From the NCBI GenBank assembly GCA_017608625.1, contig JAFCFN010000001.1, positions 19,828-83,827 on the forward strand: DNA of 64,000 nucleotides, in the 5' to 3' direction. The DNA is from Candidatus Woesearchaeota archaeon (GTDB lineage Archaea; Nanobdellota; Nanobdellia; Woesearchaeales; JAFCFN01). A model generated the notes under the pieces. The model ran no database searches, was not told the origin of the DNA, and was given only the letters and a program-made list of their open reading frames with translations. Made by a program: the position numbers and the translations under genes. Position 1 is the first letter of the stretch. Each line of letters begins with the position of its first letter. Shown here one piece after another: positions 1 to 64,000 of this stretch.

Positions 1-318
1 TTTAACCAAACCAAAAGGTGTTTGAAAATCCTCTAATAAAGTTGATGTTTTTCCGAGGCCTGTATGATTTGGCCCAAGAATAATATATAAATCAACAAAA
101 GAACTTTCTCCTATTTCTTTATAAGCCCAAGCTGCGCATGGTCCAGAATAAATATAACCTGCGTGGGGGCAGATTGTTCCTAGAATATTTTTTTCTCTTT
201 TTTTTATTGGCAATTCTCCTGGACCAAGTTTTGATAAAAAGCAATCTTTTATCTGTTTTTCTAGTTGAGCAAAATCCTGAGCATAAAACTGGCCTGCTAC
301 AATTGGTTTTCTAGTCAT
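1..318 (-). CDS. MEMO1-family protein (AmmeMemoRadiSam system protein B-like); N-terminal ~106 aa, the gene runs off the window edge
   Basis: Reverse translation from the ATG at about 316-318 reads MTRKPIVAGQFYAQD...ICPHAGYIYSGPCAAWAY. The ICPHAGY/SGP stretch matches the Memo/UPF0103 signature as I remember it. The ORF is below the track length cutoff because it is truncated at position 1. Confidence 0.55.
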   Translation of the reverse strand, partial: MTRKPIVAGQFYAQDFAQLEKQIKDCFLSKLGPGELPIKKREKNILGTICPHAGYIYSGPCAAWAYKEIGESSFVDLYIILGPNHTGLGKTSTLLEDFQTPFGLVK

Positions 319-1273
319 TATCATATATAAGATTAAACTCTCTTAAATATTTATCTGCTATTTCTTTATTGTGAATAATTAAAATATTTTCGTCATTTCT
401 TTTGTTGGCTGATTTTGTCGGGTTAAAAGAACCAGTAATAACTGTTTTATTGTCAATAATGAACACTTTATGGTGCATATTATAACTATTATTATCCCAT
501 TTAACATCCAGACCAAAATCTTTCATCCTATCAAACTGACTGTACTTACTTCTTTGACTTTTTTCAAAAACACCTTTTACATCCAAACCTTTGCCATACT
601 TATTAATAATAGAATTAGCGATTTTTTCACTAGTGAAAGAGAAGGTCATAAAATAAATGCTTTTATTAGCACTGTTTAAAACATCTGTTATATGCCAGGC
701 ACAGTCATCTTCTGGGCAAAAATAATTCTCTATTTTTATATTATTCAGATAGATTATAGGATTTTTAACTTTATCTCCCTTACCAAAGTTTCCTTGCCAC
801 AATTCATCAAATTCTTTTTTATAATTTTCAGCTAAATATTTGGAATAAATAACTAACATATTATTATTGTTTTTGTAGGCACCTCTTTCAGTTGGATTAA
901 AAGAGCCTGTAAATATTTTTTTGTTATCAAATATACAAAATTTGTTATGCATTAACTGGTTACTATTATCAATTCTAACACCCTCTCCTTTTATTTGATT
1001 ATTAAAATTATCATTATCAATAATAATTTTTACATCTATGCTATGGCTTTTGTTAGCTAAAGCATAGATTACATCTTTTAAATCAATGTCGTATAATGCG
1101 CAATAAACAGAGCTTGAGCTATTTTTTATTAGATTGACTAGTTTGCTGTTACAGTTATCTCTTGGACAGAAGTAAACAGAGATATTGCCTTGTTCTGTGA
1201 GGACAATAGATCTGTTTAGATTAGCACACCCAGAGCATAGCAATAATAAGAGTAAGATTGTTCTGATACTCAT
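311..1273 (-). CDS. Phospholipase D-family protein with two HKD motifs, lipoprotein-type signal (extracellular nuclease/phospholipase)
   Basis: The N-terminus LLLLLLCSGC is hydrophobic and ends in a lipobox-like Cys. Two HxK(x4)D motifs are present: HNKFCIFDNKKIFTGSFNPT and HHKVFIIDNKTVITGSFNPT. Confidence 0.75.
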   Translation of the reverse strand: MSIRTILLLLLLCSGCANLNRSIVLTEQGNISVYFCPRDNCNSKLVNLIKNSSSSVYCALYDIDLKDVIYALANKSHSIDVKIIIDNDNFNNQIKGEGVRIDNSNQLMHNKFCIFDNKKIFTGSFNPTERGAYKNNNNMLVIYSKYLAENYKKEFDELWQGNFGKGDKVKNPIIYLNNIKIENYFCPEDDCAWHITDVLNSANKSIYFMTFSFTSEKIANSIINKYGKGLDVKGVFEKSQRSKYSQFDRMKDFGLDVKWDNNSYNMHHKVFIIDNKTVITGSFNPTKSANKRNDENILIIHNKEIADKYLREFNLIYDND

Positions 1274-1341
1274 GTTGTAACTACTCCAAAATAGAAAAGT
1301 TTATATATGAGTTTATATCTACTATACAATAGTAATACTAA

Positions 1342-3093
1342 TCACCTCTTTTTTCCTGAGATTGAGGCCCTTTTGGGCCTCTTTCTTGGGTTTTTATACA
1401 TTCTTTGAATGATAAATCCTGTTACAAATCCAAGAACAATTCCAAGCACAAATATAAATAAAGGTTTTATCTCAGTTTTTTCAGAAGTACTTATTTTTTC
1501 TATTTGTTTTCTTTCTTTTAGATAAGGATCAAGGTCACTAAGCTCTAAGGCATATTCTGAATATAGTAGAGCAGAATAAGGGTCATCTTCTTTTAAACTG
1601 TTAGCATATTCGTAATATGAATAACCTATTATTGGCCAGACACCTTGTTTTATCTGTTTGTTTATAGCTATTTTAACAAGATTGATTTTTGCATCTAAAA
1701 TTTTATTGAGTTGTTCTTTACTAGCGCCTAATGAAGATAATATAACATCAGCAGATGCTTTTGCTTTACTTGCTTCAAACAAACATAGTTCATATTCTTT
1801 TGCTTCTAAATGAGATTTTGCTTTGTTGATTTTTGTTTTTATTTCTCTAATTCTTAATGGAAAATAAATATTAGCATAGCTATATCTTTCTTCTGCTTCA
1901 GCAAGTTTGTTTAAGCAACCAGTTTTCAGTATTTTTTCATCTAGTTTTATTTCTTTTTTACCTTTTCCAAAGAATTTCATCCAGCTATAGGCTGAGAAAA
2001 TTCTTTCAATTGCATATGCCAAGTCAGCAGAACTTTCTTTTGTATTATTTATGTTATCCAGCGATTTATTAAGATAGTCCATGGCTTCAGACAGCCTATT
2101 TTTTGTAATTATATATGTCTGAAGATCAGTTATTGTTTTGATTGATTCTGTAGAAATATTAAATTCTTTAATTTCTTTTTTTGCATTCTCTATTTTATTT
2201 TTTATTTCCTCTATTGTTAGATTTTGAAATAGCAGTGTTCTATATTTGTAATTAGCTCCAAAGCAGTAACTGGCAGCTGTGTAATATTTTTCATCTTTGA
2301 TAGCAGAATAAGCTTTTTCTGTTAGATTATCTATTCCTGTTGTATTAAAATCAAGAAGTTTTTTAAGATTAGAACTTTTGTTACATAGTAAAATTGCTAA
2401 TTCATGCATTGTTTGTTTGTAGTTTGGATCAATTGCTAGTTCCTCAATTACTTCTTGACTATATTCTCCAGTAAATTCATATACTGCTTCTCCTAAACTT
2501 GCTACTTCAATAACTTCTATACCTTTTTCTTTGGCATATTGTGTTAGATTCATTATTTTATTGTTTATTTTTACATTAACATCAGCAGAAGGAACTAATA
2601 CTTTTTTTATTCCAGCTTCAGCAGCAGCATCTATTTTTTCTTTTAAACCACCGACAAAGCCAATAAATCCTCCTGAATTAATTGTACCTGTTATAGCTGT
2701 ATTTTCATCAAGCTCCAGGTTTTTTAGAGCAGCTACAGTTAAGACAGCAATAGCAGCTCCTGCAGATGGTCCCCCAACAATGCCTGACTCAGCTTCTATT
2801 GTATAAAAAAAATCATAGTTATTACAATTTACATCTAAAAAAGAACAAGCAATTTCTTTTGCAAATCGTGTGCTTAGCTGAGTATCTAGTTTTGTTAAAG
2901 GGAATGTTTCTAAAAAGACTCTTCCTGAGCCAGGTTGAATATCCAAGTAAAGATCAGCGAGACTTCCAGTAAGATTATCTCTTCCCTCCTTAACAGCCAA
3001 TAATATCATATGTTTTGTTGCTGTTACATTTGGTAAAAGAAATATTAAAATTACTATAAAAAAAAATGTCTTTCTCATTCTTTTTTTGAACAT
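1342..3093 (-). CDS. Membrane-anchored Lon-like S16 peptidase (no AAA+ ATPase) with a long alpha-helical extension and a C-terminal TM anchor
   Basis: GGPSAGAAIAVLTVAAL carries the Lon catalytic Ser, and GGLKEKIDAAAEAGIKKVLVP carries the Lys. The N-terminal hydrophobic segment FFFIVILIFLL and the C-terminal TM LFIFVLGIVLGFVTGFII flank the domain. The track ORF reaches 3162 but overlaps topA, so I placed the start at the internal Met (MFKK/MRKT). Confidence 0.6.
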   Translation of the reverse strand: MFKKRMRKTFFFIVILIFLLPNVTATKHMILLAVKEGRDNLTGSLADLYLDIQPGSGRVFLETFPLTKLDTQLSTRFAKEIACSFLDVNCNNYDFFYTIEAESGIVGGPSAGAAIAVLTVAALKNLELDENTAITGTINSGGFIGFVGGLKEKIDAAAEAGIKKVLVPSADVNVKINNKIMNLTQYAKEKGIEVIEVASLGEAVYEFTGEYSQEVIEELAIDPNYKQTMHELAILLCNKSSNLKKLLDFNTTGIDNLTEKAYSAIKDEKYYTAASYCFGANYKYRTLLFQNLTIEEIKNKIENAKKEIKEFNISTESIKTITDLQTYIITKNRLSEAMDYLNKSLDNINNTKESSADLAYAIERIFSAYSWMKFFGKGKKEIKLDEKILKTGCLNKLAEAEERYSYANIYFPLRIREIKTKINKAKSHLEAKEYELCLFEASKAKASADVILSSLGASKEQLNKILDAKINLVKIAINKQIKQGVWPIIGYSYYEYANSLKEDDPYSALLYSEYALELSDLDPYLKERKQIEKISTSEKTEIKPLFIFVLGIVLGFVTGFIIQRMYKNPRKRPKRASISGKKR

Positions 3094-5108
3094 TTTGGAT
3101 TTATGCATAACTGCCAAGGTCTTTTTCCTTTTCTGATTAAAACAACCATAGGGTATCCGCATTTAGGACACTCTTTATTTAGAGCTTTTACCAATCCCTT
3201 TTGTGGTAGAGGGAATGTTGTTTCACATTCAGGATATCTGTTGCAAGCTATAAATCTTTTTTTTGTTTTCTTAGAGAATATTATTCTTAACTCCCCTTCT
3301 TTACAAACTGGACACTTTCCAATTAAATTGGCCTGTTTTCTTGTTTCATATTCTGCCTTTGTTAACTCAGCACCTATTTCTCTCTCTTTTTGCTTGAATT
3401 TTTTTAGTATTTTAATCAATACCTCTTTTGCTTCTTTTAGAACAACTTCTTCTTTTTTCTTGTTTTGTCTTATTTCTTCCATTTCCTCTTCAAAGTGTCT
3501 TGTTAACTGCTCGTCAATAATCTCTGGAGAGTATTTTTCTAATGTTTCTATTGTTTTTATTCCTAGTTGAGTTGCTGTAATTGCTTGATCTTTGATATAA
3601 CCTCTTTGATAAAGTGTGTCTATGATTGCAGCTCTTGTTGCTTTTGTTCCAAGATTTCTTTTTTCTAACTCTTTTATTATTGATGAAGGAGTATATCTTT
3701 TTGGTGGCTGAGTTTCTTTATTATGCAATATAATCTTCTTAACTTTTACAATATCTCCTTTTGATAAAGAGGGAAGCTCCTCTTCTTTCAAATTAACATA
3801 AGGTTGATAGAATTTATGCCACCCTTGTTTAATTGTTCTTGTTCCTTTTGTTATGAAAATCTCTTTATTGACATCTATTTCAACCTTGACTGTTTCTCTT
3901 ATAGCTGAAGAAGCAAAAACAGTTAAGAATCTTTTGACTATTAAATCATAAATCTTCTTATGTTTTGAATCAAGCTTTTGTGGAATTTCTCCTGTAGGAA
4001 AGATTGCTGGATGAGCAGGATCAGTTTTTTTACCTTCTTTTGGAATCAAATCTGTTTTAAGAATTTCTTTAACTAATAGAGAGTATTCCTTTTGTTTTGA
4101 GAGGTTTTGTAAAATTGTTTTAAAACCTATTGAAGCAGGCAGTTTTTGAGAGCTAGTTCTCGGGTAAGATATTAATCCTCCTAAATAAAGATTTTGAGCT
4201 ATAGCTAGTGTTTCTTTAGGATTTATTCCAAAACATCTGTAAGCTTCTGTTTGCAGTGTTGTTAAATCAAAAGGTGTTAAGGTTGCTTGTTCAAACTTCT
4301 TTCTCTCTACAGAAGATATTTTTCCATCTTTGTCTTTTGTTCTTTCTAAGACATCCTCTGCTTCTTTTTTATTCCAAAATTTATCCTTGATATGCCATGC
4401 AGTTATATTTTCTTGTTTTACTTTTCCTGTTAACTCTATTTGCCAAAAAAGTGTTGGTTTGAATGCCTGGATTTCCTTTTCTTTATCAACAATTATTTTT
4501 AGTGCAGGCCCTTGTACCCTACCAATTGACATTACTTTGAATACTCCTCTTGATTTGATTGATTCTGTTAATGCTCTTGACAGATTGATTCCATAGTACC
4601 AATCTAGATAGTGTCTTGTTTCTCCAGCATTTGCTTGACCCCAGTCGAGATGCTTCAGCTTTTTTTCGTATGCTTCAATTAAATCTTGTTTTGTTAAAGT
4701 AGAGAACTTCATTCTGTTTGCATCTTTTTGATTGCAGATGAATCTTATTATATTTAAACCAATAACCTCTCCTTCTAAATCATAATCACAAGCAATTGTA
4801 AAAGAATCAGCTTTTTTTGTTAACTTTTTTAGTAAATCAAAATATTTTTTTGCAAATGTTGCTGCTTTATTTACTTTATAAGTAGGTTGCCATTCTATAT
4901 CAAAGACAGGATATGCATACTGAGGATTTTTTTCAGCTAAAGAGAACAAGTGTCCAACTGCACAACCGATAATTATTTCTTTACCTTTTCTTTTCAAAAT
5001 ATAATAACTTGCACCTTTTTCTGTTTCTTTTTTTATTTTACCTTCTGCTAGTGCATTAGCAATCTTCTCAGAAGCTGCTGGTTTTTCTGTTATAATCAAC
5101 TCAGCCAT
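3075..5108 (-). CDS. topA: DNA topoisomerase type IA (Toprim domain plus C-terminal zinc ribbons)
   Basis: An N-terminal Toprim region (ELIITEKPAASEKIA...TIACDYDLEGEVIG) is followed by a type IA core and C-terminal CxxC...CxxC ribbons (CPVCKEG...CNRYPEC, CPKCGYPM). Confidence 0.85.
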   Translation of the reverse strand: MAELIITEKPAASEKIANALAEGKIKKETEKGASYYILKRKGKEIIIGCAVGHLFSLAEKNPQYAYPVFDIEWQPTYKVNKAATFAKKYFDLLKKLTKKADSFTIACDYDLEGEVIGLNIIRFICNQKDANRMKFSTLTKQDLIEAYEKKLKHLDWGQANAGETRHYLDWYYGINLSRALTESIKSRGVFKVMSIGRVQGPALKIIVDKEKEIQAFKPTLFWQIELTGKVKQENITAWHIKDKFWNKKEAEDVLERTKDKDGKISSVERKKFEQATLTPFDLTTLQTEAYRCFGINPKETLAIAQNLYLGGLISYPRTSSQKLPASIGFKTILQNLSKQKEYSLLVKEILKTDLIPKEGKKTDPAHPAIFPTGEIPQKLDSKHKKIYDLIVKRFLTVFASSAIRETVKVEIDVNKEIFITKGTRTIKQGWHKFYQPYVNLKEEELPSLSKGDIVKVKKIILHNKETQPPKRYTPSSIIKELEKRNLGTKATRAAIIDTLYQRGYIKDQAITATQLGIKTIETLEKYSPEIIDEQLTRHFEEEMEEIRQNKKKEEVVLKEAKEVLIKILKKFKQKEREIGAELTKAEYETRKQANLIGKCPVCKEGELRIIFSKKTKKRFIACNRYPECETTFPLPQKGLVKALNKECPKCGYPMVVLIRKGKRPWQLCINPKCSKKE

Positions 5109-5167
5109 ATTCTTTTTTTCTTTTCTATTATATTTAAAGCCTTCGTTTTTAATAGGGAATACAAAAG

Positions 5168-5178
5168 TTTTATAAATA
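5168..5178 (+). promoter_or_regulatory. TATA-box-like element (ttttataaata) in the divergent topA/5255 intergenic region
   Basis: An AT-rich box lies about 80 nt upstream of the ATG at 5255, and a GGAGGG Shine-Dalgarno-like sequence lies about 8 nt before that ATG. The genome is AT-rich, so specificity is low. Confidence 0.2.
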
Positions 5179-5254
5179 ACAGATTTTTAATATATAACTA
5201 AAAAAAAGAGGGCAGCATAATTCTTGTTGCCAGAATAAATTTGGAGGGAAATAA

Positions 5255-5596
5255 ATGGCAAAGAAAAAGAAAGGCGTAATTGGCAAATGGGCATTCTCAA
5301 TTGCCTTATTGGTAGCAATTATCGCAGGACTAGCAGAGCCAGCAGGAAATACAACAATTTCTTGGGTGTTAGTTGTATTAGGATTAATAATTGGGTTGCT
5401 TAACATAACAGCGAAAGAAGTATCAACGTTTTTGATAGCAGCTATTGCTTTGGTATTGACGACAACTAGCTTGAGTATAATACCTGCTTTGGGAATGTAT
5501 TTGCAAGCAGTATTAGTAAATGTTGCTGTTTTTGTAGCACCAGCTGCAGTGGTTGTTGCTTTGAAAGCAATTTATGCAACAGCAGCAGCAAGATAA
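5255..5596 (+). CDS. Small hydrophobic membrane protein (3 predicted TM segments)
   Basis: The ORF has an SD-like GGAGGG upstream and a very hydrophobic composition. I found no recognisable family. Confidence 0.4.
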   Translation: MAKKKKGVIGKWAFSIALLVAIIAGLAEPAGNTTISWVLVVLGLIIGLLNITAKEVSTFLIAAIALVLTTTSLSIIPALGMYLQAVLVNVAVFVAPAAVVVALKAIYATAAAR

Positions 5597-5640
5597 CAAT
5601 TTTTTCTTTTTTATTTTTTAAGTTGAAAAACAAAGTTTTT
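5597..5640 (+). terminator. Oligo-T tract immediately downstream of the 5255..5596 stop (archaeal-type terminator)
   Basis: The sequence taacaattttttcttttttattttttaag has runs of 6-7 T directly after the stop codon. Confidence 0.4.
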
Positions 5641-5671
5641 TAACTTCCCAGAAATCTAGGAATAATTTCCC

Positions 5672-5760
5672 AGGTCTACGAAATTCTTCGAAATCAAGGA
5701 TTTCGAAGACCTAAAAATTGCAAAGCAATTTTTAGATTCCTCGAATTTCGAAGAATTTTC
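5672..5760. repeat. Cluster of nested perfect inverted repeats in a convergent intergenic region (candidate bidirectional terminator or small RNA)
   Basis: cttcgaaatc (5686-95) pairs with gatttcgaag (5699-5708) across a 3-nt loop, and aggt/acct closes that stem. aaaaattgc-aaa-gcaattttt (5713-33) is a perfect hairpin. gaaattcttcgaaat also pairs with atttcgaagaattt at 5745-59. Confidence 0.5.
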
Positions 5761-6406
5761 AATTTCTGTGAAATCCAAACACACCTTTTAGTGGTACAAA
5801 TCTGAAATCTCCTAAATTTTCTTCTATTAGTTTTCCTTTTATTTTTCTTGCTTTAATCATCTTTTGAATGTAATAACCGCCTACAGGAGCAACTATTATT
5901 CCGCCTTCTTTTAGTTGAGCTATTAAGGGTTGAGGAATAGTTGGACAAGCAGCTGTAATGATTATTTTATCATAAGGAGCTGCTTTTGGATATCCACAAC
6001 TGCCATCTCCGTGTATAACTTTAATGTTTTTAAGCCCTGTATTTTTAATATTTGATTTAGCAAAGTTTGCTAATTTTTCTATAATCTCTACTGTATAAAC
6101 AAATCCTTTTTTAACAATATAAGCTATCAAAGCAGCACACCAACCAGAACCAGCACCTATTTCCAAAACTTTATCTGTTTCTTTTAGTTCTAATGCTTCT
6201 ATCATTATCATTACTGTTGTTGGTTGAGATATTGTCTGGCCACCTGGAATTGGCAATGGATAATCTGCATAAGCTTCTGAGATATATTCTGGGAGAACGA
6301 AGTTTTCTCTTAAAATAGATCTAAATGCTTTAATTAGTCTTTTATCTTCTATCAACTTTGTTTCTTTCCAGTATTTAATTAATTTTTCTTTATTTAACAA
6401 AAACAT
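5759..6406 (-). CDS. pcm: Protein-L-isoaspartate O-methyltransferase
   Basis: The SAM-binding motif VLEIGAGSGWCAALIAYIV is present, and the length and overall pattern fit PIMT. Confidence 0.8.
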   Translation of the reverse strand: MFLLNKEKLIKYWKETKLIEDKRLIKAFRSILRENFVLPEYISEAYADYPLPIPGGQTISQPTTVMIMIEALELKETDKVLEIGAGSGWCAALIAYIVKKGFVYTVEIIEKLANFAKSNIKNTGLKNIKVIHGDGSCGYPKAAPYDKIIITAACPTIPQPLIAQLKEGGIIVAPVGGYYIQKMIKARKIKGKLIEENLGDFRFVPLKGVFGFHRN

Positions 6407-7217
6407 CGACTTCTTCTTTTATTGATTCTGGTTTATAACCTCCTTCTAAAACAAAAAAACTAGGATGAGGTTTTAAGATTTCTCTGATCTTTTTGTAGCT
6501 TTTGGTTGTTAGGTTAAAACCAATACCAAAACCTAGGCTATCCTTGTCTTTATAATAGGAATCAAAACCTGCTGATACAGCAACTATATCAGGATTAAAT
6601 GAGTATAAAATAGGGATTAGCTTTTTTTCTAGAGAGTTAATATAATCTGCATCACTTGTACCATATGGTAAAGGAATATTAATGCAATTGTTTTCTGAAA
6701 CTAAACCAGTTCCAGGATAACAGGGTGGACTTTGATGTAAGGAAAAATAGATTACATTCTTTTTATCTAGAAAAATCTCCTGAGTTCCATTGCCATGATG
6801 CAAGTCAAAGTCAAGAATAAACACTTTTTTACCATTGTTTAACAAATCCTGAACAGCTATTGCAATATTATTAAATAAACAAAAACCTCCACCAAAATTT
6901 TTACCAGCGTGATGTCCTGGCGGTCTTACTAAAGCGAATGCTTTTTCTTCTGCTGCCTTTATAGCAGCATTTGCAGCATAAACAGCTACTTGAAAACTCT
7001 TTTTACAAACTGGAGTGTCTAACGTTAAAGAACTTTCTCTTAAACAATGTTTTTTAACACTAGTTACGTACTCTTTGGTATGCACTAATTTAAGTATACT
7101 TTCATCATAATTTATTTTAGAGTTTGATAGTTGTGTAAAATAAATTAATCTTCCTTTATTTTCAGGATGATTGCCTGTATTATGTTCTAAGAAGATTTTG
7201 TTGTAAATGATCTTCAT
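6390..7217 (-). CDS. Histone deacetylase-family (HDAC/AcuC/AphA) deacetylase
   Basis: The RPPGHHA and FDLHHGNGTQ motifs of the arginase/deacetylase fold are present. Confidence 0.75.
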   Translation of the reverse strand: MKIIYNKIFLEHNTGNHPENKGRLIYFTQLSNSKINYDESILKLVHTKEYVTSVKKHCLRESSLTLDTPVCKKSFQVAVYAANAAIKAAEEKAFALVRPPGHHAGKNFGGGFCLFNNIAIAVQDLLNNGKKVFILDFDLHHGNGTQEIFLDKKNVIYFSLHQSPPCYPGTGLVSENNCINIPLPYGTSDADYINSLEKKLIPILYSFNPDIVAVSAGFDSYYKDKDSLGFGIGFNLTTKSYKKIREILKPHPSFFVLEGGYKPESIKEEVDVFVK

Positions 7218-7325
7218 TAATTTATTTATGTCTTCAAAACTTTAAAAATATTTGTATGATTAAAAACCAGATCATTCGAAACTTTTAAATATTCAGGTTA
7301 TATAAATTGAATAAAAAGAGGTAAA

Positions 7326-9644
7326 ATGCCAGAAAGAATTGCCTGGTTTAAAGATTTGAACAAAGATTCTGTTGCTATTGCAGGAGGGAAAGGAGCCAAT
7401 TTGGGAGAGATGTTTAATATAGGGTTGCCAGTTCCTCCTGGCTTTGCTGTTACAGCTCAAACCTATAAAGAGTTTATTGAAGAGACAGGAATAAAAGAAA
7501 AAATATTAGAGATTTTAAAAACAATAGATGTTAATAATACAGAACAATTACAAGAAAAAGCTAATGAAATCCAAAAATTAATTGTTTCTACAGAGGTTCC
7601 AGAAGAAATTAAAGAAGATATTTTAGAAGCCTATGATGCTTTGTCAGCTGAGAAATCAGACAAACCTCAAGATTTGGTAAGAGAAAAAGAGAAACCTTTT
7701 GTTGCAGTAAGAAGCTCTGCTACAGCAGAGGATTTGCCAGAAGCTAGTTTTGCTGGACAGCAAGCAACATTTCTTAATATCAGAGGTGATGAAGAGCTAA
7801 TAAGAGCTGTTAGAGGTTGTTGGGCTAGTTTGTTCACAGCAAGAGCGGTTTATTATAGAGAAAAAAACAATTTTCCTCATGAAAAGGTTTTAATTTCTGT
7901 TATAGTACAGAAGATGATTAACTCAGAGAAATCAGGAGTGATGTTTTCTATTAATCCTTCTACAAATAATATGAATGAGGTTGTTATAGAAGCTGCTTTT
8001 GGTTTAGGAGAGGCGATTGTCTCAGGAGCAGTTAACCCAGATCTATATGTTGTTGATAAAAATACGCTAGAAATAAAGAAGATTGAGATAAAGGAACAGA
8101 AAATAAAGTTTGTTAGAGATCCTGAAACAGGAAAAACAATTAAAAAACCACTGACAGAAAGAGAAGAAATTCAACAAGTTCTTAATGATGCAGAGATAAA
8201 ACAATTAGCAGTGTATGCAAAGAGAATTGAAAAACACTATAATAAACCCCAAGATATAGAGTGGGCAATTGAAAGGGACAATGTTTATATTGTTCAAAGT
8301 AGAGCTGTTACAACAATAAAAGAAGCTGTTAAAGAAAAAGTTGTTGAGAATGGAGAAAAAGAGATTCTGGTTAAAGGAGAAGTAGCTTCTCCAGGAGTAG
8401 CATCTGGAATAGTAAAGATTATTCATGAGATTTCTGAGTTAGATAAAATCCATAAAGGTGATGTTCTTGTAACAAGGATGACAACTCCTGATATGGTTCC
8501 TGCTATGCAAAGAGCTTCTGCCATAGTTACTGATGAAGGAGGTATTACATGTCATGCTGCTATTGTAAGTAGAGAAATGGGAATTCCTTGCATAGTTGGA
8601 ACAGGCAATGCAACTTCTATTTTAAAAGAAGGAGATGAGGTAACTGTTCATGCGACTCATGGTGTTGTTTATAGAGGACAGGTTATAGAAGAAAAAATTC
8701 CTGAAGAAGTAAAACCTGTTGTTGCTCCTATGCCTATAATAACTGCAACACAAATTAAAGTGATAATGGATTTGCCTGATTTTGCTGAAAAAGCAGCAGC
8801 AACTAATGCAGATGGTGTAGGTTTAGTAAGATTGGAAATGATGATCGCAGAAGGAGGAGAGTTACCTTCTCATTATATAAAAACAGGCAGAAAAGAGGAG
8901 TATATTAAATTGTTAGTGGATGGAATAGGAAAAATAGCAAGAGCTTTTAGAAATAAACCTGTTTGGGTAAGAACATCCGATATAAGAACTGATGAGTATA
9001 GAAGTTTAAAAGGCGGCGAGGATGAGCCACATGAAACAGATCCAATGATAGGATGGCATGGAATAAGAAGAAGTTTAGATGAACCAGAAATATTAAAAGC
9101 AGAGTTTGAAGCAATAAAGAGATTGCATGATCAAGGTTTGAAAAATATTGGTGTGATGCTACCATTTGTAATAAGAGCAAGAGAAGTAAGAAAAGCAAAA
9201 GAAATAATGAGGGAAATTGGCTTAGAACCTTGTAGAGATATTCAATTTGGAGTTATGATAGAGACTCCGGCAAGCTGTTTTATAATTAAAGAGTTGTGTG
9301 AAGAAGGGATTGATTTCATTAGCTTTGGGACAAACGACTTAACACAACTAACTTTAGGTATAGATAGAAATAATGAAAGAATTGCAAAATTATATGATGA
9401 AATGCATCCAGCTGTTCTAAGAGAGATAGCAGCTGTTATTAAAGTTTGCAAAAAATATGGTGTTAAAACTAGTATATGCGGTCAGGCTGGCTCTAGGCCA
9501 GATATGGCTGCTTTTCTTGTTAAGCATGGAATTGATTCAATTTCTGCTAATCCAGATGCTGTTCAACAAATAAGAGAGGTTGTTGCAAGAGCTGAGAGAA
9601 AGCTGTTATTAGCGGCTGAAAGAGAAGAATTATACGAAAAATAA
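7326..9644 (+). CDS. ppsA: Phosphoenolpyruvate synthase (pyruvate, water dikinase)
   Basis: An N-terminal ATP-grasp region (IAGGKGANLGEM) is followed by a phosphohistidine domain (GGITCHAAIVSREMGIPCIVG) and a C-terminal PEP-utilising TIM domain. Confidence 0.85.
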   Translation: MPERIAWFKDLNKDSVAIAGGKGANLGEMFNIGLPVPPGFAVTAQTYKEFIEETGIKEKILEILKTIDVNNTEQLQEKANEIQKLIVSTEVPEEIKEDILEAYDALSAEKSDKPQDLVREKEKPFVAVRSSATAEDLPEASFAGQQATFLNIRGDEELIRAVRGCWASLFTARAVYYREKNNFPHEKVLISVIVQKMINSEKSGVMFSINPSTNNMNEVVIEAAFGLGEAIVSGAVNPDLYVVDKNTLEIKKIEIKEQKIKFVRDPETGKTIKKPLTEREEIQQVLNDAEIKQLAVYAKRIEKHYNKPQDIEWAIERDNVYIVQSRAVTTIKEAVKEKVVENGEKEILVKGEVASPGVASGIVKIIHEISELDKIHKGDVLVTRMTTPDMVPAMQRASAIVTDEGGITCHAAIVSREMGIPCIVGTGNATSILKEGDEVTVHATHGVVYRGQVIEEKIPEEVKPVVAPMPIITATQIKVIMDLPDFAEKAAATNADGVGLVRLEMMIAEGGELPSHYIKTGRKEEYIKLLVDGIGKIARAFRNKPVWVRTSDIRTDEYRSLKGGEDEPHETDPMIGWHGIRRSLDEPEILKAEFEAIKRLHDQGLKNIGVMLPFVIRAREVRKAKEIMREIGLEPCRDIQFGVMIETPASCFIIKELCEEGIDFISFGTNDLTQLTLGIDRNNERIAKLYDEMHPAVLREIAAVIKVCKKYGVKTSICGQAGSRPDMAAFLVKHGIDSISANPDAVQQIREVVARAERKLLLAAEREELYEK

Positions 9645-9680
9645 AAATTTTTTATTAATTATTTTCAATATTATAAAAAA

Positions 9681-9995
9681 ATGCCAAGAGGAAGACCTGT
9701 AAAAAGCCAGATAAGACAGAATATAGTAGAAATACTCTATTTTTTAGGTGAAGCTCATGGTTATGAGATTTATAAAATCTACAAAGCAATTTTTCCAAAA
9801 GTTAGCATGAGATCAATTTATTATCATTTAAAAAAAGGTGTTGCTTTAGAAGAATTCAAAATAAAACAAATAAAACAAGAAAAAGGAGAATATAGTTGGG
9901 GAAGCCAGGCAGAGAAGATTTATTATAGTTTAGGAAGCAAAGCAAAACCAAAAATAGATAAAAAAACTAAAAAATATATTGAAAAAAGGAGGTAA
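9681..9995 (+). CDS. PadR-like winged-helix transcription regulator
   Basis: The pattern GEAHGYEIYKIYKAIFPKVSMRSIYYHLKKGVALEEF resembles the PadR HTH and wing. It is followed by a Lys-rich tail. Confidence 0.45.
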   Translation: MPRGRPVKSQIRQNIVEILYFLGEAHGYEIYKIYKAIFPKVSMRSIYYHLKKGVALEEFKIKQIKQEKGEYSWGSQAEKIYYSLGSKAKPKIDKKTKKYIEKRR

Positions 9996-9998
9996 AAA

Positions 9999-10211
9999 AT
10001 GACAAAACGGGAAGATAAAATGAAAAAACTTTTGATGAAACTGAATGATTTAAAGCATTTTTTAAAAAATAGCGCTTTAAGTGAAGAAAATATATTGGCA
10101 TTCTGTGCACCTCAGGCAAATGATAAAGACTTTAAAAAATTTTTAAGAAAGTTTGAGGAAATAGTAGATGAATTAAGAAAAAGCATAATAAAAGCAAGAA
10201 GATCAATTTAA
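9999..10211 (+). CDS. Hypothetical small protein
   Basis: The ORF is preceded by an SD-like AGGAGGT and has coding-like composition. Confidence 0.3.
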   Translation: MTKREDKMKKLLMKLNDLKHFLKNSALSEENILAFCAPQANDKDFKKFLRKFEEIVDELRKSIIKARRSI

Positions 10212-10886
10212 TTTTCTTAAAAAACCTAATAAAGCAAATGCTTCTCTCTTAGTTAGCATCGCTTTACCAATTATTCTTTTCCATAATCTTCTCTGGGTTT
10301 CTCTTTTTTGTTCTGTTTCAAAAGGCATTAATTTTAGTTTTTCATTAATTAATTTTAATATAATTTCTTTTTCTTTTTTTGTTATAGGAGGTATTCTTTT
10401 TGCCAGCTCCTTTTTCCCTTTTTCCTTAAATAATTCATAAAAAATAATTGCTGCTGCATGGGATATATTCAAAGCAGAATATTTAGAAGTAGGAATGTTT
10501 ATTATAAAATCACAGGCCAATATTTCTTTATTTGTCAAACCTGAATCTTCTCTGCCAAATAGAATTGCTATTTTTTCTTTTCTTCCTGTTATTTTTTCAG
10601 CAATTTGTTCAGGAAGCAGAGGAGATCTAGGAATGTTATAATCTCTACCTAACTTAGAGGTTGTTCCAATTAGATAATCAAATTTTTTAAGATATGAAAA
10701 ACCAACAATTTTAGCATTTTTTAGAATAGGTTTGGCGTGCTTTGCTCTTCTTATTGCTTCTGGACTTAAATGGTCGCATTTAGGATTTACTAAAATTAAA
10801 TTTTTCAAGTCAAAATTTAACATAACTCTTGCTATTGCTCCAACATTTCCAGGTGTTTTTGGTTCAATCAATATAACATAAATCAT
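10203..10886 (-). CDS. SpoU/TrmH-class RNA 2'-O-methyltransferase (TrmJ-like)
   Basis: The N-terminus IYVILIEPKTPGNVGAIARVMLNFDLKNLILVNP and the segments FGREDSGLTNKEI and SALNISHAAAIIFYE match the TrmJ/SPOUT knot motifs. Confidence 0.65.
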   Translation of the reverse strand: MIYVILIEPKTPGNVGAIARVMLNFDLKNLILVNPKCDHLSPEAIRRAKHAKPILKNAKIVGFSYLKKFDYLIGTTSKLGRDYNIPRSPLLPEQIAEKITGRKEKIAILFGREDSGLTNKEILACDFIINIPTSKYSALNISHAAAIIFYELFKEKGKKELAKRIPPITKKEKEIILKLINEKLKLMPFETEQKRETQRRLWKRIIGKAMLTKREAFALLGFLRKLN

Positions 10887-12103
10887 GGTAATAAAAATTT
10901 ACTTAAATAAGGAAATACTAAATTGATAACAATTAAAAATAAACAAATCAAAGAGATTGATTTCCATAATTTATGTGCTTTCTTTTTGTCGAAAAACTGA
11001 AGAAGAGTTGTATGAAGTATTCTTCCTCCGTCTACTGGGCCAAGTGGAAGTAAATTTGCCAAACCTAAACCAAAATTCAAGATTATTAGCCATATTAATA
11101 GATTAATTAGATGATAAAGCAGAGCAGAACCAAATTTACCATATCTTAATATGGCCCAGTCAGAATATTCAGGAATGAGTTTAAAACTAATTCCGATGAT
11201 TCCTTTATTTGGATTTTTAATACTTGGTTTTGTTGTTAGAATAAAATCTTTACCATCTGCCGTTAAACTAATTGTTTTATTTGGGGTTAAATTACTGATG
11301 AATGTAAAAAAAGCAGTTTCATTTTCAATAGGAATGTTATTTATTTTAGTAATTATCATTCCTTTTTTAAGCCCAACCTCTTCTGCAGCTGAGTCAGTAG
11401 AAATACTTTTTATTTCTAAACCTTTGTATTCTACTATATGGGGTGCTAATTCTCCAAAGTCAATAATTGCAGTTTTGGCAGTTAGATTATGGGGTATGCT
11501 AAAACTTAAGCCAAATAAATCTAAACCAGGCAGTGTAAAACCAAAAAGAAAAACAATGATTAAAGCTAAAACAATATTTGCAACAGGTCCAGCTGCAAAG
11601 ATAGCTAATTGTTTTAGTTTTTTCTTTTTAGTAAGTTTTTTCTCATCAGGCTCTACAAAAGCTCCAAATATTGGGCCGAAGAAAACTATACCTGTATTTT
11701 TTATTCTTACTTTATATAACGAGGCTATGACTCCATGACTGAATTCATGCACAACAGCAACAATAAATATGCTGATTAAGGTATACCAAAAGGGTGTTGT
11801 GATTCCAGGCAAAATTAAACCAAGAACAGGAGCAGCAGCTGGCTTAATAAAGAACTGGAAAAATCCTTTAACAAGTAAATAACTTATTAAGAATAATCCG
11901 AAATAAGCAACAAAAATGCTTGATATACCAAATATATTGAATAAACCAGGTATAAAACTGGTTATCTTTTTCATTAATTTTATGCCGATTTTTGTTCTAT
12001 ACAAAGCTATGAATTTTGCTTGTATATCAAATTTTTTTCTGTTAAGATAAATCAACAAAAAAACTAGAGAATAAAAGATTATAACAACTGACCATTCACT
12101 CAT
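10883..12103 (-). CDS. Site-2 protease-family (M50) zinc metallopeptidase with a PDZ-like domain
   Basis: An HEFSHG (HExxH) motif sits within a TM segment of a multi-TM protein. The soluble insert (KGMIITKINNIPIENETAF) is PDZ-like. Confidence 0.8.
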   Translation of the reverse strand: MSEWSVVIIFYSLVFLLIYLNRKKFDIQAKFIALYRTKIGIKLMKKITSFIPGLFNIFGISSIFVAYFGLFLISYLLVKGFFQFFIKPAAAPVLGLILPGITTPFWYTLISIFIVAVVHEFSHGVIASLYKVRIKNTGIVFFGPIFGAFVEPDEKKLTKKKKLKQLAIFAAGPVANIVLALIIVFLFGFTLPGLDLFGLSFSIPHNLTAKTAIIDFGELAPHIVEYKGLEIKSISTDSAAEEVGLKKGMIITKINNIPIENETAFFTFISNLTPNKTISLTADGKDFILTTKPSIKNPNKGIIGISFKLIPEYSDWAILRYGKFGSALLYHLINLLIWLIILNFGLGLANLLPLGPVDGGRILHTTLLQFFDKKKAHKLWKSISLICLFLIVINLVFPYLSKFLLP

Positions 12104-12104
12104 C

Positions 12105-12266
12105 TTATTTCTTTCTGATCGCTCTTAACGCTTTACTTTTACATCTTCTGCAAGAAACTTTACCTGCTAGAACTTTCATTGGATTAGCTCTTACCTTTGT
12201 TTTGCATTTTTTGCATACATAGATATTTCTAAACATCCTTGCTTCTGCTTCTTTGAATTTCGCCAT
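12105..12266 (-). CDS. rpl40e: Ribosomal protein L40e
   Basis: The 53-aa reverse translation is MAKFKEAEARMFRNIYVCKKCKTKVRANPMKVLAGKVSCRRCKSKALRAIRKK. It has the C4 zinc-ribbon pattern of L40e and an AGGAGG SD upstream. The gene is absent from the track because it is shorter than 60 aa. Confidence 0.7.
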   Translation of the reverse strand: MAKFKEAEARMFRNIYVCKKCKTKVRANPMKVLAGKVSCRRCKSKALRAIRKK

Positions 12267-12286
12267 TTAACCCTTTTCCTCCTTGC

Positions 12287-12338
12287 TAACGCTCGTCGCA
12301 AAAGCGTTAACGGAAAAAAATTTGCTCCGCAAATTTGC
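12287..12338. promoter_or_regulatory. GC-rich element in the aIF5A-to-L40e spacer: a hairpin plus a 10-bp perfect palindrome
   Basis: taacgct (12287-93) pairs with agcgtta (12303-09) across a 9-nt loop. The perfect palindrome GCAAATTTGC sits at 12329-38, and the direct repeat tttgctc occurs twice. The region is GC-rich in an AT-rich genome. Confidence 0.4.
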
Positions 12339-12355
12339 TCGCTTCGCTCGCATTT

Positions 12356-12754
12356 TTACTCGCCAGATTTAATCTGTTTCATAACTTTATCATTCAAGAT
12401 TATCCAATAGAGTACTTGACAACCTTCAACAACCTGACCTTCTAATTCTTCAGGGATCTTAAGATCAAATGTTTCATAAGTTTCTATATCCATCACATTA
12501 GCCATGTCGCCTTGTATTGACAATACAGTTGCTGTTTTCTTTTCTATTATGGGAGTTTCTATTCTATCATGACCTGGCATAACAATGACTCTTTTTTGAT
12601 TATCAATTAAACCAATTGCTTCTACTCTACATTTTGCGTGACCATGCTTACCTGGTCTAGAAGTTAATACATTTACAACTCTACAAGCAGCGCCATCTAT
12701 TACAACATAGTTACCAGGTTTTAAAGATGAAACTTGGACAAGTTTGACAGTCAT
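12356..12754 (-). CDS. eif5a: Translation initiation factor 5A (aIF-5A)
   Basis: The hypusine-loop signature SRPGKHGHAKCRVEA is present, and the length is about 132 aa. Confidence 0.85.
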   Translation of the reverse strand: MTVKLVQVSSLKPGNYVVIDGAACRVVNVLTSRPGKHGHAKCRVEAIGLIDNQKRVIVMPGHDRIETPIIEKKTATVLSIQGDMANVMDIETYETFDLKIPEELEGQVVEGCQVLYWIILNDKVMKQIKSGE

Positions 12755-12756
12755 TT

Positions 12757-12963
12757 TTATTTTGAAGCCAGTTTTATATCTCCAGCTTTAACAGTTTTTC
12801 TTCCAGCATGCATTGCAAGTTTAACAGCTTTAGCACCTATTTCTTCAGCAATTTCTTCTAGTACGTTTTTCAATGCAATTTTAGCTTTATCTGATACTCT
12901 CTCTGCTCCAGCTTTTTTAAGGATTTTTTCCATCGCTGCTAGCGGTAGTAGTCTTTTTACCAT
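12757..12963 (-). CDS. Archaeal histone (HMf-like histone fold)
   Basis: The sequence [61 protein letters not shown] closely follows archaeal histone sequences. Confidence 0.85.
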
Positions 12964-13018
12964 TTTTAGAAAAACCTCTCTTATTTAAAAAAGTTTTAAC
13001 TTCTATTTAAAGCTTTTG

Positions 13019-14116
13019 TTACTCCACAGCATATCTTAAAATTGCAGCAATTTTTCCTATATCTCTTAATTGCGCACCTTCCCTTGTTTCTGTTGAAATA
13101 ATTTTTACTGTCGCAGCTGTTTTTTTTGCTTCTGCTTCAAATTCTTCTATCTTCTCATCATCCAAATCTTCTGAGAGAAGTAAGATATCAACAGCACCAA
13201 TTTCAAGAACCTTTTTTACTTCATTTTCTCCATAACTGACTTTTGAAGGTTCTTTTGCTAAAAGTGTAAAAAACCTTTGCATTACTTCTTTTTCAGAAGC
13301 AACCTCTTCTTCAGCAAGAATGTCAGCTGATTTGTCCAATAGCTCCTGCAAACCAAATTCTCCTGTATAAGAGAGATCTTTTGTTCCAATTATCTTTTTT
13401 TGCAAGTCCCCTGTTAAGTAACCTCTATTGATAAAATCATTTACAGTTGTACCTGGTCCACCAATAATTATTCCTTTTAAATTTTTTATACCAAGAAATT
13501 CTTCTTTCATGTATTCTGCTATCTTTTTGTAATGATCTTTTAAAGCACCTTCTCTTAGTCTAGCAAATCTAGGAGCACTTTGTCCACCAGCTTTTATTTT
13601 TCCAGGTACTTCTGAATGGCTTTTTCTTATAGGAACTATTGTTTTTCCTTTTAAAAAAGCAAGCATAGCATCTCTTTGGTCCATAACAACTAATCCGTAA
13701 ACTTCTTTAACTTCCAGCATATTTTCTAGAATATCTAAAACAAATTGTTTGTCACATCTATAAATTCTTGTTTTAAGGGGAACAGGAGGTTCTATACTCC
13801 ATACTCTTACATCACTCTGTCCTTCTTTTTCTGCAACATTTCCTGAAAAAACAGCTAATCCATGATCAGGAGTTTTTTTGAACAATCTCAAATGTTGTAT
13901 CATTCTTTCTAAGGCATCTATTACATTTTTTCTTGTTGAAGTTGATTTAATATTAGAAGCAGTACCTTTTTCTTGGAATAAATGATTAATTATTTTGTTC
14001 ATATCATACCCAACAGGAATATAAACAGAAATAAGTTCAGTATGTCTAGCTCTATATCTAGCTAAATCTTTAATAAATTTTTTTAATTTATATTTTTGGT
14101 GAGCAGTTATTGACAT
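13019..14116 (-). CDS. prf1: Peptide chain release factor aRF1
   Basis: The GGQ motif (IKAGGQSAPRFARL) is present, and the domain order fits eRF1/aRF1. Confidence 0.85.
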   Translation of the reverse strand: MSITAHQKYKLKKFIKDLARYRARHTELISVYIPVGYDMNKIINHLFQEKGTASNIKSTSTRKNVIDALERMIQHLRLFKKTPDHGLAVFSGNVAEKEGQSDVRVWSIEPPVPLKTRIYRCDKQFVLDILENMLEVKEVYGLVVMDQRDAMLAFLKGKTIVPIRKSHSEVPGKIKAGGQSAPRFARLREGALKDHYKKIAEYMKEEFLGIKNLKGIIIGGPGTTVNDFINRGYLTGDLQKKIIGTKDLSYTGEFGLQELLDKSADILAEEEVASEKEVMQRFFTLLAKEPSKVSYGENEVKKVLEIGAVDILLLSEDLDDEKIEEFEAEAKKTAATVKIISTETREGAQLRDIGKIAAILRYAVE

Positions 14117-14215
14117 ATTTCAATAAATGAAAAGGAACATTTATAAATCTTATTGAAGATAGAAAGGTTTAAAAATAAACCAATACCTTCTAAAATGAAG
14201 GGCATTACTATGATA

Positions 14216-14412
14216 AAAAGCTACCCAAGGTGCGGGATCCTTTCAAGGACGCATAGCTGTGGGGTAGCTTGGTCTAGCCCTTCTGGTTTGGGTAGTTAAA
14301 ACTAAAAATACCAGACAACCCCGGTTCAAAAACAGCGTGCAGTTGAAACAGCATGCTGTATAACAGCTAACAGAAAGCTGTTTTTGAAACTCCGGGCAGC
14401 CCCATATATTTA
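14216..14412. ncRNA. Candidate structured non-coding RNA; class and strand undetermined
   Basis: A GC-rich island of about 190 nt sits in an AT-rich intergenic gap between aRF1 and L37ae. gctaccc (14220-26) pairs with gggtagc (14262-68). ttcaaaaacagc (14325-36) pairs with gctgtttttgaa (14377-88) over 12 bp, and ccgg/ccgg extends that helix. tctggt pairs with accaga. Only a spurious 60-aa ORF covers it. Confidence 0.4.
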
Positions 14413-14414
14413 AA

Positions 14415-14663
14415 ATGACAGCCACTAAAAAATACGATTCAGTTAAAAGATTTGGATCAAGGTATGGAAGAAGGATAAGGGAAAAAGTAGCTAAAATAGA
14501 ACAAGAGCTGAGAAAAAAACATACTTGTCCGTATTGCAGTTATAAACAAGTAAAAAGACTTGCAGCAGGAATTTGGTATTGTAAGAAATGTTCTACTAGA
14601 TTTACTGGTAAGGCCTATTCTCCTGTTAAAAGAATAGAGTTGGAGGTTGAGGAAAAATCGTAA
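14415..14663 (+). CDS. rpl37ae: Ribosomal protein L37Ae
   Basis: A C4 zinc ribbon (CPYCSYKQVKRLAAGIWYCKKCSTRFTGKAY) is present. The N-terminal RFGSRYGRRIR stretch is also consistent with L37ae. Confidence 0.85.
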   Translation: MTATKKYDSVKRFGSRYGRRIREKVAKIEQELRKKHTCPYCSYKQVKRLAAGIWYCKKCSTRFTGKAYSPVKRIELEVEEKS

Positions 14664-14665
14664 GC

Positions 14666-14794
14666 TACAAGTGTTTTAATTGTAATAAAAGAATTTCTTT
14701 GGAACATCTTAGAGGCAAGGTTAGATGTCCATATTGTGGAAGTATGATGTTATATAAAACAAAAAGTGTACCAACAAAAGTAAAAGCAAGATGA
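14666..14794 (+). CDS. rpoP: RNA polymerase subunit P (RpoP/Rpb12-like zinc ribbon); start codon unclear
   Basis: The frame encodes (I)VSYKCFNCNKRISLEHLRGKVRCPYCGSMMLYKTKSVPTKVKAR, which matches the RpoP pattern YKC..C...(x)..VRCPYCGS..LYK. There is no ATG, GTG or TTG between the upstream in-frame TGA and the first Cys. The stop overlaps the ATG of the next gene. Confidence 0.5.
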   Translation, partial: YKCFNCNKRISLEHLRGKVRCPYCGSMMLYKTKSVPTKVKAR

Positions 14795-15120
14795 ATAAGC
14801 AAACGGAAGAAAAGATTAGGGAGATGCAACTAATTGAACAAAGTCTACAAACTGTTCTGATACAAAAACAAAGTTTTCAGACACAATTGATTGAGTTAGA
14901 ATCAGCTCTTGAAGAATTAGAAAAAAGTTATGAACAGTATAAAATAGTTGGTTCTATTATGGTAAAATCCGAAAAAGAAAATTTAAAAAAAGATTTAAAA
15001 TCAAAAAAAGAACTATTAGAATTAAGAATTAAAAATTTAGAAAAGCAAGAAGCTAAATTTAAAGAGAGTGCAACTAAGTTACAGGATGAATTATTAAAGG
15101 AATTAAAAGAGAAAAAATAA
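14791..15120 (+). CDS. pfdB: Prefoldin beta subunit
   Basis: The 109-aa protein is coiled-coil at both ends with a central beta-hairpin region, and it lies in the conserved L37ae-rpoP neighbourhood. Confidence 0.6.
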   Translation: MNKQTEEKIREMQLIEQSLQTVLIQKQSFQTQLIELESALEELEKSYEQYKIVGSIMVKSEKENLKKDLKSKKELLELRIKNLEKQEAKFKESATKLQDELLKELKEKK

Positions 15121-15131
15121 TTCTTTTAAAA

Positions 15132-15374
15132 ATGGCTGAGAGAATAGAAAAGATTATTGATTCTTTGTCTGAAGTTCAACAAGATCCAACTGTTCCTAAG
15201 AATGTAAGAGATAAAATAGCAGATATAATTAACACTTTGAGAAAAGATGGTGAGCTTTCCATTAAAATTCACAAGGTATTAAATGAGCTGGATGAAATTG
15301 CAGGAGATATAAATCTGCAACCATATACTAGGACTTTGGTATGGAATATTGTTTCTGAATTAGAAAAAATTTAA
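15132..15374 (+). CDS. Small conserved archaeal protein (possibly UPF0147-like)
   Basis: The 80-aa helical protein has a DPTVPKNVRDKIADIINTL stretch, but the family assignment is uncertain. Confidence 0.35.
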   Translation: MAERIEKIIDSLSEVQQDPTVPKNVRDKIADIINTLRKDGELSIKIHKVLNELDEIAGDINLQPYTRTLVWNIVSELEKI

Positions 15375-15937
15375 TTCTTTTTCTTAGCTACTTCTTTTTT
15401 CATTAAAATTGAATTTGGGATATAAATATCCTCCTTCTTTGTTTCCATCAAGGTTTCTGTTAAAGTTATTTTTTTAATCTTGCCTTGTTTTCCTTGAACT
15501 GTAATTGTGTCGCCTTCTTTAATTAGGTTTTTTTGTTTGATTAAAAAACCAGCAAATATATTTGGCAAAGTATCTTTAAGCGAGATTATTACTAATAAAA
15601 TGGCAAGTGTTATTATTCCTGCAGCGAGTATATGTAAAATAGTTGTTGTTAAACCGAGTTTATTTAAAGCAATTAAAATAGTTGTAAAATATACAATGTA
15701 TGCTACAATATTCCCAAAAAGAGCTTCTAGAGAAAAACCTACACCCATTTTAGCCATTAAAGAATTCAAACCAATTCCATGCAATGCTTTTTGAACTAAT
15801 TTACCAAGCAATCTACCAATTACAAATCCAATTAAAAGAATGGCTAAAACTACAATTACTTTTGTAGCTATACCTATATATAATTCATTTAAGTATTTTA
15901 TACCTCCACTTATTGTTTCGCTAGTAATATTATTCAT
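15371..15937 (-). CDS. Small-conductance mechanosensitive channel (MscS-like), short form
   Basis: Three N-terminal TM helices are followed by a beta-rich domain (IKEGDTITVQGKQGKIKKITLTETLMETKKEDIYIPNSIL), as in the MscS core. Confidence 0.55.
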   Translation of the reverse strand: MNNITSETISGGIKYLNELYIGIATKVIVVLAILLIGFVIGRLLGKLVQKALHGIGLNSLMAKMGVGFSLEALFGNIVAYIVYFTTILIALNKLGLTTTILHILAAGIITLAILLVIISLKDTLPNIFAGFLIKQKNLIKEGDTITVQGKQGKIKKITLTETLMETKKEDIYIPNSILMKKEVAKKKN

Positions 15938-15991
15938 ATATTAAAAACAAAAGGAATAATCTTTATAAATTTTATTGGTATATAATCTAGT

Positions 15992-16831
15992 ATGCCAGCA
16001 AATGTTACAGCAGAGTACAAAGCAGCTGAGTTAGAATATACTAGAGCAAAGACTACAAAAGAAAAAATTGCAGCTTTACAAAAGATGTTACGAGAAGTAC
16101 CAAAGCATAAAGGCAGTGAGAAATTGCAAGCAGATATTAAATCAAAACTTGCAAAATTTAGAGCATTACTTAAAAAAGAAGCTCAGTTAAAGAAGAAAGC
16201 ACATTTAATAGCTATTAAAAAAGAAGGCACTGCCCAGGTTGTGTTGGTTGGAACAACAAACAGTGGTAAGTCTACATTGCTTAATGAATTAACTGGGGCA
16301 AAAGCAGAGATAGCTCCTTACCCTTTTACAACAAAAATGCCAGAAATAGGTATTATGGACTATAAAGGAGTTAAGATACAGATTATTGAGATCCCAGCAA
16401 TTGTTGAAAATTTTTATGAGACAGAGAGAGGACCTACATTTTTAGGTATAATAAGAAATGCCGATCTAATAGTAATGCTGTTTAATTCAGATGAAGAAAG
16501 AGAGCTTATTACAAAAGAATTATTCAAAGCAGAAATAGATCTGCCAATAGTGTATTATTATCATCAGGACAATATTAAAGATCTTATTTGGCAGAGACTA
16601 GGTTTGATTAAGGTATTTACAAAAGAACATGGTAAAAAGTCAACAGGAATCCCTTTTGCATTAAAGAGAGGTTCTACTGTAAGAGATTTAGCTGAACATA
16701 TACATAAAGACTTTATTAGAAAATTTCGTTATGCTAAAATTTGGGGGAAATCAGCAGCTTTTCCAGGGCAACAAGTTGGTTTAGATCATATTCTGGAAGA
16801 TGATGATATTGTACAAATATATCTGAAATGA
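15992..16831 (+). CDS. DRG/Rbg-family (Obg-related) GTPase with a C-terminal TGS domain, compact form
   Basis: An N-terminal helix (EKLQADIKSKLAKFRALL) precedes a P-loop (VLVGTTNSGKSTLLNELTG) and FTTK. A C-terminal TGS-like segment (VRDLAEHIHKDFIRKFRYAKIWG) follows. Confidence 0.7.
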   Translation: MPANVTAEYKAAELEYTRAKTTKEKIAALQKMLREVPKHKGSEKLQADIKSKLAKFRALLKKEAQLKKKAHLIAIKKEGTAQVVLVGTTNSGKSTLLNELTGAKAEIAPYPFTTKMPEIGIMDYKGVKIQIIEIPAIVENFYETERGPTFLGIIRNADLIVMLFNSDEERELITKELFKAEIDLPIVYYYHQDNIKDLIWQRLGLIKVFTKEHGKKSTGIPFALKRGSTVRDLAEHIHKDFIRKFRYAKIWGKSAAFPGQQVGLDHILEDDDIVQIYLK

Positions 16832-16898
16832 TACTAATTGAACTACCGATATTAGATAACAAAAAATTTATTAATCTAAGTTATCATTATTTTAATAT

Positions 16899-18686
16899 AT
16901 GAAAAAGGTACCATGGTACCTAAAATTTTTATTTACAATATCTTTTCTTTCAAATACTCATTCTGCTAATAGTTGGAAAGATTATCAAAAATTAAACTTT
17001 GATACACACATCTTAAGCACATATTATGACCACTTTGAGAAAAATTTTAAATTAACTTATTATAAGAACCGGTTAACAGGATTGGAATCAGTTATTAATG
17101 AAAAGAAAGATCTTATTAAAAGTTATTACAAACTACCGAATCCAACAATTGAAATTGAACATTATAAAAATAAATTGTTAGAAAATCAAAGTAAAAAATT
17201 AAATAAAAAATTTTTTACATTGCTTGCTGTTTATAAATCAGAGGTTGACAAACTAAATACAATTGATAAGGAAAAGTTCAATAGGTTTTTGAAATCTACA
17301 CTTAATAAAATTGAAGATCTTAATGGCGATAAAGAAAATATTAAGAATTTGGAAGCATTTCTTTTTGAAACAAATTTAGAAGATTTAAAAAACAAAGCTA
17401 AAGAGTTTTATCTTTCTAATCCTAAATTAATACAGCACTATAAAATTGAATTATATAGGCTTCTAAAATATGAATTAACCAAGTTTATAGATTTAAAGAC
17501 AAATAAAGAATTAGATAAAGCTAAAGATACATTAGAAAATTTTTGTGATAAAAAAAAGTTTACAGATCTGAAAAATAAAGCCAAGGAGATATCAGACTAT
17601 GTTGGAAAAATCGAGTCCAATAAAAATTCAGATTATCTCAATGTCGCATGTAAACTGTTTGATATTAAGATCAAGAAAGATCCTCTAATTAAAGAAATAA
17701 AAAACAATAAGAAAGAATTAGAAAAGATTGTAAAAAGGTATGGAAAAATAGATTTACGTAATGCCTCATCTAGACTACAAAATCTGCGTGAGTCACTTAA
17801 AGACGAATGGGAACTTGAAATAAATCATAAAAACTTTTACCATTTAGTTAAACTTGTTAAAGAACAAGGCATTATTCCGGTTATTGAAATAGGGAAGAAT
17901 AAAATTCCTCTTTATTGTATCTCTGAAATTTTAGTTGCTAATGATGTTGAAAACATAAGACTAAATCCTGAAATATTAAGAGGCATAACAGAAGAGAAAA
18001 ATGTTATAAAAAAAATTAAAAACATAAACAGTTCTCTAGGCAAAGAAGTAATTTCACTTCAAAAGATAGAAAAAATAGTAAATGAAGCGTTATTTCTTCT
18101 TGCTTCTCCACAAATTAATGATAAAAATTGGAGAGATTGGGAGAGGGATGTTTGTTTCTCGAACCAATATGTTAATTGGGGTTTTGCTAATTATATAACT
18201 AGTTCTTTTTGGTATGAATTGGCTCTACCAGAATTGTTTAAAATGCGGCCTTTAGGTTATATTGGGAAGACAGACATATCTTTTAATGTATTCCCATTAG
18301 CAGGGATTGAAGGAAAAGTAAAAGGAGAGATAATTAGTGGAGGAGTTATGTTAATAAAAGATTTAGGTCTATTTACAACCAAACTCACTTTGGGTATCTC
18401 GTCAATTCAAAAAGGAAATGCTCAATTGTTTTCAGGATTTGATAAAAAGTATCTTTTAATGGATAAAGATTTACAAGGATTTAAATTTCCAAGTAGCAGC
18501 TTTGAATTTGGCGTCATTTTTCCTCATTTTACTTTTATGACTCACTTTTATCCTAAGATTAAAATTAAAGAAAAGATTTACCCAGGGATATATCCTGTTT
18601 ATAGTATTTTATTGAATATACCTCTTCAGATCTCATATAATCCACTTACACACTCTTATTCTTGTTCAGCTAGTTTTAAATTTTAG
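16899..18686 (+). CDS. Hypothetical secreted/surface protein, Lys-rich, with an aromatic beta-rich C-terminal region
   Basis: A signal-peptide-like N-terminus (LKFLFTISFLSNTHSA) is followed by 595 aa with no motif I recognise. Confidence 0.4.
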   Translation: MKKVPWYLKFLFTISFLSNTHSANSWKDYQKLNFDTHILSTYYDHFEKNFKLTYYKNRLTGLESVINEKKDLIKSYYKLPNPTIEIEHYKNKLLENQSKKLNKKFFTLLAVYKSEVDKLNTIDKEKFNRFLKSTLNKIEDLNGDKENIKNLEAFLFETNLEDLKNKAKEFYLSNPKLIQHYKIELYRLLKYELTKFIDLKTNKELDKAKDTLENFCDKKKFTDLKNKAKEISDYVGKIESNKNSDYLNVACKLFDIKIKKDPLIKEIKNNKKELEKIVKRYGKIDLRNASSRLQNLRESLKDEWELEINHKNFYHLVKLVKEQGIIPVIEIGKNKIPLYCISEILVANDVENIRLNPEILRGITEEKNVIKKIKNINSSLGKEVISLQKIEKIVNEALFLLASPQINDKNWRDWERDVCFSNQYVNWGFANYITSSFWYELALPELFKMRPLGYIGKTDISFNVFPLAGIEGKVKGEIISGGVMLIKDLGLFTTKLTLGISSIQKGNAQLFSGFDKKYLLMDKDLQGFKFPSSSFEFGVIFPHFTFMTHFYPKIKIKEKIYPGIYPVYSILLNIPLQISYNPLTHSYSCSASFKF

Positions 18687-18720
18687 AAAATTTTTAATAA
18701 GAAACAAAAGACTTAAAAGT

Positions 18721-19458
18721 TTGATCTATTTCTTAAAAAATTATGAGAAAATGATAAAAGTGATTATTTTTGATTTTGATGATACTTTAGAAAAATATGA
18801 CATAGCAAAACATTATGCAGAAAGGAGAATTGACAGATACTTTTCCAAAATATACGGAATTAAAAATATAGCAAAGCTATTGAGAGATATAGACTTATTC
18901 TATACAATAGAAGGAAAAACTAGAAAAGATGTTAGTTTATACAGACGAGAGCTTTGGTTTAAGGATATTTTTCATAAACTTAAAATAAAACCAAAGAAGG
19001 ATGAAATTAAAAAACTAGTAAATCTTTACTGGAACTCCATATATGAGAAAATTACTTTAATGCCAAACACAAAAAATGTTTTAAGAACACTAAAAAAGAA
19101 ATTCAAACTTGCGATTATTTCTGATTCTGATGGGAATAAAACAATAAAAACTAGAAGACTTATGAAACTAGGCATAATCAGGTTTTTCGATGTAGTTGTT
19201 ACAGGCGATGATATTAAAACAACAAAACCAGATAAAAAATTCTATTTTATGATATTTAAAAAATTAAAGGTAAGACCTTTTGAGTGTGTAATTGTAGGTG
19301 ATAAGCCAGAATACGATTTAGAAGTAGCCAAGAAACTTGGTTTAACAACAGTTTGGTTTGTTTATGGTGATTGGGCAAAACGCGAGAAAAGAAAGCATTT
19401 TAAATACGTAGACTTTAAAATAAATTCTTTGAAAGAATTGATAAAATTATTTAATTAG
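18721..19458 (+). CDS. HAD-superfamily hydrolase
   Basis: Motif I (IIFDFDDTL) and motif IV (VGDKPEYDLEVAKKLG) are present. Confidence 0.65.
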   Translation: MIYFLKNYEKMIKVIIFDFDDTLEKYDIAKHYAERRIDRYFSKIYGIKNIAKLLRDIDLFYTIEGKTRKDVSLYRRELWFKDIFHKLKIKPKKDEIKKLVNLYWNSIYEKITLMPNTKNVLRTLKKKFKLAIISDSDGNKTIKTRRLMKLGIIRFFDVVVTGDDIKTTKPDKKFYFMIFKKLKVRPFECVIVGDKPEYDLEVAKKLGLTTVWFVYGDWAKREKRKHFKYVDFKINSLKELIKLFN

Positions 19459-20534
19459 TTCAGATTGCCTTTTGTTAAATCGCCTCCAAGTAAATGTTGT
19501 CTAGTTATGGAATAATCAACTCTTTTTACTCTTTCATTAATCAAGTATTTAACAAACTCTAAAGTTCGTCTTACCCATGATTTTCCTTGATTTATATTAG
19601 CAAAGTGTTCTTTTAATTCATCAAAAGTTAATCCTTTTAAATTCGATTTTGACATTTTTTCTCCATCCTCGCCATAAAATAATGGACCTATAAGATATAT
19701 TGGAACTTTAGTGCCTCTAAGCGAATCTGTTTTATTTGCTAAGATAGTGGTTATTTTCTTAGCTTTTTCAACCTTTGACAATTCTCCTGCATGACTCTCA
19801 AAATAATCCCCTCCATATACATGAACATCTGTCTGTGGTTCTGTAACAATATCTCTTATGGAATTAATTAAATAATGAGCCGAAATAGAAATATTTCGAT
19901 CATACAAATCAAATTTATATCTTTTTTGATCACAAGCTTCATTATTACAATCTGCTTCAATTTCTATTCTATCATTTTTTCCTTTTGCTAAGACAGGAAA
20001 TGTTCGTGTAACAGTATGACATTTAGGACAAATAGGATGTATTGGAATCTTACGATTTTTACTTTCATCTCCTGTAAGTATCTTTTTGATAGTGTCTCTT
20101 TCTTTAATAAGAGTTTCAAGACAATTTCTGTACTTTACAGTTGATTGAATATCAGAAAGCCAGTTAAAATGATAATTGATTCCGATCTCTGCTTGCACCA
20201 AAGACATAAACTCTTTAACTTTTGCAGTGCTATATGCAGCAAGGTTTGGATATTCCTCTAGTGGACTTTTAATATATTTAAAGGGATAAGCTATCTTGCC
20301 TTTTGACTCACTTGGCAAATCAATGTCTAAAACAGTTATTTCTAATTCAGTTGTACTTGTGCCTAGATAGTGTGTTAGCCATGATGCTAAAAGAAGCGTG
20401 CTTATATTTCCTAAGTGAATCTGTCCAGATGGTCTAAAACCTACACTCACTTTCTTTCTGGGTTTGTTAGATAATAACTCAACTATGCTGTCTAAAGAGA
20501 AGTATACTCCTTTTGGGGTTTTTCTTCCATCCAT
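19455..20534 (-). CDS. Class I aminoacyl-tRNA synthetase catalytic core, LysRS class I-like (HxGN, KMSKS, Cys-rich insertion); apparently lacks a C-terminal anticodon-binding domain
   Basis: GFRPSGQIHLGNISTLL carries the HIGH-variant HxGN typical of LysK. A KMSKS motif (GEKMSKSNLKG) and a CPKC...C..C insertion are present. The gene is only 359 aa, against more than 500 aa for full LysRS-I. Confidence 0.55.
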   Translation of the reverse strand: MDGRKTPKGVYFSLDSIVELLSNKPRKKVSVGFRPSGQIHLGNISTLLLASWLTHYLGTSTTELEITVLDIDLPSESKGKIAYPFKYIKSPLEEYPNLAAYSTAKVKEFMSLVQAEIGINYHFNWLSDIQSTVKYRNCLETLIKERDTIKKILTGDESKNRKIPIHPICPKCHTVTRTFPVLAKGKNDRIEIEADCNNEACDQKRYKFDLYDRNISISAHYLINSIRDIVTEPQTDVHVYGGDYFESHAGELSKVEKAKKITTILANKTDSLRGTKVPIYLIGPLFYGEDGEKMSKSNLKGLTFDELKEHFANINQGKSWVRRTLEFVKYLINERVKRVDYSITRQHLLGGDLTKGNLN

Positions 20535-20666
20535 TTTATTTAATAATATTATAAATCATAGTCATTTATAAATTTTTTGTTTTTAATCACTCTTTGGTAA
20601 CAAAAATAATTGAATATAGAATTCCTCTAATTTAACAACTTATAAAACTTTTTAATTTTTATACTT

Positions 20667-21137
20667 CTATCTTATTCTTCTTACTTTAGATACAAAATTT
20701 AATATTTTGCCTTCTTTTGCTTTTCCGCATCCTAAGAGATTATTTTTATATTTTATAAGCACAAAACCAGAGTAATTTTTTATTGTTAAATCCTGGCCAG
20801 AAAGCCATTCTTTAACTTGTTTTTCATTTATTTCAACCACATTTTTATATGCTTTTCTGCCAATCATTTGTGAACCTTCTATTGACAACCTTAACCCATC
20901 TTTCTCTAACTTCCCAAAATATAGGCCAACAGAATTTATTCTTAGTTTATCTAAATTCAAATTTTCAATTTCTTTGTTTACAATAAATATTTTCCTCTCT
21001 TTATTCTGGAGAAAAACATAATCTAAATCACCTTTAAAACCAAACTGTTTTTCAAGTAAATAAAGAATTACTTTAATTTGTTTTTTATTTAGAATTTGAA
21101 GATTCTGCATTTTTATATTAAAATTTAAATTCCCCAA
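20667..21137 (-). CDS. PUA-domain protein (Nip7-like ribosome biogenesis factor)
   Basis: The ORF lies downstream of aIF5B, as Nip7 does in many archaea, and the C-terminal half is a PUA-like beta-rich region. The call is weak. Confidence 0.4.
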   Translation of the reverse strand: MGNLNFNIKMQNLQILNKKQIKVILYLLEKQFGFKGDLDYVFLQNKERKIFIVNKEIENLNLDKLRINSVGLYFGKLEKDGLRLSIEGSQMIGRKAYKNVVEINEKQVKEWLSGQDLTIKNYSGFVLIKYKNNLLGCGKAKEGKILNFVSKVRRIR

Positions 21138-22888
21138 ATAACATTGCTTTTCCTTTTTATTTCTGCTATTTCTTTTAGGATTTCTATTTCATCTTTGTTT
21201 AAATATTTTTTAAATTGTTTTAGTTTTCTGAATTCTTCTTCAGAAATGTCTGATAATAAAATTTCTCCTTCATTGATTTGTCTACCAACTGTTGCTTCTG
21301 GGATAGCTATTGCTACTTGCTTTCCTTTTTCAGCTTCAGCTATGTTTTCTTGTTCTAACTGCATGCTTTTAATGGTTCCAATAGATTTTCCATCCTGTTT
21401 CATTAATGAAATGCCTGTTCTTGCTGTTCCAGCTAAAACCTCCACTCCAATTACAGCAGGATTACTCTGCCTAAAGACATAACCTCTGAGTATTTCTAAT
21501 TTGCAAGGTTTTGTTAGTTCAGCCAAAGCTTCTTGTTCTAATTTTGATTTCTCTTGCTCTTGCCAAAGTTCAAATTCCTCAATTAATCTGTAGATGATAT
21601 CAGATGTAATTATTTTGACTTTTTCTGGAATAGTGTCGATCTCTTTACTTAATGAAACATTAAAGCCAAGCACAACTGCTTGTAATGGATCTTTATCATA
21701 GTTTGCTTCTGCTTCTGCTATATCTTTTTTGGTTATATTGCCAATAGTTGCCTTTCTGATAGGCATATGTTTTTCTTTTAATAAGGTTATCAGTGCTTCC
21801 AAACTACCTAAAGAATCTGTTTTTACAATTATTCCTATTTTATCTGTTGCAATTAATACCTCCTTAACTATGTTTTGTATTTCTTCTTTTACCTTATCTA
21901 ATTCTTGCTCAGAACAAACTCTTATTGGCATACCTGCTGTTGCTTCATCTATTCCAGTAGCAGATATTTTAACGCCTGTTGCAGCTGCTACTTGGTCAAC
22001 TGGTTTAAACTGAGCCTTTTTAACTCTCATTTCTTCTAAAGGCATGGGTTCAAACAATGCTTTGACTTTTGTCACAATTGGTTTATTTAGACCTCCAATA
22101 ACAACAAGATCGTTTTTCTTTAGAATGCCATCATAGATTATTACATCTAGTGTTTTTCCTAAACCTTTTTCTTCTTTTACCTCAAGAATAGTCCCTTTTG
22201 CAGGTCCTTTTACTTCTATTTGTAGACTTTTTTCTAGATATTTTTGTGCAAGACCTGTTAAAACCATTAGTAATTCTGCTATACCTTGACCTGTTTTGGC
22301 TGAGCAAGGAATGATTGCTATTTGTTTTGTATAATCCTCTATTCTGTCAAATCTTTCAGAATTAAAACCTAGCTCAGAGAGTTTTCCAACTAAAGTGTAG
22401 ATTTTTTTGTCTAATTCTTCTTGGATATGTGGAAGTTGTTTGGGAATTACTTGTAATAAAGGACCTTGTTCATCTCTCCATCCAGAAATTAAGTCAATTT
22501 TATTAGCAGCTATTATAAAAGGTGTTTTATTATGTTTTAGAATTTCTATACATTCTTCTGTCTGAGGCATAAATCCTTCATTAATGTCTATGACAAGAAT
22601 AGCAATATCAGCTAAAGATCCACCCCTTTTTCTTAAATTTGTGAAAGCAGCATGGCCCGGCGTATCTATGAACAATAATCCGGGGATGGTTAAGTTAATC
22701 TTAAGCTGCTCTAGCAATTGACCACAAACTTCTTTTATTGTATTTAAAGGGATTATGCTTGCGCCTATTGCCTGAGTTATTGCTCCTGCCTCTGTTTTAA
22801 CAATAGCAGTCTTTCTAATAGAATCTAGTATAGATGTTTTTCCATGATCTACATGACCCATAAAGGTGCAAATAGGGCTTCTTATCAT
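21125..22888 (-). CDS. infB: Translation initiation factor aIF5B (IF2 homolog)
   Basis: The G-domain GHVDHGKTSILDSIR starts at the N-terminus with no bacterial-style extension, as in aIF5B (587 aa). Confidence 0.85.
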   Translation of the reverse strand: MIRSPICTFMGHVDHGKTSILDSIRKTAIVKTEAGAITQAIGASIIPLNTIKEVCGQLLEQLKINLTIPGLLFIDTPGHAAFTNLRKRGGSLADIAILVIDINEGFMPQTEECIEILKHNKTPFIIAANKIDLISGWRDEQGPLLQVIPKQLPHIQEELDKKIYTLVGKLSELGFNSERFDRIEDYTKQIAIIPCSAKTGQGIAELLMVLTGLAQKYLEKSLQIEVKGPAKGTILEVKEEKGLGKTLDVIIYDGILKKNDLVVIGGLNKPIVTKVKALFEPMPLEEMRVKKAQFKPVDQVAAATGVKISATGIDEATAGMPIRVCSEQELDKVKEEIQNIVKEVLIATDKIGIIVKTDSLGSLEALITLLKEKHMPIRKATIGNITKKDIAEAEANYDKDPLQAVVLGFNVSLSKEIDTIPEKVKIITSDIIYRLIEEFELWQEQEKSKLEQEALAELTKPCKLEILRGYVFRQSNPAVIGVEVLAGTARTGISLMKQDGKSIGTIKSMQLEQENIAEAEKGKQVAIAIPEATVGRQINEGEILLSDISEEEFRKLKQFKKYLNKDEIEILKEIAEIKRKSNVIWGI

Positions 22889-22921
22889 ATACTACTAGAA
22901 AGAGTAGGTGTTTTTAAATAT

Positions 22922-23200
22922 TTACCCTATTGCTCTCCTCACATCAATAACTTCAACAGAATTAACTCCTTCTAAAGCTTTGATCTTAGTCTCAAGTTCT
23001 TCTGTAGAGCCTTTTGATTCATCCATAACAAATAGGATTTTTAAAGCTTTTAATCCAAATGCAATTGGTTCTTGTTCTGTTTTTATTTCTGTTTCACCTG
23101 CAAATTCTGTTATTAATTTCTTTGCTTGTTCTTGTATTTTAGATAAGTCTGTTTCAGGACTTTCAGGCATTATTTTTAGAGTAACAATTATAGTGGCCAT
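22922..23200 (-). CDS. ef1b: Elongation factor 1-beta (aEF-1beta)
   Basis: MATIIVTLKIMPESPETD...VEVIDVRRAIG is the typical archaeal EF1B fold sequence. Confidence 0.8.
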   Translation of the reverse strand: MATIIVTLKIMPESPETDLSKIQEQAKKLITEFAGETEIKTEQEPIAFGLKALKILFVMDESKGSTEELETKIKALEGVNSVEVIDVRRAIG

Positions 23201-23205
23201 TTTAG

Positions 23206-23376
23206 TTAGGTCCTACAAAATGACATAAAGGACATTCATATTTAGCAACAATCTCTCTACAGTGTTTACATCTAACTATTTCATATTTACCACAATTAGG
23301 GCAAGGAAATTTTGTAGAGCCTGCCTTGTTTGTTATCTTTTTCTTACAACTTATACATATTAATTCTTTTTCCATA
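23206..23376 (-). CDS. Zn-ribbon protein (COG2888-like), the usual partner of aEF-1beta
   Basis: The reverse translation is MEKELICISCKKKITNKAGSTKFPCPNCGKYEIVRCKHCREIVAKYECPLCHFVGP, with four CxxC pairs. The gene is absent from the track because it is shorter than 60 aa. Confidence 0.5.
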
Positions 23377-23407
23377 TTGGTTAGGGCTTTGTCATTATTT
23401 ATAAATC

Positions 23408-24484
23408 TTATGCTGAAATTATGTTATTTTCCTCATCGACACTAAAAACCTTTCCTAAGAATTGTTCTGTTGTATAAATGTTTGTTTTAGTATGGTTAGT
23501 TATTTCAGCAACTTTTATTTTTCCTCCAAATAAAGCTAAGAAAGGTATTAAATTGTCAGACATGTGTTCATCAACAGCAGCTTTGCTTTCTATTTGTTTG
23601 ATTAAATTATCAGCTGCTTCTTTTCCTACACTTTCTGCTCTTTTGCCTCTCTCTCCTAAAGCATCTCCTCCTAAAATAATTGGATTTGAATCAAGCTCTT
23701 CTGAGAATATAGCATAGAGTGTAATGCCAGATCCTGGGGATAGAGTGTCACAATATTCTGTTCTTATGTTTATTGGGCAGCTATATTTGCTTAAGATTAA
23801 TTTAGCTGCTCTTGCTTGTCTTTCAGCAATATTTGCTTTTTCCAAAAATTTAGATGCATGAGAAATCCCTTTTATTTGTTGCAGATTTCCTTGATTTATT
23901 AATTCTATTTTTGGTGCATTTTCTTTTAAGAATTCCCAGAATTCTTCAAATGTATTAAAGTCTGATAATTTATATTTTTGATTTATTTTAATATCAACTT
24001 TTCCTCCACCTTTAGGAAAATAACCTCTTTTTATTAAATCAATCTTTATATCAACATATTTTTTAATTTGAGGCACAAAAATTTCCTTGAAAAAATCATA
24101 CGACATTGCCCATTTAACATCTGTTCCACCAGTTATTTTTAATCTTACTTTTTTATTAGCAAATAAACTTGGAAGCAATATTGCTTGAAGCAATAAAGAA
24201 ATGCTGCCTGCTGTTCCAATATCTATGCTAATTATTTTACCCCCTATTTTATTAGGATAATATTTTAGATATTCAGAACCTAAATAAGCCCCATCAACTT
24301 TTGCAGAACAAAGTTTTTGCAATGCTTTAACACAATATAGGTGTTGAGCTTTTAAACCAGGATTTGGTCTACCCTTTCTTATATTTGTAACCTCAAATGC
24401 CTCGCCAGTTAGAGTGGATAAAGCCAAAGCTGTTCTGACTATTTGACCACCACCTTCTAAATATGAACCATCTAATTTTATCAT
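23408..24484 (-). CDS. rtcA: RNA 3'-terminal phosphate cyclase
   Basis: The N-terminus MIKLDGSYLEGGGQIVRTALALSTLTG matches the RtcA signature. Confidence 0.8.
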   Translation of the reverse strand: MIKLDGSYLEGGGQIVRTALALSTLTGEAFEVTNIRKGRPNPGLKAQHLYCVKALQKLCSAKVDGAYLGSEYLKYYPNKIGGKIISIDIGTAGSISLLLQAILLPSLFANKKVRLKITGGTDVKWAMSYDFFKEIFVPQIKKYVDIKIDLIKRGYFPKGGGKVDIKINQKYKLSDFNTFEEFWEFLKENAPKIELINQGNLQQIKGISHASKFLEKANIAERQARAAKLILSKYSCPINIRTEYCDTLSPGSGITLYAIFSEELDSNPIILGGDALGERGKRAESVGKEAADNLIKQIESKAAVDEHMSDNLIPFLALFGGKIKVAEITNHTKTNIYTTEQFLGKVFSVDEENNIISA

Positions 24485-24538
24485 CTAAATTAAATAATTT
24501 GGTAACCTTTATAAACATTTTTTAATTATTAGATAATA

Positions 24539-25396
24539 ATGAGAAAATTATTGTTATTTGTGATATTTCTATTCTTTATACCACTTTGTCTAGCTCAAAC
24601 TATAGAATTAAATAATTATAATTTTAAAATTTTATATAATAAGGTTTTGGTTGAGAATGAAATAATCTTTAATAAAACTCAAAATATTAATTTTACAATT
24701 GATTTACCAGAAGATGCGTCTGGTTTATCTCTTTATATAAATAATAAGTTGCAAAATCCAGTTATTAGAGATAGTAAAATTAGTTTGATATATTCTTCAG
24801 TAAAAAAAATAAAATTAGATTATATAACCAAAGAACCTTTAGAAAAAGATACATTCTTGATCAGTTTGATTATGCCTTTTTCTACACAAGTACTTAAAAT
24901 AACTTTAACACTTCCTGAAGGGTCTGTTTTGGAAAAACCTTTAGAAGATAGTATAAGTGGATCTATCTATCCAAAACCAGATAAAGCAACAACAGATGGC
25001 AAAAGCTTAATATTTGAATGGCAAAGACAAAATTTAAAGAAAGGTGAGGAATTTGCTATTTTTGCCAGATATACATCAGAATCAAGGTTAAGGTTATTAT
25101 TGTGGTCATTGTTTCTAATTGTTATTGTTTTGGTAGCTTTTATTTTTTTGAAGAAGACTAAAACAACGGTGATTGTAAAAAAAGAAGAAGCAATTGAAAA
25201 ACATCTTAAAGAGGATGAAGAACAGATAGTAAATATCTTGAAAAAGAGGTCTGGCCAGTGTGAACAAGGAACTTTAAGAGTTATAACAGGGTTTTCAAAA
25301 GCGACCCTTTCTAGGCTTCTTAAGGAATTAGAAGAACGAAAAATCATTTATAAGGAAAAAAGAGGCAAAAAAAATCTTGTTTTTCTTAAAAAATAG
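24539..25396 (+). CDS. Membrane-anchored winged-helix regulator: signal peptide plus extracellular domain, one TM, cytoplasmic wHTH
   Basis: The signal peptide is LLFVIFLFFIPLCLA and the TM is LLLWSLFLIVIVLVAFIFL. The C-terminal segment KRSGQCEQGTLRVITGFSKATLSRLLKELEERKIIYKEKRGKKNLVFL is MarR/TrmB-like. Confidence 0.5.
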   Translation: MRKLLLFVIFLFFIPLCLAQTIELNNYNFKILYNKVLVENEIIFNKTQNINFTIDLPEDASGLSLYINNKLQNPVIRDSKISLIYSSVKKIKLDYITKEPLEKDTFLISLIMPFSTQVLKITLTLPEGSVLEKPLEDSISGSIYPKPDKATTDGKSLIFEWQRQNLKKGEEFAIFARYTSESRLRLLLWSLFLIVIVLVAFIFLKKTKTTVIVKKEEAIEKHLKEDEEQIVNILKKRSGQCEQGTLRVITGFSKATLSRLLKELEERKIIYKEKRGKKNLVFLKK

Positions 25397-25589
25397 TAAT
25401 GGAACATTATGGAACAATTATGAGGTTTTTTCTTCCTTTAAAATTCAAAATAAGCAACTGTTTCATGAATAAAATATAAGTATTTACTAAGTTTATAAAC
25501 ATAATATGGCGATCAAACAAAAAGCCATGGAGGCAGCAGGAAAATCTTTGATTTTCCTTGGTCTCCAAAATACTTTTGGAGGTAATAAA

Positions 25590-26885
25590 ATGAAAAAATT
25601 GTTTAGTTTGTTTGTGGCTATGCTATTATTGCTAGGTATAGCCCCAGTAGCATTTAGCCAAGAAGAAAACATAACTAAAAATATGAATGAAACAAATACA
25701 ACAGTTACAGCAACTACTCTTATTGAAGTAAATGAGACAGAAGATGTAACTGGAGACGAAGTAGAAGATGCAGGAATAACTCCAGACCAACCATTGTTAT
25801 GGGGGATTGAAAGAGCTTTAGAGAGAATAAGATTGGCAATGACATTTGGAGCAGAGAAAAAAGCTGCATACGGATTAAAGATTGCAGAAGAAAGGTTACT
25901 AGAAGCTAGAGTAATGGCTAGAAAAAATAAATTCAAAGAAATGACCAAAGCTGAAGGAGAGTATGAAAAGATTGCAAAAAAAGTAAAAAGAAGGATCAAA
26001 GAAATAAGACACAAAGATCCAGAAAAAGAGTTGGAGCTGAAATTAAAACTTGGAAGTAAAATAGAAGCCAATGAAAAAAAGCTTGAAGATATTGAAACAG
26101 AGATTGAAGTTAAGATAAAAGGCAATTTGACAGACGAGCAAAGGGAATTAATAGATCAAATAATAGCCTCTTTTAAGAATCAAACAGAAGAGCTTGGAAT
26201 GGAGATAGAGGTAGCAGAAGGAAAAGCAAAAACAAAGATAAAAGCTAAAACAGAAAAAACAGATGAAGAGATCGAGAAATTAATTAAAGAGAAGAAAAAG
26301 CAATTAGGAATTACAAAAACAAGGTTAGAATGGGCAGAAAAAGCAATAGAGCATGCAGAAGAAAAAATTACAGAAGCTGAAAAGGAAATTAGTGAGAAGA
26401 ATGAAGAAGGAATTAATGTAAGCATTGTAGAAAGTTTTCTTGATAGAGCAAAGGAAGTACTAGAACAAGCAAAAAATGCTCTTGCTGAAGAAGAATATAG
26501 AGTAGCAAGAAAACTAGCTCACGAAGCACATAAGCTAGCTATGCATGCTAAAAGAGGTAAAAGCTTTGATGAAGAGGGTGTTGAGAAAGCAATAGAAAGA
26601 ATAGAAAAAATAACAGAAAAACTTGAGGAAAAAGAAGTAACCGGTATAAATGTTAGTAAAGTAACAGAAAAATTAGAAAAAGTAAAAGAGAGATTGGAAG
26701 AAAAACTAGAAAAAATCAAAGAAAAGCAGGAAGAGGATAAGGAAGAGGAAGAAGAAGTGGAATGCACTAGTGATGAAGACTGCGATGAAGATGAGAAATG
26801 TGTAGAAGGCGAGTGTGAGAAAGTAAAGGAAGATAAGGAAGTAGAAATAGAAGTTGAGGTAGAAAAAGGAGCAAAAGAAGATTAA
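25590..26885 (+). CDS. Secreted Glu/Lys-rich coiled-coil protein with a C-terminal Cys/acidic cluster
   Basis: The internal Met (MKKLFSLFVAMLLLLGIAPVAFSQE) gives a signal peptide and is preceded by a GGAGGT SD. The track ORF (25506) starts earlier. The C-terminus reads CTSDEDCDEDEKCVEGECEK. Confidence 0.45.
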   Translation: MKKLFSLFVAMLLLLGIAPVAFSQEENITKNMNETNTTVTATTLIEVNETEDVTGDEVEDAGITPDQPLLWGIERALERIRLAMTFGAEKKAAYGLKIAEERLLEARVMARKNKFKEMTKAEGEYEKIAKKVKRRIKEIRHKDPEKELELKLKLGSKIEANEKKLEDIETEIEVKIKGNLTDEQRELIDQIIASFKNQTEELGMEIEVAEGKAKTKIKAKTEKTDEEIEKLIKEKKKQLGITKTRLEWAEKAIEHAEEKITEAEKEISEKNEEGINVSIVESFLDRAKEVLEQAKNALAEEEYRVARKLAHEAHKLAMHAKRGKSFDEEGVEKAIERIEKITEKLEEKEVTGINVSKVTEKLEKVKERLEEKLEKIKEKQEEDKEEEEEVECTSDEDCDEDEKCVEGECEKVKEDKEVEIEVEVEKGAKED

Positions 26886-26949
26886 AATTTAGTTTTTTTC
26901 TTTTTTTATTTCTTTTAATTAATAACATTTATAAATAACGATTTCTCTA

Positions 26950-27297
26950 GTGAGAGAGGGTGATATGATGGTAAGTTTTGCTGAATGGGAAAAGCTAGAT
27001 TTGAAGATAGGTACAATAAAAGCTGTCAAACAGCACCCAAATGCTGATAAACTTTATGTTTTGTTGATAGAGATGGGTGAAGGAGAACAAGATAGAGAAT
27101 TAGTTGCCGGATTAAAAGAGCATTACTCTGAAGATGAGTTGATAGGTAAAAAAGTAATTGTTCTTGCAAATTTAGAACCAAAGATAGTAAGAGGAATTAC
27201 TTCAGAGGGCATGGTGTTGGCAGCAGATGACGGGACAAATCCTATTGCTTTGCTAACTGTTGACAGAGATGTCAATGATGGAGCAAAGGTAAGGTGA
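26950..27297 (+). CDS. tRNA-binding domain protein (Trbp111/CsaA/MetRS C-terminal-like OB fold)
   Basis: The sequence WEKLDLKIGTIKAVKQHPNADKLYVLLIEMGEG...IVLANLEPKIVRGITSEGMVLAA fits that domain. Confidence 0.7.
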   Translation: MREGDMMVSFAEWEKLDLKIGTIKAVKQHPNADKLYVLLIEMGEGEQDRELVAGLKEHYSEDELIGKKVIVLANLEPKIVRGITSEGMVLAADDGTNPIALLTVDRDVNDGAKVR

Positions 27298-28457
27298 ATG
27301 ATACTGTTTTAATTTTGGGCATAGATCCTGGTACAACTTTGGGATGTGCTATTTTGGATACAGATGGCAATCTAGTAAAGTTATTTTCTTCAAAACAATT
27401 TGGTATTTCTTCGTTGATTTCAGTGGTAGCAGATAGTGGAAAACCTTTGATCATAGCTAGCGATAAAAAAAGAACTCCAAGTTTGATTAAAAATATTTCT
27501 TCAGCTTTTGGAGCAAGAATAATAGCACCTCCTCAAGATCTAACAATAAAAGAGAAGAATTCTCTAACAACTGGTTTTAATCCAAAAAATGATCATGAAA
27601 GAGATGCTCTTGCAGCAGCTTTATTTGGTTATAAAAAAATCAGACCTTTGCTTAAAAAAATAACTTTATTTGTTAAGGAAAATAAAAAAGAAGATATTAA
27701 AGATAGGTTAATAGAAATTGTAGTAAAGAAACAGATCAGCATTAAGAAAGCTGCAAAACTACTCGAGCCTTCTGAAAAGAAAATAAAAATTGAGAAGGAA
27801 ATTATACAACCAAAACAAAGAAATCCTAATTTGATTTACACTCGACTTAGAACAGCATTAAAGGATATAAGTTTACTTAGAAGGTATAATCAAAGATTAA
27901 AGAATAAAATAAAAAAATTAAAAGAAAAAAATAAAGCGTTGTTGAACAAAACCAGAATATTGGTTTCTGATACAAAACTGACTAAGATGCTTGAATTCAA
28001 AGAGAAGAGAATACTATTTCTTGATCAAGAATTAAAGAAGAAGGATAGAGAAATCAAAATAAAAGAAGAGGAAATAGCAAAATTGAATAAATTTTTATCT
28101 AAACTGAATGAAAATTTTGTTGCTAAGAAATTAATTAATTTAAGTTGGGCAGAATTTAAGTTAAAACATAATTTGTTGAATATTCAGGAAAGTGACATAC
28201 TATTGGTACATGACCCAAATCAGTATAGTAATAAAGTTGTTGAGAAACTAAAAGACAAAATAAAATTTATTATTGTTAATAAAGATCTTAACTCTAAACT
28301 TTCATTACCCTTTGTTTTTATTCCTGCTAAAAATTTAAGGATAGAAGAAAATAAATATTTTGCTTTGGTTAATAAGGACGATTTTAATAAAGAGAAAGGT
28401 AGAATTAATTTGCTATTTGAAATTATAGAAAGTTATAAAAAGAAAAGAAGGAGCTAG
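27294..28457 (+). CDS. RNase H-fold (RuvC/YqgF-like) nuclease domain followed by a coiled-coil region (DUF460-like)
   Basis: The N-terminus LILGIDPGTTLGCAILDTDGNLVKL resembles the RuvC/YqgF motif I. The middle has coiled-coil heptads (LKNKIKKLKEKNKALLNK). Confidence 0.45.
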   Translation: MNDTVLILGIDPGTTLGCAILDTDGNLVKLFSSKQFGISSLISVVADSGKPLIIASDKKRTPSLIKNISSAFGARIIAPPQDLTIKEKNSLTTGFNPKNDHERDALAAALFGYKKIRPLLKKITLFVKENKKEDIKDRLIEIVVKKQISIKKAAKLLEPSEKKIKIEKEIIQPKQRNPNLIYTRLRTALKDISLLRRYNQRLKNKIKKLKEKNKALLNKTRILVSDTKLTKMLEFKEKRILFLDQELKKKDREIKIKEEEIAKLNKFLSKLNENFVAKKLINLSWAEFKLKHNLLNIQESDILLVHDPNQYSNKVVEKLKDKIKFIIVNKDLNSKLSLPFVFIPAKNLRIEENKYFALVNKDDFNKEKGRINLLFEIIESYKKKRRS

Positions 28458-28463
28458 TATAGT

Positions 28464-29042
28464 ATGGATCTAAAAGAAATTTGGCATTTTATATGGGAGG
28501 AAGATTCTTTGTTAAGTTGGGTTGTGAATATAATTTTAGCTTTTGTTATAATTAAATTTATTCTTTACCCTGGCTTAGGTCTAATTTTAAATACTTCATA
28601 TCCAATTGTAGCTGTTGTTAGTTCATCAATGGAGCATAATATAGGTTTCGATGAATGGTGGCAGAACAACGGGAATTTTTACTTAGGTTTTAATATTACA
28701 AAAGAAGAATTCTCTAAATTTGATTTTAAGAATGGATTTAATAAAGGCGATATAATGATACTTGTAGGCAAATCTCCAGAGAAAATAGATGTTGGAGAAA
28801 TAATTGTTTACAGAAGCAAAAGGCCAGATCCTATAATTCACAGAGTTATTGATAAATGGCAAGAGAATGGAAAGTGGTTTTTTCAAACAAAAGGTGATAA
28901 TAATATTGCACAGATAAAAACAAATGATTTAGACGAAACAAGGGTTACAGAAGAACAATTAATAGGTAAGGCCTTGCTTAGAATTCCTTTATTGGGATAT
29001 ATTAAAATAATTTTTGTGGAAATAATTAATTTTTTCAGGTGA
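28464..29042 (+). CDS. Signal peptidase I (archaeal/ER-type S26B)
   Basis: An N-terminal TM precedes the serine box VVSSSMEH, the GDIMIL segment and IIHRVID. Confidence 0.7.
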   Translation: MDLKEIWHFIWEEDSLLSWVVNIILAFVIIKFILYPGLGLILNTSYPIVAVVSSSMEHNIGFDEWWQNNGNFYLGFNITKEEFSKFDFKNGFNKGDIMILVGKSPEKIDVGEIIVYRSKRPDPIIHRVIDKWQENGKWFFQTKGDNNIAQIKTNDLDETRVTEEQLIGKALLRIPLLGYIKIIFVEIINFFR

Positions 29043-29046
29043 AAAA

Positions 29047-29361
29047 ATGCTCTTTTGTCCTAAATGCGGATCTTTGCTTAAACCAAAAATAGAAGGAAAT
29101 AAGAAATTTTTAATTTGTTCTTGTGGATATAAAGCAGAGACAGAAGGAGTTCATTTAAAGGAGACAGTAACAAAGCAAACCCAAAAAGTAGAGGTTGCTG
29201 AAGAAAAGATGGATGCATTGCCAAAGACCTTTGCAGAGTGCCCTAAATGTGGAAATAAAGAGGCTTATTGGTGGATGGTTCAGACAAGAGCAGCTGATGA
29301 AGCTGCCACAAGATTTTTAAGATGTACTAAATGTAAGCATACTTGGAGAGAATATGACTGA
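29047..29361 (+). CDS. tfs: Transcription factor S (TFIIS-type zinc ribbon; RNAP subunit M paralog)
   Basis: The N-terminal ribbon CPKCGS...CSCGY and the C-terminal ribbon CPKCGNKEAYWWMVQTRAADEAATRFLRCTKCKHTW carry the RSADE-like acidic loop. Confidence 0.8.
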   Translation: MLFCPKCGSLLKPKIEGNKKFLICSCGYKAETEGVHLKETVTKQTQKVEVAEEKMDALPKTFAECPKCGNKEAYWWMVQTRAADEAATRFLRCTKCKHTWREYD

Positions 29362-29575
29362 AAATTTTAAGGTTATTGTAAAACCCAATTCTTCTAAAAA
29401 TGAGATAATCGATTTTGATAAAAACAATAATGTGTTAACAGTTAGGATTGCTGCTCCTCCTGCGAAGGATAAAGCAAACAAGGAATTAACAAAATTTCTT
29501 TCCAAGAAGTTTAAAAAGAAAGTTAGTATTGTGAAAGGTTTGAAGAGTAGAGAAAAAATAATTACTCTTTTTTAA
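29354..29575 (+). CDS. DUF167 (YggU/UPF0235) family protein
   Basis: The sequence KVIVKPNSSKNEIIDFD...LTVRIAAPPAKDKANKEL fits that family. Confidence 0.55.
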   Translation: MTENFKVIVKPNSSKNEIIDFDKNNNVLTVRIAAPPAKDKANKELTKFLSKKFKKKVSIVKGLKSREKIITLF

Positions 29576-30599
29576 TCCAGTCTTTTACATTAAATTTTTT
29601 GATTAATCCATTGCTTTGTTTTATAATCACTTGTTTTAGACCTGCATTAATTATTACTCTTTTACATAACTTACAAGGTTCTATGCCACAAATCATATTA
29701 GTTTTAACATCCCTTCCAAATAAATATAGTACGCCTCCTAAAACAGATGTTCCAGCTCTTGCTGCATTAATTATTGCGTTCATCTCAGCATGAACTGATC
29801 TGCAAAGCTCATACCTTTCTCCAGAAGGAATCTTCAGTTCTTCTCTTATGCATTTTCCAATATCAGTACAATTTTTTGCCCCTCTTGCTGCTCCACAATA
29901 GCCAGAAGAAATTATTTGGTCCTCTTTTACAATTATTGCTCCAAACTGCCTTCTTAAACAAGTAGCTCTTCTAGAAACTGCTTCAGCTATACCCAAATAA
30001 TATTCATCTTTTGATGGCCTTTTTTTGATTAATTTTAATCTTAGATCATAAACTAATCTATCAAGTTTGTTGTATAATTCTTTAAATCCTTTATCATGAA
30101 TAATTGTTATTTTTGCCATTTTTTGGCATTTTTTGAGCTGTTGTCCTGGACCTTTTATTTGAGATTCTTTTTTTTCTAACTTTAAAAATTCCTTAAATGT
30201 TTTTGGATCCTCTTCCCTATTTCTTGCCTTCATCCTTTCAAATCTTAATTTTGCAGGAGCATGTATATTAATTAAAAAGAAATCAGGCCTTTTTCTTAGG
30301 GCATTTATTTCAGCAGGATGTCTTATTGAATTGACAACATAATCTTTTTGATCCTTAAATGTTTCTAACGCTCTCTCAGCTAAAACAGCATTACCATATT
30401 TCTCTCTTAATTCATTTCCTAGCTTTTGCAAGTTTTCTCTTGTTTTCTTTATTCCTCTTCTATCAGCTTCTTCTCTAATGGCGTCTGATAAAGAATAATG
30501 AATGAAACCTTTTTTAACAAGATATTCTGCTGCAGTGTCTTTTCCAGCACAAAAACTGCCAGTTAATCCAATTATCATACTTTTCTTATCAATAAACAT
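29562..30599 (-). CDS. Fusion protein: P-loop nucleoside/nucleotide kinase-like domain plus dCMP deaminase (zinc cytidine-deaminase fold)
   Basis: The N-terminal P-loop is IIGLTGSFCAGKDTAAEYL. The C-terminal domain has HAEMNAI (H-A-E) and PCKLCKRVI (PCxxC), the dCMP/CMP deaminase zinc ligands. Confidence 0.65.
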   Translation of the reverse strand: MFIDKKSMIIGLTGSFCAGKDTAAEYLVKKGFIHYSLSDAIREEADRRGIKKTRENLQKLGNELREKYGNAVLAERALETFKDQKDYVVNSIRHPAEINALRKRPDFFLINIHAPAKLRFERMKARNREEDPKTFKEFLKLEKKESQIKGPGQQLKKCQKMAKITIIHDKGFKELYNKLDRLVYDLRLKLIKKRPSKDEYYLGIAEAVSRRATCLRRQFGAIIVKEDQIISSGYCGAARGAKNCTDIGKCIREELKIPSGERYELCRSVHAEMNAIINAARAGTSVLGGVLYLFGRDVKTNMICGIEPCKLCKRVIINAGLKQVIIKQSNGLIKKFNVKDWIKKE

Positions 30600-30681
30600 T
30601 TATTAAAATTTTACTATTCTAAAATAGTTATGATTGAGGATATAAATGTTTAAATATTGTAATTAAGAATTTTTAATTAAG

Positions 30682-31410
30682 TTGGAGGGATGTATGGAGT
30701 CTAAGCTTAATATTAAACTTCTTAAATATACGCCAAATCCAATAGAAACTATTGCAATGGCTGCCAAGCTTTGCTATTCACCTAGTAATATAAGCAATTT
30801 AGAGGAAAAGATATCTAATCAAGATCAGATAAAATTTGTGGAATATCTAGTAAAAGTAGGTCATCATTCTCCTCTTGAACATGCGTCTTTTACTTTTGGT
30901 ATAGAAGGTATTTCTAGAGCTTGCTCGCATCAGTTAGTTAGACATAGGATTGCATCGTATTCCCAACAAAGCCAAAGATATGTTAGAGCCAATGATTTTG
31001 ATTATATAATTCCACCTTCAATTAAGGAGGCTGGTTTGGAAGAAGAGTTTAGAAAGGATATGGAGTATCTACAAAAAAGATACAATTTTTATAATGAAAA
31101 ATTAGGCAATAAAGGAGAGAAGTCTAATCAGGATGCAAGATTTATTTTACCGAATGCTGCAGAGACAAAGATTGTTGTCACAATGAATGCGAGAGAACTA
31201 TTATATTTCTTCTCCAAAAGAACATGTAATAGAGCTCAGTGGGAAATAAGAAATATGGCAAAAGAAATGTTAAAGTTAGTTTATCCTGTTGCTCCTGCTA
31301 TTTTCAAATATGCTGGACCATCATGTGTAACAGACAGATGTCACGAAGGAAAGTTAAGTTGCGGCAAAGCTAATGAGGTAAAAAAGGAGTTTGAAAACTT
31401 TTTCAAATGA
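30682..31410 (+). CDS. thyX: Flavin-dependent thymidylate synthase
   Basis: The ThyX motif RHRIASYSQQSQRY (RHRxxSxxxxSxR) is present. Confidence 0.85.
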   Translation: MEGCMESKLNIKLLKYTPNPIETIAMAAKLCYSPSNISNLEEKISNQDQIKFVEYLVKVGHHSPLEHASFTFGIEGISRACSHQLVRHRIASYSQQSQRYVRANDFDYIIPPSIKEAGLEEEFRKDMEYLQKRYNFYNEKLGNKGEKSNQDARFILPNAAETKIVVTMNARELLYFFSKRTCNRAQWEIRNMAKEMLKLVYPVAPAIFKYAGPSCVTDRCHEGKLSCGKANEVKKEFENFFK

Positions 31411-32009
31411 GAAGCTATTTTATTGTTTTGGAAGGAATAGATGGTTGTGGTAAAGGGACAATAGCAACCAAACTAGTTGAATATCTATTTAGAAAAAATA
31501 AAAAATATTCTGTTATATTAACAAGAGAGCCAACTTATGGTAAATATGGAGCTAGGATCAGACAGATTCTAGCAAAAGAGAAAGATCCTATTGCTGGCGC
31601 TAAAAAATGTTTTTATTTATATGTTAAGGATAGAAAAGATCATTCAAAAAAACTTATCCTGCCCCTTTACAAACAAAGTGGAAATATTATAATTTCTGAT
31701 AGATATTATCATTCAACAGTGGCTTTTCAGCATGTACAGGGAAATTCTATGACAAAGTTGATTAAAGTACATAAAAAATTTCTAAGACCAGATTTAACAA
31801 TAATTCTTGATCTTCCTGCAAAGAAAGCCATTGGGAGATGTGGTGGGAAAGAAAAATTTGAGGAGTTAAATTTTCTAGAAAAAGTAAGAAAAGTTTATCT
31901 TAAATTTCCAGTATTATTGGATGAAAATATTTTAATAATAAATGCTGACCAGAGTAAAGCAAAGGTTTTAAAAGATGTCAAAATAGCTATTGATAAATTA
32001 ATCTATTGA
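31407..32009 (+). CDS. tmk: Thymidylate kinase
   Basis: A P-loop (IVLEGIDGCGKGT) is present and the DRY segment is conserved (ISDRYYHST). Confidence 0.8.
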   Translation: MRSYFIVLEGIDGCGKGTIATKLVEYLFRKNKKYSVILTREPTYGKYGARIRQILAKEKDPIAGAKKCFYLYVKDRKDHSKKLILPLYKQSGNIIISDRYYHSTVAFQHVQGNSMTKLIKVHKKFLRPDLTIILDLPAKKAIGRCGGKEKFEELNFLEKVRKVYLKFPVLLDENILIINADQSKAKVLKDVKIAIDKLIY

Positions 32010-32076
32010 TTTTTTTCCTCATTATCATCTTTAATAAATTCTGTTAATTCTCTATTATTCTTTATTGTTTCATAAC

Positions 32077-32346
32077 TTATTTTTTTATCATTTGGGTAAT
32101 GCATTCTACCACCTCTTTTTTTGTTGGCATTTCTCCCTGCCATGATTTGATTACATCTTCATTATCATCAACCAATAAGATAACAGGTGTTGTTGCTATT
32201 GAATAAAAACTAGCTTCTGCTAGACCATCCCTTTCAGCAGTGTTATACCTTTCTACTACTACCCCTTCTTTTTCAAGCTCATCGCATAATTCTTTAGCTT
32301 TAGGACATTTTGGGCAGTTTGGTTGCCAAAAAAGTTTTATTTTCAT
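32077..32346 (-). CDS. Glutaredoxin/thioredoxin-like small redox protein (NrdH-like)
   Basis: An N-terminal CPKC active site (WQPNCPKCPKAKE) is present. The gene is 89 aa and sits directly upstream of nrdD in the same operon. Confidence 0.6.
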   Translation of the reverse strand: MKIKLFWQPNCPKCPKAKELCDELEKEGVVVERYNTAERDGLAEASFYSIATTPVILLVDDNEDVIKSWQGEMPTKKEVVECITQMIKK

Positions 32347-34421
32347 TGTAACTCACTCCTATGTCTATCTTTAAGTTCTGCTAGTTTACCTTTGTTCCAA
32401 GAGCTAACTTTTGAAAAAAATCCAGTAACTCTTGTTATGTGTTCTATGTTACTTGAGTTACAAAAAGGGCAAGTTTCCTGTAACCCTCTTGCTGTTTTGT
32501 TGCAATCTATGCAAGTTGTGAATTCAGGAGAAAATGCGATTTGATCGTTTGTTGTATTCTTGAACGTTTTAATAACAAAATTGGAGATAGATGGTGGCAA
32601 AGGCTTGGATTCTCCTAACCAAACATGAGTTAGTGCGCCTGCTTCTATCATTGGATGGAATAAACCTTCGTCATGCACTCTTTTAATTGGATCAATAGGA
32701 GCACTAATATTATAGTAAGTACTATTTGTGTAGTAAACCTCGTTTTTACCCACATTACCCTTAACAACCTGGCTTGCGTGTATTGGATAATGTTTTAAAT
32801 CAAGTTTTGCTAATCTATACGCTGTTGATTCAGCAGGAGTCTGTTCTAAGGCCAATTTTATATTATTTTTCTTTGCTAATCTTTCAGCCTCTTTATTCAT
32901 GTGAGCAATCACTTTCAACCCAAATTTTAAGGAAGATTTGCTTTCATGCATTTCTTGACCAGTAAAATGCTGTACCATTTCATTTAAACCAAGCATTCCT
33001 ATCAAAAAACTTGCATTATTGAATCTATAGTATGGTTCACCATCTTTTTCCATTGCTAATAAAGATAAAGGTCCTGCTTTGCCTAGATCAAGCAAAGATT
33101 TGATAAATGCTCTTTTTTCTAAATGAGCTCTTATTGCAAGTTCTATTCTTTTTGTTAATAACTCAAAAAGTTCATCTTCGTTTCTACTCTCATAAGCGAT
33201 TCTTGGAAGATTAATAGTTACATTTTGCATAGCAGAGTATCTCATCTTCCAAGGAGTTAGGGCATCCTCTAAATCTGATTTTCTTAGTTTGAATGCTAGT
33301 CTGCAACATTCTGAAATCTTTGCTGTTTCACCTCTATCAAATACATAGTAAGTGTTACCTTTTTCAGCAGAAACTTTAGATATAAGATCAAGAAATTCTT
33401 CATGGCCTTCTGTTCTAAAAAATTCTTCAGTCATATGTACTTCTGGCTTTGGAAAGAAGAAAGGTCTACCATTTGCATCCCCTTCTAGATAAACATTAAA
33501 TAATGCTTTTGCAAATTTTTGAGCTTCTGGGAGATAGTCTGAATATGTGTTGCCTGTGAATTTTCCTCCTGGCCCTATTGCCTTTACCTCTCTGAAGTGT
33601 TTTGGGCATTCCCAATATATATTAAGGTCTGAAAATATACTCTGGCCACCTCTCGCAACAGCTTGCTGAGCAAACTCATATACTAGTACTTGGGCTAGTT
33701 GTTTTAGTTCTTTCTCATTCATACCTGTGAGATAAGGAGCTAAGAAGATGTTAACAGCATCCCATCCAATTGCTCCTGCAAAGCACCCTTGTAAAGCTGC
33801 TGAAAATTTGATTAGATGTTCTAATAAAACTAGAGCATATTTTGCTGGTCTTGCAATTGAAAGAGAGTTTGGCAAACTTAAACCAAATTTAGCAACATAA
33901 GCCATATTGTTCCCAGAACAATAAGGCCTGTCAATAAAACCAAGATCATGAATATGAATATCTCCTTTCATATGAGCTAAGCTGATATCAGAAGAAAAAA
34001 CATTCATTAAAGCGTATTCTTTTTTTATCCCTTCAGCAAGAGTAAGATTAGTTGCTTCTGGTCCATGAGGAATATTTGCATTTTCTTTATTATGGGCTCT
34101 GATTATCTGTCCAACATCATAAATAGGAAAGCCTAATCTGGCGTGTTTGTTTCTTATATCTTCTAAACCATATTCAACAAGTTTTGCATTTGTCAATTCT
34201 CTTACTAAAGGCGCTGTTATATTTTTCACTCCAGCGTTTTTTATCATGTTTTCAACTTCTCTGCTAACTATATCTGCAACAACAGGATCTATTCCAGTTT
34301 CTCTTATTAGAGCATTAACTATTTTTTGCCTGTTCCATTTTACAAGATCTTTGCTAGAAGTTCTTACAAATAAAGCTATTTCAGTACTATCCTCTTTTTC
34401 CATCCTAAAATTGGGAAACAT
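32343..34421 (-). CDS. nrdD: Anaerobic ribonucleoside-triphosphate reductase (class III)
   Basis: The N-terminus is ATP-cone-like. The C-terminal zinc ribbon is CIDCNKTARGLQETCPFCNS, and the glycyl-radical motif is TRVTGFF. Confidence 0.8.
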   Translation of the reverse strand: MFPNFRMEKEDSTEIALFVRTSSKDLVKWNRQKIVNALIRETGIDPVVADIVSREVENMIKNAGVKNITAPLVRELTNAKLVEYGLEDIRNKHARLGFPIYDVGQIIRAHNKENANIPHGPEATNLTLAEGIKKEYALMNVFSSDISLAHMKGDIHIHDLGFIDRPYCSGNNMAYVAKFGLSLPNSLSIARPAKYALVLLEHLIKFSAALQGCFAGAIGWDAVNIFLAPYLTGMNEKELKQLAQVLVYEFAQQAVARGGQSIFSDLNIYWECPKHFREVKAIGPGGKFTGNTYSDYLPEAQKFAKALFNVYLEGDANGRPFFFPKPEVHMTEEFFRTEGHEEFLDLISKVSAEKGNTYYVFDRGETAKISECCRLAFKLRKSDLEDALTPWKMRYSAMQNVTINLPRIAYESRNEDELFELLTKRIELAIRAHLEKRAFIKSLLDLGKAGPLSLLAMEKDGEPYYRFNNASFLIGMLGLNEMVQHFTGQEMHESKSSLKFGLKVIAHMNKEAERLAKKNNIKLALEQTPAESTAYRLAKLDLKHYPIHASQVVKGNVGKNEVYYTNSTYYNISAPIDPIKRVHDEGLFHPMIEAGALTHVWLGESKPLPPSISNFVIKTFKNTTNDQIAFSPEFTTCIDCNKTARGLQETCPFCNSSNIEHITRVTGFFSKVSSWNKGKLAELKDRHRSELQ

Positions 34422-34587
34422 ATCAAATATTTAAATAATGTTAAACTAAGAAATATATAAAAGATAAAGATAATTTTCTTATGAAAAAGAAGCTTAAAAA
34501 GAAGGTTATTTTTTATTTTATTGGTTTATTAAAGCCTTTTTCCAAAAATTCCATTAGAAATAAAGGTTTGTTCTATTTGAAATAGAG

Positions 34588-35076
34588 CTAACTTGCTTTG
34601 TATTGTAAGAATGATGTCTTGTTCTGATGCAAAATCTTACCATTTATTGCATCAATTTTAAGATTTATTACATTGAATGACTTAGTTAAATAAGTAATGT
34701 TCCAAACTGTACCCATATCAAGGTTCTGCAGAATTGCTATTGTTTCTGCTATTATTTCCTTGTGTTTCTTTTGTTCTCTCTCTGCTATATCCAGTGCTTT
34801 ATCCAAGTTTATTTTTATCTTATCTATATCTAGTTTATGCAAAATTCCTTGTTTTTTAAAAATATCAGCAGGAGGGCTTATTTTTATTTTTTCTTCCATA
34901 AAGAAAGCAGTTACTTTGTCTGCTTTTTTATCATAATATCCAATTTGCCATGCCGTTTGTTTATCTCCTTTTAGCATAATGAAACCATGAACTAGGTATG
35001 TTTGTTTATTTTGCTTTTTCCATTCTTTGAATTCTTTACTATTATGCAATCTTTCTACTTCTTGTTTTAGGCCCAT
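34588..35076 (-). CDS. Hypothetical protein
   Basis: The ORF has coding-like composition and no motif I recognise. Confidence 0.3.
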   Translation of the reverse strand: MGLKQEVERLHNSKEFKEWKKQNKQTYLVHGFIMLKGDKQTAWQIGYYDKKADKVTAFFMEEKIKISPPADIFKKQGILHKLDIDKIKINLDKALDIAEREQKKHKEIIAETIAILQNLDMGTVWNITYLTKSFNVINLKIDAINGKILHQNKTSFLQYKAS

Positions 35077-35133
35077 ATCTTGTGAGTTAACTTAGTAGTA
35101 TATTAAATTTTGCATTCAAAAAGCTTTTAAATC

Positions 35134-36108
35134 TTGTTTTTATGGTCATTAGATATGGTACAGATAAGCGCCAAATTAAAGTCATTATTGGAGAAACAGC
35201 ATTATGAAGTAGTTGGTAGACACTCTGCTGTTGAGATTTGTGGTTGGACAAAGAAGAGCTTATTAGATAAAGGATATTGTTATAAGCAAAAGTTTTATGG
35301 AATTAAAAGTCATAGATGCTGTCAGATGACTCCTTCAGTAGGTTTCTGTAATCAGAGATGTATATTCTGCTGGAGAGCAATTGAAGAAACAGTAGGCAAT
35401 AAAATGGACAGAGATGTTGATGATCCTAATGAAATTATTAAAGGCTGTTTAGAAGCTCAAAGAAGAAAGCTCTCTGGTTTTGGTGGGAATCCAAAGTTGA
35501 ACAAAAAAAAATTCAAAGAAGCTCAAGATCCTATGCATTTTGCAATATCTCTTGCTGGAGAGCCTACATTATATCCAAAACTACCTGATTTAATAAAAGA
35601 ATTGCATAAACAAGGGAAAACAACATTCCTTGTTACAAATGGAACTAATCCCGCCATGCTTAAAAGGTTGATAAGGGAAAATGCTATGCCAACTCAGCTT
35701 TATATTAGTCTAGATGCTCCAAATAAAGAGTTATATAAAAAAATAGATATGCCTGTAATAAAAGGTGGTTGGGAAAGATTGCAACAAAGTCTAGCTTTGA
35801 TGAAAAAATTCAAGAGAAATGTTCTTAGAATAACCGCTATAAAAGGTTTAAATATGGAGCATGCTGAACAATACGCTGCTTTGATCAAGAAATATAAGCC
35901 ATTGTTTGTTGAGGTTAAGGCTTATATGTGGGTGGGATGGAGCAGGAAGAGATTAAGTATTGAGAATATGCCCTTGCATTCTGATATTAAAAGATTTTCC
36001 AAAGAAATTGCTAAATATTCTGGTTACAAGATAATTGATGAAAAGAAAGAGAGTAGAGTTTGCTTGCTTGCTGAAAAGGATTTTAAAGACAGGAAATTAC
36101 GGTTCTAA
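35134..36108 (+). CDS. taw1: tRNA 4-demethylwyosine synthase (radical SAM, Taw1/TYW1)
   Basis: A CxxxCxxC cluster (FCNQRCIFCW) follows extra Cys residues (SHRCCQMTPS). The string AVEICGWTKKSLLDKGYCYKQKFYGIKSH and the later AISLAGEPTLYP closely resemble archaeal Taw1 as I recall it. The true start is probably the internal MVQIS. Confidence 0.7.
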   Translation: MFLWSLDMVQISAKLKSLLEKQHYEVVGRHSAVEICGWTKKSLLDKGYCYKQKFYGIKSHRCCQMTPSVGFCNQRCIFCWRAIEETVGNKMDRDVDDPNEIIKGCLEAQRRKLSGFGGNPKLNKKKFKEAQDPMHFAISLAGEPTLYPKLPDLIKELHKQGKTTFLVTNGTNPAMLKRLIRENAMPTQLYISLDAPNKELYKKIDMPVIKGGWERLQQSLALMKKFKRNVLRITAIKGLNMEHAEQYAALIKKYKPLFVEVKAYMWVGWSRKRLSIENMPLHSDIKRFSKEIAKYSGYKIIDEKKESRVCLLAEKDFKDRKLRF

Positions 36109-36170
36109 ATTTCAAAATATATTTCTTTTTACAACAATAATTAAATAGGTGGTTTGTTCTTTATTGTTTT

Positions 36171-36416
36171 ATGACTATAGATTCTATTGTTGGTGATGAT
36201 GGAATTAATTTAAGCCATCCTGTTGTGAAATTATTTAGGAAGTTGATGCTACAAGAAGAAGCAAAAAAACAAAATTCAGACATATATTGTCCTAACTGTA
36301 AGACAAATTTGCCTCATAGACCGCCTTTTGTCGCATGGGATAATGAGAAAGCTAAACCTTCTTATTTTTGTACCCTTTGTCAGAAGGAATTCTATGACTT
36401 GAACTCTATGACTTGA
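36171..36416 (+). CDS. Hypothetical small Cys-pair protein
   Basis: The pairs CPNCK...CTLCQ are present. Confidence 0.3.
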   Translation: MTIDSIVGDDGINLSHPVVKLFRKLMLQEEAKKQNSDIYCPNCKTNLPHRPPFVAWDNEKAKPSYFCTLCQKEFYDLNSMT

Positions 36417-36419
36417 ACA

Positions 36420-37004
36420 TTAGACCTCAATAATCTTTCCTCTTGGACCGGGATTAATAATCAATGTTTTGCCTATTTTTTGATTTAATCCAGCTGTTTC
36501 ATGGAAATGTCCACAAACAACTAATTTTGGCTTGAATTTTTCAATAAATTTGGTTATTGATTTATTACCGTAATGTTCAGAATTTAGTTTATCTAACTTT
36601 GTTCCAAAAGGAGGGGCATGCACTATTAAAACAACCTTTCCTTTGATTTTGTTTTTGTTCTTTTTAACAAACTTTTCAAAATCAGGCTCTGTTAAGCTGA
36701 ATCCTCCTCCACCATATCCCACAAAAAGAACATCTTTGAATTTATGAAATTTTTTATGGATGAATGTTAAATTATCTAGTGGTTTGCATAGATTCTTTAA
36801 CAAAGAACTTGATTCATGATTTCCGTGTATCATTAGAACAGGTTTTCCTAGTTTATTTATCTCGTAAAGTAGGTAATCTATATCTGCTTCAAATAAGGTG
36901 AAATCACCTGCACAAACAACAATATCTACTTTTTTCGCTTTTTTCTTTAGTGCTATTAGAGATGATAAATCTCCATGCAGATCTACAAAAGCAAGTATTT
37001 TCAT
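36420..37004 (-). CDS. Calcineurin-like metallophosphoesterase
   Basis: The motifs DLHGD, GDF, GNHE and GHFHE are present. Confidence 0.7.
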   Translation of the reverse strand: MKILAFVDLHGDLSSLIALKKKAKKVDIVVCAGDFTLFEADIDYLLYEINKLGKPVLMIHGNHESSSLLKNLCKPLDNLTFIHKKFHKFKDVLFVGYGGGGFSLTEPDFEKFVKKNKNKIKGKVVLIVHAPPFGTKLDKLNSEHYGNKSITKFIEKFKPKLVVCGHFHETAGLNQKIGKTLIINPGPRGKIIEV

Positions 37005-37612
37005 TTTACGATTGTTCTTAAAATTAGAACAGCTGTTCCAGCTGCCAAAGGAACTGTTACATTATCATCAACCAATTTTTTGTTTACTTCTATTTCCAGA
37101 ACCTCTATTATTGTTCCTGCCATGGCTGCTACAAATGCCTCTAAAGGATTTACAAAAAACATAGCTGTTATAAAACCAAATACAAGTCCTGCTAAAGAGC
37201 CTTCCAAAACTTTCTTACTACTTAAAGGATGTTTTATTGTTCCAAAATATTTTCCAACTAAATGAGATGCTGAGTCACCAAATGCTAGAATAGCAATAGA
37301 AGCTAATGCAATATCTTTTGGAAAAAGTTTTATTGCTAATAAGACTCCTGCAAAGAATAGTATTGGACCTTTTCCTGGGAGTTTTTTTAGCTCACTTCTT
37401 CTTTCAAATTTTTTTAAAAACCAATATATGATAGGGATTTTATATTTTCTGCTTAGCAAAGCTAAGATTCCTCCAATAACAAGAACAATAAAGAGATGCC
37501 AGGCAGTTATTAAGTTTAGAACTAATAAAATAATTAAAACTAATCCTAGTAATGAATGAAAGATTTGTCTTCTTATTTCCAGTTTTGGAATCTTTTTGTA
37601 ATTATTTTTCAT
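37001..37612 (-). CDS. CTP-dependent polyprenol/dolichol kinase-family membrane protein (SEC59/CdsA superfamily)
   Basis: A multi-TM protein carries a C-terminal GDSASHLVGKYFG motif, similar to the dolichol kinase/CdsA signature. Confidence 0.5.
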   Translation of the reverse strand: MKNNYKKIPKLEIRRQIFHSLLGLVLIILLVLNLITAWHLFIVLVIGGILALLSRKYKIPIIYWFLKKFERRSELKKLPGKGPILFFAGVLLAIKLFPKDIALASIAILAFGDSASHLVGKYFGTIKHPLSSKKVLEGSLAGLVFGFITAMFFVNPLEAFVAAMAGTIIEVLEIEVNKKLVDDNVTVPLAAGTAVLILRTIVK

Positions 37613-38108
37613 TTTTAAAATGTTTGATTAGATCACCAATTCCATAACCAATTATGGCTCCTGCGATGACGTCAGATGAGTAATGCTGATTTAAATAAAT
37701 TCTGCTTATGGCAATATAACATGCTATTATTATCCAAAAAATTTTAAATCTTTTCAAAAATATGATGGGAGTAAAGGATAAACCTGAGTGACCAGATGGA
37801 AAGGAGTGACTTAAATAATTTGGTCTTTCTCTTCCAATTAGAACTTTGAGCACAATTGTTATTAAAGAAGTTACAATTAAAGCCAGAAATAATTTTAAAC
37901 TAGGTTTTTTATTTTCAATAAAAAAAAGCGATTCTGTTATGATAGCTATAACAAAAAATACTGATAATACTGATTCTATTAAAACAGCAGGTTTGAATAA
38001 ATAATCTAAAACAGGACTTTTTATAATATTAAAAACATGCAAAACAAGCTTATCAAAAATAAACGAGGTGACTAATAAGATAACCCCTATCCAATAAAAT
38101 TTTTTCAT
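37602..38108 (-). CDS. PAP2-family lipid phosphatase
   Basis: The motifs KxxxxxxRP (GRERPNY), PSGH (FPSGHSGLSF) and SRxxxxxHxxxD (SRIYLNQHYSSDV) are present. Confidence 0.7.
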   Translation of the reverse strand: MKKFYWIGVILLVTSFIFDKLVLHVFNIIKSPVLDYLFKPAVLIESVLSVFFVIAIITESLFFIENKKPSLKLFLALIVTSLITIVLKVLIGRERPNYLSHSFPSGHSGLSFTPIIFLKRFKIFWIIIACYIAISRIYLNQHYSSDVIAGAIIGYGIGDLIKHFKNEK

Positions 38109-38572
38109 TATAACACCCAGCTTAAAGCTTGAGCTCCTGTTAAATACGCTGCTGTAACAATCAGACCTGCTATGACAACTCCTAGACTAATTGCAAGGAA
38201 TGATTTGAGTTTTTTCATTCCAAAAAACCAAGCTGCTAGCGTTCCTGTATACGCACCTGTGATAGGTAAGGGAATCGTAACAAATAATGTTAAGCCAATA
38301 TAGCCATATTTTTCTATTTTTTTCCGCACTTTTTTTCTCGTTCTTTCAAGAAATTTTTCAAATGTTCTTTTATAGATGGGAATAATCATAAAGATTCTGT
38401 GCAATGTTCCTAAAAAGATAAATACAAGAGGTATGACAAAAATATTTGCTATGACGCACACAAAATATGCTGTAACTGGATTTACTCCAGAAGCTAATGC
38501 TAATGGGATACCTCCTCTTAATTCTGCTATTGGCAATAATGAAAGAATTATTGCATTGATTATTGCTTCCAT
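38108..38572 (-). CDS. Small multi-TM membrane protein
   Basis: Four predicted TM segments are present, and no family is recognised. Confidence 0.4.
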   Translation of the reverse strand: MEAIINAIILSLLPIAELRGGIPLALASGVNPVTAYFVCVIANIFVIPLVFIFLGTLHRIFMIIPIYKRTFEKFLERTRKKVRKKIEKYGYIGLTLFVTIPLPITGAYTGTLAAWFFGMKKLKSFLAISLGVVIAGLIVTAAYLTGAQALSWVL

Positions 38573-38599
38573 CTTAACCGCAAAATCGGTTAACGCTTT

Positions 38600-38627
38600 G
38601 TCCTATCTTCGCTTTGCTCGATAGGTC
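38600..38627 (-). repeat. GC-rich stem-loop (gtcctatc...gataggtc) overlapping the cca stop codon; same motif family as 44885-44916
   Basis: The stem gtcctatc / gataggtc is 7 of 8 bp, with the loop ttcgctttgctc. A second hairpin, ttaaccg-caaaat-cggttaa, lies at 38574-38593. The region is GC-rich. Confidence 0.45.
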
Positions 38628-39958
38628 TCGCCTCGCTTACGCTCGGCAATTTTGCTAACCTTTGCTTTTATATACTTATCAGTTTTAATTAGATTTTTTA
38701 CAAGATTTTCTGGTTTGGTAAAAGTTCTCTTTGTTTTTGCCCATAATCTACCATTTCTTGTAAATGTTTTTTTATACTTTTTTTTGAAATTTGCTATAAA
38801 ATGTTTTGGAGCTGTTAAAGGAGGACCGATTATTTCTTTATATTTTGGTAGCTCTCTTTTGTTAGTTATTATCCAGAATAAAGCTTTTTTCTTTTTATCC
38901 CACTCCCAGCCATAATTAACTACCTTGAAATCATTTTGTTTTAATTTTTTAACAATCCATTTTAAGGCTTTTAATAACTTACTCCCAACAATATCTTCTT
39001 TACCACTTAAAGCTATTATATCAAGCAAAATTAATTTTCTATTCTTAGCTTTTTTTCTTAAATCTTCTATTGAAAATTTTTTTTCTTCAAAAAATTCCTT
39101 GCTCGGTCTTTTTAAAAATCTTTGACAAGTTTTTTTGAAGATATTGAATTTTTCCAAGGACAGAGCAGCTGTTATATTTCGTGTTTTTTGCACAGGATCT
39201 ATTATCACTAAAGGAGACTGTAGTTTTGATGGATTTAATTCATTGAGAGGATTTTTTCCTTTATAATACCTTTTTAAATCAATAACAACTTTTGGTTTCC
39301 ATTTGACTGCCTTTTTGACTAAGTTTATAAATGAGCCATAATAAATAATTAACACTTCACAAGCGTAGCCTGAAAAACCACTTATATAGCTTTCAGCTCC
39401 ATAGCAGTTCTGAGCTTTGCAGAATTTTTTTAATAATCTTATTTCATCACATAGCTTAGAATATTTTTTAACAAACAAGGCATGTAAAGGAGAAATATCA
39501 GTTATATTCATTGCTTGCGCTGGTTTTTTTATGTTTAAAATAGGAACTACTTCAAATGTAAAATTCTTTTCTTTTATTTGGAAATAATCCCTACTTCCAT
39601 GCAGTCTTGTTATCTTGAAATGTTTTTTTAATATTGGTTCTAAAATATCTGAAAGTTTATCTGATTTATCTTTATATTTTTTATAGTTAAATAAAACAAA
39701 GATGTCAGCATCTTTAACACCTTTCAGCCATGTATCTTTTGCTCCTGAGCCTCCTAGAATGGCCTTAGCGTCTTTAAGTGATTTATTTAGTTTGTTCAAA
39801 AAATTAGTTATCTTTTTTTTGAGCTCTTCTCTTTCTTTTTGAGTAGGTTTTATCTCCTTAAGAACCTCTTTTAGGATTTCCATGATGTTTATATAATTTG
39901 GGCAGTTTAAAAGGTTTTCTAAAGGTTCTGTAAAATTGTTATATTTATTTGTTGTCAA
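38603..39958 (-). CDS. cca: CCA-adding tRNA nucleotidyltransferase (archaeal class I)
   Basis: The N-terminus is EILKEVLKEIKPTQKEREELKK...AILGGSGAKDTWLKGVKDADIFVLF. The pattern G[SG]xxxGxxxxx[SD]D[IV]D of the class I nucleotidyltransferase fold is present. Confidence 0.75.
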   Translation of the reverse strand: MTTNKYNNFTEPLENLLNCPNYINIMEILKEVLKEIKPTQKEREELKKKITNFLNKLNKSLKDAKAILGGSGAKDTWLKGVKDADIFVLFNYKKYKDKSDKLSDILEPILKKHFKITRLHGSRDYFQIKEKNFTFEVVPILNIKKPAQAMNITDISPLHALFVKKYSKLCDEIRLLKKFCKAQNCYGAESYISGFSGYACEVLIIYYGSFINLVKKAVKWKPKVVIDLKRYYKGKNPLNELNPSKLQSPLVIIDPVQKTRNITAALSLEKFNIFKKTCQRFLKRPSKEFFEEKKFSIEDLRKKAKNRKLILLDIIALSGKEDIVGSKLLKALKWIVKKLKQNDFKVVNYGWEWDKKKKALFWIITNKRELPKYKEIIGPPLTAPKHFIANFKKKYKKTFTRNGRLWAKTKRTFTKPENLVKNLIKTDKYIKAKVSKIAERKRGETYRAKRR

Positions 39959-40012
39959 AGCAAAAACTTAATAAAGAAAATATTTATATTTTAATTAAAA
40001 AGAGGTGAAAAA

Positions 40013-41200
40013 TTGGTAGCAACACTGACAATTCTTACTTCATTAGCTGTTCTGCTTTTGGTAGGAGTGATTTGCTCTATTATTGCAACAAAACTTAAGA
40101 TACCTGATGTTCTTTTGTTGATCTTAGCAGGAATGGCTATTGGTCAGATAAAATATGAGGGTCTGCCTGCTGTTGAATTTCCACAATCTTTTCTAACAGC
40201 AATATCTATTTTAGCTCTGGTTATGATTGTTTTTCATTCTTCATCTAGGTTTAAATTTAGGGAAATGGATACTTTTTCTTTTAAAGCAATAAAACTTACA
40301 TTTATTTTTCTTTTTATGAATCTTATTTTTCTGACAATTGCTGTTTACAAAGTTTATGAGATTCCGGTTATTATAGGTTTAGCATTCTCTGCATTAATGG
40401 CAGGAACATCTCCTTCAACAACATTAACTATACTCAAAAAAGGCAAGAATAAAATCATTGAGCTACTGGAAATAGAGTCTTTGATTAATACTCCAATGAT
40501 TGTTCTTTTACCATTTGTTATTCTGGATATGCGGGGCATAGAGTTTAAGTTAATATTGACAAAATTTGTTGAGCAGATCTCTCCTTTTTTGCAGCAGATT
40601 GTTTCAGGTGTAGGAGCAGGCGTTGTATTAGGAATAATCGCTTTTGAGATTATGAGAAGAAAATATTCTGAAAAATATTCACCAATTGCTATTGTTGTTA
40701 TTGCTTTATTAACATATATCTTGGCTGAGAATTTAGGAGGAAATGGTGTTTTAGCTGTTGCTGTTCTTGGTTTGATATTTGGGAATTTTCATTTAAAAGA
40801 GAGAGCTGCTGTTAAGACATTTGAAACTGTTTTTACAGATTTTCTGCAAATACTTGTGTTTCTGCTAATTGGTTTGATGATTAAGATCCCTCTTACAAAG
40901 GACTTTTTATTATCTTCATTTTCCATATTTTTTATATTTATGTTAATAAGATGGTTTGCTGTTGTAATTTTTTCTGCAAAAGAGAAATACACTTTTAGGG
41001 AAAAGTTGTTTTTGACATTGCATGTACCAAAAGGAATTGCAACTGCAGTTGTAGCATTCTCGTTAATCTCATATACTCTAGTAGGAATAAAAGAGATTCT
41101 TGATTTGATACTAGCATTTATTCTTTATAGTGTTGTATTAGCTACAATAGCTACATATTTTAGGGGTTTCTTTTTAGGTAAAGAGGTTGTTGAAAAATGA
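40013..41200 (+). CDS. Monovalent cation:proton antiporter (CPA1/CPA2, NhaP/Kef-like)
   Basis: The protein has about 11 TM segments, with the N-terminus ...SIIATKLKIPDVLLLILAGMAIG. Confidence 0.65.
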   Translation: MVATLTILTSLAVLLLVGVICSIIATKLKIPDVLLLILAGMAIGQIKYEGLPAVEFPQSFLTAISILALVMIVFHSSSRFKFREMDTFSFKAIKLTFIFLFMNLIFLTIAVYKVYEIPVIIGLAFSALMAGTSPSTTLTILKKGKNKIIELLEIESLINTPMIVLLPFVILDMRGIEFKLILTKFVEQISPFLQQIVSGVGAGVVLGIIAFEIMRRKYSEKYSPIAIVVIALLTYILAENLGGNGVLAVAVLGLIFGNFHLKERAAVKTFETVFTDFLQILVFLLIGLMIKIPLTKDFLLSSFSIFFIFMLIRWFAVVIFSAKEKYTFREKLFLTLHVPKGIATAVVAFSLISYTLVGIKEILDLILAFILYSVVLATIATYFRGFFLGKEVVEK

Positions 41201-41964
41201 TAAGAGTAGGACCTTCAGGAATTGGGGGAGTAAAGGAAGCCATAGATGTATTAAAGCAATATAAAAAAGCAGGTCTTAGTGCAGCAGAGGTTGAGTTTAC
41301 TTATGGTGTTTATATAAAGAATAATGAAGATGCTAGAAAGATTGGAGAGGTAGCCAAAAAGCTAGGAATTATGTTAAGTATTCATGCGCCATATTACATA
41401 AATCTTGCTTCTAATGACAAGAAAAAAATAGAAGCAAGCAAAAAACGGATTCTTAGTTGTTGTGAGAAAGCTCATTACTTAAAAGCTAAATATGTTGTAT
41501 TTCATGCAGCATATTATGGAAAAAGAAATGCTGCTCAAACTTATGAAATGGTTAAAAAAGCAATTATTGATATGCAAAAAGTGATTAAAAAGAAAAGATG
41601 GAATGTTAAACTGGCTCCCGAAACAACTGGAAAAAGATCTCAGTTTGGCAACTTGGATGAGCTTTTAAAATTAGCAAAGGAAACTGGATGCAGTTTTTGT
41701 GTTGACTTTGCACATATGCTTGCAAGAGAAGGCAGGATAGATTATGATGAGATTTTCAGAAAAATTAAGAAATTTGAACACATACACTCTCATTTTTCTG
41801 GAATAGAATTTACAGATAAAGGAGAAAGAAGACATCTAATAACTCCTATAGCAAAGATAAAGGAATTACTTAAATATATAAAAAAATATAAGGTAGATAT
41901 AACTATAATAAATGAATCTCCTGATCCTGTTGGGGACAGTATTAAAACAACAAAGTTAATATGA
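41197..41964 (+). CDS. nfo: AP endonuclease family 2 (endonuclease IV-like TIM barrel)
   Basis: The motifs SIHAPYYINLAS and VVFHAA, the sequence KLAPETTGK..FGNLDEL, and the HSHF segment are present. Confidence 0.65.
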   Translation: MIRVGPSGIGGVKEAIDVLKQYKKAGLSAAEVEFTYGVYIKNNEDARKIGEVAKKLGIMLSIHAPYYINLASNDKKKIEASKKRILSCCEKAHYLKAKYVVFHAAYYGKRNAAQTYEMVKKAIIDMQKVIKKKRWNVKLAPETTGKRSQFGNLDELLKLAKETGCSFCVDFAHMLAREGRIDYDEIFRKIKKFEHIHSHFSGIEFTDKGERRHLITPIAKIKELLKYIKKYKVDITIINESPDPVGDSIKTTKLI

Positions 41965-42341
41965 AAAAAATAATATTAGATACAAATTTTGTTTTGATCC
42001 CTGCTCAATTTAATGTGGACATATTCTCTGAGATTGATAGAATATGCAATTTTGAGTATTCCTTGTGTGTTTTAGATAAAACATTTGATGAATTAAAAAA
42101 TATCATTGAGAAGCAAAGAGGAAAGCACAAACAAGCTGCTTTATTAGCTTTAAAGTTATTAAAAGCTAAGAAAGTAAAAGTGGTCAGGACAAAAGAAGAT
42201 AAGAGTGTTGATGAATTATTAATAGACTTGGCAAAAGATAAAGATGTTATAGTTGCTACACAAGACAGGTTGCTTAAGAAAAAGCTTAAAAAGCCTGTAA
42301 TAATGCTGAGACAGAGAAGATATTTAAAAATGTTTAGTTAA
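41961..42341 (+). CDS. PIN-domain protein
   Basis: An N-terminal ILDTNFVL (acidic Asp) and DVIVATQD are present. The gene lies upstream of rpoE', as in many archaea. Confidence 0.55.
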   Translation: MKKIILDTNFVLIPAQFNVDIFSEIDRICNFEYSLCVLDKTFDELKNIIEKQRGKHKQAALLALKLLKAKKVKVVRTKEDKSVDELLIDLAKDKDVIVATQDRLLKKKLKKPVIMLRQRRYLKMFS

Positions 42342-42413
42342 AAATATACCCTTTCTTAACTCAAAAACCGAAGCCTTTAAAAAGAGGAATTAACCACTTT
42401 TATAAGGGTTAAG

Positions 42414-42962
42414 ATGTTTTATAAAATAGAGCTAAAGGATCATATAAGAGTTCCTCCTAGTTTGTTTAGTCTGCCTGTGACAGAGGCAATAATGAAAAGA
42501 ATTAGAAAAAAGTATGAAAATTATGTTTCAAAAGAGATAGGTATAGTTATAGATGTTTTGGCTGTGAAAAATATTGGAGAGGGTATTGTTATTCCTGGTG
42601 ATGGAGCAAGTTATTATGATACAAATTTTGAATTACTGACTTTTAAGCCAGAGATACAAGAAGTACTTTATGGAGAGATTAAAGAGATTGCTGATTTTGG
42701 AGCTTTTATGACAATTGGACCAATAGATGGAATGATTCACATTAGCCAGACAATGGATGATTTTGTAAGTTTTAGCAAAGATAAAACATTGCAGGGTAAG
42801 GAGAGTAAAAAAACCTTAAGAGTGGGGGACAGATGCAGAGCAAGGTTAGTTGCTATCTCTTATAAAGATATAGCAAACCCTAAATTAGGTTTAACAATGA
42901 GACAGTCTGGTTTAGGTAGATTGGATTGGATAGAAGAAGAGATTAAAAAGGGTAAGAAATGA
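42414..42962 (+). CDS. rpoE: DNA-directed RNA polymerase subunit E' (Rpb7 homolog, S1 domain)
   Basis: MFYKIELKDHIRVPPSLFS is followed by an S1 domain, and the length is 182 aa. Confidence 0.85.
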   Translation: MFYKIELKDHIRVPPSLFSLPVTEAIMKRIRKKYENYVSKEIGIVIDVLAVKNIGEGIVIPGDGASYYDTNFELLTFKPEIQEVLYGEIKEIADFGAFMTIGPIDGMIHISQTMDDFVSFSKDKTLQGKESKKTLRVGDRCRARLVAISYKDIANPKLGLTMRQSGLGRLDWIEEEIKKGKK

Positions 42963-43141
42963 AAAAGGTATGCAAAAAGTGTAAGTTGTTTTATGAAGGA
43001 ACTACTTGTCCTATATGTAAAAGTAATGAGACAGCAACTGGATGGCAGGGAAGAATAAATGTTTTGGATGCAAACAAGTCAGAGATAGCTAAGAAAATAG
43101 GAATTAATGTTAAAGGAGAGTATGCTTTGAAGGTAAGATGA
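42959..43141 (+). CDS. spt4: Transcription elongation factor Spt4 / RNAP subunit E''
   Basis: A zinc ribbon (CKKCKLFYEGTTCPICKS) is present, the gene is 60 aa, and it sits immediately after rpoE'. Confidence 0.7.
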   Translation: MKKVCKKCKLFYEGTTCPICKSNETATGWQGRINVLDANKSEIAKKIGINVKGEYALKVR

Positions 43142-43488
43142 AAATATTAGAAAAAAAACCGAATCCGCTTCTTTCGAGAACTGAAATAAAGGCTGAGATA
43201 GAATATACAGGAGCAACTCCATCTAACAATGATGTTAAAAATGAATTAGCTAAACAGCTTTCAGCTGATGTTAATTTAGTTGTTGTTAAACAGATTCTTC
43301 CTATTTTTGGATTAAGAAAATCAACTGTCAATGCATATTTGTATGATAGTAAGGAAGCACTGATGAAGATAGAAAGAATAAAAGAGACAAAACCAAAAAC
43401 TGAAGAAAAGCCCAAAGAAGATGCAAAACCTGAAGAAGGTAGTACTGAAAAACCTAAAGAAGAAAAACCTGCTGAAGCAAAAGAGTAA
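43138..43488 (+). CDS. rps24e: Ribosomal protein S24e (with a Lys/Glu-rich C-terminal tail)
   Basis: The N-terminus is [29 protein letters not shown]. Confidence 0.8.
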
Positions 43489-43490
43489 AA

Positions 43491-43661
43491 ATGGCTAAAA
43501 AGAAGAAAAACCCAAAAAAACCGATGCAAATATGGAAAATATATGAACAAGGTAAGGCAAAGAATCCTGAGTGTCCTAAATGTGGTAAAGGAGTTTTTAT
43601 GGCTGTTCATAAAGACAGGAAAGTATGCGGCAAGTGCGGTTATACAGAATTTAACAAATAG
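43491..43661 (+). CDS. rps27ae: Ribosomal protein S27ae
   Basis: The hand translation is [54 protein letters not shown], a C4 zinc ribbon in the canonical S24e-S27ae order. The gene is absent from the track because it is shorter than 60 aa. Confidence 0.75.
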
Positions 43662-44549
43662 TTATTGCTCTAGTTTTTGAAGAACAAGCAGATCTTCTGT
43701 TGTGAGTTTTTCCTTTCTCCTGAGTTTTTCTTTAACAAGCTCTTCTTTTTTCTTAAGCTTTATTTCTTCTAAAATTTGTTTCTTATTTTTTATTTTCTTT
43801 TTCTGTTCATCTATCTTTTCCTTTGACTTACTTAATTCTAATAATGTTTGCTTTAATTCATTGTCTATTTTTTTGAATTGTTCCTTTATTTCTTTTATCT
43901 TTTTTGTTAACTGGCTCTTTTTTTCTTTTAGTTCTTTAACTCCACCAGAAAGAGAGATTATTTGCATATGCTTTTCCTGACTTATTTTTGCTTTTTCCTG
44001 AATGCTTTTATGAGTTGATTCTGCTTTATTTTTAAGTTCATCAATCTCTTTTGATAGAGTGTGTATTCTTTCTAGGACTGAATCCAGTTTTTCAAATTCC
44101 TTTTCTTTTTTCTTAAGATCTTTTAGTACTTTCATAAGCTGTTGTTCTTTCTCAAAGCTCATTACTTCTGTTTCTATCTTTTTCTCGAGAAGTTCTATCT
44201 GATTTTTTATTGAAGAAGGATCTCCTTTAATCTTATATCTTTTAGTTAGTTTATCTTTATCAGCCCTTGCTTTTTTAACATCTGCTATTTTATTTTTTAT
44301 TTCTTTGTTATAGTTATTTCTTTTCTTCTTAGCATCTTTTATTTCTGTGATTAATGTGTCTCTTTCTTTTTTTAATAATGCTATTTGATTTATTAAAGAA
44401 GAGATCTTTTTATCAATCTCTTCTTTTTCAGAGAAAAAAGCTTCTTTCTGATCAGCTATTTTGTTTAATTCAGATCTTAGCTTTAGTATTTTAGCCTTAT
44501 AACTATCTGATTCTCTAACTAGCTCTGATTTCTGTTCTTTTTCTGACAT
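43662..44549 (-). CDS. Lys/Glu-rich coiled-coil protein
   Basis: Long heptad-like K/E repeats are present. The start is set at the internal Met (MSEKEQ) to avoid overlapping rpl12. The function is unknown. Confidence 0.4.
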   Translation of the reverse strand: MSEKEQKSELVRESDSYKAKILKLRSELNKIADQKEAFFSEKEEIDKKISSLINQIALLKKERDTLITEIKDAKKKRNNYNKEIKNKIADVKKARADKDKLTKRYKIKGDPSSIKNQIELLEKKIETEVMSFEKEQQLMKVLKDLKKKEKEFEKLDSVLERIHTLSKEIDELKNKAESTHKSIQEKAKISQEKHMQIISLSGGVKELKEKKSQLTKKIKEIKEQFKKIDNELKQTLLELSKSKEKIDEQKKKIKNKKQILEEIKLKKKEELVKEKLRRKEKLTTEDLLVLQKLEQ

Positions 44550-44553
44550 AGGT

Positions 44554-44856
44554 TTATCCAAATAATGCTCCCAAACCTGCAGCTGCTTGTGCTTCCTCTT
44601 TCTTTTCTTCTTCAGGTGATTTCTCTTCTTTCTTTTCTTCAGGTTTTTCTGTTGCTGCTGGCGCTGCTGCAACTGGTGCTACAGCTGCTTTTTTAATAGC
44701 TTCGTCTATGTTAACACCTTCTAAAGCCGCTATTAGCGCTTTTATTCTGTTTTCGTCTGGCTTAACTCCAGCTGCTTCTAAAACTTTTTTAACTGTTGGC
44801 TCATCTATTTTGCCACCAGCTTTATGTATTAACATTGCTGCATAGATGTATTCCAT
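44554..44856 (-). CDS. rpl12: Ribosomal stalk protein P1 (L12e)
   Basis: The N-terminus is [31 protein letters not shown], followed by an Ala/Pro/Glu hinge and a conserved C-terminal GLGALFG. Confidence 0.8.
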
Positions 44857-44884
44857 TTTTTATACCTCCACAAACTGCAAACAG

Positions 44885-44916
44885 TTTGATCATTTGACCT
44901 ATCTGCGCTTTTGGCT
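44885..44916 (-). repeat. Perfect 9-bp-stem GC-rich hairpin in the P0-P1 intercistronic spacer (tgacctatc...gataggtca)
   Basis: tgacctatc (44885-93) pairs with gataggtca (44908-16) across the loop tgcgcttttggctt. Stem and loop are closely similar to the 38600-38627 element. Confidence 0.5.
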
Positions 44917-44951
44917 TGATAGGTCACTAATTTATTTTGCTTATAGCCCTT

Positions 44952-46022
44952 TTATTTTCTTTTTTCAGCTAGCTCATGTGCACTAGGCACTTTCTCAGGC
45001 TCTTTCTTTTCTTCTTTTGGAACTTCTTTTTCTGCCTCTTTTACTAGTTCGGTTGCTGTTGGCGGTTTTTTTCCTTCTGCAAATTCTTTTGTTTTCTGCA
45101 CCAATTCTTCTGCAGACGGAATCGCTTCTTTCTCTTCTGTTTTTTCCTCTTTCTTTTCTTCAGATTTAAGCTCTATCTTCGCTTTTGCTTGTAATGTCTT
45201 TGCTTCAGATTCTGCCTGAGCTAACATTTTTTCAATAACAACATCAGAAATAATATTTTGCTCTAGAGCAAGTGTTTTTGCTTCATTAAATGCTTTTACC
45301 AACAATTGTTCTATTAATTCTTTTGTAGGGTAAGCTATTTCAATAGCTAAATTTATTGATTCTGATGCAGCTGTTGTGATATTATTAAAGTACTCTTCTT
45401 CGTTGATTGTTAAAACACTCTTTGGTATTATGCTTCCATTATCATAAACAGCAATTAGGTTAAGACCAATTTCCATTGGCTCTATTTTTAATTTGCCTAA
45501 AACGTCTGCTATTTTCTCGCTTATTACTTCTCCTTCTTTTACCAGTAGCTTATCTTCTTTAACAGCTACTTTTCCATTTTCAACACCCACTTTTAATCCA
45601 ACAGAACTTAGTTCAGAAATAATCGGACCTGGAGGAAAGCCTGTTGATCCTTTTTGAACAACTATATCTTTAGGAGCTGTCTGGCCTGCTTTTGCAGGCG
45701 CAGTTGTTTTGTTTTTATCTAATAGTTTGCATAACTTGAAAGGATCTTTATCTGTGAATATCAAAGCAGGCATACCTTTTAACTCATCAATAAGCTTTTC
45801 TATTCCTGGTTTTTTATCTTTTGCTTGCTCAATAGCCAGCTTAATAAGACTCCTTTTTGCCATCCTTAAAAATGCTATATCTCTTATTTTTGCTCTTATC
45901 TGTTGCAACTGAGGAGCAGGAAGATTCTCCAAATTAACAGAACCAATTATTGGGTATTTCAGTATAAGATTAGCTAATTCCTTTACCTCTTCTTTCTTTT
46001 TCTCTGATACATGCGTTTTCAT
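44952..46022 (-). CDS. rplP0: Ribosomal stalk protein P0 (L10e)
   Basis: The N-terminus is KELANLILKYPIIGSVNLENLPAPQLQQIR. The C-terminal acidic/Ala tail resembles that of P1. Confidence 0.85.
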   Translation of the reverse strand: MKTHVSEKKKEEVKELANLILKYPIIGSVNLENLPAPQLQQIRAKIRDIAFLRMAKRSLIKLAIEQAKDKKPGIEKLIDELKGMPALIFTDKDPFKLCKLLDKNKTTAPAKAGQTAPKDIVVQKGSTGFPPGPIISELSSVGLKVGVENGKVAVKEDKLLVKEGEVISEKIADVLGKLKIEPMEIGLNLIAVYDNGSIIPKSVLTINEEEYFNNITTAASESINLAIEIAYPTKELIEQLLVKAFNEAKTLALEQNIISDVVIEKMLAQAESEAKTLQAKAKIELKSEEKKEEKTEEKEAIPSAEELVQKTKEFAEGKKPPTATELVKEAEKEVPKEEKKEPEKVPSAHELAEKRK

Positions 46023-46705
46023 TCTATCCTCACTGGTTTACCCATTGTAAGTTTTAGTAGAACTGATTTTATGTTTTCTTTTTCTCGTGGTAAATGATGC
46101 AGTAAAGCATTATATATTGACAATATATTTTCTACAATATATTCATCTGGTGCGTCTTCTTTTCCAACAAGGCATTTAAAGGAATAGCTTGTTTTTAGTG
46201 AGACTTTAACTGTTTTTTGCAATTTTTCATATAATAGCTTAAGGTTAGCTGAAGGAGGAACAACGCATCCTGCTTTTGGATTAGGCATCTTTCCTCTTGG
46301 ACCCAATACTCTTCCAAGTGTTGCAGCCACTTTTGGCATTACATTTGCCTGAGCAATAAAAAAATCAAATTCTCTTGCTAATTTTTTTGCTATCTTTTTA
46401 TCTGTATATTTTGGTAGTTCATCTGCTAAAATTGTTTTATCACATATTTGTTCTGCCTGTGATTTTAGTTCAGGACCTACAATAGCACAAATCTTTTTCT
46501 TTTTTCCTATGTCAAAAGGCAATTGTGTGAAGAATTCTATTTGATTAGTAGGTTTTTTAAGGTCTAATCCTTTTACATTTATTATTAGGTCATAGCTCTG
46601 TTTAAAATTCCTTTTAGGACCTTCCTTAACCTTTTTCAGAACTTCCAATACTTTTTCTTTATTCATGGTTTCATTCCTCCTACCAGGGTCCTCAGATTTT
46701 TTCAA
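46019..46705 (-). CDS. rpl1: Ribosomal protein L1
   Basis: The gene is 228 aa. The sequence FDLIINVKGLDLKKP...VMPKVAATLGRVLGPRGKMPNPKAG matches the L1 signature. Confidence 0.85.
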   Translation of the reverse strand: MKKSEDPGRRNETMNKEKVLEVLKKVKEGPKRNFKQSYDLIINVKGLDLKKPTNQIEFFTQLPFDIGKKKKICAIVGPELKSQAEQICDKTILADELPKYTDKKIAKKLAREFDFFIAQANVMPKVAATLGRVLGPRGKMPNPKAGCVVPPSANLKLLYEKLQKTVKVSLKTSYSFKCLVGKEDAPDEYIVENILSIYNALLHHLPREKENIKSVLLKLTMGKPVRIE

Positions 46706-46790
46706 GGTAGTGCAAGCGGAATCGCTTTTCTAACCATACCTTTCTTATAGAATACTGGAGAAATTAGATGTTTATAAAGGTTTTGGATTT

Positions 46791-47444
46791 TTAATCTACG
46801 TAAGTTTTAAATTTGTTAATATTCTTTATAGGTATCTCTCCAAATTCGCAATTCTTGCAAGTAGGGTCTAGATTAACCCAATCTTCCTCTGTTTTGTATT
46901 TTTTTAAAGCCTCTGGCAAATATGCCTGTATATAAACATGTCCTGGAATAAATACAAATCTTGTTCTTATTCCAACTGCTCCTAATAAATTAGCAGCCAA
47001 AACAGATGCATCGTCACAATCTCCACCTCCATTAACAAGGCTTTCTTTTGCTGTTTTTACATATTCAAATGCGTTTGGATCAGAAACATAGTCAAATCTA
47101 TCTCTTACAAAATAGAATATTGCTTTTGCATGGCATACTTTATTACTTTTACAAGCTTTTGTTACAATTCTGTCAGCTGTTTGCTTTATAACAGGATCAT
47201 TGAAATTCAAAAATCTCAAAAAATCCTCCTTAGTGTTAATGGAATTATTAATAGTATCTAAAGAAATCTGGCTAGGAATAACCTCTTCAATTGTAGGTAT
47301 GTATTTAGGATAAGGGTCAATCTTAACAGCATAGCTTGGAATGTACCATAATACAATAATTAGAGCTAAGAATATCGCTAATATCCATTTAATAGGACCT
47401 TTGTACCATGGTTCTGGTTCTTCAGCTGGCTGTTTTTCTATCAT
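46791..47444 (-). CDS. Transglutaminase-like cysteine protease-fold protein, N-terminal TM
   Basis: GGGDCDDASVLAANLL carries the Cys nucleophile, and FIPGHVY carries a His. One N-terminal TM is present. Confidence 0.55.
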   Translation of the reverse strand: MIEKQPAEEPEPWYKGPIKWILAIFLALIIVLWYIPSYAVKIDPYPKYIPTIEEVIPSQISLDTINNSINTKEDFLRFLNFNDPVIKQTADRIVTKACKSNKVCHAKAIFYFVRDRFDYVSDPNAFEYVKTAKESLVNGGGDCDDASVLAANLLGAVGIRTRFVFIPGHVYIQAYLPEALKKYKTEEDWVNLDPTCKNCEFGEIPIKNINKFKTYVD

Positions 47445-47995
47445 TCCTTAAAAATTTGCGTTTGGAATTTATAAACCTTGACATTTAATTCTTTCCATGC
47501 ATTTGGAGGCAAGCCAGCTTTTATACAAGTATTTGCTAGAAATTCTTCTTTATTCCATTTCCATTCAACAGCAACTTGTGGGAGCAGTAAGCCTTTTAAT
47601 GGTCCTTTTTCGATAATTAGGCCATCTTTCCCTATTTCAATTTGCCTGAGTAATTCATCAGGTTTTTTGAATTTTATTTCAGCAGGTTTTGTTAAAACAG
47701 AAATTTCTATTTTAATATCTTTTAACTCATCTTCACTTACTGGTATAAATCTTGGGTCACCAAAAGCAGCTGCTTGAGCTGCTTGAATAACAGCTTTGTA
47801 CAAAGGAAAAACAGGTTCTGAATAACCAATACATCCTCTTAGTTCTTTGTTTTTGTACAATGTTACAAAAGCTCCCTGTTTTGTTGAGAATTCTTTTTTT
47901 ATATCCTCACTAATTTCAAGCCCTTCACCAAAATAAGAATTAATAGCTTGTCTGGCTAATTTTAGAAGTTTTTTGCCTTGTTCATTATTTAGCAT
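47441..47995 (-). CDS. AMMECR1-domain protein
   Basis: The conserved CIGYSEPVFPLYKAVIQAAQAAAFGDPRF region (CxG...DPRF) is present. Confidence 0.8.
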   Translation of the reverse strand: MLNNEQGKKLLKLARQAINSYFGEGLEISEDIKKEFSTKQGAFVTLYKNKELRGCIGYSEPVFPLYKAVIQAAQAAAFGDPRFIPVSEDELKDIKIEISVLTKPAEIKFKKPDELLRQIEIGKDGLIIEKGPLKGLLLPQVAVEWKWNKEEFLANTCIKAGLPPNAWKELNVKVYKFQTQIFKE

Positions 47996-48002
47996 AGTAG
48001 AA

Positions 48003-48281
48003 CTAACATTTTATCTTTTTAGCTTCTTGCTTAAATTTGTTTAACTGAGTTTCTAATCTTTTAATAGCTGCTGCTAGTGCTTTTCTTGGTGTTTCTTTTC
48101 CATCTGTCTCTACCAATAATCGTGGAATTCCAACTATAGGATGTTCTATTCTGTAAGCAGCTACTTTTACATGGGGATCATTCCACAATTCTGATTTCAA
48201 GAAATTACAGAAAGTGTGAGTTTCTCCTTTTATTTCTAATTCTAGCTTGTTTTTGGTTTCATTGATAATTTTTAATTCCAT
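48003..48281 (-). CDS. rpoL: DNA-directed RNA polymerase subunit L (Rpb11 homolog)
   Basis: The sequence is MELKIINETKNKLELEIKGETHTFCNFLKSELWNDPHVKVAAYRIEHPIVGIPRLLVET. Confidence 0.75.
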   Translation of the reverse strand: MELKIINETKNKLELEIKGETHTFCNFLKSELWNDPHVKVAAYRIEHPIVGIPRLLVETDGKETPRKALAAAIKRLETQLNKFKQEAKKIKC

Positions 48282-48408
48282 ACAAAAACAAAAAGTTCCT
48301 GGGTTTTTAAAGTTTTCTAAATGTTTTGATGTTAAAATCTGCTTCTTTTATAAGTACTATATGGTCTCAAAGAAAGTTTTAAATAGCTCTATTTAATAGC
48401 ATAAAACT

Positions 48409-50175
48409 ATGATAACAGCAAAGGAATTGAAACAGAAGTATTTTGAATTTTTTAAGAGCAAAGGCCATGCCTTGATTAGTTCTGCTTCTTTGATTCCGGA
48501 GCATGATCCGACTGTTTTGTTTACAACAGCTGGAATGCATCCTTTAGTTCCATTTTTAATGGGTCAGCCTCATCCTTTAGGCAAGAGATTGGTAGATGTT
48601 CAGAAATGCATTAGAACAGGAGATATTGATGCAGTAGGAGATGGTATGCATTTAACTTTTTTTGAGATGCTTGGCAATTGGTCATTAGGAGATTATTTCA
48701 AGAAAGAGGCAATAGAATGGAGTTTTGAGTTTTTGACTAAATGGCTTGGTTTTAATTCAGATAAAATATCTGTTACAGTGTTTGCAGGAGATAAGGATGC
48801 TCCTAGAGACGAGGAATCAGCAAGCATATGGAAATCTTTGGGAATTCCGGAAGAAAGGATTTATTATTTGCCAAAAGAGGATAATTGGTGGGGTCCAGCA
48901 GGAAAGACTGGTCCTTGTGGACCTTGTACAGAAATGTTTATTGATACAGGTAAGAGAAAATGTTCTCCAGAATGCAGGCCTGGATGTAACTGTGGAAAAT
49001 ATTTTGAGATATGGAATGATGTTTTTATGGAGTATAATAAAAAGGAAGATGGGAGTTATGAAAAATTAAAACAAAGAAATGTTGATACCGGAATGGGGGT
49101 AGAGAGAACAGTTGCAATGATAAATGGTTATGATTCTGTTTATGAAACAGACGTTTTTAAACCTATCATTGATAAGATAAAAGAGTTAGCAAAGGTTGAT
49201 AATTTTACTCATGAACAAATAAGAAGTGTGAGAATAATAGCTGATCATATGAAGGCAGCTACTTTTATTTTAGGTGATGAAAGAGGTGTTACACCATCTA
49301 ACCTAGACCAAGGTTATATTTTAAGAAGATTCATTAGAAGAAGCATAAGACATGGAAGATTATTGGGAATTGAATCAGATCTTTGCAGACCAATTGCCAA
49401 GGTTGTTATTGAATTATACAAAGATGGCTATCCTGAACTGAAAGAAAAAGAGAAATTCGTAATGGATGAATTACTAAAAGAAGAGGAAAGATTTAGACAC
49501 ACTTTAGAAAGAGGATTAAAAGAGTTTGAGAAGATTTCAAGAAAGGGAGATATCTCAGGAAAAGATGCATTTTTGTTATTTCAAAGCTATGGATTTCCAT
49601 TTGAGATTGTGAGAGAGCTTGCTCATGAAAAAGGTATTAAAGTAGATGAAGAAGGATTTAATGCAGAGTATAAGAAGCACCAAGAATTATCAAGAAAAGG
49701 TGCTGAAAAAAGATTTAAAGGAGGTTTATCAGAGGCTTCTGCTATAACAGCAAAACTTCATACCGCAACTCACCTTCTTGGAGAGGCATTGAGAAGAGTT
49801 CTTGGAAGTAAGGATATAAAACAAAAAGGATCTAATATTACTCCAGAAAGGTTAAGGTATGATTTTAATTTTGATAGAAAATTAACACCGGAGGAGATCA
49901 AAAAAGTAGAGGATTTGGTGAATGAAAAAATAAAAGAGGGCTTAGATGTAATAAGAGAAGAGATACCTTTGGAAGAAGCAATTAAATCAGGAGCACAGGC
50001 AGAGTTTGGAGCAAAATATCCTCCAAGGGTTTTTGTGTATTCTATAGGAGATTTTTCAAAAGAGATTTGCATGGGTCCTCATGTCACTAATACAAAAGAA
50101 CTAGGACATTTCAAAATAATAAAAGAAGAATCAGTTGCAGCTGGGATCAGGAGAATCAAAGCTATTTTAGAGTAA
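48409..50175 (+). CDS. alaS: Alanyl-tRNA synthetase, bacterial-type, compact (catalytic, tRNA-recognition and editing domains; no C-Ala domain)
   Basis: The segments FFKSKGHALISSASLIPEHDPTVLFTTAGM, FFEMLGNWSLGDYFK, TGPCGPCTE and WNDVFMEY are close to E. coli AlaRS. The editing-domain HxxxH (HTATHLL) and CxxxH (CMGPHV) are present. The gene is 588 aa. Confidence 0.8.
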   Translation: MITAKELKQKYFEFFKSKGHALISSASLIPEHDPTVLFTTAGMHPLVPFLMGQPHPLGKRLVDVQKCIRTGDIDAVGDGMHLTFFEMLGNWSLGDYFKKEAIEWSFEFLTKWLGFNSDKISVTVFAGDKDAPRDEESASIWKSLGIPEERIYYLPKEDNWWGPAGKTGPCGPCTEMFIDTGKRKCSPECRPGCNCGKYFEIWNDVFMEYNKKEDGSYEKLKQRNVDTGMGVERTVAMINGYDSVYETDVFKPIIDKIKELAKVDNFTHEQIRSVRIIADHMKAATFILGDERGVTPSNLDQGYILRRFIRRSIRHGRLLGIESDLCRPIAKVVIELYKDGYPELKEKEKFVMDELLKEEERFRHTLERGLKEFEKISRKGDISGKDAFLLFQSYGFPFEIVRELAHEKGIKVDEEGFNAEYKKHQELSRKGAEKRFKGGLSEASAITAKLHTATHLLGEALRRVLGSKDIKQKGSNITPERLRYDFNFDRKLTPEEIKKVEDLVNEKIKEGLDVIREEIPLEEAIKSGAQAEFGAKYPPRVFVYSIGDFSKEICMGPHVTNTKELGHFKIIKEESVAAGIRRIKAILE

Positions 50176-50193
50176 TTTATGTTATTTTTTTAC

Positions 50194-50559
50194 TTAACCA
50201 AAAATAGCATAAAGTGTCCAGATTGCTATTGCTAACCAAATCAATACTGATAACCACGATTTCTTAAGAGATACTACTTTTCTTAGTTTTAATACAGCGT
50301 TTGGGTAAGGAGCCCATGCTACTGCTATTAATAGAGATGTAAATAACATTACAGCAGCTACTTGTACTATGCTTATACTAGCAAAGATGTAATATCCGAC
50401 AACTGCTGAAAGAACTAAACAGATTATACCTAGTAGTGTGCCATTTTTCCAAACTGCTTCAGTTAGCTTCATCCATGATTTTGGGCTGATAATAACGAAC
50501 AAAAGCTTTACCAAAACCAAAATTGCAAAGATTGCTGCCAAAGTTTCTAAAGCTGCCAT
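50194..50559 (-). CDS. Small membrane protein (4 TM)
   Basis: The composition is hydrophobic and no family is recognised. Confidence 0.35.
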   Translation of the reverse strand: MAALETLAAIFAILVLVKLLFVIISPKSWMKLTEAVWKNGTLLGIICLVLSAVVGYYIFASISIVQVAAVMLFTSLLIAVAWAPYPNAVLKLRKVVSLKKSWLSVLIWLAIAIWTLYAIFG

Positions 50560-50817
50560 TCATTCCACCACTTTGTATACAATATCATTCTCTCTCGCAT
50601 GCTCTGTAACTTTTAATCCTATTGCTTGACCTTGTTTTGCTTCTTCTACTTGTTCATGCTCTATTTGCATACTATCTACTTTTTGTGTAAAATCAGATGT
50701 TGCTCCTTTTATATGTATTGTATCTCCTACTTTTAAATCACCTTTTGTTAGCTCTATTACAGCTACACCTATCTTTGTAAAGTAGTGTTTTACAACACCT
50801 ATTTCTTCTTCAGGCAT
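50560..50817 (-). CDS. Hypothetical small beta-rich protein
   Basis: The 85-aa ORF has the pattern GVVKHYFTKIGVAVIELTKGDLKVGDTIHIKG, which suggests a small beta-barrel. Confidence 0.3.
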   Translation of the reverse strand: MPEEEIGVVKHYFTKIGVAVIELTKGDLKVGDTIHIKGATSDFTQKVDSMQIEHEQVEEAKQGQAIGLKVTEHARENDIVYKVVE

Positions 50818-50854
50818 TTGATCACCTCAAGTGTAAATAAAGAATTGCTTCTTA

Positions 50855-51886
50855 TTAAACTTTCGGTTTATTGAAGTAGTAACTCAACCTTCTGATTGCT
50901 CTCAGTTTATCTTTCTCTCCTATTTTGGCTTGTTGGATAGCATTCCTGAGTATTTCTGTAGTATGATCTATGAGTTTTTTATCAATAGGATACGGTATGC
51001 CGTCTTTACCTCCATGAGCAAAAGAGTATTTGACAGGATCTTTCCATGTTAATTTATTACCATAAATTATTTCAGCTGTTAAAGCAAGGCTTCTTATTGC
51101 TTTTGGACCAATTCCTTTTATTGCTACCAATTCTTCGTAATTCTCTGGTTGAATCTCAGCTGCTTTTCTTAAAATTTCAATATTTCTTTTTTCCATGTTT
51201 TTAATAAGATGATTCTTCTGCATTGTAAAATCATTAACTAAGTCAACAGAAGCTTTTCTGATTTCTTCATTTTCTTTGTTTGTCATATCTAAAACATTTT
51301 TCTCTTTTTTATCACAACATATTGCTGTTTGAGGCTCATCAACAAAGCTTTCAATCTCTTCACTTAACCAGTGATATCTTCTTGCATAATTGTTGTAATT
51401 ATTCATTCCTTGCTGAATAACAGCCCAGTTACCCTTTTCTGTGAAAATAAAACAGTGATGATAAAGTTGATAATTATCTTGTACTAAACTATTATCAACT
51501 TTTGCTGATAGTTTTGAAGCATAGATAAGTTTGTTAATCTTTTTTGTTGATAAAGAAAAATTACAGTTTAAAATTTCATCAGGAGTTTTTCTGCTTGTAT
51601 TGCCTTTTCCACCACAAATCTTTATTCCAATTTCAGCATCTTTCAAAGCCTCTCTCAGAGCCCCACAAGTTGTTGTAGTTAAACCAGAGCTATGCCAGTC
51701 AAACCCTAGAACACAACCTAGACCTTGAAACCAATAAGGGTTTGATAACCTTCTTAAAAATTCATCTTGGTTATATTCATAAACAATTACTTCTGTTATT
51801 GCTTTTGCTAGTTTGACCATTCTTCCAAATAGCCATCTCGGAGCTTTGCCTGTATGTAATGGAAGATTTACTACACCAGTTCTCAT
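50855..51886 (-). CDS. DUF763-like archaeal protein with a C-terminal helix-hairpin-helix
   Basis: The N-terminus MRTGVVNLPLHTGKAPRWLFGRMVKLAKAI matches my memory of DUF763. The C-terminal HhH is AIKGIGPKAIRSLALTAEI. Confidence 0.45.
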   Translation of the reverse strand: MRTGVVNLPLHTGKAPRWLFGRMVKLAKAITEVIVYEYNQDEFLRRLSNPYWFQGLGCVLGFDWHSSGLTTTTCGALREALKDAEIGIKICGGKGNTSRKTPDEILNCNFSLSTKKINKLIYASKLSAKVDNSLVQDNYQLYHHCFIFTEKGNWAVIQQGMNNYNNYARRYHWLSEEIESFVDEPQTAICCDKKEKNVLDMTNKENEEIRKASVDLVNDFTMQKNHLIKNMEKRNIEILRKAAEIQPENYEELVAIKGIGPKAIRSLALTAEIIYGNKLTWKDPVKYSFAHGGKDGIPYPIDKKLIDHTTEILRNAIQQAKIGEKDKLRAIRRLSYYFNKPKV

Positions 51887-51923
51887 GCTTTTTTATGAGA
51901 AATGAATATATTTAAATGCTCTG

Positions 51924-52751
51924 TCAGACCTTGTCCAGTGACCAGTGAAGTTTGTTGTTCTTAGCCCAGTAAAATAAATACTCTTGGGCATAGCCAGCAT
52001 AACCATCAAAATATTTTTGTGCAAATTTAACAATCTTTTCATTAGAAATCATTTTTCCTTTAAAGTAATATTTTTGCATTACTCTTCTTATCCAGACATC
52101 AACTGGAAATGCTTCCATTTTATCAAAAGCGTAAAGCAAGACACAGTCAGCTATCTTGCTTCCGACACCCGGCAATTTGATTAATTCTTTTTTTGCTTCC
52201 TTATAAGTCATATTTCTTAATCTATTTAAATTAAATCTTTTACTGGCAATAAATTTGGATACAGCAAGAACATACTTGGCTTTAAAACCAAGTTTACATC
52301 CCTTTAATTGCTTTAAACTTGCTTTTGCTAATCTTTTTGCTGATGGAAAGGCATAAAATCCATCAACCTTTTTACCAAATTTTTTGCTTAAATTCAAAAC
52401 CTGTCTTTTAATATTTGGAATATTTGTGTTTGCAGAGCAGATATAGGAAATTAAGCATTGAAATGGGTCTTCTCTAACCAATCTTAGGCCTTTATAGTTT
52501 TTGATTGCTTGTTTGATGATCTTATCCTTCGATATCTTTTTGTAAATCTTATTTAAATCATCATCCAATCTTAATAGATAATTCAAGATATTTTTACTAG
52601 AATTAGTAATCAGATAATTGCCTTGCTGTTTAACTTTGATTAATCTATTCTCCCGTACAGTATAATACCAATCATCTATCTTGTGCCATCTGAATGTTTG
52701 GCCACATTCTAGAGTGTGTTTAAGACTAAAATTTTTGACTCTGATTTTCAT
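51924..52751 (-). CDS. ogg: 8-oxoguanine DNA glycosylase / HhH-GPD DNA glycosylase-lyase (Ogg-type)
   Basis: The HhH-GPD segment LIKLPGVGSKIADCVLLYAF is followed by the catalytic Asp region DVWIRRV. Confidence 0.65.
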   Translation of the reverse strand: MKIRVKNFSLKHTLECGQTFRWHKIDDWYYTVRENRLIKVKQQGNYLITNSSKNILNYLLRLDDDLNKIYKKISKDKIIKQAIKNYKGLRLVREDPFQCLISYICSANTNIPNIKRQVLNLSKKFGKKVDGFYAFPSAKRLAKASLKQLKGCKLGFKAKYVLAVSKFIASKRFNLNRLRNMTYKEAKKELIKLPGVGSKIADCVLLYAFDKMEAFPVDVWIRRVMQKYYFKGKMISNEKIVKFAQKYFDGYAGYAQEYLFYWAKNNKLHWSLDKV

Positions 52752-52780
52752 ATCAAAAAGAAAAGAAAGAAACAGATTAT

Positions 52781-53149
52781 TTAAGCTTTTTCTATCAGTT
52801 TCTTTCCTCTTTTTTTCATAAATTTTTCAGCACATTCATTACAACAGAACAAGAATATCTCAGCTCCAATTTTTCTCTCTACAATGCTTGACTTATCTTG
52901 GCCTAATAATTTGCCACAATATCTGCAAGAAGTTTTACTGCCTCTTCCTTCAGCTCCTTCCATAAAAGCTTCTTCCCAAGGAGCTATTGCATCCTCATCA
53001 AGCATCATTTCTCTTGCTTCTTCAGAATAAACAGTTTTTTCTGCTTCTCCTTCTTGAATTTCTTCTGTTTTTTCTTCTTCTGTTTCTCCTGTTTTATCTT
53101 CTTCTTTGTAAACGTTTTCTTCAACAATTTCTTCTTTAGCCTCTTCCAT
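52781..53149 (-). CDS. Acidic N-terminus plus a TRASH/FCS-like zinc-finger protein
   Basis: The C-terminus CRYCGKLLGQDKSSIVERKIGAEIFLFCCNECAEKF fits the C-x2-C ... FC-x-C pattern. Confidence 0.4.
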   Translation of the reverse strand: MEEAKEEIVEENVYKEEDKTGETEEEKTEEIQEGEAEKTVYSEEAREMMLDEDAIAPWEEAFMEGAEGRGSKTSCRYCGKLLGQDKSSIVERKIGAEIFLFCCNECAEKFMKKRGKKLIEKA

Positions 53150-53219
53150 AGAAAGCTTTAAATAGTGAGGGGTATTTAAAGGTTTTGTTGGTGGAGCTAC
53201 TTGGGGAGGTGATGAGTAC

Positions 53220-53261
53220 TTCGGTGCTTTACACCGAATGAAGATTTTTCGGAATCTTCAT
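53220..53261 (-). promoter_or_regulatory. Two adjacent perfect hairpins in the leader/upstream region of the TRASH-protein gene
   Basis: ttcggtg-cttta-caccgaa is a 7-bp stem, and atgaagatt-tttcgg-aatcttcat is a 9-bp stem. caccgaa recurs at 53276-82. Confidence 0.4.
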
Positions 53262-53321
53262 ATCCCAAGCTTTGACACCGAAAAGAATTCTAATCTTTTA
53301 GAAAAAACAAAAAGAAATAAA

Positions 53322-53377
53322 AGCTCCCTATTGTTTTAAGTGGGGGTGGTTAGTTAGAAGGAGGGCAATAGGGAGCT
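53322..53377 (-). terminator. Strong stem-loop (12-bp perfect stem) followed by a T-rich tract, abutting the stop of 53377..53781
   Basis: agctccctattg (53322-33) pairs with caatagggagct (53366-77). On the minus-strand RNA the hairpin is followed by UUUUAUUUCUUUUUGUUUUUU. Confidence 0.5.
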
Positions 53378-53781
53378 TATAAGTATGAACCAGGCTTTTT
53401 TCTCAGCTCTCTGAGCCACATGATTCCTATTCTGATTAATTCTTTGTTGAATGCATCTGACAGTTTGTATGTTTTTTTGTAAAGGTCATATTCAATAATA
53501 CCCATTCCTTTCATTGGTGTTAGTATTCTGTCATAAAACTGCCTTTTGTTGTATGAGATCTTTACTTTTTTTCCTTTGTATGGTTCTTCTTCAATCTCTG
53601 TTATTAAATTGCCCTCATGAAGCTTTGTTGCAAACAGGCTCATTTCAGTTTTGCCTAATTCACCTCCTTTTTCCTTCATCTCATTAACTAACAATTTAGC
53701 AACAATCTTTTGTTGTTTTGTTGCAAATATTATTTCAAATATGTCTTTTGGAAGGTTAAATCTATCAAATAATATTACCAT
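53377..53781 (-). CDS. Hypothetical protein
   Basis: The ORF is coding-like, 134 aa, with no motif I recognise. Confidence 0.3.
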   Translation of the reverse strand: MVILFDRFNLPKDIFEIIFATKQQKIVAKLLVNEMKEKGGELGKTEMSLFATKLHEGNLITEIEEEPYKGKKVKISYNKRQFYDRILTPMKGMGIIEYDLYKKTYKLSDAFNKELIRIGIMWLRELRKKPGSYL

Positions 53782-53904
53782 TTTTCATTCTACTTGCTAT
53801 TCGTCAGATATATGGAAAGATAAACTAGTATATAAATATTACGATTTTGTATACTGGCTCAAGATGGAAAAAATTAAAAATAACTAATATTTTAAGCTTC
53901 TTAA

Positions 53905-54309
53905 ATGGAAGAGATAATTCTTAATACAACAAAACATAATGAAATAATTAATATAACAGACAAGATACAAAAAATAGTTGATAAGTCTAAGGTTAAAGAT
54001 GGAATTTGCTCTGTTTTTACACCGCATGCAACAGGTGCAATTATAATAAATGAGAATTATGATCCTGGATTGTGTAAGGATATTATAAAAGCTTTAGGTG
54101 TGATTGTACCTGAGAGATCAGATTGGGAACATGACAGAATTGATAATAATGCAGCTGCTCATATAAAGGCAGCTATTTTAGGCCCTTCTGAGACAATTCA
54201 AATTAGGAATGGAAGATTGCAACTTGGACAGTGGCAAGACATAAGTTTTATTGAGTTTGATGGTCCAAGAGCTGGAAGAAGGATTTTGGTTGAGATTATT
54301 GAAAAATGA
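53905..54309 (+). CDS. YjbQ/UPF0047 family protein
   Basis: The sequence CSVFTPHATGAIIINENYDPGLCKDI...WEHDRIDNNAAAHIKAAILGPSETI matches the UPF0047 conserved blocks. Confidence 0.7.
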   Translation: MEEIILNTTKHNEIINITDKIQKIVDKSKVKDGICSVFTPHATGAIIINENYDPGLCKDIIKALGVIVPERSDWEHDRIDNNAAAHIKAAILGPSETIQIRNGRLQLGQWQDISFIEFDGPRAGRRILVEIIEK

Positions 54310-54761
54310 TATGTGAATTATGCGGAAAGGAAGCGCAGTTGTTTAAAACAGAGATAGAAGGAACACAGTTAAATGTTTGTAAAGACTGTGCTAAATTTGG
54401 CAATATTTTAGAAGAAGTCAAAGAAAAAAAAGTAGAAATAAAAACAAAAGTAAAAAAGAAAGAACCAGGAGATGAGATTATAGAGATAGTTGTAAGTGAT
54501 TTTGCTCAAAAAATAAAAAACAGGAGAGAAAAACTTAAACTAAAGCAAGAAGAGTTAGCAAAAAAATTAGGGATAAAAGAAAGTTTACTTCATCATATAG
54601 AATCTAGAAAGTTTATGCCGAGTATAGAACTTGCAAAGAGAATAGAGAAGTTTTTAAAGATTAAATTAGTGGAAGAATATATTGAAACAGGAATGAATAT
54701 CGCAAAAGGAGAGACAGCTGAGTTAACAATAGGCGATATTGTAGAATTAAAAAGAAAATGA
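54306..54761 (+). CDS. mbf1: Multiprotein-bridging factor 1 homolog (aMBF1: N-terminal zinc ribbon plus Cro/C1 HTH)
   Basis: The zinc ribbon is CELCGKEA...CKDCAKFG. The C-terminal XRE-type HTH is LKQEELAKKLGIKESLLHHIE. Confidence 0.7.
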   Translation: MICELCGKEAQLFKTEIEGTQLNVCKDCAKFGNILEEVKEKKVEIKTKVKKKEPGDEIIEIVVSDFAQKIKNRREKLKLKQEELAKKLGIKESLLHHIESRKFMPSIELAKRIEKFLKIKLVEEYIETGMNIAKGETAELTIGDIVELKRK

Positions 54762-55324
54762 TGTCTAAACAAATAACAAAAATATTCTATTTAATAGCAG
54801 AAGGATATAATTATAATGCTAAGCTATCAAAACTTCTCAAAAGAAGCAAAGCAACACTTAACTCGCAACTGAATGAGCTTAAAAAACTACAGCTTATTAA
54901 ATGGGTTAAGAAGCCAGGCAATATAACTGAGTATGATTTGAATTTTGATAAACTAGCTGAGCTGATTATTGAGTTAATTGATGAAGCTGATCAAAGATAT
55001 CAAAAAAAATTCAAAAAACTCCCCTCTTTAAATATCAAAGAAGCTGAAAAAGCTATTAAAGCTGCTTTAAAAGAAAATTTTATTCAATTACTTCTGAAAG
55101 AGCATTTTTCTGTTTGTTCAAAACAGGATGTTGAGTTAAAGAATGCATTATCAATGTTTTTGAGAGCAATTGGTTCTTTTACAAAAGAAGAAATAAAGAA
55201 AATAAAAACCGATAAAATAAAAAGTTTTCAAGTTTTGTATAAATATGCGAGAGATTTCTATTTGAAGGAGCTAGTTTTTAATCCTATTTTTATATTAAGA
55301 CAAAGAATAATGAGAGGTAGTTAA
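54758..55324 (+). CDS. Hypothetical protein with an N-terminal wHTH-like segment
   Basis: YLIAEGYNYNAKLSKLLKRSKATLNSQLNELKKLQLIKWV is HTH-like. The call is weak. Confidence 0.3.
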   Translation: MMSKQITKIFYLIAEGYNYNAKLSKLLKRSKATLNSQLNELKKLQLIKWVKKPGNITEYDLNFDKLAELIIELIDEADQRYQKKFKKLPSLNIKEAEKAIKAALKENFIQLLLKEHFSVCSKQDVELKNALSMFLRAIGSFTKEEIKKIKTDKIKSFQVLYKYARDFYLKELVFNPIFILRQRIMRGS

Positions 55325-55669
55325 ATGCAAACAAAGGTTTGGGTATTATTAGTTGCTGCTTTTTGCGCTATTTTGGGTGCAATAGGACAGTTGTTATTTA
55401 AACTTAGCTCATCTACAATAACAAAGAATATTTTTTCATGGATAGGTAATATTAAACTACTAGCAGGTATAGCACTATATGCTGTAGCTATGATACTTTT
55501 TGTATGGGCATTAAAATATGGGAATCTATCTGTATTATATCCAATAATTGCTACATCTTATATCTGGGTGGCTTTGCTTTCTACAATATTTTTGAAAGAA
55601 CCTTTTGGTTTCATTAAATGGATTGGCATATTTTTTATATTGTTAGGAATTATACTTATCATTAAATGA
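55325..55669 (+). CDS. Small EamA/SMR-like DMT-superfamily membrane protein (ArnE/ArnF-like candidate flippase subunit)
   Basis: The gene is 114 aa with four TM segments, and it is the first gene of the glycosyltransferase cluster. Confidence 0.45.
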   Translation: MQTKVWVLLVAAFCAILGAIGQLLFKLSSSTITKNIFSWIGNIKLLAGIALYAVAMILFVWALKYGNLSVLYPIIATSYIWVALLSTIFLKEPFGFIKWIGIFFILLGIILIIK

Positions 55670-56976
55670 AAATCGACCTTTGGATAAAGAAAAATAAAAT
55701 TTTGTCTTTTTTGTATATTTTCTCATTGATATTTTTTATTTATCAACATACAACAGGATTGTCATGGGATTTTTCTGTTTATGTATTAAATGCCAAGTAT
55801 CTATTTGGTCAAGGAATATATTTTGAATGGTTAAGACCACCTTTAACACCTGTTATTATTGGAATTTTTTCTGTTTTTGGATGGCTCATAGCAGAATATC
55901 TTTACATCATATTTGTTGTAACGCTTTATTGCTTTGCTACTGTAAAATTAGCTGAAAAATTAAAAATCAAGCCAGCACTACTTTATATCTTTCTAATAAC
56001 GCCTTTTATATTAAATTATTCGTTGGTTGCAGGCAACTATCTTCTAGCTCTTGCATTAATACTATTAACTATTTCTGCTGTTCCGAGTCCAACAGCAGGC
56101 GCATTTTTAGGATTAGCAACATTGACAGATTATAAATGCATTATTTTTTTGCCACTTTTACTGTTTAATAAAAATTTCAAAAAGATTATCTTGGCAATAG
56201 CACTTTTTATAGCTATATTACTGCCTTGGTTATTGTTTAATTATTTTGTTACAGGGAATGCACTAACATCCATTGCAGATTCTTTTTTTCTTAATATAAC
56301 AAATACAGAGAGGGTTTCAATGCAAGTAAATTTTGCTCATCTTTTAGATGTTATAAACATATCTTTACCTTTCTTTATCTTTGGTTTAATAAAAAGACTG
56401 AAACAATTAAAAAGAATTGATTTAATTATGCTTTTTATAGTTGTATTAAGCTTTTTTTCTTATTCAAGAATACCTTTTAAACATCCAATTTATATGATCT
56501 ATCTAATAATACCTGTTGCTTATTTTTCTTCAATTGCTTTGACAAGAATCAAGAAAATATTACCTTTGCTTATCATTGTGAACATCATCTTAGCAATTCA
56601 TTCTTTTTTTCCTCTACCCGATACAACAATTTATAAGCAAGCAACTGAAAATATTGATGATTGTATGTTATATTCAAATGCATGGGTATTTTTTGATTAT
56701 TTTGGCATACCTTCTGCATTTGTTCCAAAGACTGTTGAGAAAACAAAGGAAGTGATTGAGTCTGGTGGAAGAGTGTTGATTTTTAGTAATCTTCCTGATC
56801 CACCATATGCAACAAACAAAACACTCTTGCTTCAGTTTCCACTGATTAAAGAAACAAAAAATTATTTGCTGTTTGGCAATGTAACTAAATGCGAAAAACC
56901 ATATATAGTTGATACTCCTTTAACAAGGGGTATGGGCAATTGTGAAATATTTGATTTTCCAATAATCTGCAAATGA
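55666..56976 (+). CDS. Multi-TM GT-C-fold glycosyltransferase-like membrane protein
   Basis: About 11 TM segments are present, and the gene sits within the glycan cluster. No sharp motif is identified. Confidence 0.4.
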   Translation: MKIDLWIKKNKILSFLYIFSLIFFIYQHTTGLSWDFSVYVLNAKYLFGQGIYFEWLRPPLTPVIIGIFSVFGWLIAEYLYIIFVVTLYCFATVKLAEKLKIKPALLYIFLITPFILNYSLVAGNYLLALALILLTISAVPSPTAGAFLGLATLTDYKCIIFLPLLLFNKNFKKIILAIALFIAILLPWLLFNYFVTGNALTSIADSFFLNITNTERVSMQVNFAHLLDVINISLPFFIFGLIKRLKQLKRIDLIMLFIVVLSFFSYSRIPFKHPIYMIYLIIPVAYFSSIALTRIKKILPLLIIVNIILAIHSFFPLPDTTIYKQATENIDDCMLYSNAWVFFDYFGIPSAFVPKTVEKTKEVIESGGRVLIFSNLPDPPYATNKTLLLQFPLIKETKNYLLFGNVTKCEKPYIVDTPLTRGMGNCEIFDFPIICK

Positions 56977-57674
56977 AACTGTCAATAATTATTCCAGCAT
57001 ATAATGAAGAACAGAATATTCCAAGATTAGATTCAGAGTTAATACCTTTTTTGAAAGGAGATTATGAAATTTTGATTGTTGATGATGGAAGTAATGATAA
57101 TACAGCAGAGCAAGTACTTAAATTAAAAAAGAAGCATAAACATATCAAATTAATCAAACATCCAAAAAATTTAGGTCTTGGTTATGCTATTCGAACAGGG
57201 ATTAAGAATGCTAAAGGAGATATTATTATTACTTTGGATGCAGATTTTACATTTCATCCATCTCAAATTCCATTATTGTTAGAAGCATATAAACAAACTA
57301 AGGCGGATTGTATAATCGGTTCTCCTTTATTGAAATCAGGTTATGCTAATGTTGTTAAGTCAAGATTATTTTTGAGCAAGGCTGTTAATATGTTATATCA
57401 GCTTTTACTTGGTAAGAGAATTAAAGCAGTTTCTACAATATTCAGATTGTACAGAAGTTCGGCTTTGAAAAGGTTAAAATTAAGTAGCAAAGGATTCACC
57501 ATTAATGCTGAGATCTTATTTAAATTTATTCAAGAGAAAAAGAAGATTTTGGAAATTCCAGCTGTTTTGACAAAACGGAAATTTGGCAAATCAAAAATAA
57601 AAACTTTAACAGAGATAAAGAATCACTTGATTTTATTGGGTAGGATATTTTATTGGAAACTAACTAAAGATTAA
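56973..57674 (+). CDS. GT2 glycosyltransferase, dolichyl-phosphate sugar synthase-like (DPM1/GtrB/AglD-type)
   Basis: IIIPAYNEEQNI is followed by DDGSNDNT and the DxD motif (TLDADF). Confidence 0.7.
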   Translation: MKLSIIIPAYNEEQNIPRLDSELIPFLKGDYEILIVDDGSNDNTAEQVLKLKKKHKHIKLIKHPKNLGLGYAIRTGIKNAKGDIIITLDADFTFHPSQIPLLLEAYKQTKADCIIGSPLLKSGYANVVKSRLFLSKAVNMLYQLLLGKRIKAVSTIFRLYRSSALKRLKLSSKGFTINAEILFKFIQEKKKILEIPAVLTKRKFGKSKIKTLTEIKNHLILLGRIFYWKLTKD

Positions 57675-58304
57675 CTCTTCTAACTCAGCTTTATTTTTAA
57701 ACCCGTAATATGTTTCATCATTTATTATTAAGATAGGAGTTTGACCTTTAACTTCGTATGTTTCTTTTAAAGTATCTAATGCTATGTCATGGATGTTTAT
57801 ATCAAAAGAGTAGACATTAATATTTGGAAATTTTTTTCTCAAATGTGTTAAAACATAGCCTTGTTCTTCACATTTACTACAGTCTCCTAAATTTGAATAA
57901 AAATATAAAATCAGAGTGACATTTGCATTACATTCTTTTCGCATTTTTTTCAAAAGTAGCCAGTGTTGAATTTCTAGTAAAGATGTATACTCTTTTAGTT
58001 TCAATACAGTTGGATCATTTGGTCCTCTTTCATTTTCTAGAGTTGCCAACCTAGAACTTAATTTGTAAAGCTCTTCTGTTAGTGGATTCTCACTAGCTAT
58101 TGAACAAGGATTTTCTGCCATAAGCAGGTTTTGAGTTTCTATAGCTAAAATATCCATCTTTAAGTCTTCTTCCATGCTTTCCAACATACTAACTTTAGCA
58201 TTACTTAAAGTATTCCCAATGATTATTCCTAATATAAATATCAGTGTGGCTAATGCAAATGCTGCTATTAATCTTGATTTTGGTATTTTTCTTTTATCTA
58301 ACAC
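57660..58304 (-). CDS. Membrane-anchored thioredoxin-fold protein (CxxC)
   Basis: One N-terminal TM is present, and CSKCEEQG has thioredoxin-like Cys spacing. The call is weak. Confidence 0.35.
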   Translation of the reverse strand: MLDKRKIPKSRLIAAFALATLIFILGIIIGNTLSNAKVSMLESMEEDLKMDILAIETQNLLMAENPCSIASENPLTEELYKLSSRLATLENERGPNDPTVLKLKEYTSLLEIQHWLLLKKMRKECNANVTLILYFYSNLGDCSKCEEQGYVLTHLRKKFPNINVYSFDINIHDIALDTLKETYEVKGQTPILIINDETYYGFKNKAELEELIFS

Positions 58305-59539
58305 TTTTCATTTCTCCATTTTACTTTTTTGCCTAAAATTTTACATACCCATACAATTGTCCACCATACTCCGTAAAGCACCCAATAAAAGGCAAGATAG
58401 AAAACATAAAAAGAACTCATTTTTCCTTTTTCCTTTGAGAGAGTTTTTCCTAATGCAAATATCATAATACTGAAAAAAAGTCCTACAGCTGCTAAAAATA
58501 GCAGGGCATTTGTATTTATTTTAAACAAATCAATATTAAATTTTAATATTTGAGATAGATCAAAGTTAACAGCAATTAAGTTTTGTAAATGAGTTAAGAT
58601 TTTTGATCCATATTTATATGTAAAATATAATAAAGTAGTTGTAACAAAAGCAACAGATATCAAAGCTGACGGTAAAATTATTAGAGCAAGATTTCCATGT
58701 CTTTTTGGATTAAAAAGGTGAAAATATCTTATGATATTTTCTATAAAGCCAGAATACCACCTTATTCTTTGTCTAAGTAATCCTTTGAATGTTGGTGGAG
58801 CTACTGTATATACAGATGCATCAATTGAGTTTTCTATTTCATAATCGCGGCTTTGAATTCTTAATGCTATTTCAATATCTTCTGTTATATTGCCTACGTC
58901 ATATCCTCCATATTTATCAAAAAATCTTTTTCTGTAAATCGTGAATGGTCCTGGTGTAACATGTATTGCACCAAGAAATGAGAAAATCTTTCTTAAAAGG
59001 ACACCAACCATATATTCTATTGCCTGTATTTTCTGAAGAATTGTTTTTGGTTTATATACTTTTAAAGAAGGTGTTACTGCCATTACTCTAGATTTCTGGA
59101 AATAGCCAATCATCTTTTTTAATGCATCAGGACTAACAAAGGAATCTGCATCAAGTGCAGCAACAAGCTCTCCAGAACATCTTTCCAAACCATAATTTAA
59201 GGCATCAGCTTTGCCTCCATTTTTTTTGGTGAATACCTTTACACGTTTTGATTTAAATCTTTTTGCAATTGAATATGTTTTATCCTCGCTTCCATCATCT
59301 ATTACTAATATTTCTAATTTGTTTTTAGGCCAATCAAGTTTAAGTAAGGATTTTATTGTTTTTGCTATTGTAGCTTCTTCATTGTATGCTGGAACTATTA
59401 TGCTTACTTTTGGATACTCTTTAATGGCAGGGTTTTGGAGTCTTTTTTTATTTTCTATAAGTGTCAATAAGAAGAATATTGCTGTAAATAAACCAAAGTA
59501 TGAAAGAGAATATAATAAATATGTTCCGAAAATATCCAT
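58298..59539 (-). CDS. Processive-type GT2 synthase (NodC / cellulose / chitin / hyaluronan synthase-like) with flanking TMs
   Basis: IIVPAYNEE is followed by DDGSEDKT, DAD (ALDADS) and QRIRW (the QxxRW motif). TM segments lie on the N- and C-terminal sides. Confidence 0.7.
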   Translation of the reverse strand: MDIFGTYLLYSLSYFGLFTAIFFLLTLIENKKRLQNPAIKEYPKVSIIVPAYNEEATIAKTIKSLLKLDWPKNKLEILVIDDGSEDKTYSIAKRFKSKRVKVFTKKNGGKADALNYGLERCSGELVAALDADSFVSPDALKKMIGYFQKSRVMAVTPSLKVYKPKTILQKIQAIEYMVGVLLRKIFSFLGAIHVTPGPFTIYRKRFFDKYGGYDVGNITEDIEIALRIQSRDYEIENSIDASVYTVAPPTFKGLLRQRIRWYSGFIENIIRYFHLFNPKRHGNLALIILPSALISVAFVTTTLLYFTYKYGSKILTHLQNLIAVNFDLSQILKFNIDLFKINTNALLFLAAVGLFFSIMIFALGKTLSKEKGKMSSFYVFYLAFYWVLYGVWWTIVWVCKILGKKVKWRNEKC

Positions 59540-59540
59540 T

Positions 59541-60992
59541 TTAGGCTTTTTTTAGGTACTCCCAAATCTCTATTCCATCTTTGTTATAGACGTTTTTAAA
59601 TGTTTCGTTATTTCTGAACAAGAAAAGAAGACCTGTTCTTTTATTTTCCCAGATATCTTGTTTCATTTCTGGGTCAGTCCAGATGTATTTTATATTATAT
59701 TTGTCCAATAAATTTTTGGTTTCCTCTAATTTATATGAATGAAATATTTTTTTGCTGTCTTCCATTCTTTTGTTGAGTTGAGGGGCATATGTAAATAAGT
59801 CATCCGTTACAACAGCTCTTTTTGCAAAATATTCTATCCAAAATCCTTTATCATGGCTAGAAAAGACAACATATTTCTTGTTCGAGTTTACCCCTAACCA
59901 TGTTAAGCTATCTGCTATTGATTGATTAGGCTTACTGACGCTTAATTCTTTGATATAAGCAATGGGTGAGAAGATTATTCCACATATTAAAACAATAATA
60001 CTAAAGTTTCTAAGTATAGGAGATGCCCATTTTCTTTTCAACAAACTGAAAAATCCATTTCCAGCAAAAAAGGCAATTATAAAATTAAGATATAGATTCA
60101 AATAATTATCAAAGTAAAAAGCAGCAATAATTAAAGTAATAAGGATAATAATCGGAAGTTTTCTTTTATATGATATATAAAAGAAACCAACAAATGCAAG
60201 TATTAAACTAAATATACTGAATCCTGTTTCTCCACCAATATCAGAGATAAAATTTTCTATTTTATTTTCTCTTAAATTAAAAGTAGGCATACCATGAGCA
60301 TAGTAGATTTGGCCATAATAAATAATGCAAACAACTAGTACAATAAAAAGCACTGAATAAAACTTTTTAAGATTTTTAGTAGTTAGAGAATAGCAGAATA
60401 ATGTTAAGATTCCAATTATTGCTGAAAATAGGTTGAAAAAAGAAACAGTTATTAGGATTAATATACTTAACAATGCTAAGATTTTATTTTTGTGCATAAA
60501 AAAATAAAACTGGAGTAATAATAAAAAAATAACCAGAGCGTGGTAATCTAGAACAGTGAAAGAATAAATGAATATCGGAGTAAGTATCAATATTGCACAA
60601 ATCAAAAATATTTTTTCTGAATCTAAGTCCAGTTTCTTTAAAATAAGATAAAACATTAATACTGATAATAATCCCAATATGAATGGCAGCAACTTTGCGA
60701 TAAGATTAAAATTTAAAAAAGTTGTCAGAGACGCTATAATATAGTGGAATGGATTAAATAAATAGTCTCTGCCTCCAAAAGAAAGTTCATCATGAGCAGG
60801 AATGCCTTGTTCTACAAGCGTTTGACTTAATCTTCCATGATAATAGGGAATATCACCTATTAAAGTGTTGTTTTTAGATAAGATTCTAATTAAATAAGGC
60901 AATGATAAAACTATTGTTGCTAGTAAAAGCAGAGTAATTAATACTTTTTTCTCACTAACTTTGCTTAATTTCATTTTAATTTGCACAAACAT
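59541..60992 (-). CDS. GT-C-fold membrane glycosyltransferase, PMT/ArnT-like (paralog 1)
   Basis: At least 12 TM segments are present. An acidic motif sits in the first external loop (IPAHDELSFGGRDYLF). A soluble C-terminal domain is present. Confidence 0.5.
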   Translation of the reverse strand: MFVQIKMKLSKVSEKKVLITLLLLATIVLSLPYLIRILSKNNTLIGDIPYYHGRLSQTLVEQGIPAHDELSFGGRDYLFNPFHYIIASLTTFLNFNLIAKLLPFILGLLSVLMFYLILKKLDLDSEKIFLICAILILTPIFIYSFTVLDYHALVIFLLLLQFYFFMHKNKILALLSILILITVSFFNLFSAIIGILTLFCYSLTTKNLKKFYSVLFIVLVVCIIYYGQIYYAHGMPTFNLRENKIENFISDIGGETGFSIFSLILAFVGFFYISYKRKLPIIILITLIIAAFYFDNYLNLYLNFIIAFFAGNGFFSLLKRKWASPILRNFSIIVLICGIIFSPIAYIKELSVSKPNQSIADSLTWLGVNSNKKYVVFSSHDKGFWIEYFAKRAVVTDDLFTYAPQLNKRMEDSKKIFHSYKLEETKNLLDKYNIKYIWTDPEMKQDIWENKRTGLLFLFRNNETFKNVYNKDGIEIWEYLKKA

Positions 60993-62554
60993 TCATATAT
61001 CTTTACTTCACTATCATAAACTAAATTAAAACATTCGTCATCAATATATCTTGGTGTCTCAACATCATATTTATTTCTAGCATTTCTTGAAAAGTATATA
61101 TATTTTGTATTGTATTTTTCCAATAAACTTATTGCAACTGTTTTATAAGGTGTTGCAAGTATTCTTTCAATATCTTCAAATCTCTGGTTTGCGTCAGCTA
61201 TTAATAAGAAGTTAAGATCTGCAATTACAGGCCTTTCTGCAACATAATTTATTAAATATCCTTCTTCCAGTGTTGCAACAACGCTCTCATTTTTATTTGT
61301 GTTGTTTTTTAACCAAATTAGAGCATTTATTTCTTCTTGCGTTGGACTTAACTGTTCTATTTTCTTAGCATAAGTTAGACTAGGAAGTATCGCGGATACT
61401 AATAGAATGATAAACAGGATACAAAGAGTGAAATTGCGACCTGTTTTCATTCTTTTCATTTTTTTGAAAGCTTTTTTATAAAATATACTTGCTATTATTG
61501 GCAGTACCAGTCCAATTGAAAAGAATTTCTCATAAAATACTGCAAATAATATAGAGAATATTACACCTAAAAGAATTAGGCCGGTATCTGCTTGCATTAA
61601 TTTTAACCACAAACATAAAGATGCAGCAAAGGCAAATGAGATTAGCAAATAAATTTTCCTATCTTTTTTGATAAACAAATAGGAGTAAATGACAAATATT
61701 CCTGTTATGAACGGAATCACCCCTATTTTATATACTGCTCCTAAAATAGATGTTTCAGGAAAATACATCCCTAATATTTGAGAAGGGATGTTTTGCCAGA
61801 TAAATCCAGATCCATATAATAAAAATGCTTTTTTAAAAATTAGAAACGACAACCAAAAAACCACAAGAACTGAAAAAAGTATAGATTCTGACTCAATTTT
61901 TTCAATTTTTAGATTTTCTATTTTTGTTAAAAGCATGAAAATTAATAATCCTAAGATAAACAAGAAAGATAACAATGTATGGATTAGCGGCAAAAGAAAT
62001 ACTGTTACTATAAACCAATACATATATTTTTTCTTTTCACTAATTTTCATAAAACAGTAAATCGAGAAAAACATTAATGGAATTGCTAGTGAATATACAG
62101 TTGCAGAATTAATGGTTTTAAAAAAGAATATTGGAATAAATGCAGCTAAAAATGCTGAAAATAAAGCAGGGATCTGTTTTTTTGTTAGTTCTTTAGCAAT
62201 AAGATAAACAGCAAGTATGGGCAAGATAGCAAATACATTACTAATTAACTTTATTGCGGTTATAGTTGGTATTAAAAAGCTGAGTAAAGCTAAAATATAA
62301 TAAAATAAAGGTGAAAAAACAAGTGTTCTGCCCTGATAACTTAGATCATCATATATTAGAGGTACGCCTTTTTCTTTTATATGCTCTACTTGTCTTACGG
62401 CAAAATAAGAATCATAGCTTAGATAAGGTGTTGAAAATGTGAAATATAATCTAATAGCCAGTGTTACAAAGATTGTTGCAAATAAAATTATATTCTTTTT
62501 TTTCATATTTGTAACAGATTCGTTTTTAGTATTTATTCTTTTTGCTAAAAGCAA
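60971..62554 (-). CDS. GT-C-fold membrane glycosyltransferase, PMT/ArnT-like (paralog 2)
   Basis: The architecture matches that of 59541..60992. The first-loop motif is PLIYDDLSYQGRTLVF. The two genes are in tandem. Confidence 0.5.
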   Translation of the reverse strand: MLLAKRINTKNESVTNMKKKNIILFATIFVTLAIRLYFTFSTPYLSYDSYFAVRQVEHIKEKGVPLIYDDLSYQGRTLVFSPLFYYILALLSFLIPTITAIKLISNVFAILPILAVYLIAKELTKKQIPALFSAFLAAFIPIFFFKTINSATVYSLAIPLMFFSIYCFMKISEKKKYMYWFIVTVFLLPLIHTLLSFLFILGLLIFMLLTKIENLKIEKIESESILFSVLVVFWLSFLIFKKAFLLYGSGFIWQNIPSQILGMYFPETSILGAVYKIGVIPFITGIFVIYSYLFIKKDRKIYLLISFAFAASLCLWLKLMQADTGLILLGVIFSILFAVFYEKFFSIGLVLPIIASIFYKKAFKKMKRMKTGRNFTLCILFIILLVSAILPSLTYAKKIEQLSPTQEEINALIWLKNNTNKNESVVATLEEGYLINYVAERPVIADLNFLLIADANQRFEDIERILATPYKTVAISLLEKYNTKYIYFSRNARNKYDVETPRYIDDECFNLVYDSEVKIYECLCKLK

Positions 62555-62632
62555 ACTTTTACTAGATTTATAGATGTAATCGTTTCTAAATTTTTAGAAA
62601 ATTATATATAAATCCAAAACCTATAAAAAATT

Positions 62633-63337
62633 ATGGAAAAAAACAGAATACCAACTGGTTCAAAAATTCTGGATTACATGCTTAAGGGAGGTTATGAAAA
62701 GGATATTATCACTACTATTTATGGTCCAGCGGGGTCTGGTAAAACATGTTTATGCTTGTTAGCTACTATCTATATGGCTAGACAAGGAAAAAAAATTATT
62801 TATATAGATACAGAGGGCGGATTCTCTTTAGAAAGACTAAAGCAAATGGCTTTAGATTATAAAAAAGTGCTTGAAAGGACTATTTTTTTGAGACCTACAA
62901 ATTTTAAAGAGCAAAAAAAAGTATTTGCACAATTGAAAGATATTATAAACAACAAAATTGGTTTAATCATAGTTGATACTATTGCTATGCTTTATAGATT
63001 AGAGCTTGGAAAGGATGAGAATGTGCATGAGGTTAATAGAGAGCTTGGAAAACAGCTTTCTTATTTAGCTGAGATTGCTAGAAAAAAAAACATTCCAGTT
63101 TTAATTACTAATCAGGTTTATGCTAATTTTGATGATAAAAACAAAGTGAATATAGTGGGTGGAGATTTATTAAAGTACAGTTCTAAATGTCTTATTGAGT
63201 TACAGGTAACCCCTGCAAATAATAGGAGAGCTATTTTAAAGAAACATAGATCAATAATGGAAGAAAAAGAGATTTTATTCAAAATAATTGATAGAGGCAT
63301 TATAGGTACTAAGGAAAGCAGATTTAGATTGTTTTGA
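62633..63337 (+). CDS. radB: RadB (archaeal RecA/Rad51 paralog, KaiC-like ATPase)
   Basis: Walker A is TTIYGPAGSGKTCLCL and Walker B is LIIVDTIA. The 234-aa length is typical of RadB. Confidence 0.75.
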   Translation: MEKNRIPTGSKILDYMLKGGYEKDIITTIYGPAGSGKTCLCLLATIYMARQGKKIIYIDTEGGFSLERLKQMALDYKKVLERTIFLRPTNFKEQKKVFAQLKDIINNKIGLIIVDTIAMLYRLELGKDENVHEVNRELGKQLSYLAEIARKKNIPVLITNQVYANFDDKNKVNIVGGDLLKYSSKCLIELQVTPANNRRAILKKHRSIMEEKEILFKIIDRGIIGTKESRFRLF

Positions 63338-63952
63338 TAAAAATGATTTAGAGTATAACTCGAGATATTTCTCAATTGCATTCTCTATTTGTTTTTTAAT
63401 TAGGTATTTTGCTTGTACATTAATCATTGCTTTTGATTTTTTTGATAAAGCAATGAATTCCTCGTTATCTCCAAAGACAATTCTCGATTTATATAATTCT
63501 GTTTTTGTTTTTTTATCTATTAAATCTCCATTTTTAATAATTAATGATGCGTTCTTGCCTGTTTTTATTTCTCCAGTATATACCGCATTATTTGATAAAA
63601 AGCAATTTCCTACTGGAATAAAATTAAGACCATATCTTTTGAATATTTCGTCATTAGCAGGGAATTTTAGAAAATTCTCGATAAAATCTTCATCATTTCT
63701 TGTAGTTAATATAACATCTACTAATTTATCTTTATTTATAACTTCTTTGTTAAAAAGTTTATTTTTCAATTCAGAGAAAGATTCTAAAAAGACAGGATTT
63801 ATTTGTAAATAAGGTATGATATCATAAAGTTCTTTGACAGCCACTCCTTTAATACTCTTTGCTTTTCTTATAATGGAATCATAATCATTGAAATCATTTT
63901 TTCCAGTTACAAATCCAATAAAATTTCTAGTTATTTCTTTTCCCCAAACCAC
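63275..63952 (-). CDS. Hypothetical protein
   Basis: The ORF is 225 aa with no motif I recognise, and it overlaps the radB 3' end by about 60 nt. Confidence 0.3.
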   Translation of the reverse strand: MVWGKEITRNFIGFVTGKNDFNDYDSIIRKAKSIKGVAVKELYDIIPYLQINPVFLESFSELKNKLFNKEVINKDKLVDVILTTRNDEDFIENFLKFPANDEIFKRYGLNFIPVGNCFLSNNAVYTGEIKTGKNASLIIKNGDLIDKKTKTELYKSRIVFGDNEEFIALSKKSKAMINVQAKYLIKKQIENAIEKYLELYSKSFLSKQSKSAFLSTYNASINYFE

Positions 63953-64000
63953 TCCTGCTTTAATTGCTTTTTTTATAGCACTATATTTCTCTTTGACATT

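Follow-up and report, generated by a model that had tools for sequence, protein, structure and literature searches.

Three junctions between co-directional genes in the window, a 64-kb stretch of a Woesearchaeota genome, carry short cassettes of GC-rich hairpins that, judged against the orthologous junctions of relatives, are lineage-specific insertions. Locus A lies between the genes for P0 and P1, locus B between cca and the following gene (Sm_multidrug_ex), and locus C between the genes for aIF5A and L40e (Table 1). All three are best read as small palindromic insertion modules that make up a mosaic family with few copies, a reading that we hold to be evenly balanced between right and wrong; the observations behind it are the insertions themselves, the homology between copies, their potential to form hairpins and their anomalous composition. 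According to this reading, GC- and CpG-rich palindromic modules of ~20-32 nt each would have been inserted at junctions that were originally very short or overlapping, and would have joined into mosaic cassettes of about 75 nt. H2 (GACCUAUC..GAUAGGWC, ~30 nt) would be one such module, with two copies here and a third in another archaeon, while B and C would share two more, a tandem-G.A hairpin and a GTTAAC hairpin; the modules would presumably spread by some form of copying.

Table 1. Positions of the cassettes, spacers and individual hairpins in the 64-kb window.
Locus	Feature	Position	Strand	Description
A	P0-P1 intercistronic spacer	44857..44951	-	95 nt; ~78 nt longer than in nearest relative
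A	Hairpin module H2, copy A	44895..44926	-	Sense strand UGACCUAUC-AAGCCAAAAGCGCA-GAUAGGUCA; 9-bp stem plus inner GC/GC pair
A	Second hairpin of P0-P1 spacer	44871..44888	-	CAAACUG-UUUG-CAGUUUG; 1 nt short of P1 Shine-Dalgarno GGAGG
B	Cassette B	38576..38648	-	73-nt insertion, cca / Sm_multidrug_ex gene; three hairpins; 9 CpG
B	B-H1	38628..38649	-	UUGCC-GA-GC-GUAA-GC-GA-GGCGA; stem, tandem G.A internal loop, GNRA tetraloop; MFE structure
B	H2, copy B	38600..38627	-	GACCUAUC-GAGCAAAGCGAA-GAUAGGAC; contains cca stop codon
B	B-H3	38574..38593	-	UUAACCG-AUUUUG-CGGUUAA; 1 nt before next gene's start codon (ATG at 38572)
C	Cassette C (aIF5A-L40e spacer)	12267..12355	-	89 nt
C	C-H1'	12337..12351	-	GC-GA-GC-GAA-GC-GA-GC; tandem-G.A architecture as in B-H1; read directly from sequence
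C	C middle hairpin	12314..12336	-	AAAUUUGC-GGA-GCAAAUUU; 8-bp, then U7 tract; read directly from sequence
C	C-H3'	12285..12311	-	GUUAACGCU-UUUGCGACG-AGCGUUAGC; just 5' of L40e Shine-Dalgarno; holds AAAGCGTTAAC, common to B

At locus A, where the identities of P0, P1 and L1 were confirmed by Pfam, the P0-P1 spacer measures 95 nt; most Woesearchaeota have 1-26 nt there, and L016, whose P0 is 75% identical over its full length, has 17 nt. Relatives L017 and L018 carry another hairpin at this junction, and L039 carries a LAGLIDADG ORF; from the sequences compared, the junction appears to behave as a hot spot. The second hairpin of the spacer matches in position the CCAAAC..GTTTGG segment of L017/L018, and a MAFFT alignment places H2 copy A within the loop of the older P0-P1 hairpin. 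A hairpin between P0 and P1, as the first-pass annotation of this DNA had described, is real; it follows the pattern TGACCTATC-N14-GATAGGTCA at 44895-44926, and the position given for it there (44885-44916) was ~10 nt off. The same annotation suggested, among other options, that such hairpins might be ribosomal-protein autoregulatory sites. L1/L10-type mRNA sites that mimic rRNA would fit the location of copy A inside the L1-P0-P1 operon and the AAAGCG(U)AA words, which may bear a loose likeness to the 23S GTPase-centre hairpin; the window itself carries no rRNA gene. The autoregulatory suggestion is largely refuted because there is no orthologous conservation: none of the 17 relatives with a locatable P1 has H2 between P0 and P1 (those listed are L001-L010, L012, L013, L016-L018 and L039, in which a covariance model also found none). 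In addition, the other H2 copies flank cca and a hydrolase gene, no rRNA family matched the loci scanned at E<=10, and the conserved, covarying structure of regulatory type in this operon is the hairpin of the L1 leader, which is unrelated in sequence to H2. We therefore give the autoregulatory reading next to no credence.

At locus B, a MAFFT alignment against L018 and L039 leaves a clean 73-nt gap in both relatives, whose cca runs 13 nt into the next gene at the place where the cassette sits here. The cassette encodes the final 14 codons and the stop codon of cca. This 14-aa tail is missing from every cca homologue among the matches listed, which reach at most 97% query coverage and are mostly 410-420 aa long. 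Since the tailed cca protein is present on 5 contigs, the insertion is not an assembly artefact, and annotators should be warned that the C-terminal tail of cca derives from it. The stop codon itself (TAG, 38603-38605) lies inside the 3' arm of the hairpin at 38600-38627, exactly as first described, and the hairpins reported at 38574-38593 in the cca locus and at 12287-12309 in the aIF5A-L40e spacer were both found. The latter spacer, which makes up locus C, is 89 nt long here versus 10 nt in the relative L002.

The hairpins at A and B are near-identical in stem and loop alike, a claim that holds far above chance: their local alignment has 28/31 identities, loop included, and scores 40 against 13.8 +/- 2.2 for shuffles, none of which (0/500) reach it (z about 12), while CCTATC-N8-20-GATAGG matches twice in the window versus 0 times in 100 shuffles. 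When 241 million metagenome records, a set apart from the source metagenome, were scanned with a strict pattern, one homologous copy came up, also near-identical, on archaeal metagenome contig L035. This contig belongs to an unrelated archaeon with 39% GC and a CpG O/E of 0.99, as opposed to 31% and 0.27 here. The L035 copy is intergenic, adjoins an alpha/beta-hydrolase gene, lies in sense orientation downstream of a gene, and equals copy B at every position left free by the search pattern. All three copies share one two-tier hairpin fold. Copy B folds at -8.9 kcal/mol (z = -4.6), with a stem of 6 bp (CCTATC/GATAGG) and an outer G-C pair beyond one mismatch; copy A, in which the GA/GAA internal loop has been lost, folds at -13.6 kcal/mol (z = -6.35). 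A dimeric regulator or recombinase might also bind H2 as a palindrome in double-stranded DNA, which would make it an operator or recombination site; in favour of this, A has a perfect inverted repeat, GACCTATC/GATAGGTC, that is conserved across genomes. However, the spacing of the half-sites varies (12, 14 and 14 nt), the sequence between them is itself conserved, the sites lie in operons or at gene 3' ends and not at promoters, and all three copies face the same way with respect to neighbouring genes, so that we consider a DNA site very improbable.

Loci B and C are connected by other modules. They share the 11-mer AAAGCGTTAAC (2 matches versus 0.03 expected, on opposite strands), and their sense strands have CGTTAAC(C)G.TTTTGCG and GAGCG(T)AAGCGAG in common, the second of which is limited to B and C within about 350 kb. 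The pattern GAGC-N3-5-GCGAR, which B-H1 matches, occurs 3 times versus 0.17 expected, always on the minus strand and in B and C. The exact palindrome ttaacgc..gcgttaa, built on the core that the first-pass annotation saw in both the cca locus and the hairpin at 12287-12309, has 0 matches. The CGCTTTT at 46723 in the L1 leader, also pointed out at first, is no evidence of membership, because the word occurs 10 times versus 5.4 expected; the L1 leader carries its own conserved, covarying hairpin, unlike H2. Nor do the hairpins stand at a uniform 30-50 nt before the next start, the actual distances being 38 nt (A), 27 nt (B) and 18-20 nt (C).

The cassettes also stand out in composition. The CpG O/E of the 64-kb window is 0.27, and the only 60-nt segments in it with at least 5 CpG are those of B and C; a wider cluster at locus C (12261-12361, 11 CpG) is the strongest of all. 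The copy number is low: 83 kb of the genome hold 2 H2 hairpins and 3 cassettes, which counts against insertion modules, and the 19 kb of contig extension included in this figure hold no further H2 copy or cassette. It likewise counts against them that a covariance model run over about 350 kb from related Woesearchaeota found no H2 copy, that the strict pattern gave one homologous copy in the metagenome records and none in a viral collection, and that a six-frame peptide query of cassette B matched none of 5.8 billion proteins. Samples of the source population showed 0 mismatches over 11 kb and represent one clonal population. Also against insertion modules, no transposase, RAYT or integrase gene occurs in the window (and no transposase or RAYT in two extensions), and the ends of A, B and C have no terminal inverted repeat, the internal hairpins being the sole inverted repeats. 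Flank-versus-flank alignments were not significant, with shuffles at least as good in 340/1000 (A), 610/1000 (B) and 69/1000 (C) cases, although duplications of 5-6 nt may escape detection in this way. Of the options proposed at first sight, a miniature repeat family fits best, given the lineage-specific insertions at A, B and C and the recurrence of H2 in a different archaeon. The family is far smaller than "dispersed" implies; on present evidence, the phenomenon is modest and low-copy.

By analogy, the closest functional parallels would be yeast mitochondrial GC clusters and Rickettsia and REP-type palindromic elements. Palindromic GC clusters (e.g., GC42) in yeast and other fungal mitochondria are ~30-45 nt long, encode no transposase, proliferate, transfer between species and merge (PMC4478555). 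Like them, the modules described here are short GC-rich palindromes, sporadically inserted in a compact and very AT-rich genome, variable in their presence among close relatives, shared across species, and merged or nested into mosaics. GC clusters are organellar, however, with tens to hundreds of copies and mobility proven at the population level, whereas A, B and C have a DPANN archaeal host and 2-3 copies, and their mobility would follow from empty sites in relatives. Rickettsia palindromic elements (RPEs) are mentioned in PMC1166351 and PMC10969869. RPEs, which are ~100-150 nt long, occur in many copies per genome and usually lie in-frame within genes, are likewise palindromic repeats of a reduced AT-rich genome that insert in or beside genes and can join a coding sequence, as cassette B does with 14 cca codons and a stop; they differ in their length, copy number and usual position, and have no sequence similarity to A, B or C. 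REP/BIME and pneumococcal BOX elements are comparable as modular, mosaic, imperfect palindromes of 20-40 nt in intergenic or intercistronic positions; as parts of operon transcripts, they can lend stability to the mRNA segments upstream of them. REPs have hundreds of copies and a conserved GTAG head and are accompanied by a RAYT gene; none of these features was found here (H2 has 2 copies in 83 kb), and the host here is archaeal. Such palindromic elements spread to new sites by copying, become nested and merged there, and would be tolerated because they lie between genes or alter only a dispensable protein terminus. MITEs are also small non-autonomous intergenic insertions that fold into hairpins, but have terminal inverted repeats and target-site duplications, neither of which is demonstrable for A, B or C, and are usually >100 nt long (PMC10969869).

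Among RNA families, a search of Rfam matched the hairpins to none that is known. The nearest likeness was to GA-cis (RF02987), whose hairpin has the order stem-GA-GC-GNRA-GC-GA-stem, as in B-H1, at scores of 11.8 and 13.8 bits versus a gathering score of 34.7 and with a misfit to the rest of the model. Several other candidates were rejected. A kink-turn or K-loop was checked by hand for register: in H2 it would break the 6-8-bp Watson-Crick stem, and in H1 the tandem G.A pairs are symmetric and have no bulge. CRISPR repeats do not fit copies that are all single, with one match per metagenome locus. For box C/D sRNAs, there is no box C (RUGAUGA) on either strand of A, B or C, and no snoRNA-family match rose above noise.

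At the RNA level, insertion modules would be transcribed within operon mRNAs, uncoupling formerly overlapping cistrons and leaving, 20-40 nt ahead of the next start codon, stable stem-loops that could block exonucleases or modulate re-initiation. It could also be that selection has acted on H2, and possibly on H1 and H3, as cis-acting RNA hairpins of operon mRNAs that are recognised by a protein such as an endoribonuclease or RNA-binding regulator. The hairpins would then serve to process or stabilise the segments between cistrons, or to adjust how well the downstream cistron is translated, and copying would only be how they arose. Several features that count against insertion modules agree with selected RNA function, namely the sense orientation and position downstream of a gene in 3/3 H2 copies, and the RNA-type features of B-H1 and C-H1' (GNRA/GAA loop, tandem G.A), a module stable on the sense strand only. 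Moreover, the loop is conserved along with the stem, H2 is near-identical in two archaea of very different composition, the sense strand folds better (z -3.6 versus -1.75 for B, and -2.1 versus -1.2 for C), and cassettes A and C end just 5' of a Shine-Dalgarno sequence, while B abuts the start codon of the downstream gene. Nevertheless, no relative conserves the hairpin at orthologous junctions, the genes on either side (P0/P1, cca/exporter, hydrolase) have unrelated functions, the near-identical stems of the H2 copies offer no covariation, copy A has no GA/GAA internal loop, and no Rfam family matches; we consider selected hairpins of this kind rather unlikely. The hairpins might instead terminate or attenuate transcription at the 3' ends of upstream genes, as they lie 0-40 nt past stop codons, and perfect hairpins stand at other gene ends in the window (e.g., 5685-5735 and 1364-1381). 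The middle hairpin of locus C, the complement of which appears in the plus-strand fold, leads into its U7 tract and is the sole terminator-like feature across the three loci. Archaeal termination depends on oligo-T tracts, however, and the runs after H2 reach T3-T4 at most in A, B and L035, short of a tract of at least 5 T. Ending transcription after P0, or after cca, which the next gene overlaps in relatives, would deprive the downstream cistron of transcription, the hairpins have no clear promoter behind them, and terminator function would leave the identity of loop sequences between copies unexplained, which together make termination improbable.

A further, unlikely reading is that H2, defined by its 8-bp stem, its GA/GAA internal loop and its GC-capped, A-rich loop, is a new trans-lineage DPANN hairpin signal in RNA or ssDNA. 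A conserved protein of the host or of a mobile element would recognise it, and it would serve either in mRNA processing or as a substrate for transposase-free hairpin copying. The window also contains an SD-duplicating "family 2" element, at 25529-25583. If the hairpin-signal reading is true, H2-like hairpins and the "family 2" element would take an active part in rewiring how translation is coupled in compact DPANN operons.

The genomes of DPANN archaea are tiny and dense, with genes that overlap, and to our knowledge very little is known about the non-coding DNA in them. If A, B and C are indeed palindromic insertion modules, such small modules can still invade these compact genomes, where they can split overlapping cistrons, rewrite a protein C-terminus and put stable stem-loops before start codons. 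This would bear on the evolution of operon structure and translational coupling in reduced genomes, and if a specific protein recognises the modules, they may open a way to study how RNA is processed or DNA moves in uncultured archaea.

Two junctions on the minus strand of the window contain the same hairpin of ~30 nt (H2), once in the P0-P1 spacer (locus A) and once where cca meets the Sm_multidrug_ex gene (locus B). The pattern CCTATC-N8-20-GATAGG has two matches in the window and none in 100 shuffles, and the copies, read on the minus (gene-sense) strand, form a 33-column alignment that has 28/31 identities, a single 2-nt gap and a score of 40, which 0/500 shuffles reached (13.8 ± 2.2). The first-pass annotation had described both stem and loop as conserved, and the alignment agrees, with the consensus GACCUAUC-RAGC-(N0-2)-AAAGCG-MA-GAUAGGWC. 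Pfam likewise supports the names it had given to cca, P1, P0, L1 and aIF5A, and hairpin B lies where it had been placed, with the cca stop codon (TAG, 38603-38605) within its 3' arm; hairpin A is also real, and its true site is 44895-44926, about 10 nt from the one first given.

A further copy was found in L035, an unrelated archaeal metagenome contig, where positions 1913-1940 read GACCTATCGAGCACAAAGCGAAGATAGGACA and equal the B copy at all positions left unconstrained by the search pattern. It is in sense orientation downstream of an alpha/beta-hydrolase gene, 39 nt past the stop codon, and is followed by a second CpG-rich hairpin (ACGCGGA-GGTT-TCCGCGT). The proteins of L035, NCBI HZX20653-HZX20660, are annotated only as belonging to an "archaeon" MAG. 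Its G+C content of 39% and its CpG observed/expected ratio (O/E) of ~1 mark L035 as a clearly different genome. All three copies share a two-tier hairpin fold (z -4.6 to -6.4). H2 is a true repeated sequence, with two copies in the window and one in another archaeon.

The DNA-pattern search proposed in the first-pass annotation was run on metagenome contigs, using GACCTATC-N3-8-AAAGCG-N1-4-GATAGG against 241 million records. It returned 18 loci, against ~20 estimated by chance, mostly unrelated coding sequences or terminators, and only the L035 match is a homologous copy. Since the source contig was not returned, the source metagenome lies outside the scanned collection, so that the scan is uninformative on copy number in the source genome. 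A covariance model of the three H2 copies found no new copy in 351 kb of Woesearchaeota loci, the H2 pattern had no match in a viral contig collection, and a chimeric six-frame peptide of cassette B, used to look for ORF-absorbed copies, had none among 5.8 billion proteins.

On the sense strand, locus B is a cassette of three hairpins in series (H1, H2 and H3), and the aIF5A-L40e spacer (locus C) resembles it in layout, with a middle hairpin between counterparts H1' and H3'. For both cassettes the sense strand folds better than the antisense strand. The two other hairpins listed at first pass, B H3 and one at 12287-12309 in C, both exist; of the ttaacgc core said to link them, the literal palindrome ttaacgc..gcgttaa has no match, and the link holds at the level of short words. 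Specifically, AAAGCGTTAAC occurs solely at B and C, on opposite strands (2 matches versus 0.03 expected), GAGC-N3-5-GCGAR has 3 matches (0.17 expected), of which two lie in B and one in C, each on the minus strand, and GAGCG(T)AAGCGAG is confined to B and C in ~350 kb of related DNA. The 3' hairpins of A, B (H3) and C (H3') share one relative position and appear to differ from one another through changes that are paired between the two arms, which in three sequences is only suggestive.

Genes and hairpin modules at loci A, B and C, in window coordinates
Feature	Position	Strand	Basis or description
53-aa ORF, weakly L40e-like	12105-12266	-	NCBIfam E = 1.2e-5, below curated cut-off
C H3'	12285-12311	-	directly 5' of the L40e Shine-Dalgarno sequence
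C middle hairpin	12314-12336	-	runs into U7
C H1', GC-GA-GC-GAA-GC-GA-GC	12337-12351	-	tandem-G.A layout as in B H1
aIF5A	12356-12754	-	Pfam
Sm_multidrug_ex gene	38108-38572	-	Pfam
B H3, UUAACCG-AUUUUG-CGGUUAA	38574-38593	-	3' end 1 nt ahead of the next gene's ATG
B H2, hairpin common with A	38600-38627	-	
cca	38603-39958	-	Pfam
B H1, UUGCC-GA-GC-GUAA-GC-GA-GGCGA	38628-38649	-	stem, tandem G.A internal loop, GNRA tetraloop
P1	44554-44856	-	Pfam
A second hairpin, CAAACUG-UUUG-CAGUUUG	44871-44888	-	3' of H2, then GGAGG-N8-ATG
P0	44952-46022	-	Pfam
L1	46019-46705	-	Pfam

The loci also differ in composition from their surroundings. The window has 31% G+C and 401 CpG versus ~1497 expected (O/E 0.27), and B (38579-38645, 9 CpG) and C (12261-12362, 11 CpG) are its only stretches with at least 5 CpG per 60 nt; ordinary intergenic spacers are unstructured, with 12-30% G+C. 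The window corresponds approximately to positions 44693-108692 of the 127.6-kb JGI metagenome contig Ga0366835_1000549, as mapped from exact-protein match ranges, and extension by ~10 kb past each end (19 kb in total) contained no further CpG cluster of the B/C type. A, B and C are compositional outliers made of hairpin modules that are partly common between loci.

The main rival to the insertion reading, which keeps real weight, is that H2 acts in cis as an RNA element, maintained by selection and bound by a protein that recognises it: all three copies have one orientation, the H2 loop is conserved, the sequence is near-identical in two very different genomes, and the H1 modules have RNA-specific features. 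No Rfam family reaches its gathering threshold in the window, which also lacks tRNA genes; with permissive E-values, just sub-threshold matches to GA-cis appear (11.8 and 13.8 bits versus a gathering score of 34.7), which reflect a stem-GA-GC-GNRA-GC-GA-stem module in common and not membership. A K-turn or K-loop in H2 was ruled out, as its register would break the stem, and box C/D, H/ACA, tRNA-like, CRISPR and group II domain V readings were ruled out on sequence.

P0 relatives place the window in a Woesearchaeota (DPANN) archaeon. Among the nearest relatives, full-length P0 identity to the window is 75% for L016, 71% for L017 and 61% for L018; L018 is syntenic with the window over 21 kb and branches outside the other four in a P0 comparison limited to the N-terminal 285 aa. 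L039 was fetched through cca (76% identity). At locus B, L018 and L039 both have a clean 73-nt gap opposite window 38576-38648 when aligned by MAFFT, and in both the end of cca runs 13 nt into the following gene. The insertion supplies the final 14 residues of Cca (AERKRGETYRAKRR) plus its stop codon. Among the 119 homologues listed, query coverage goes no higher than 97%, and most have 410-420 aa. The tailed protein occurs in identical form on five contigs, and the insertion is therefore not an assembly error. At locus C, the spacer is 89 nt in the window versus 10 nt in the relative L002. At locus A, it is 95 nt versus 17 nt in L016; most loci from Woesearchaeota and other archaea have no more than 26 nt, and L002 and L013 have longer spacers (up to 59-73 nt) that lack a comparable hairpin. 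These lengths therefore give net gains of ~78 (A), 73 (B) and 79 nt (C). Judged by these comparisons, each of the three loci is a lineage-specific insertion of about 75 nt, made where relatives have a short spacer or overlapping genes. A cis-RNA element fits this less well, with H2 missing from every orthologous junction, its flanking genes unrelated and no covariation. Tests for flank (target-site) duplication at A, B and C were not significant, and searches of the window and its ~10-kb extensions, precomputed Pfam annotations included, identified no gene for a transposase, an integrase or a RAYT-like protein.

From the same comparisons, the P0-P1 junction is an apparent hot spot. In L017 and L018 its spacer holds another hairpin, GGAGGCA..CAAATTAAAATTTG..TGGTCTCCAAA..TTTGGAGG, and in L039 a 361-aa ORF (2272-3357) lies exactly between P0 and P1, with LAGLIDADG_3 (34 bits) and Cro/ArsR-type HTH domains; it looks like a free-standing homing-endonuclease-like gene within the stalk operon. 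When aligned with the L017 and L018 spacers (MAFFT), the 32-nt H2 falls within the AAAA loop at the apex of their inner hairpin, which suggests, without proof, a nested insertion.

The hairpin of L017 and L018 belongs to a second family, GGAGGCA-[variable inner hairpin]-TGGTCTCCAAA-N3-4-TTTGGAGG, with copies at window 25529-25583 (+), L017:4630-4685 and L018:11167-11221. The L017 and L018 copies are placed at the P1 Shine-Dalgarno sequence. The window copy precedes a gene for a DUF5667 secreted protein (true ATG 25590), in whose 5' leader it forms a 49-nt insertion relative to the orthologous L039 leader, flanked by a TGGAGG direct repeat; the Shine-Dalgarno sequence is therefore duplicated, and the anti-SD (UCUCC) of the element could pair with either copy.

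Ribosomal-protein autoregulation had been another option for the hairpins at first pass. It is not supported for them, since the hairpin is missing from orthologous junctions and the structure in the L1 leader is a different one; the "cgctttt core" noted in that leader is no evidence of kinship either, CGCTTTT occurring 10 times versus 5.4 expected. The L1 5' leader (window 46667-46725, minus strand) has its own conserved two-helix structure in 12 Woesearchaeota loci, in which UUCC/GGAA, overlapping the Shine-Dalgarno sequence, and CUAC/GUAG surround an asymmetric loop. Of the alignment cells, 86.8% are paired, versus 32-62% with partners slid, and both-side changes occur in 5/9 pairs, a value reached by 4/500 shuffles. 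The structure has no Rfam match. It is probably the L1 autoregulatory site; feedback control by L1 would be expected to act at a site of this kind.

Other structured elements were observed in the window. Between eRF1 and L37ae, ~200 nt of GC-rich, strongly structured non-coding sequence (~14200-14405, plus strand; z ~ -5 to -6), preceded by a TATA-like AAAGGTTTAAAAATA, probably constitute an ncRNA gene; there was no Rfam match even at E ≤ 5 and none by ARAGORN. An unannotated 227-nt intergenic region (53150-53376; z ~ -7 on both strands) has hairpins such as TTCGGTG-CTTTA-CACCGAA and ATGAAGATT-TTTCGG-AATCTTCAT. Between convergent genes, 5685-5735 holds two adjoining perfect 11-bp hairpins with 3-nt loops (TCTTCGAAATC-AAG-GATTTCGAAGA and CTAAAAATTGC-AAA-GCAATTTTTAG), every local CpG lying within TTCGAA repeats; GAAATC-NNN-GATTTC hairpin tops occur again at window 25538 and L039 ~18700. 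A perfect GC-rich hairpin, GAGGCCC-TTTT-GGGCCTC (1364-1381), lies in a 384-nt region without an ORF of at least 50 aa. Past the window end, a CpG-containing sequence (L038 ~12900-13000; GGGGACGTAGTATAACTAGG...GGGTTCGAAAT...) resembles an intron-containing or atypical tRNA, on which ARAGORN made no call.

CpG is strongly depleted in the Woesearchaeota clade (O/E 0.24-0.38 in the window, L015, L016, L018 and L039, versus ~1 in L035), and each close relative has a CpG-rich, hairpin-rich intergenic element (L017:1776-1881, L016:1974-2025 and L039:18668-18787). Those of L016 and L017 have CTGCRTCATASTGTCG...CTTGCAG in common and contain, in antisense orientation, words of the AGCGAAGCGA type found in cassette C, with AGCGAAGCGA itself in the L017 element, antisense to the flanking genes. 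We kept these elements apart from the family; they may be further families of the cassette phenomenon.

A, B and C are best read as a mosaic family, low in copy number, of small palindromic modules that were inserted into the genome of a DPANN archaeon. Among the options offered at first pass, a miniature repeat family holds, given that H2 is repeated and the three loci are lineage-specific insertions, and a terminator fits locus C only. The cassettes are not filed as MITEs or REPs: their ends show no terminal inverted repeats, the signal for target-site duplication was not significant, H2 has just 2 copies in 83 kb, and no cognate transposase gene lies in the window or its extensions. Rickettsia palindromic elements and REP/BIME/BOX elements are comparable to them. 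The nearest working analogy is found in AT-rich yeast mitochondria, whose palindromic GC clusters proliferate, cross species and merge to form new clusters (PMC4478555). On the insertion reading, the modules would be copied via some hairpin-dependent mechanism and would build up through nesting and merging. Within operon transcripts, the cassettes would uncouple cistrons that once overlapped, and would put stable stem-loops 18-38 nt ahead of the next start codon.
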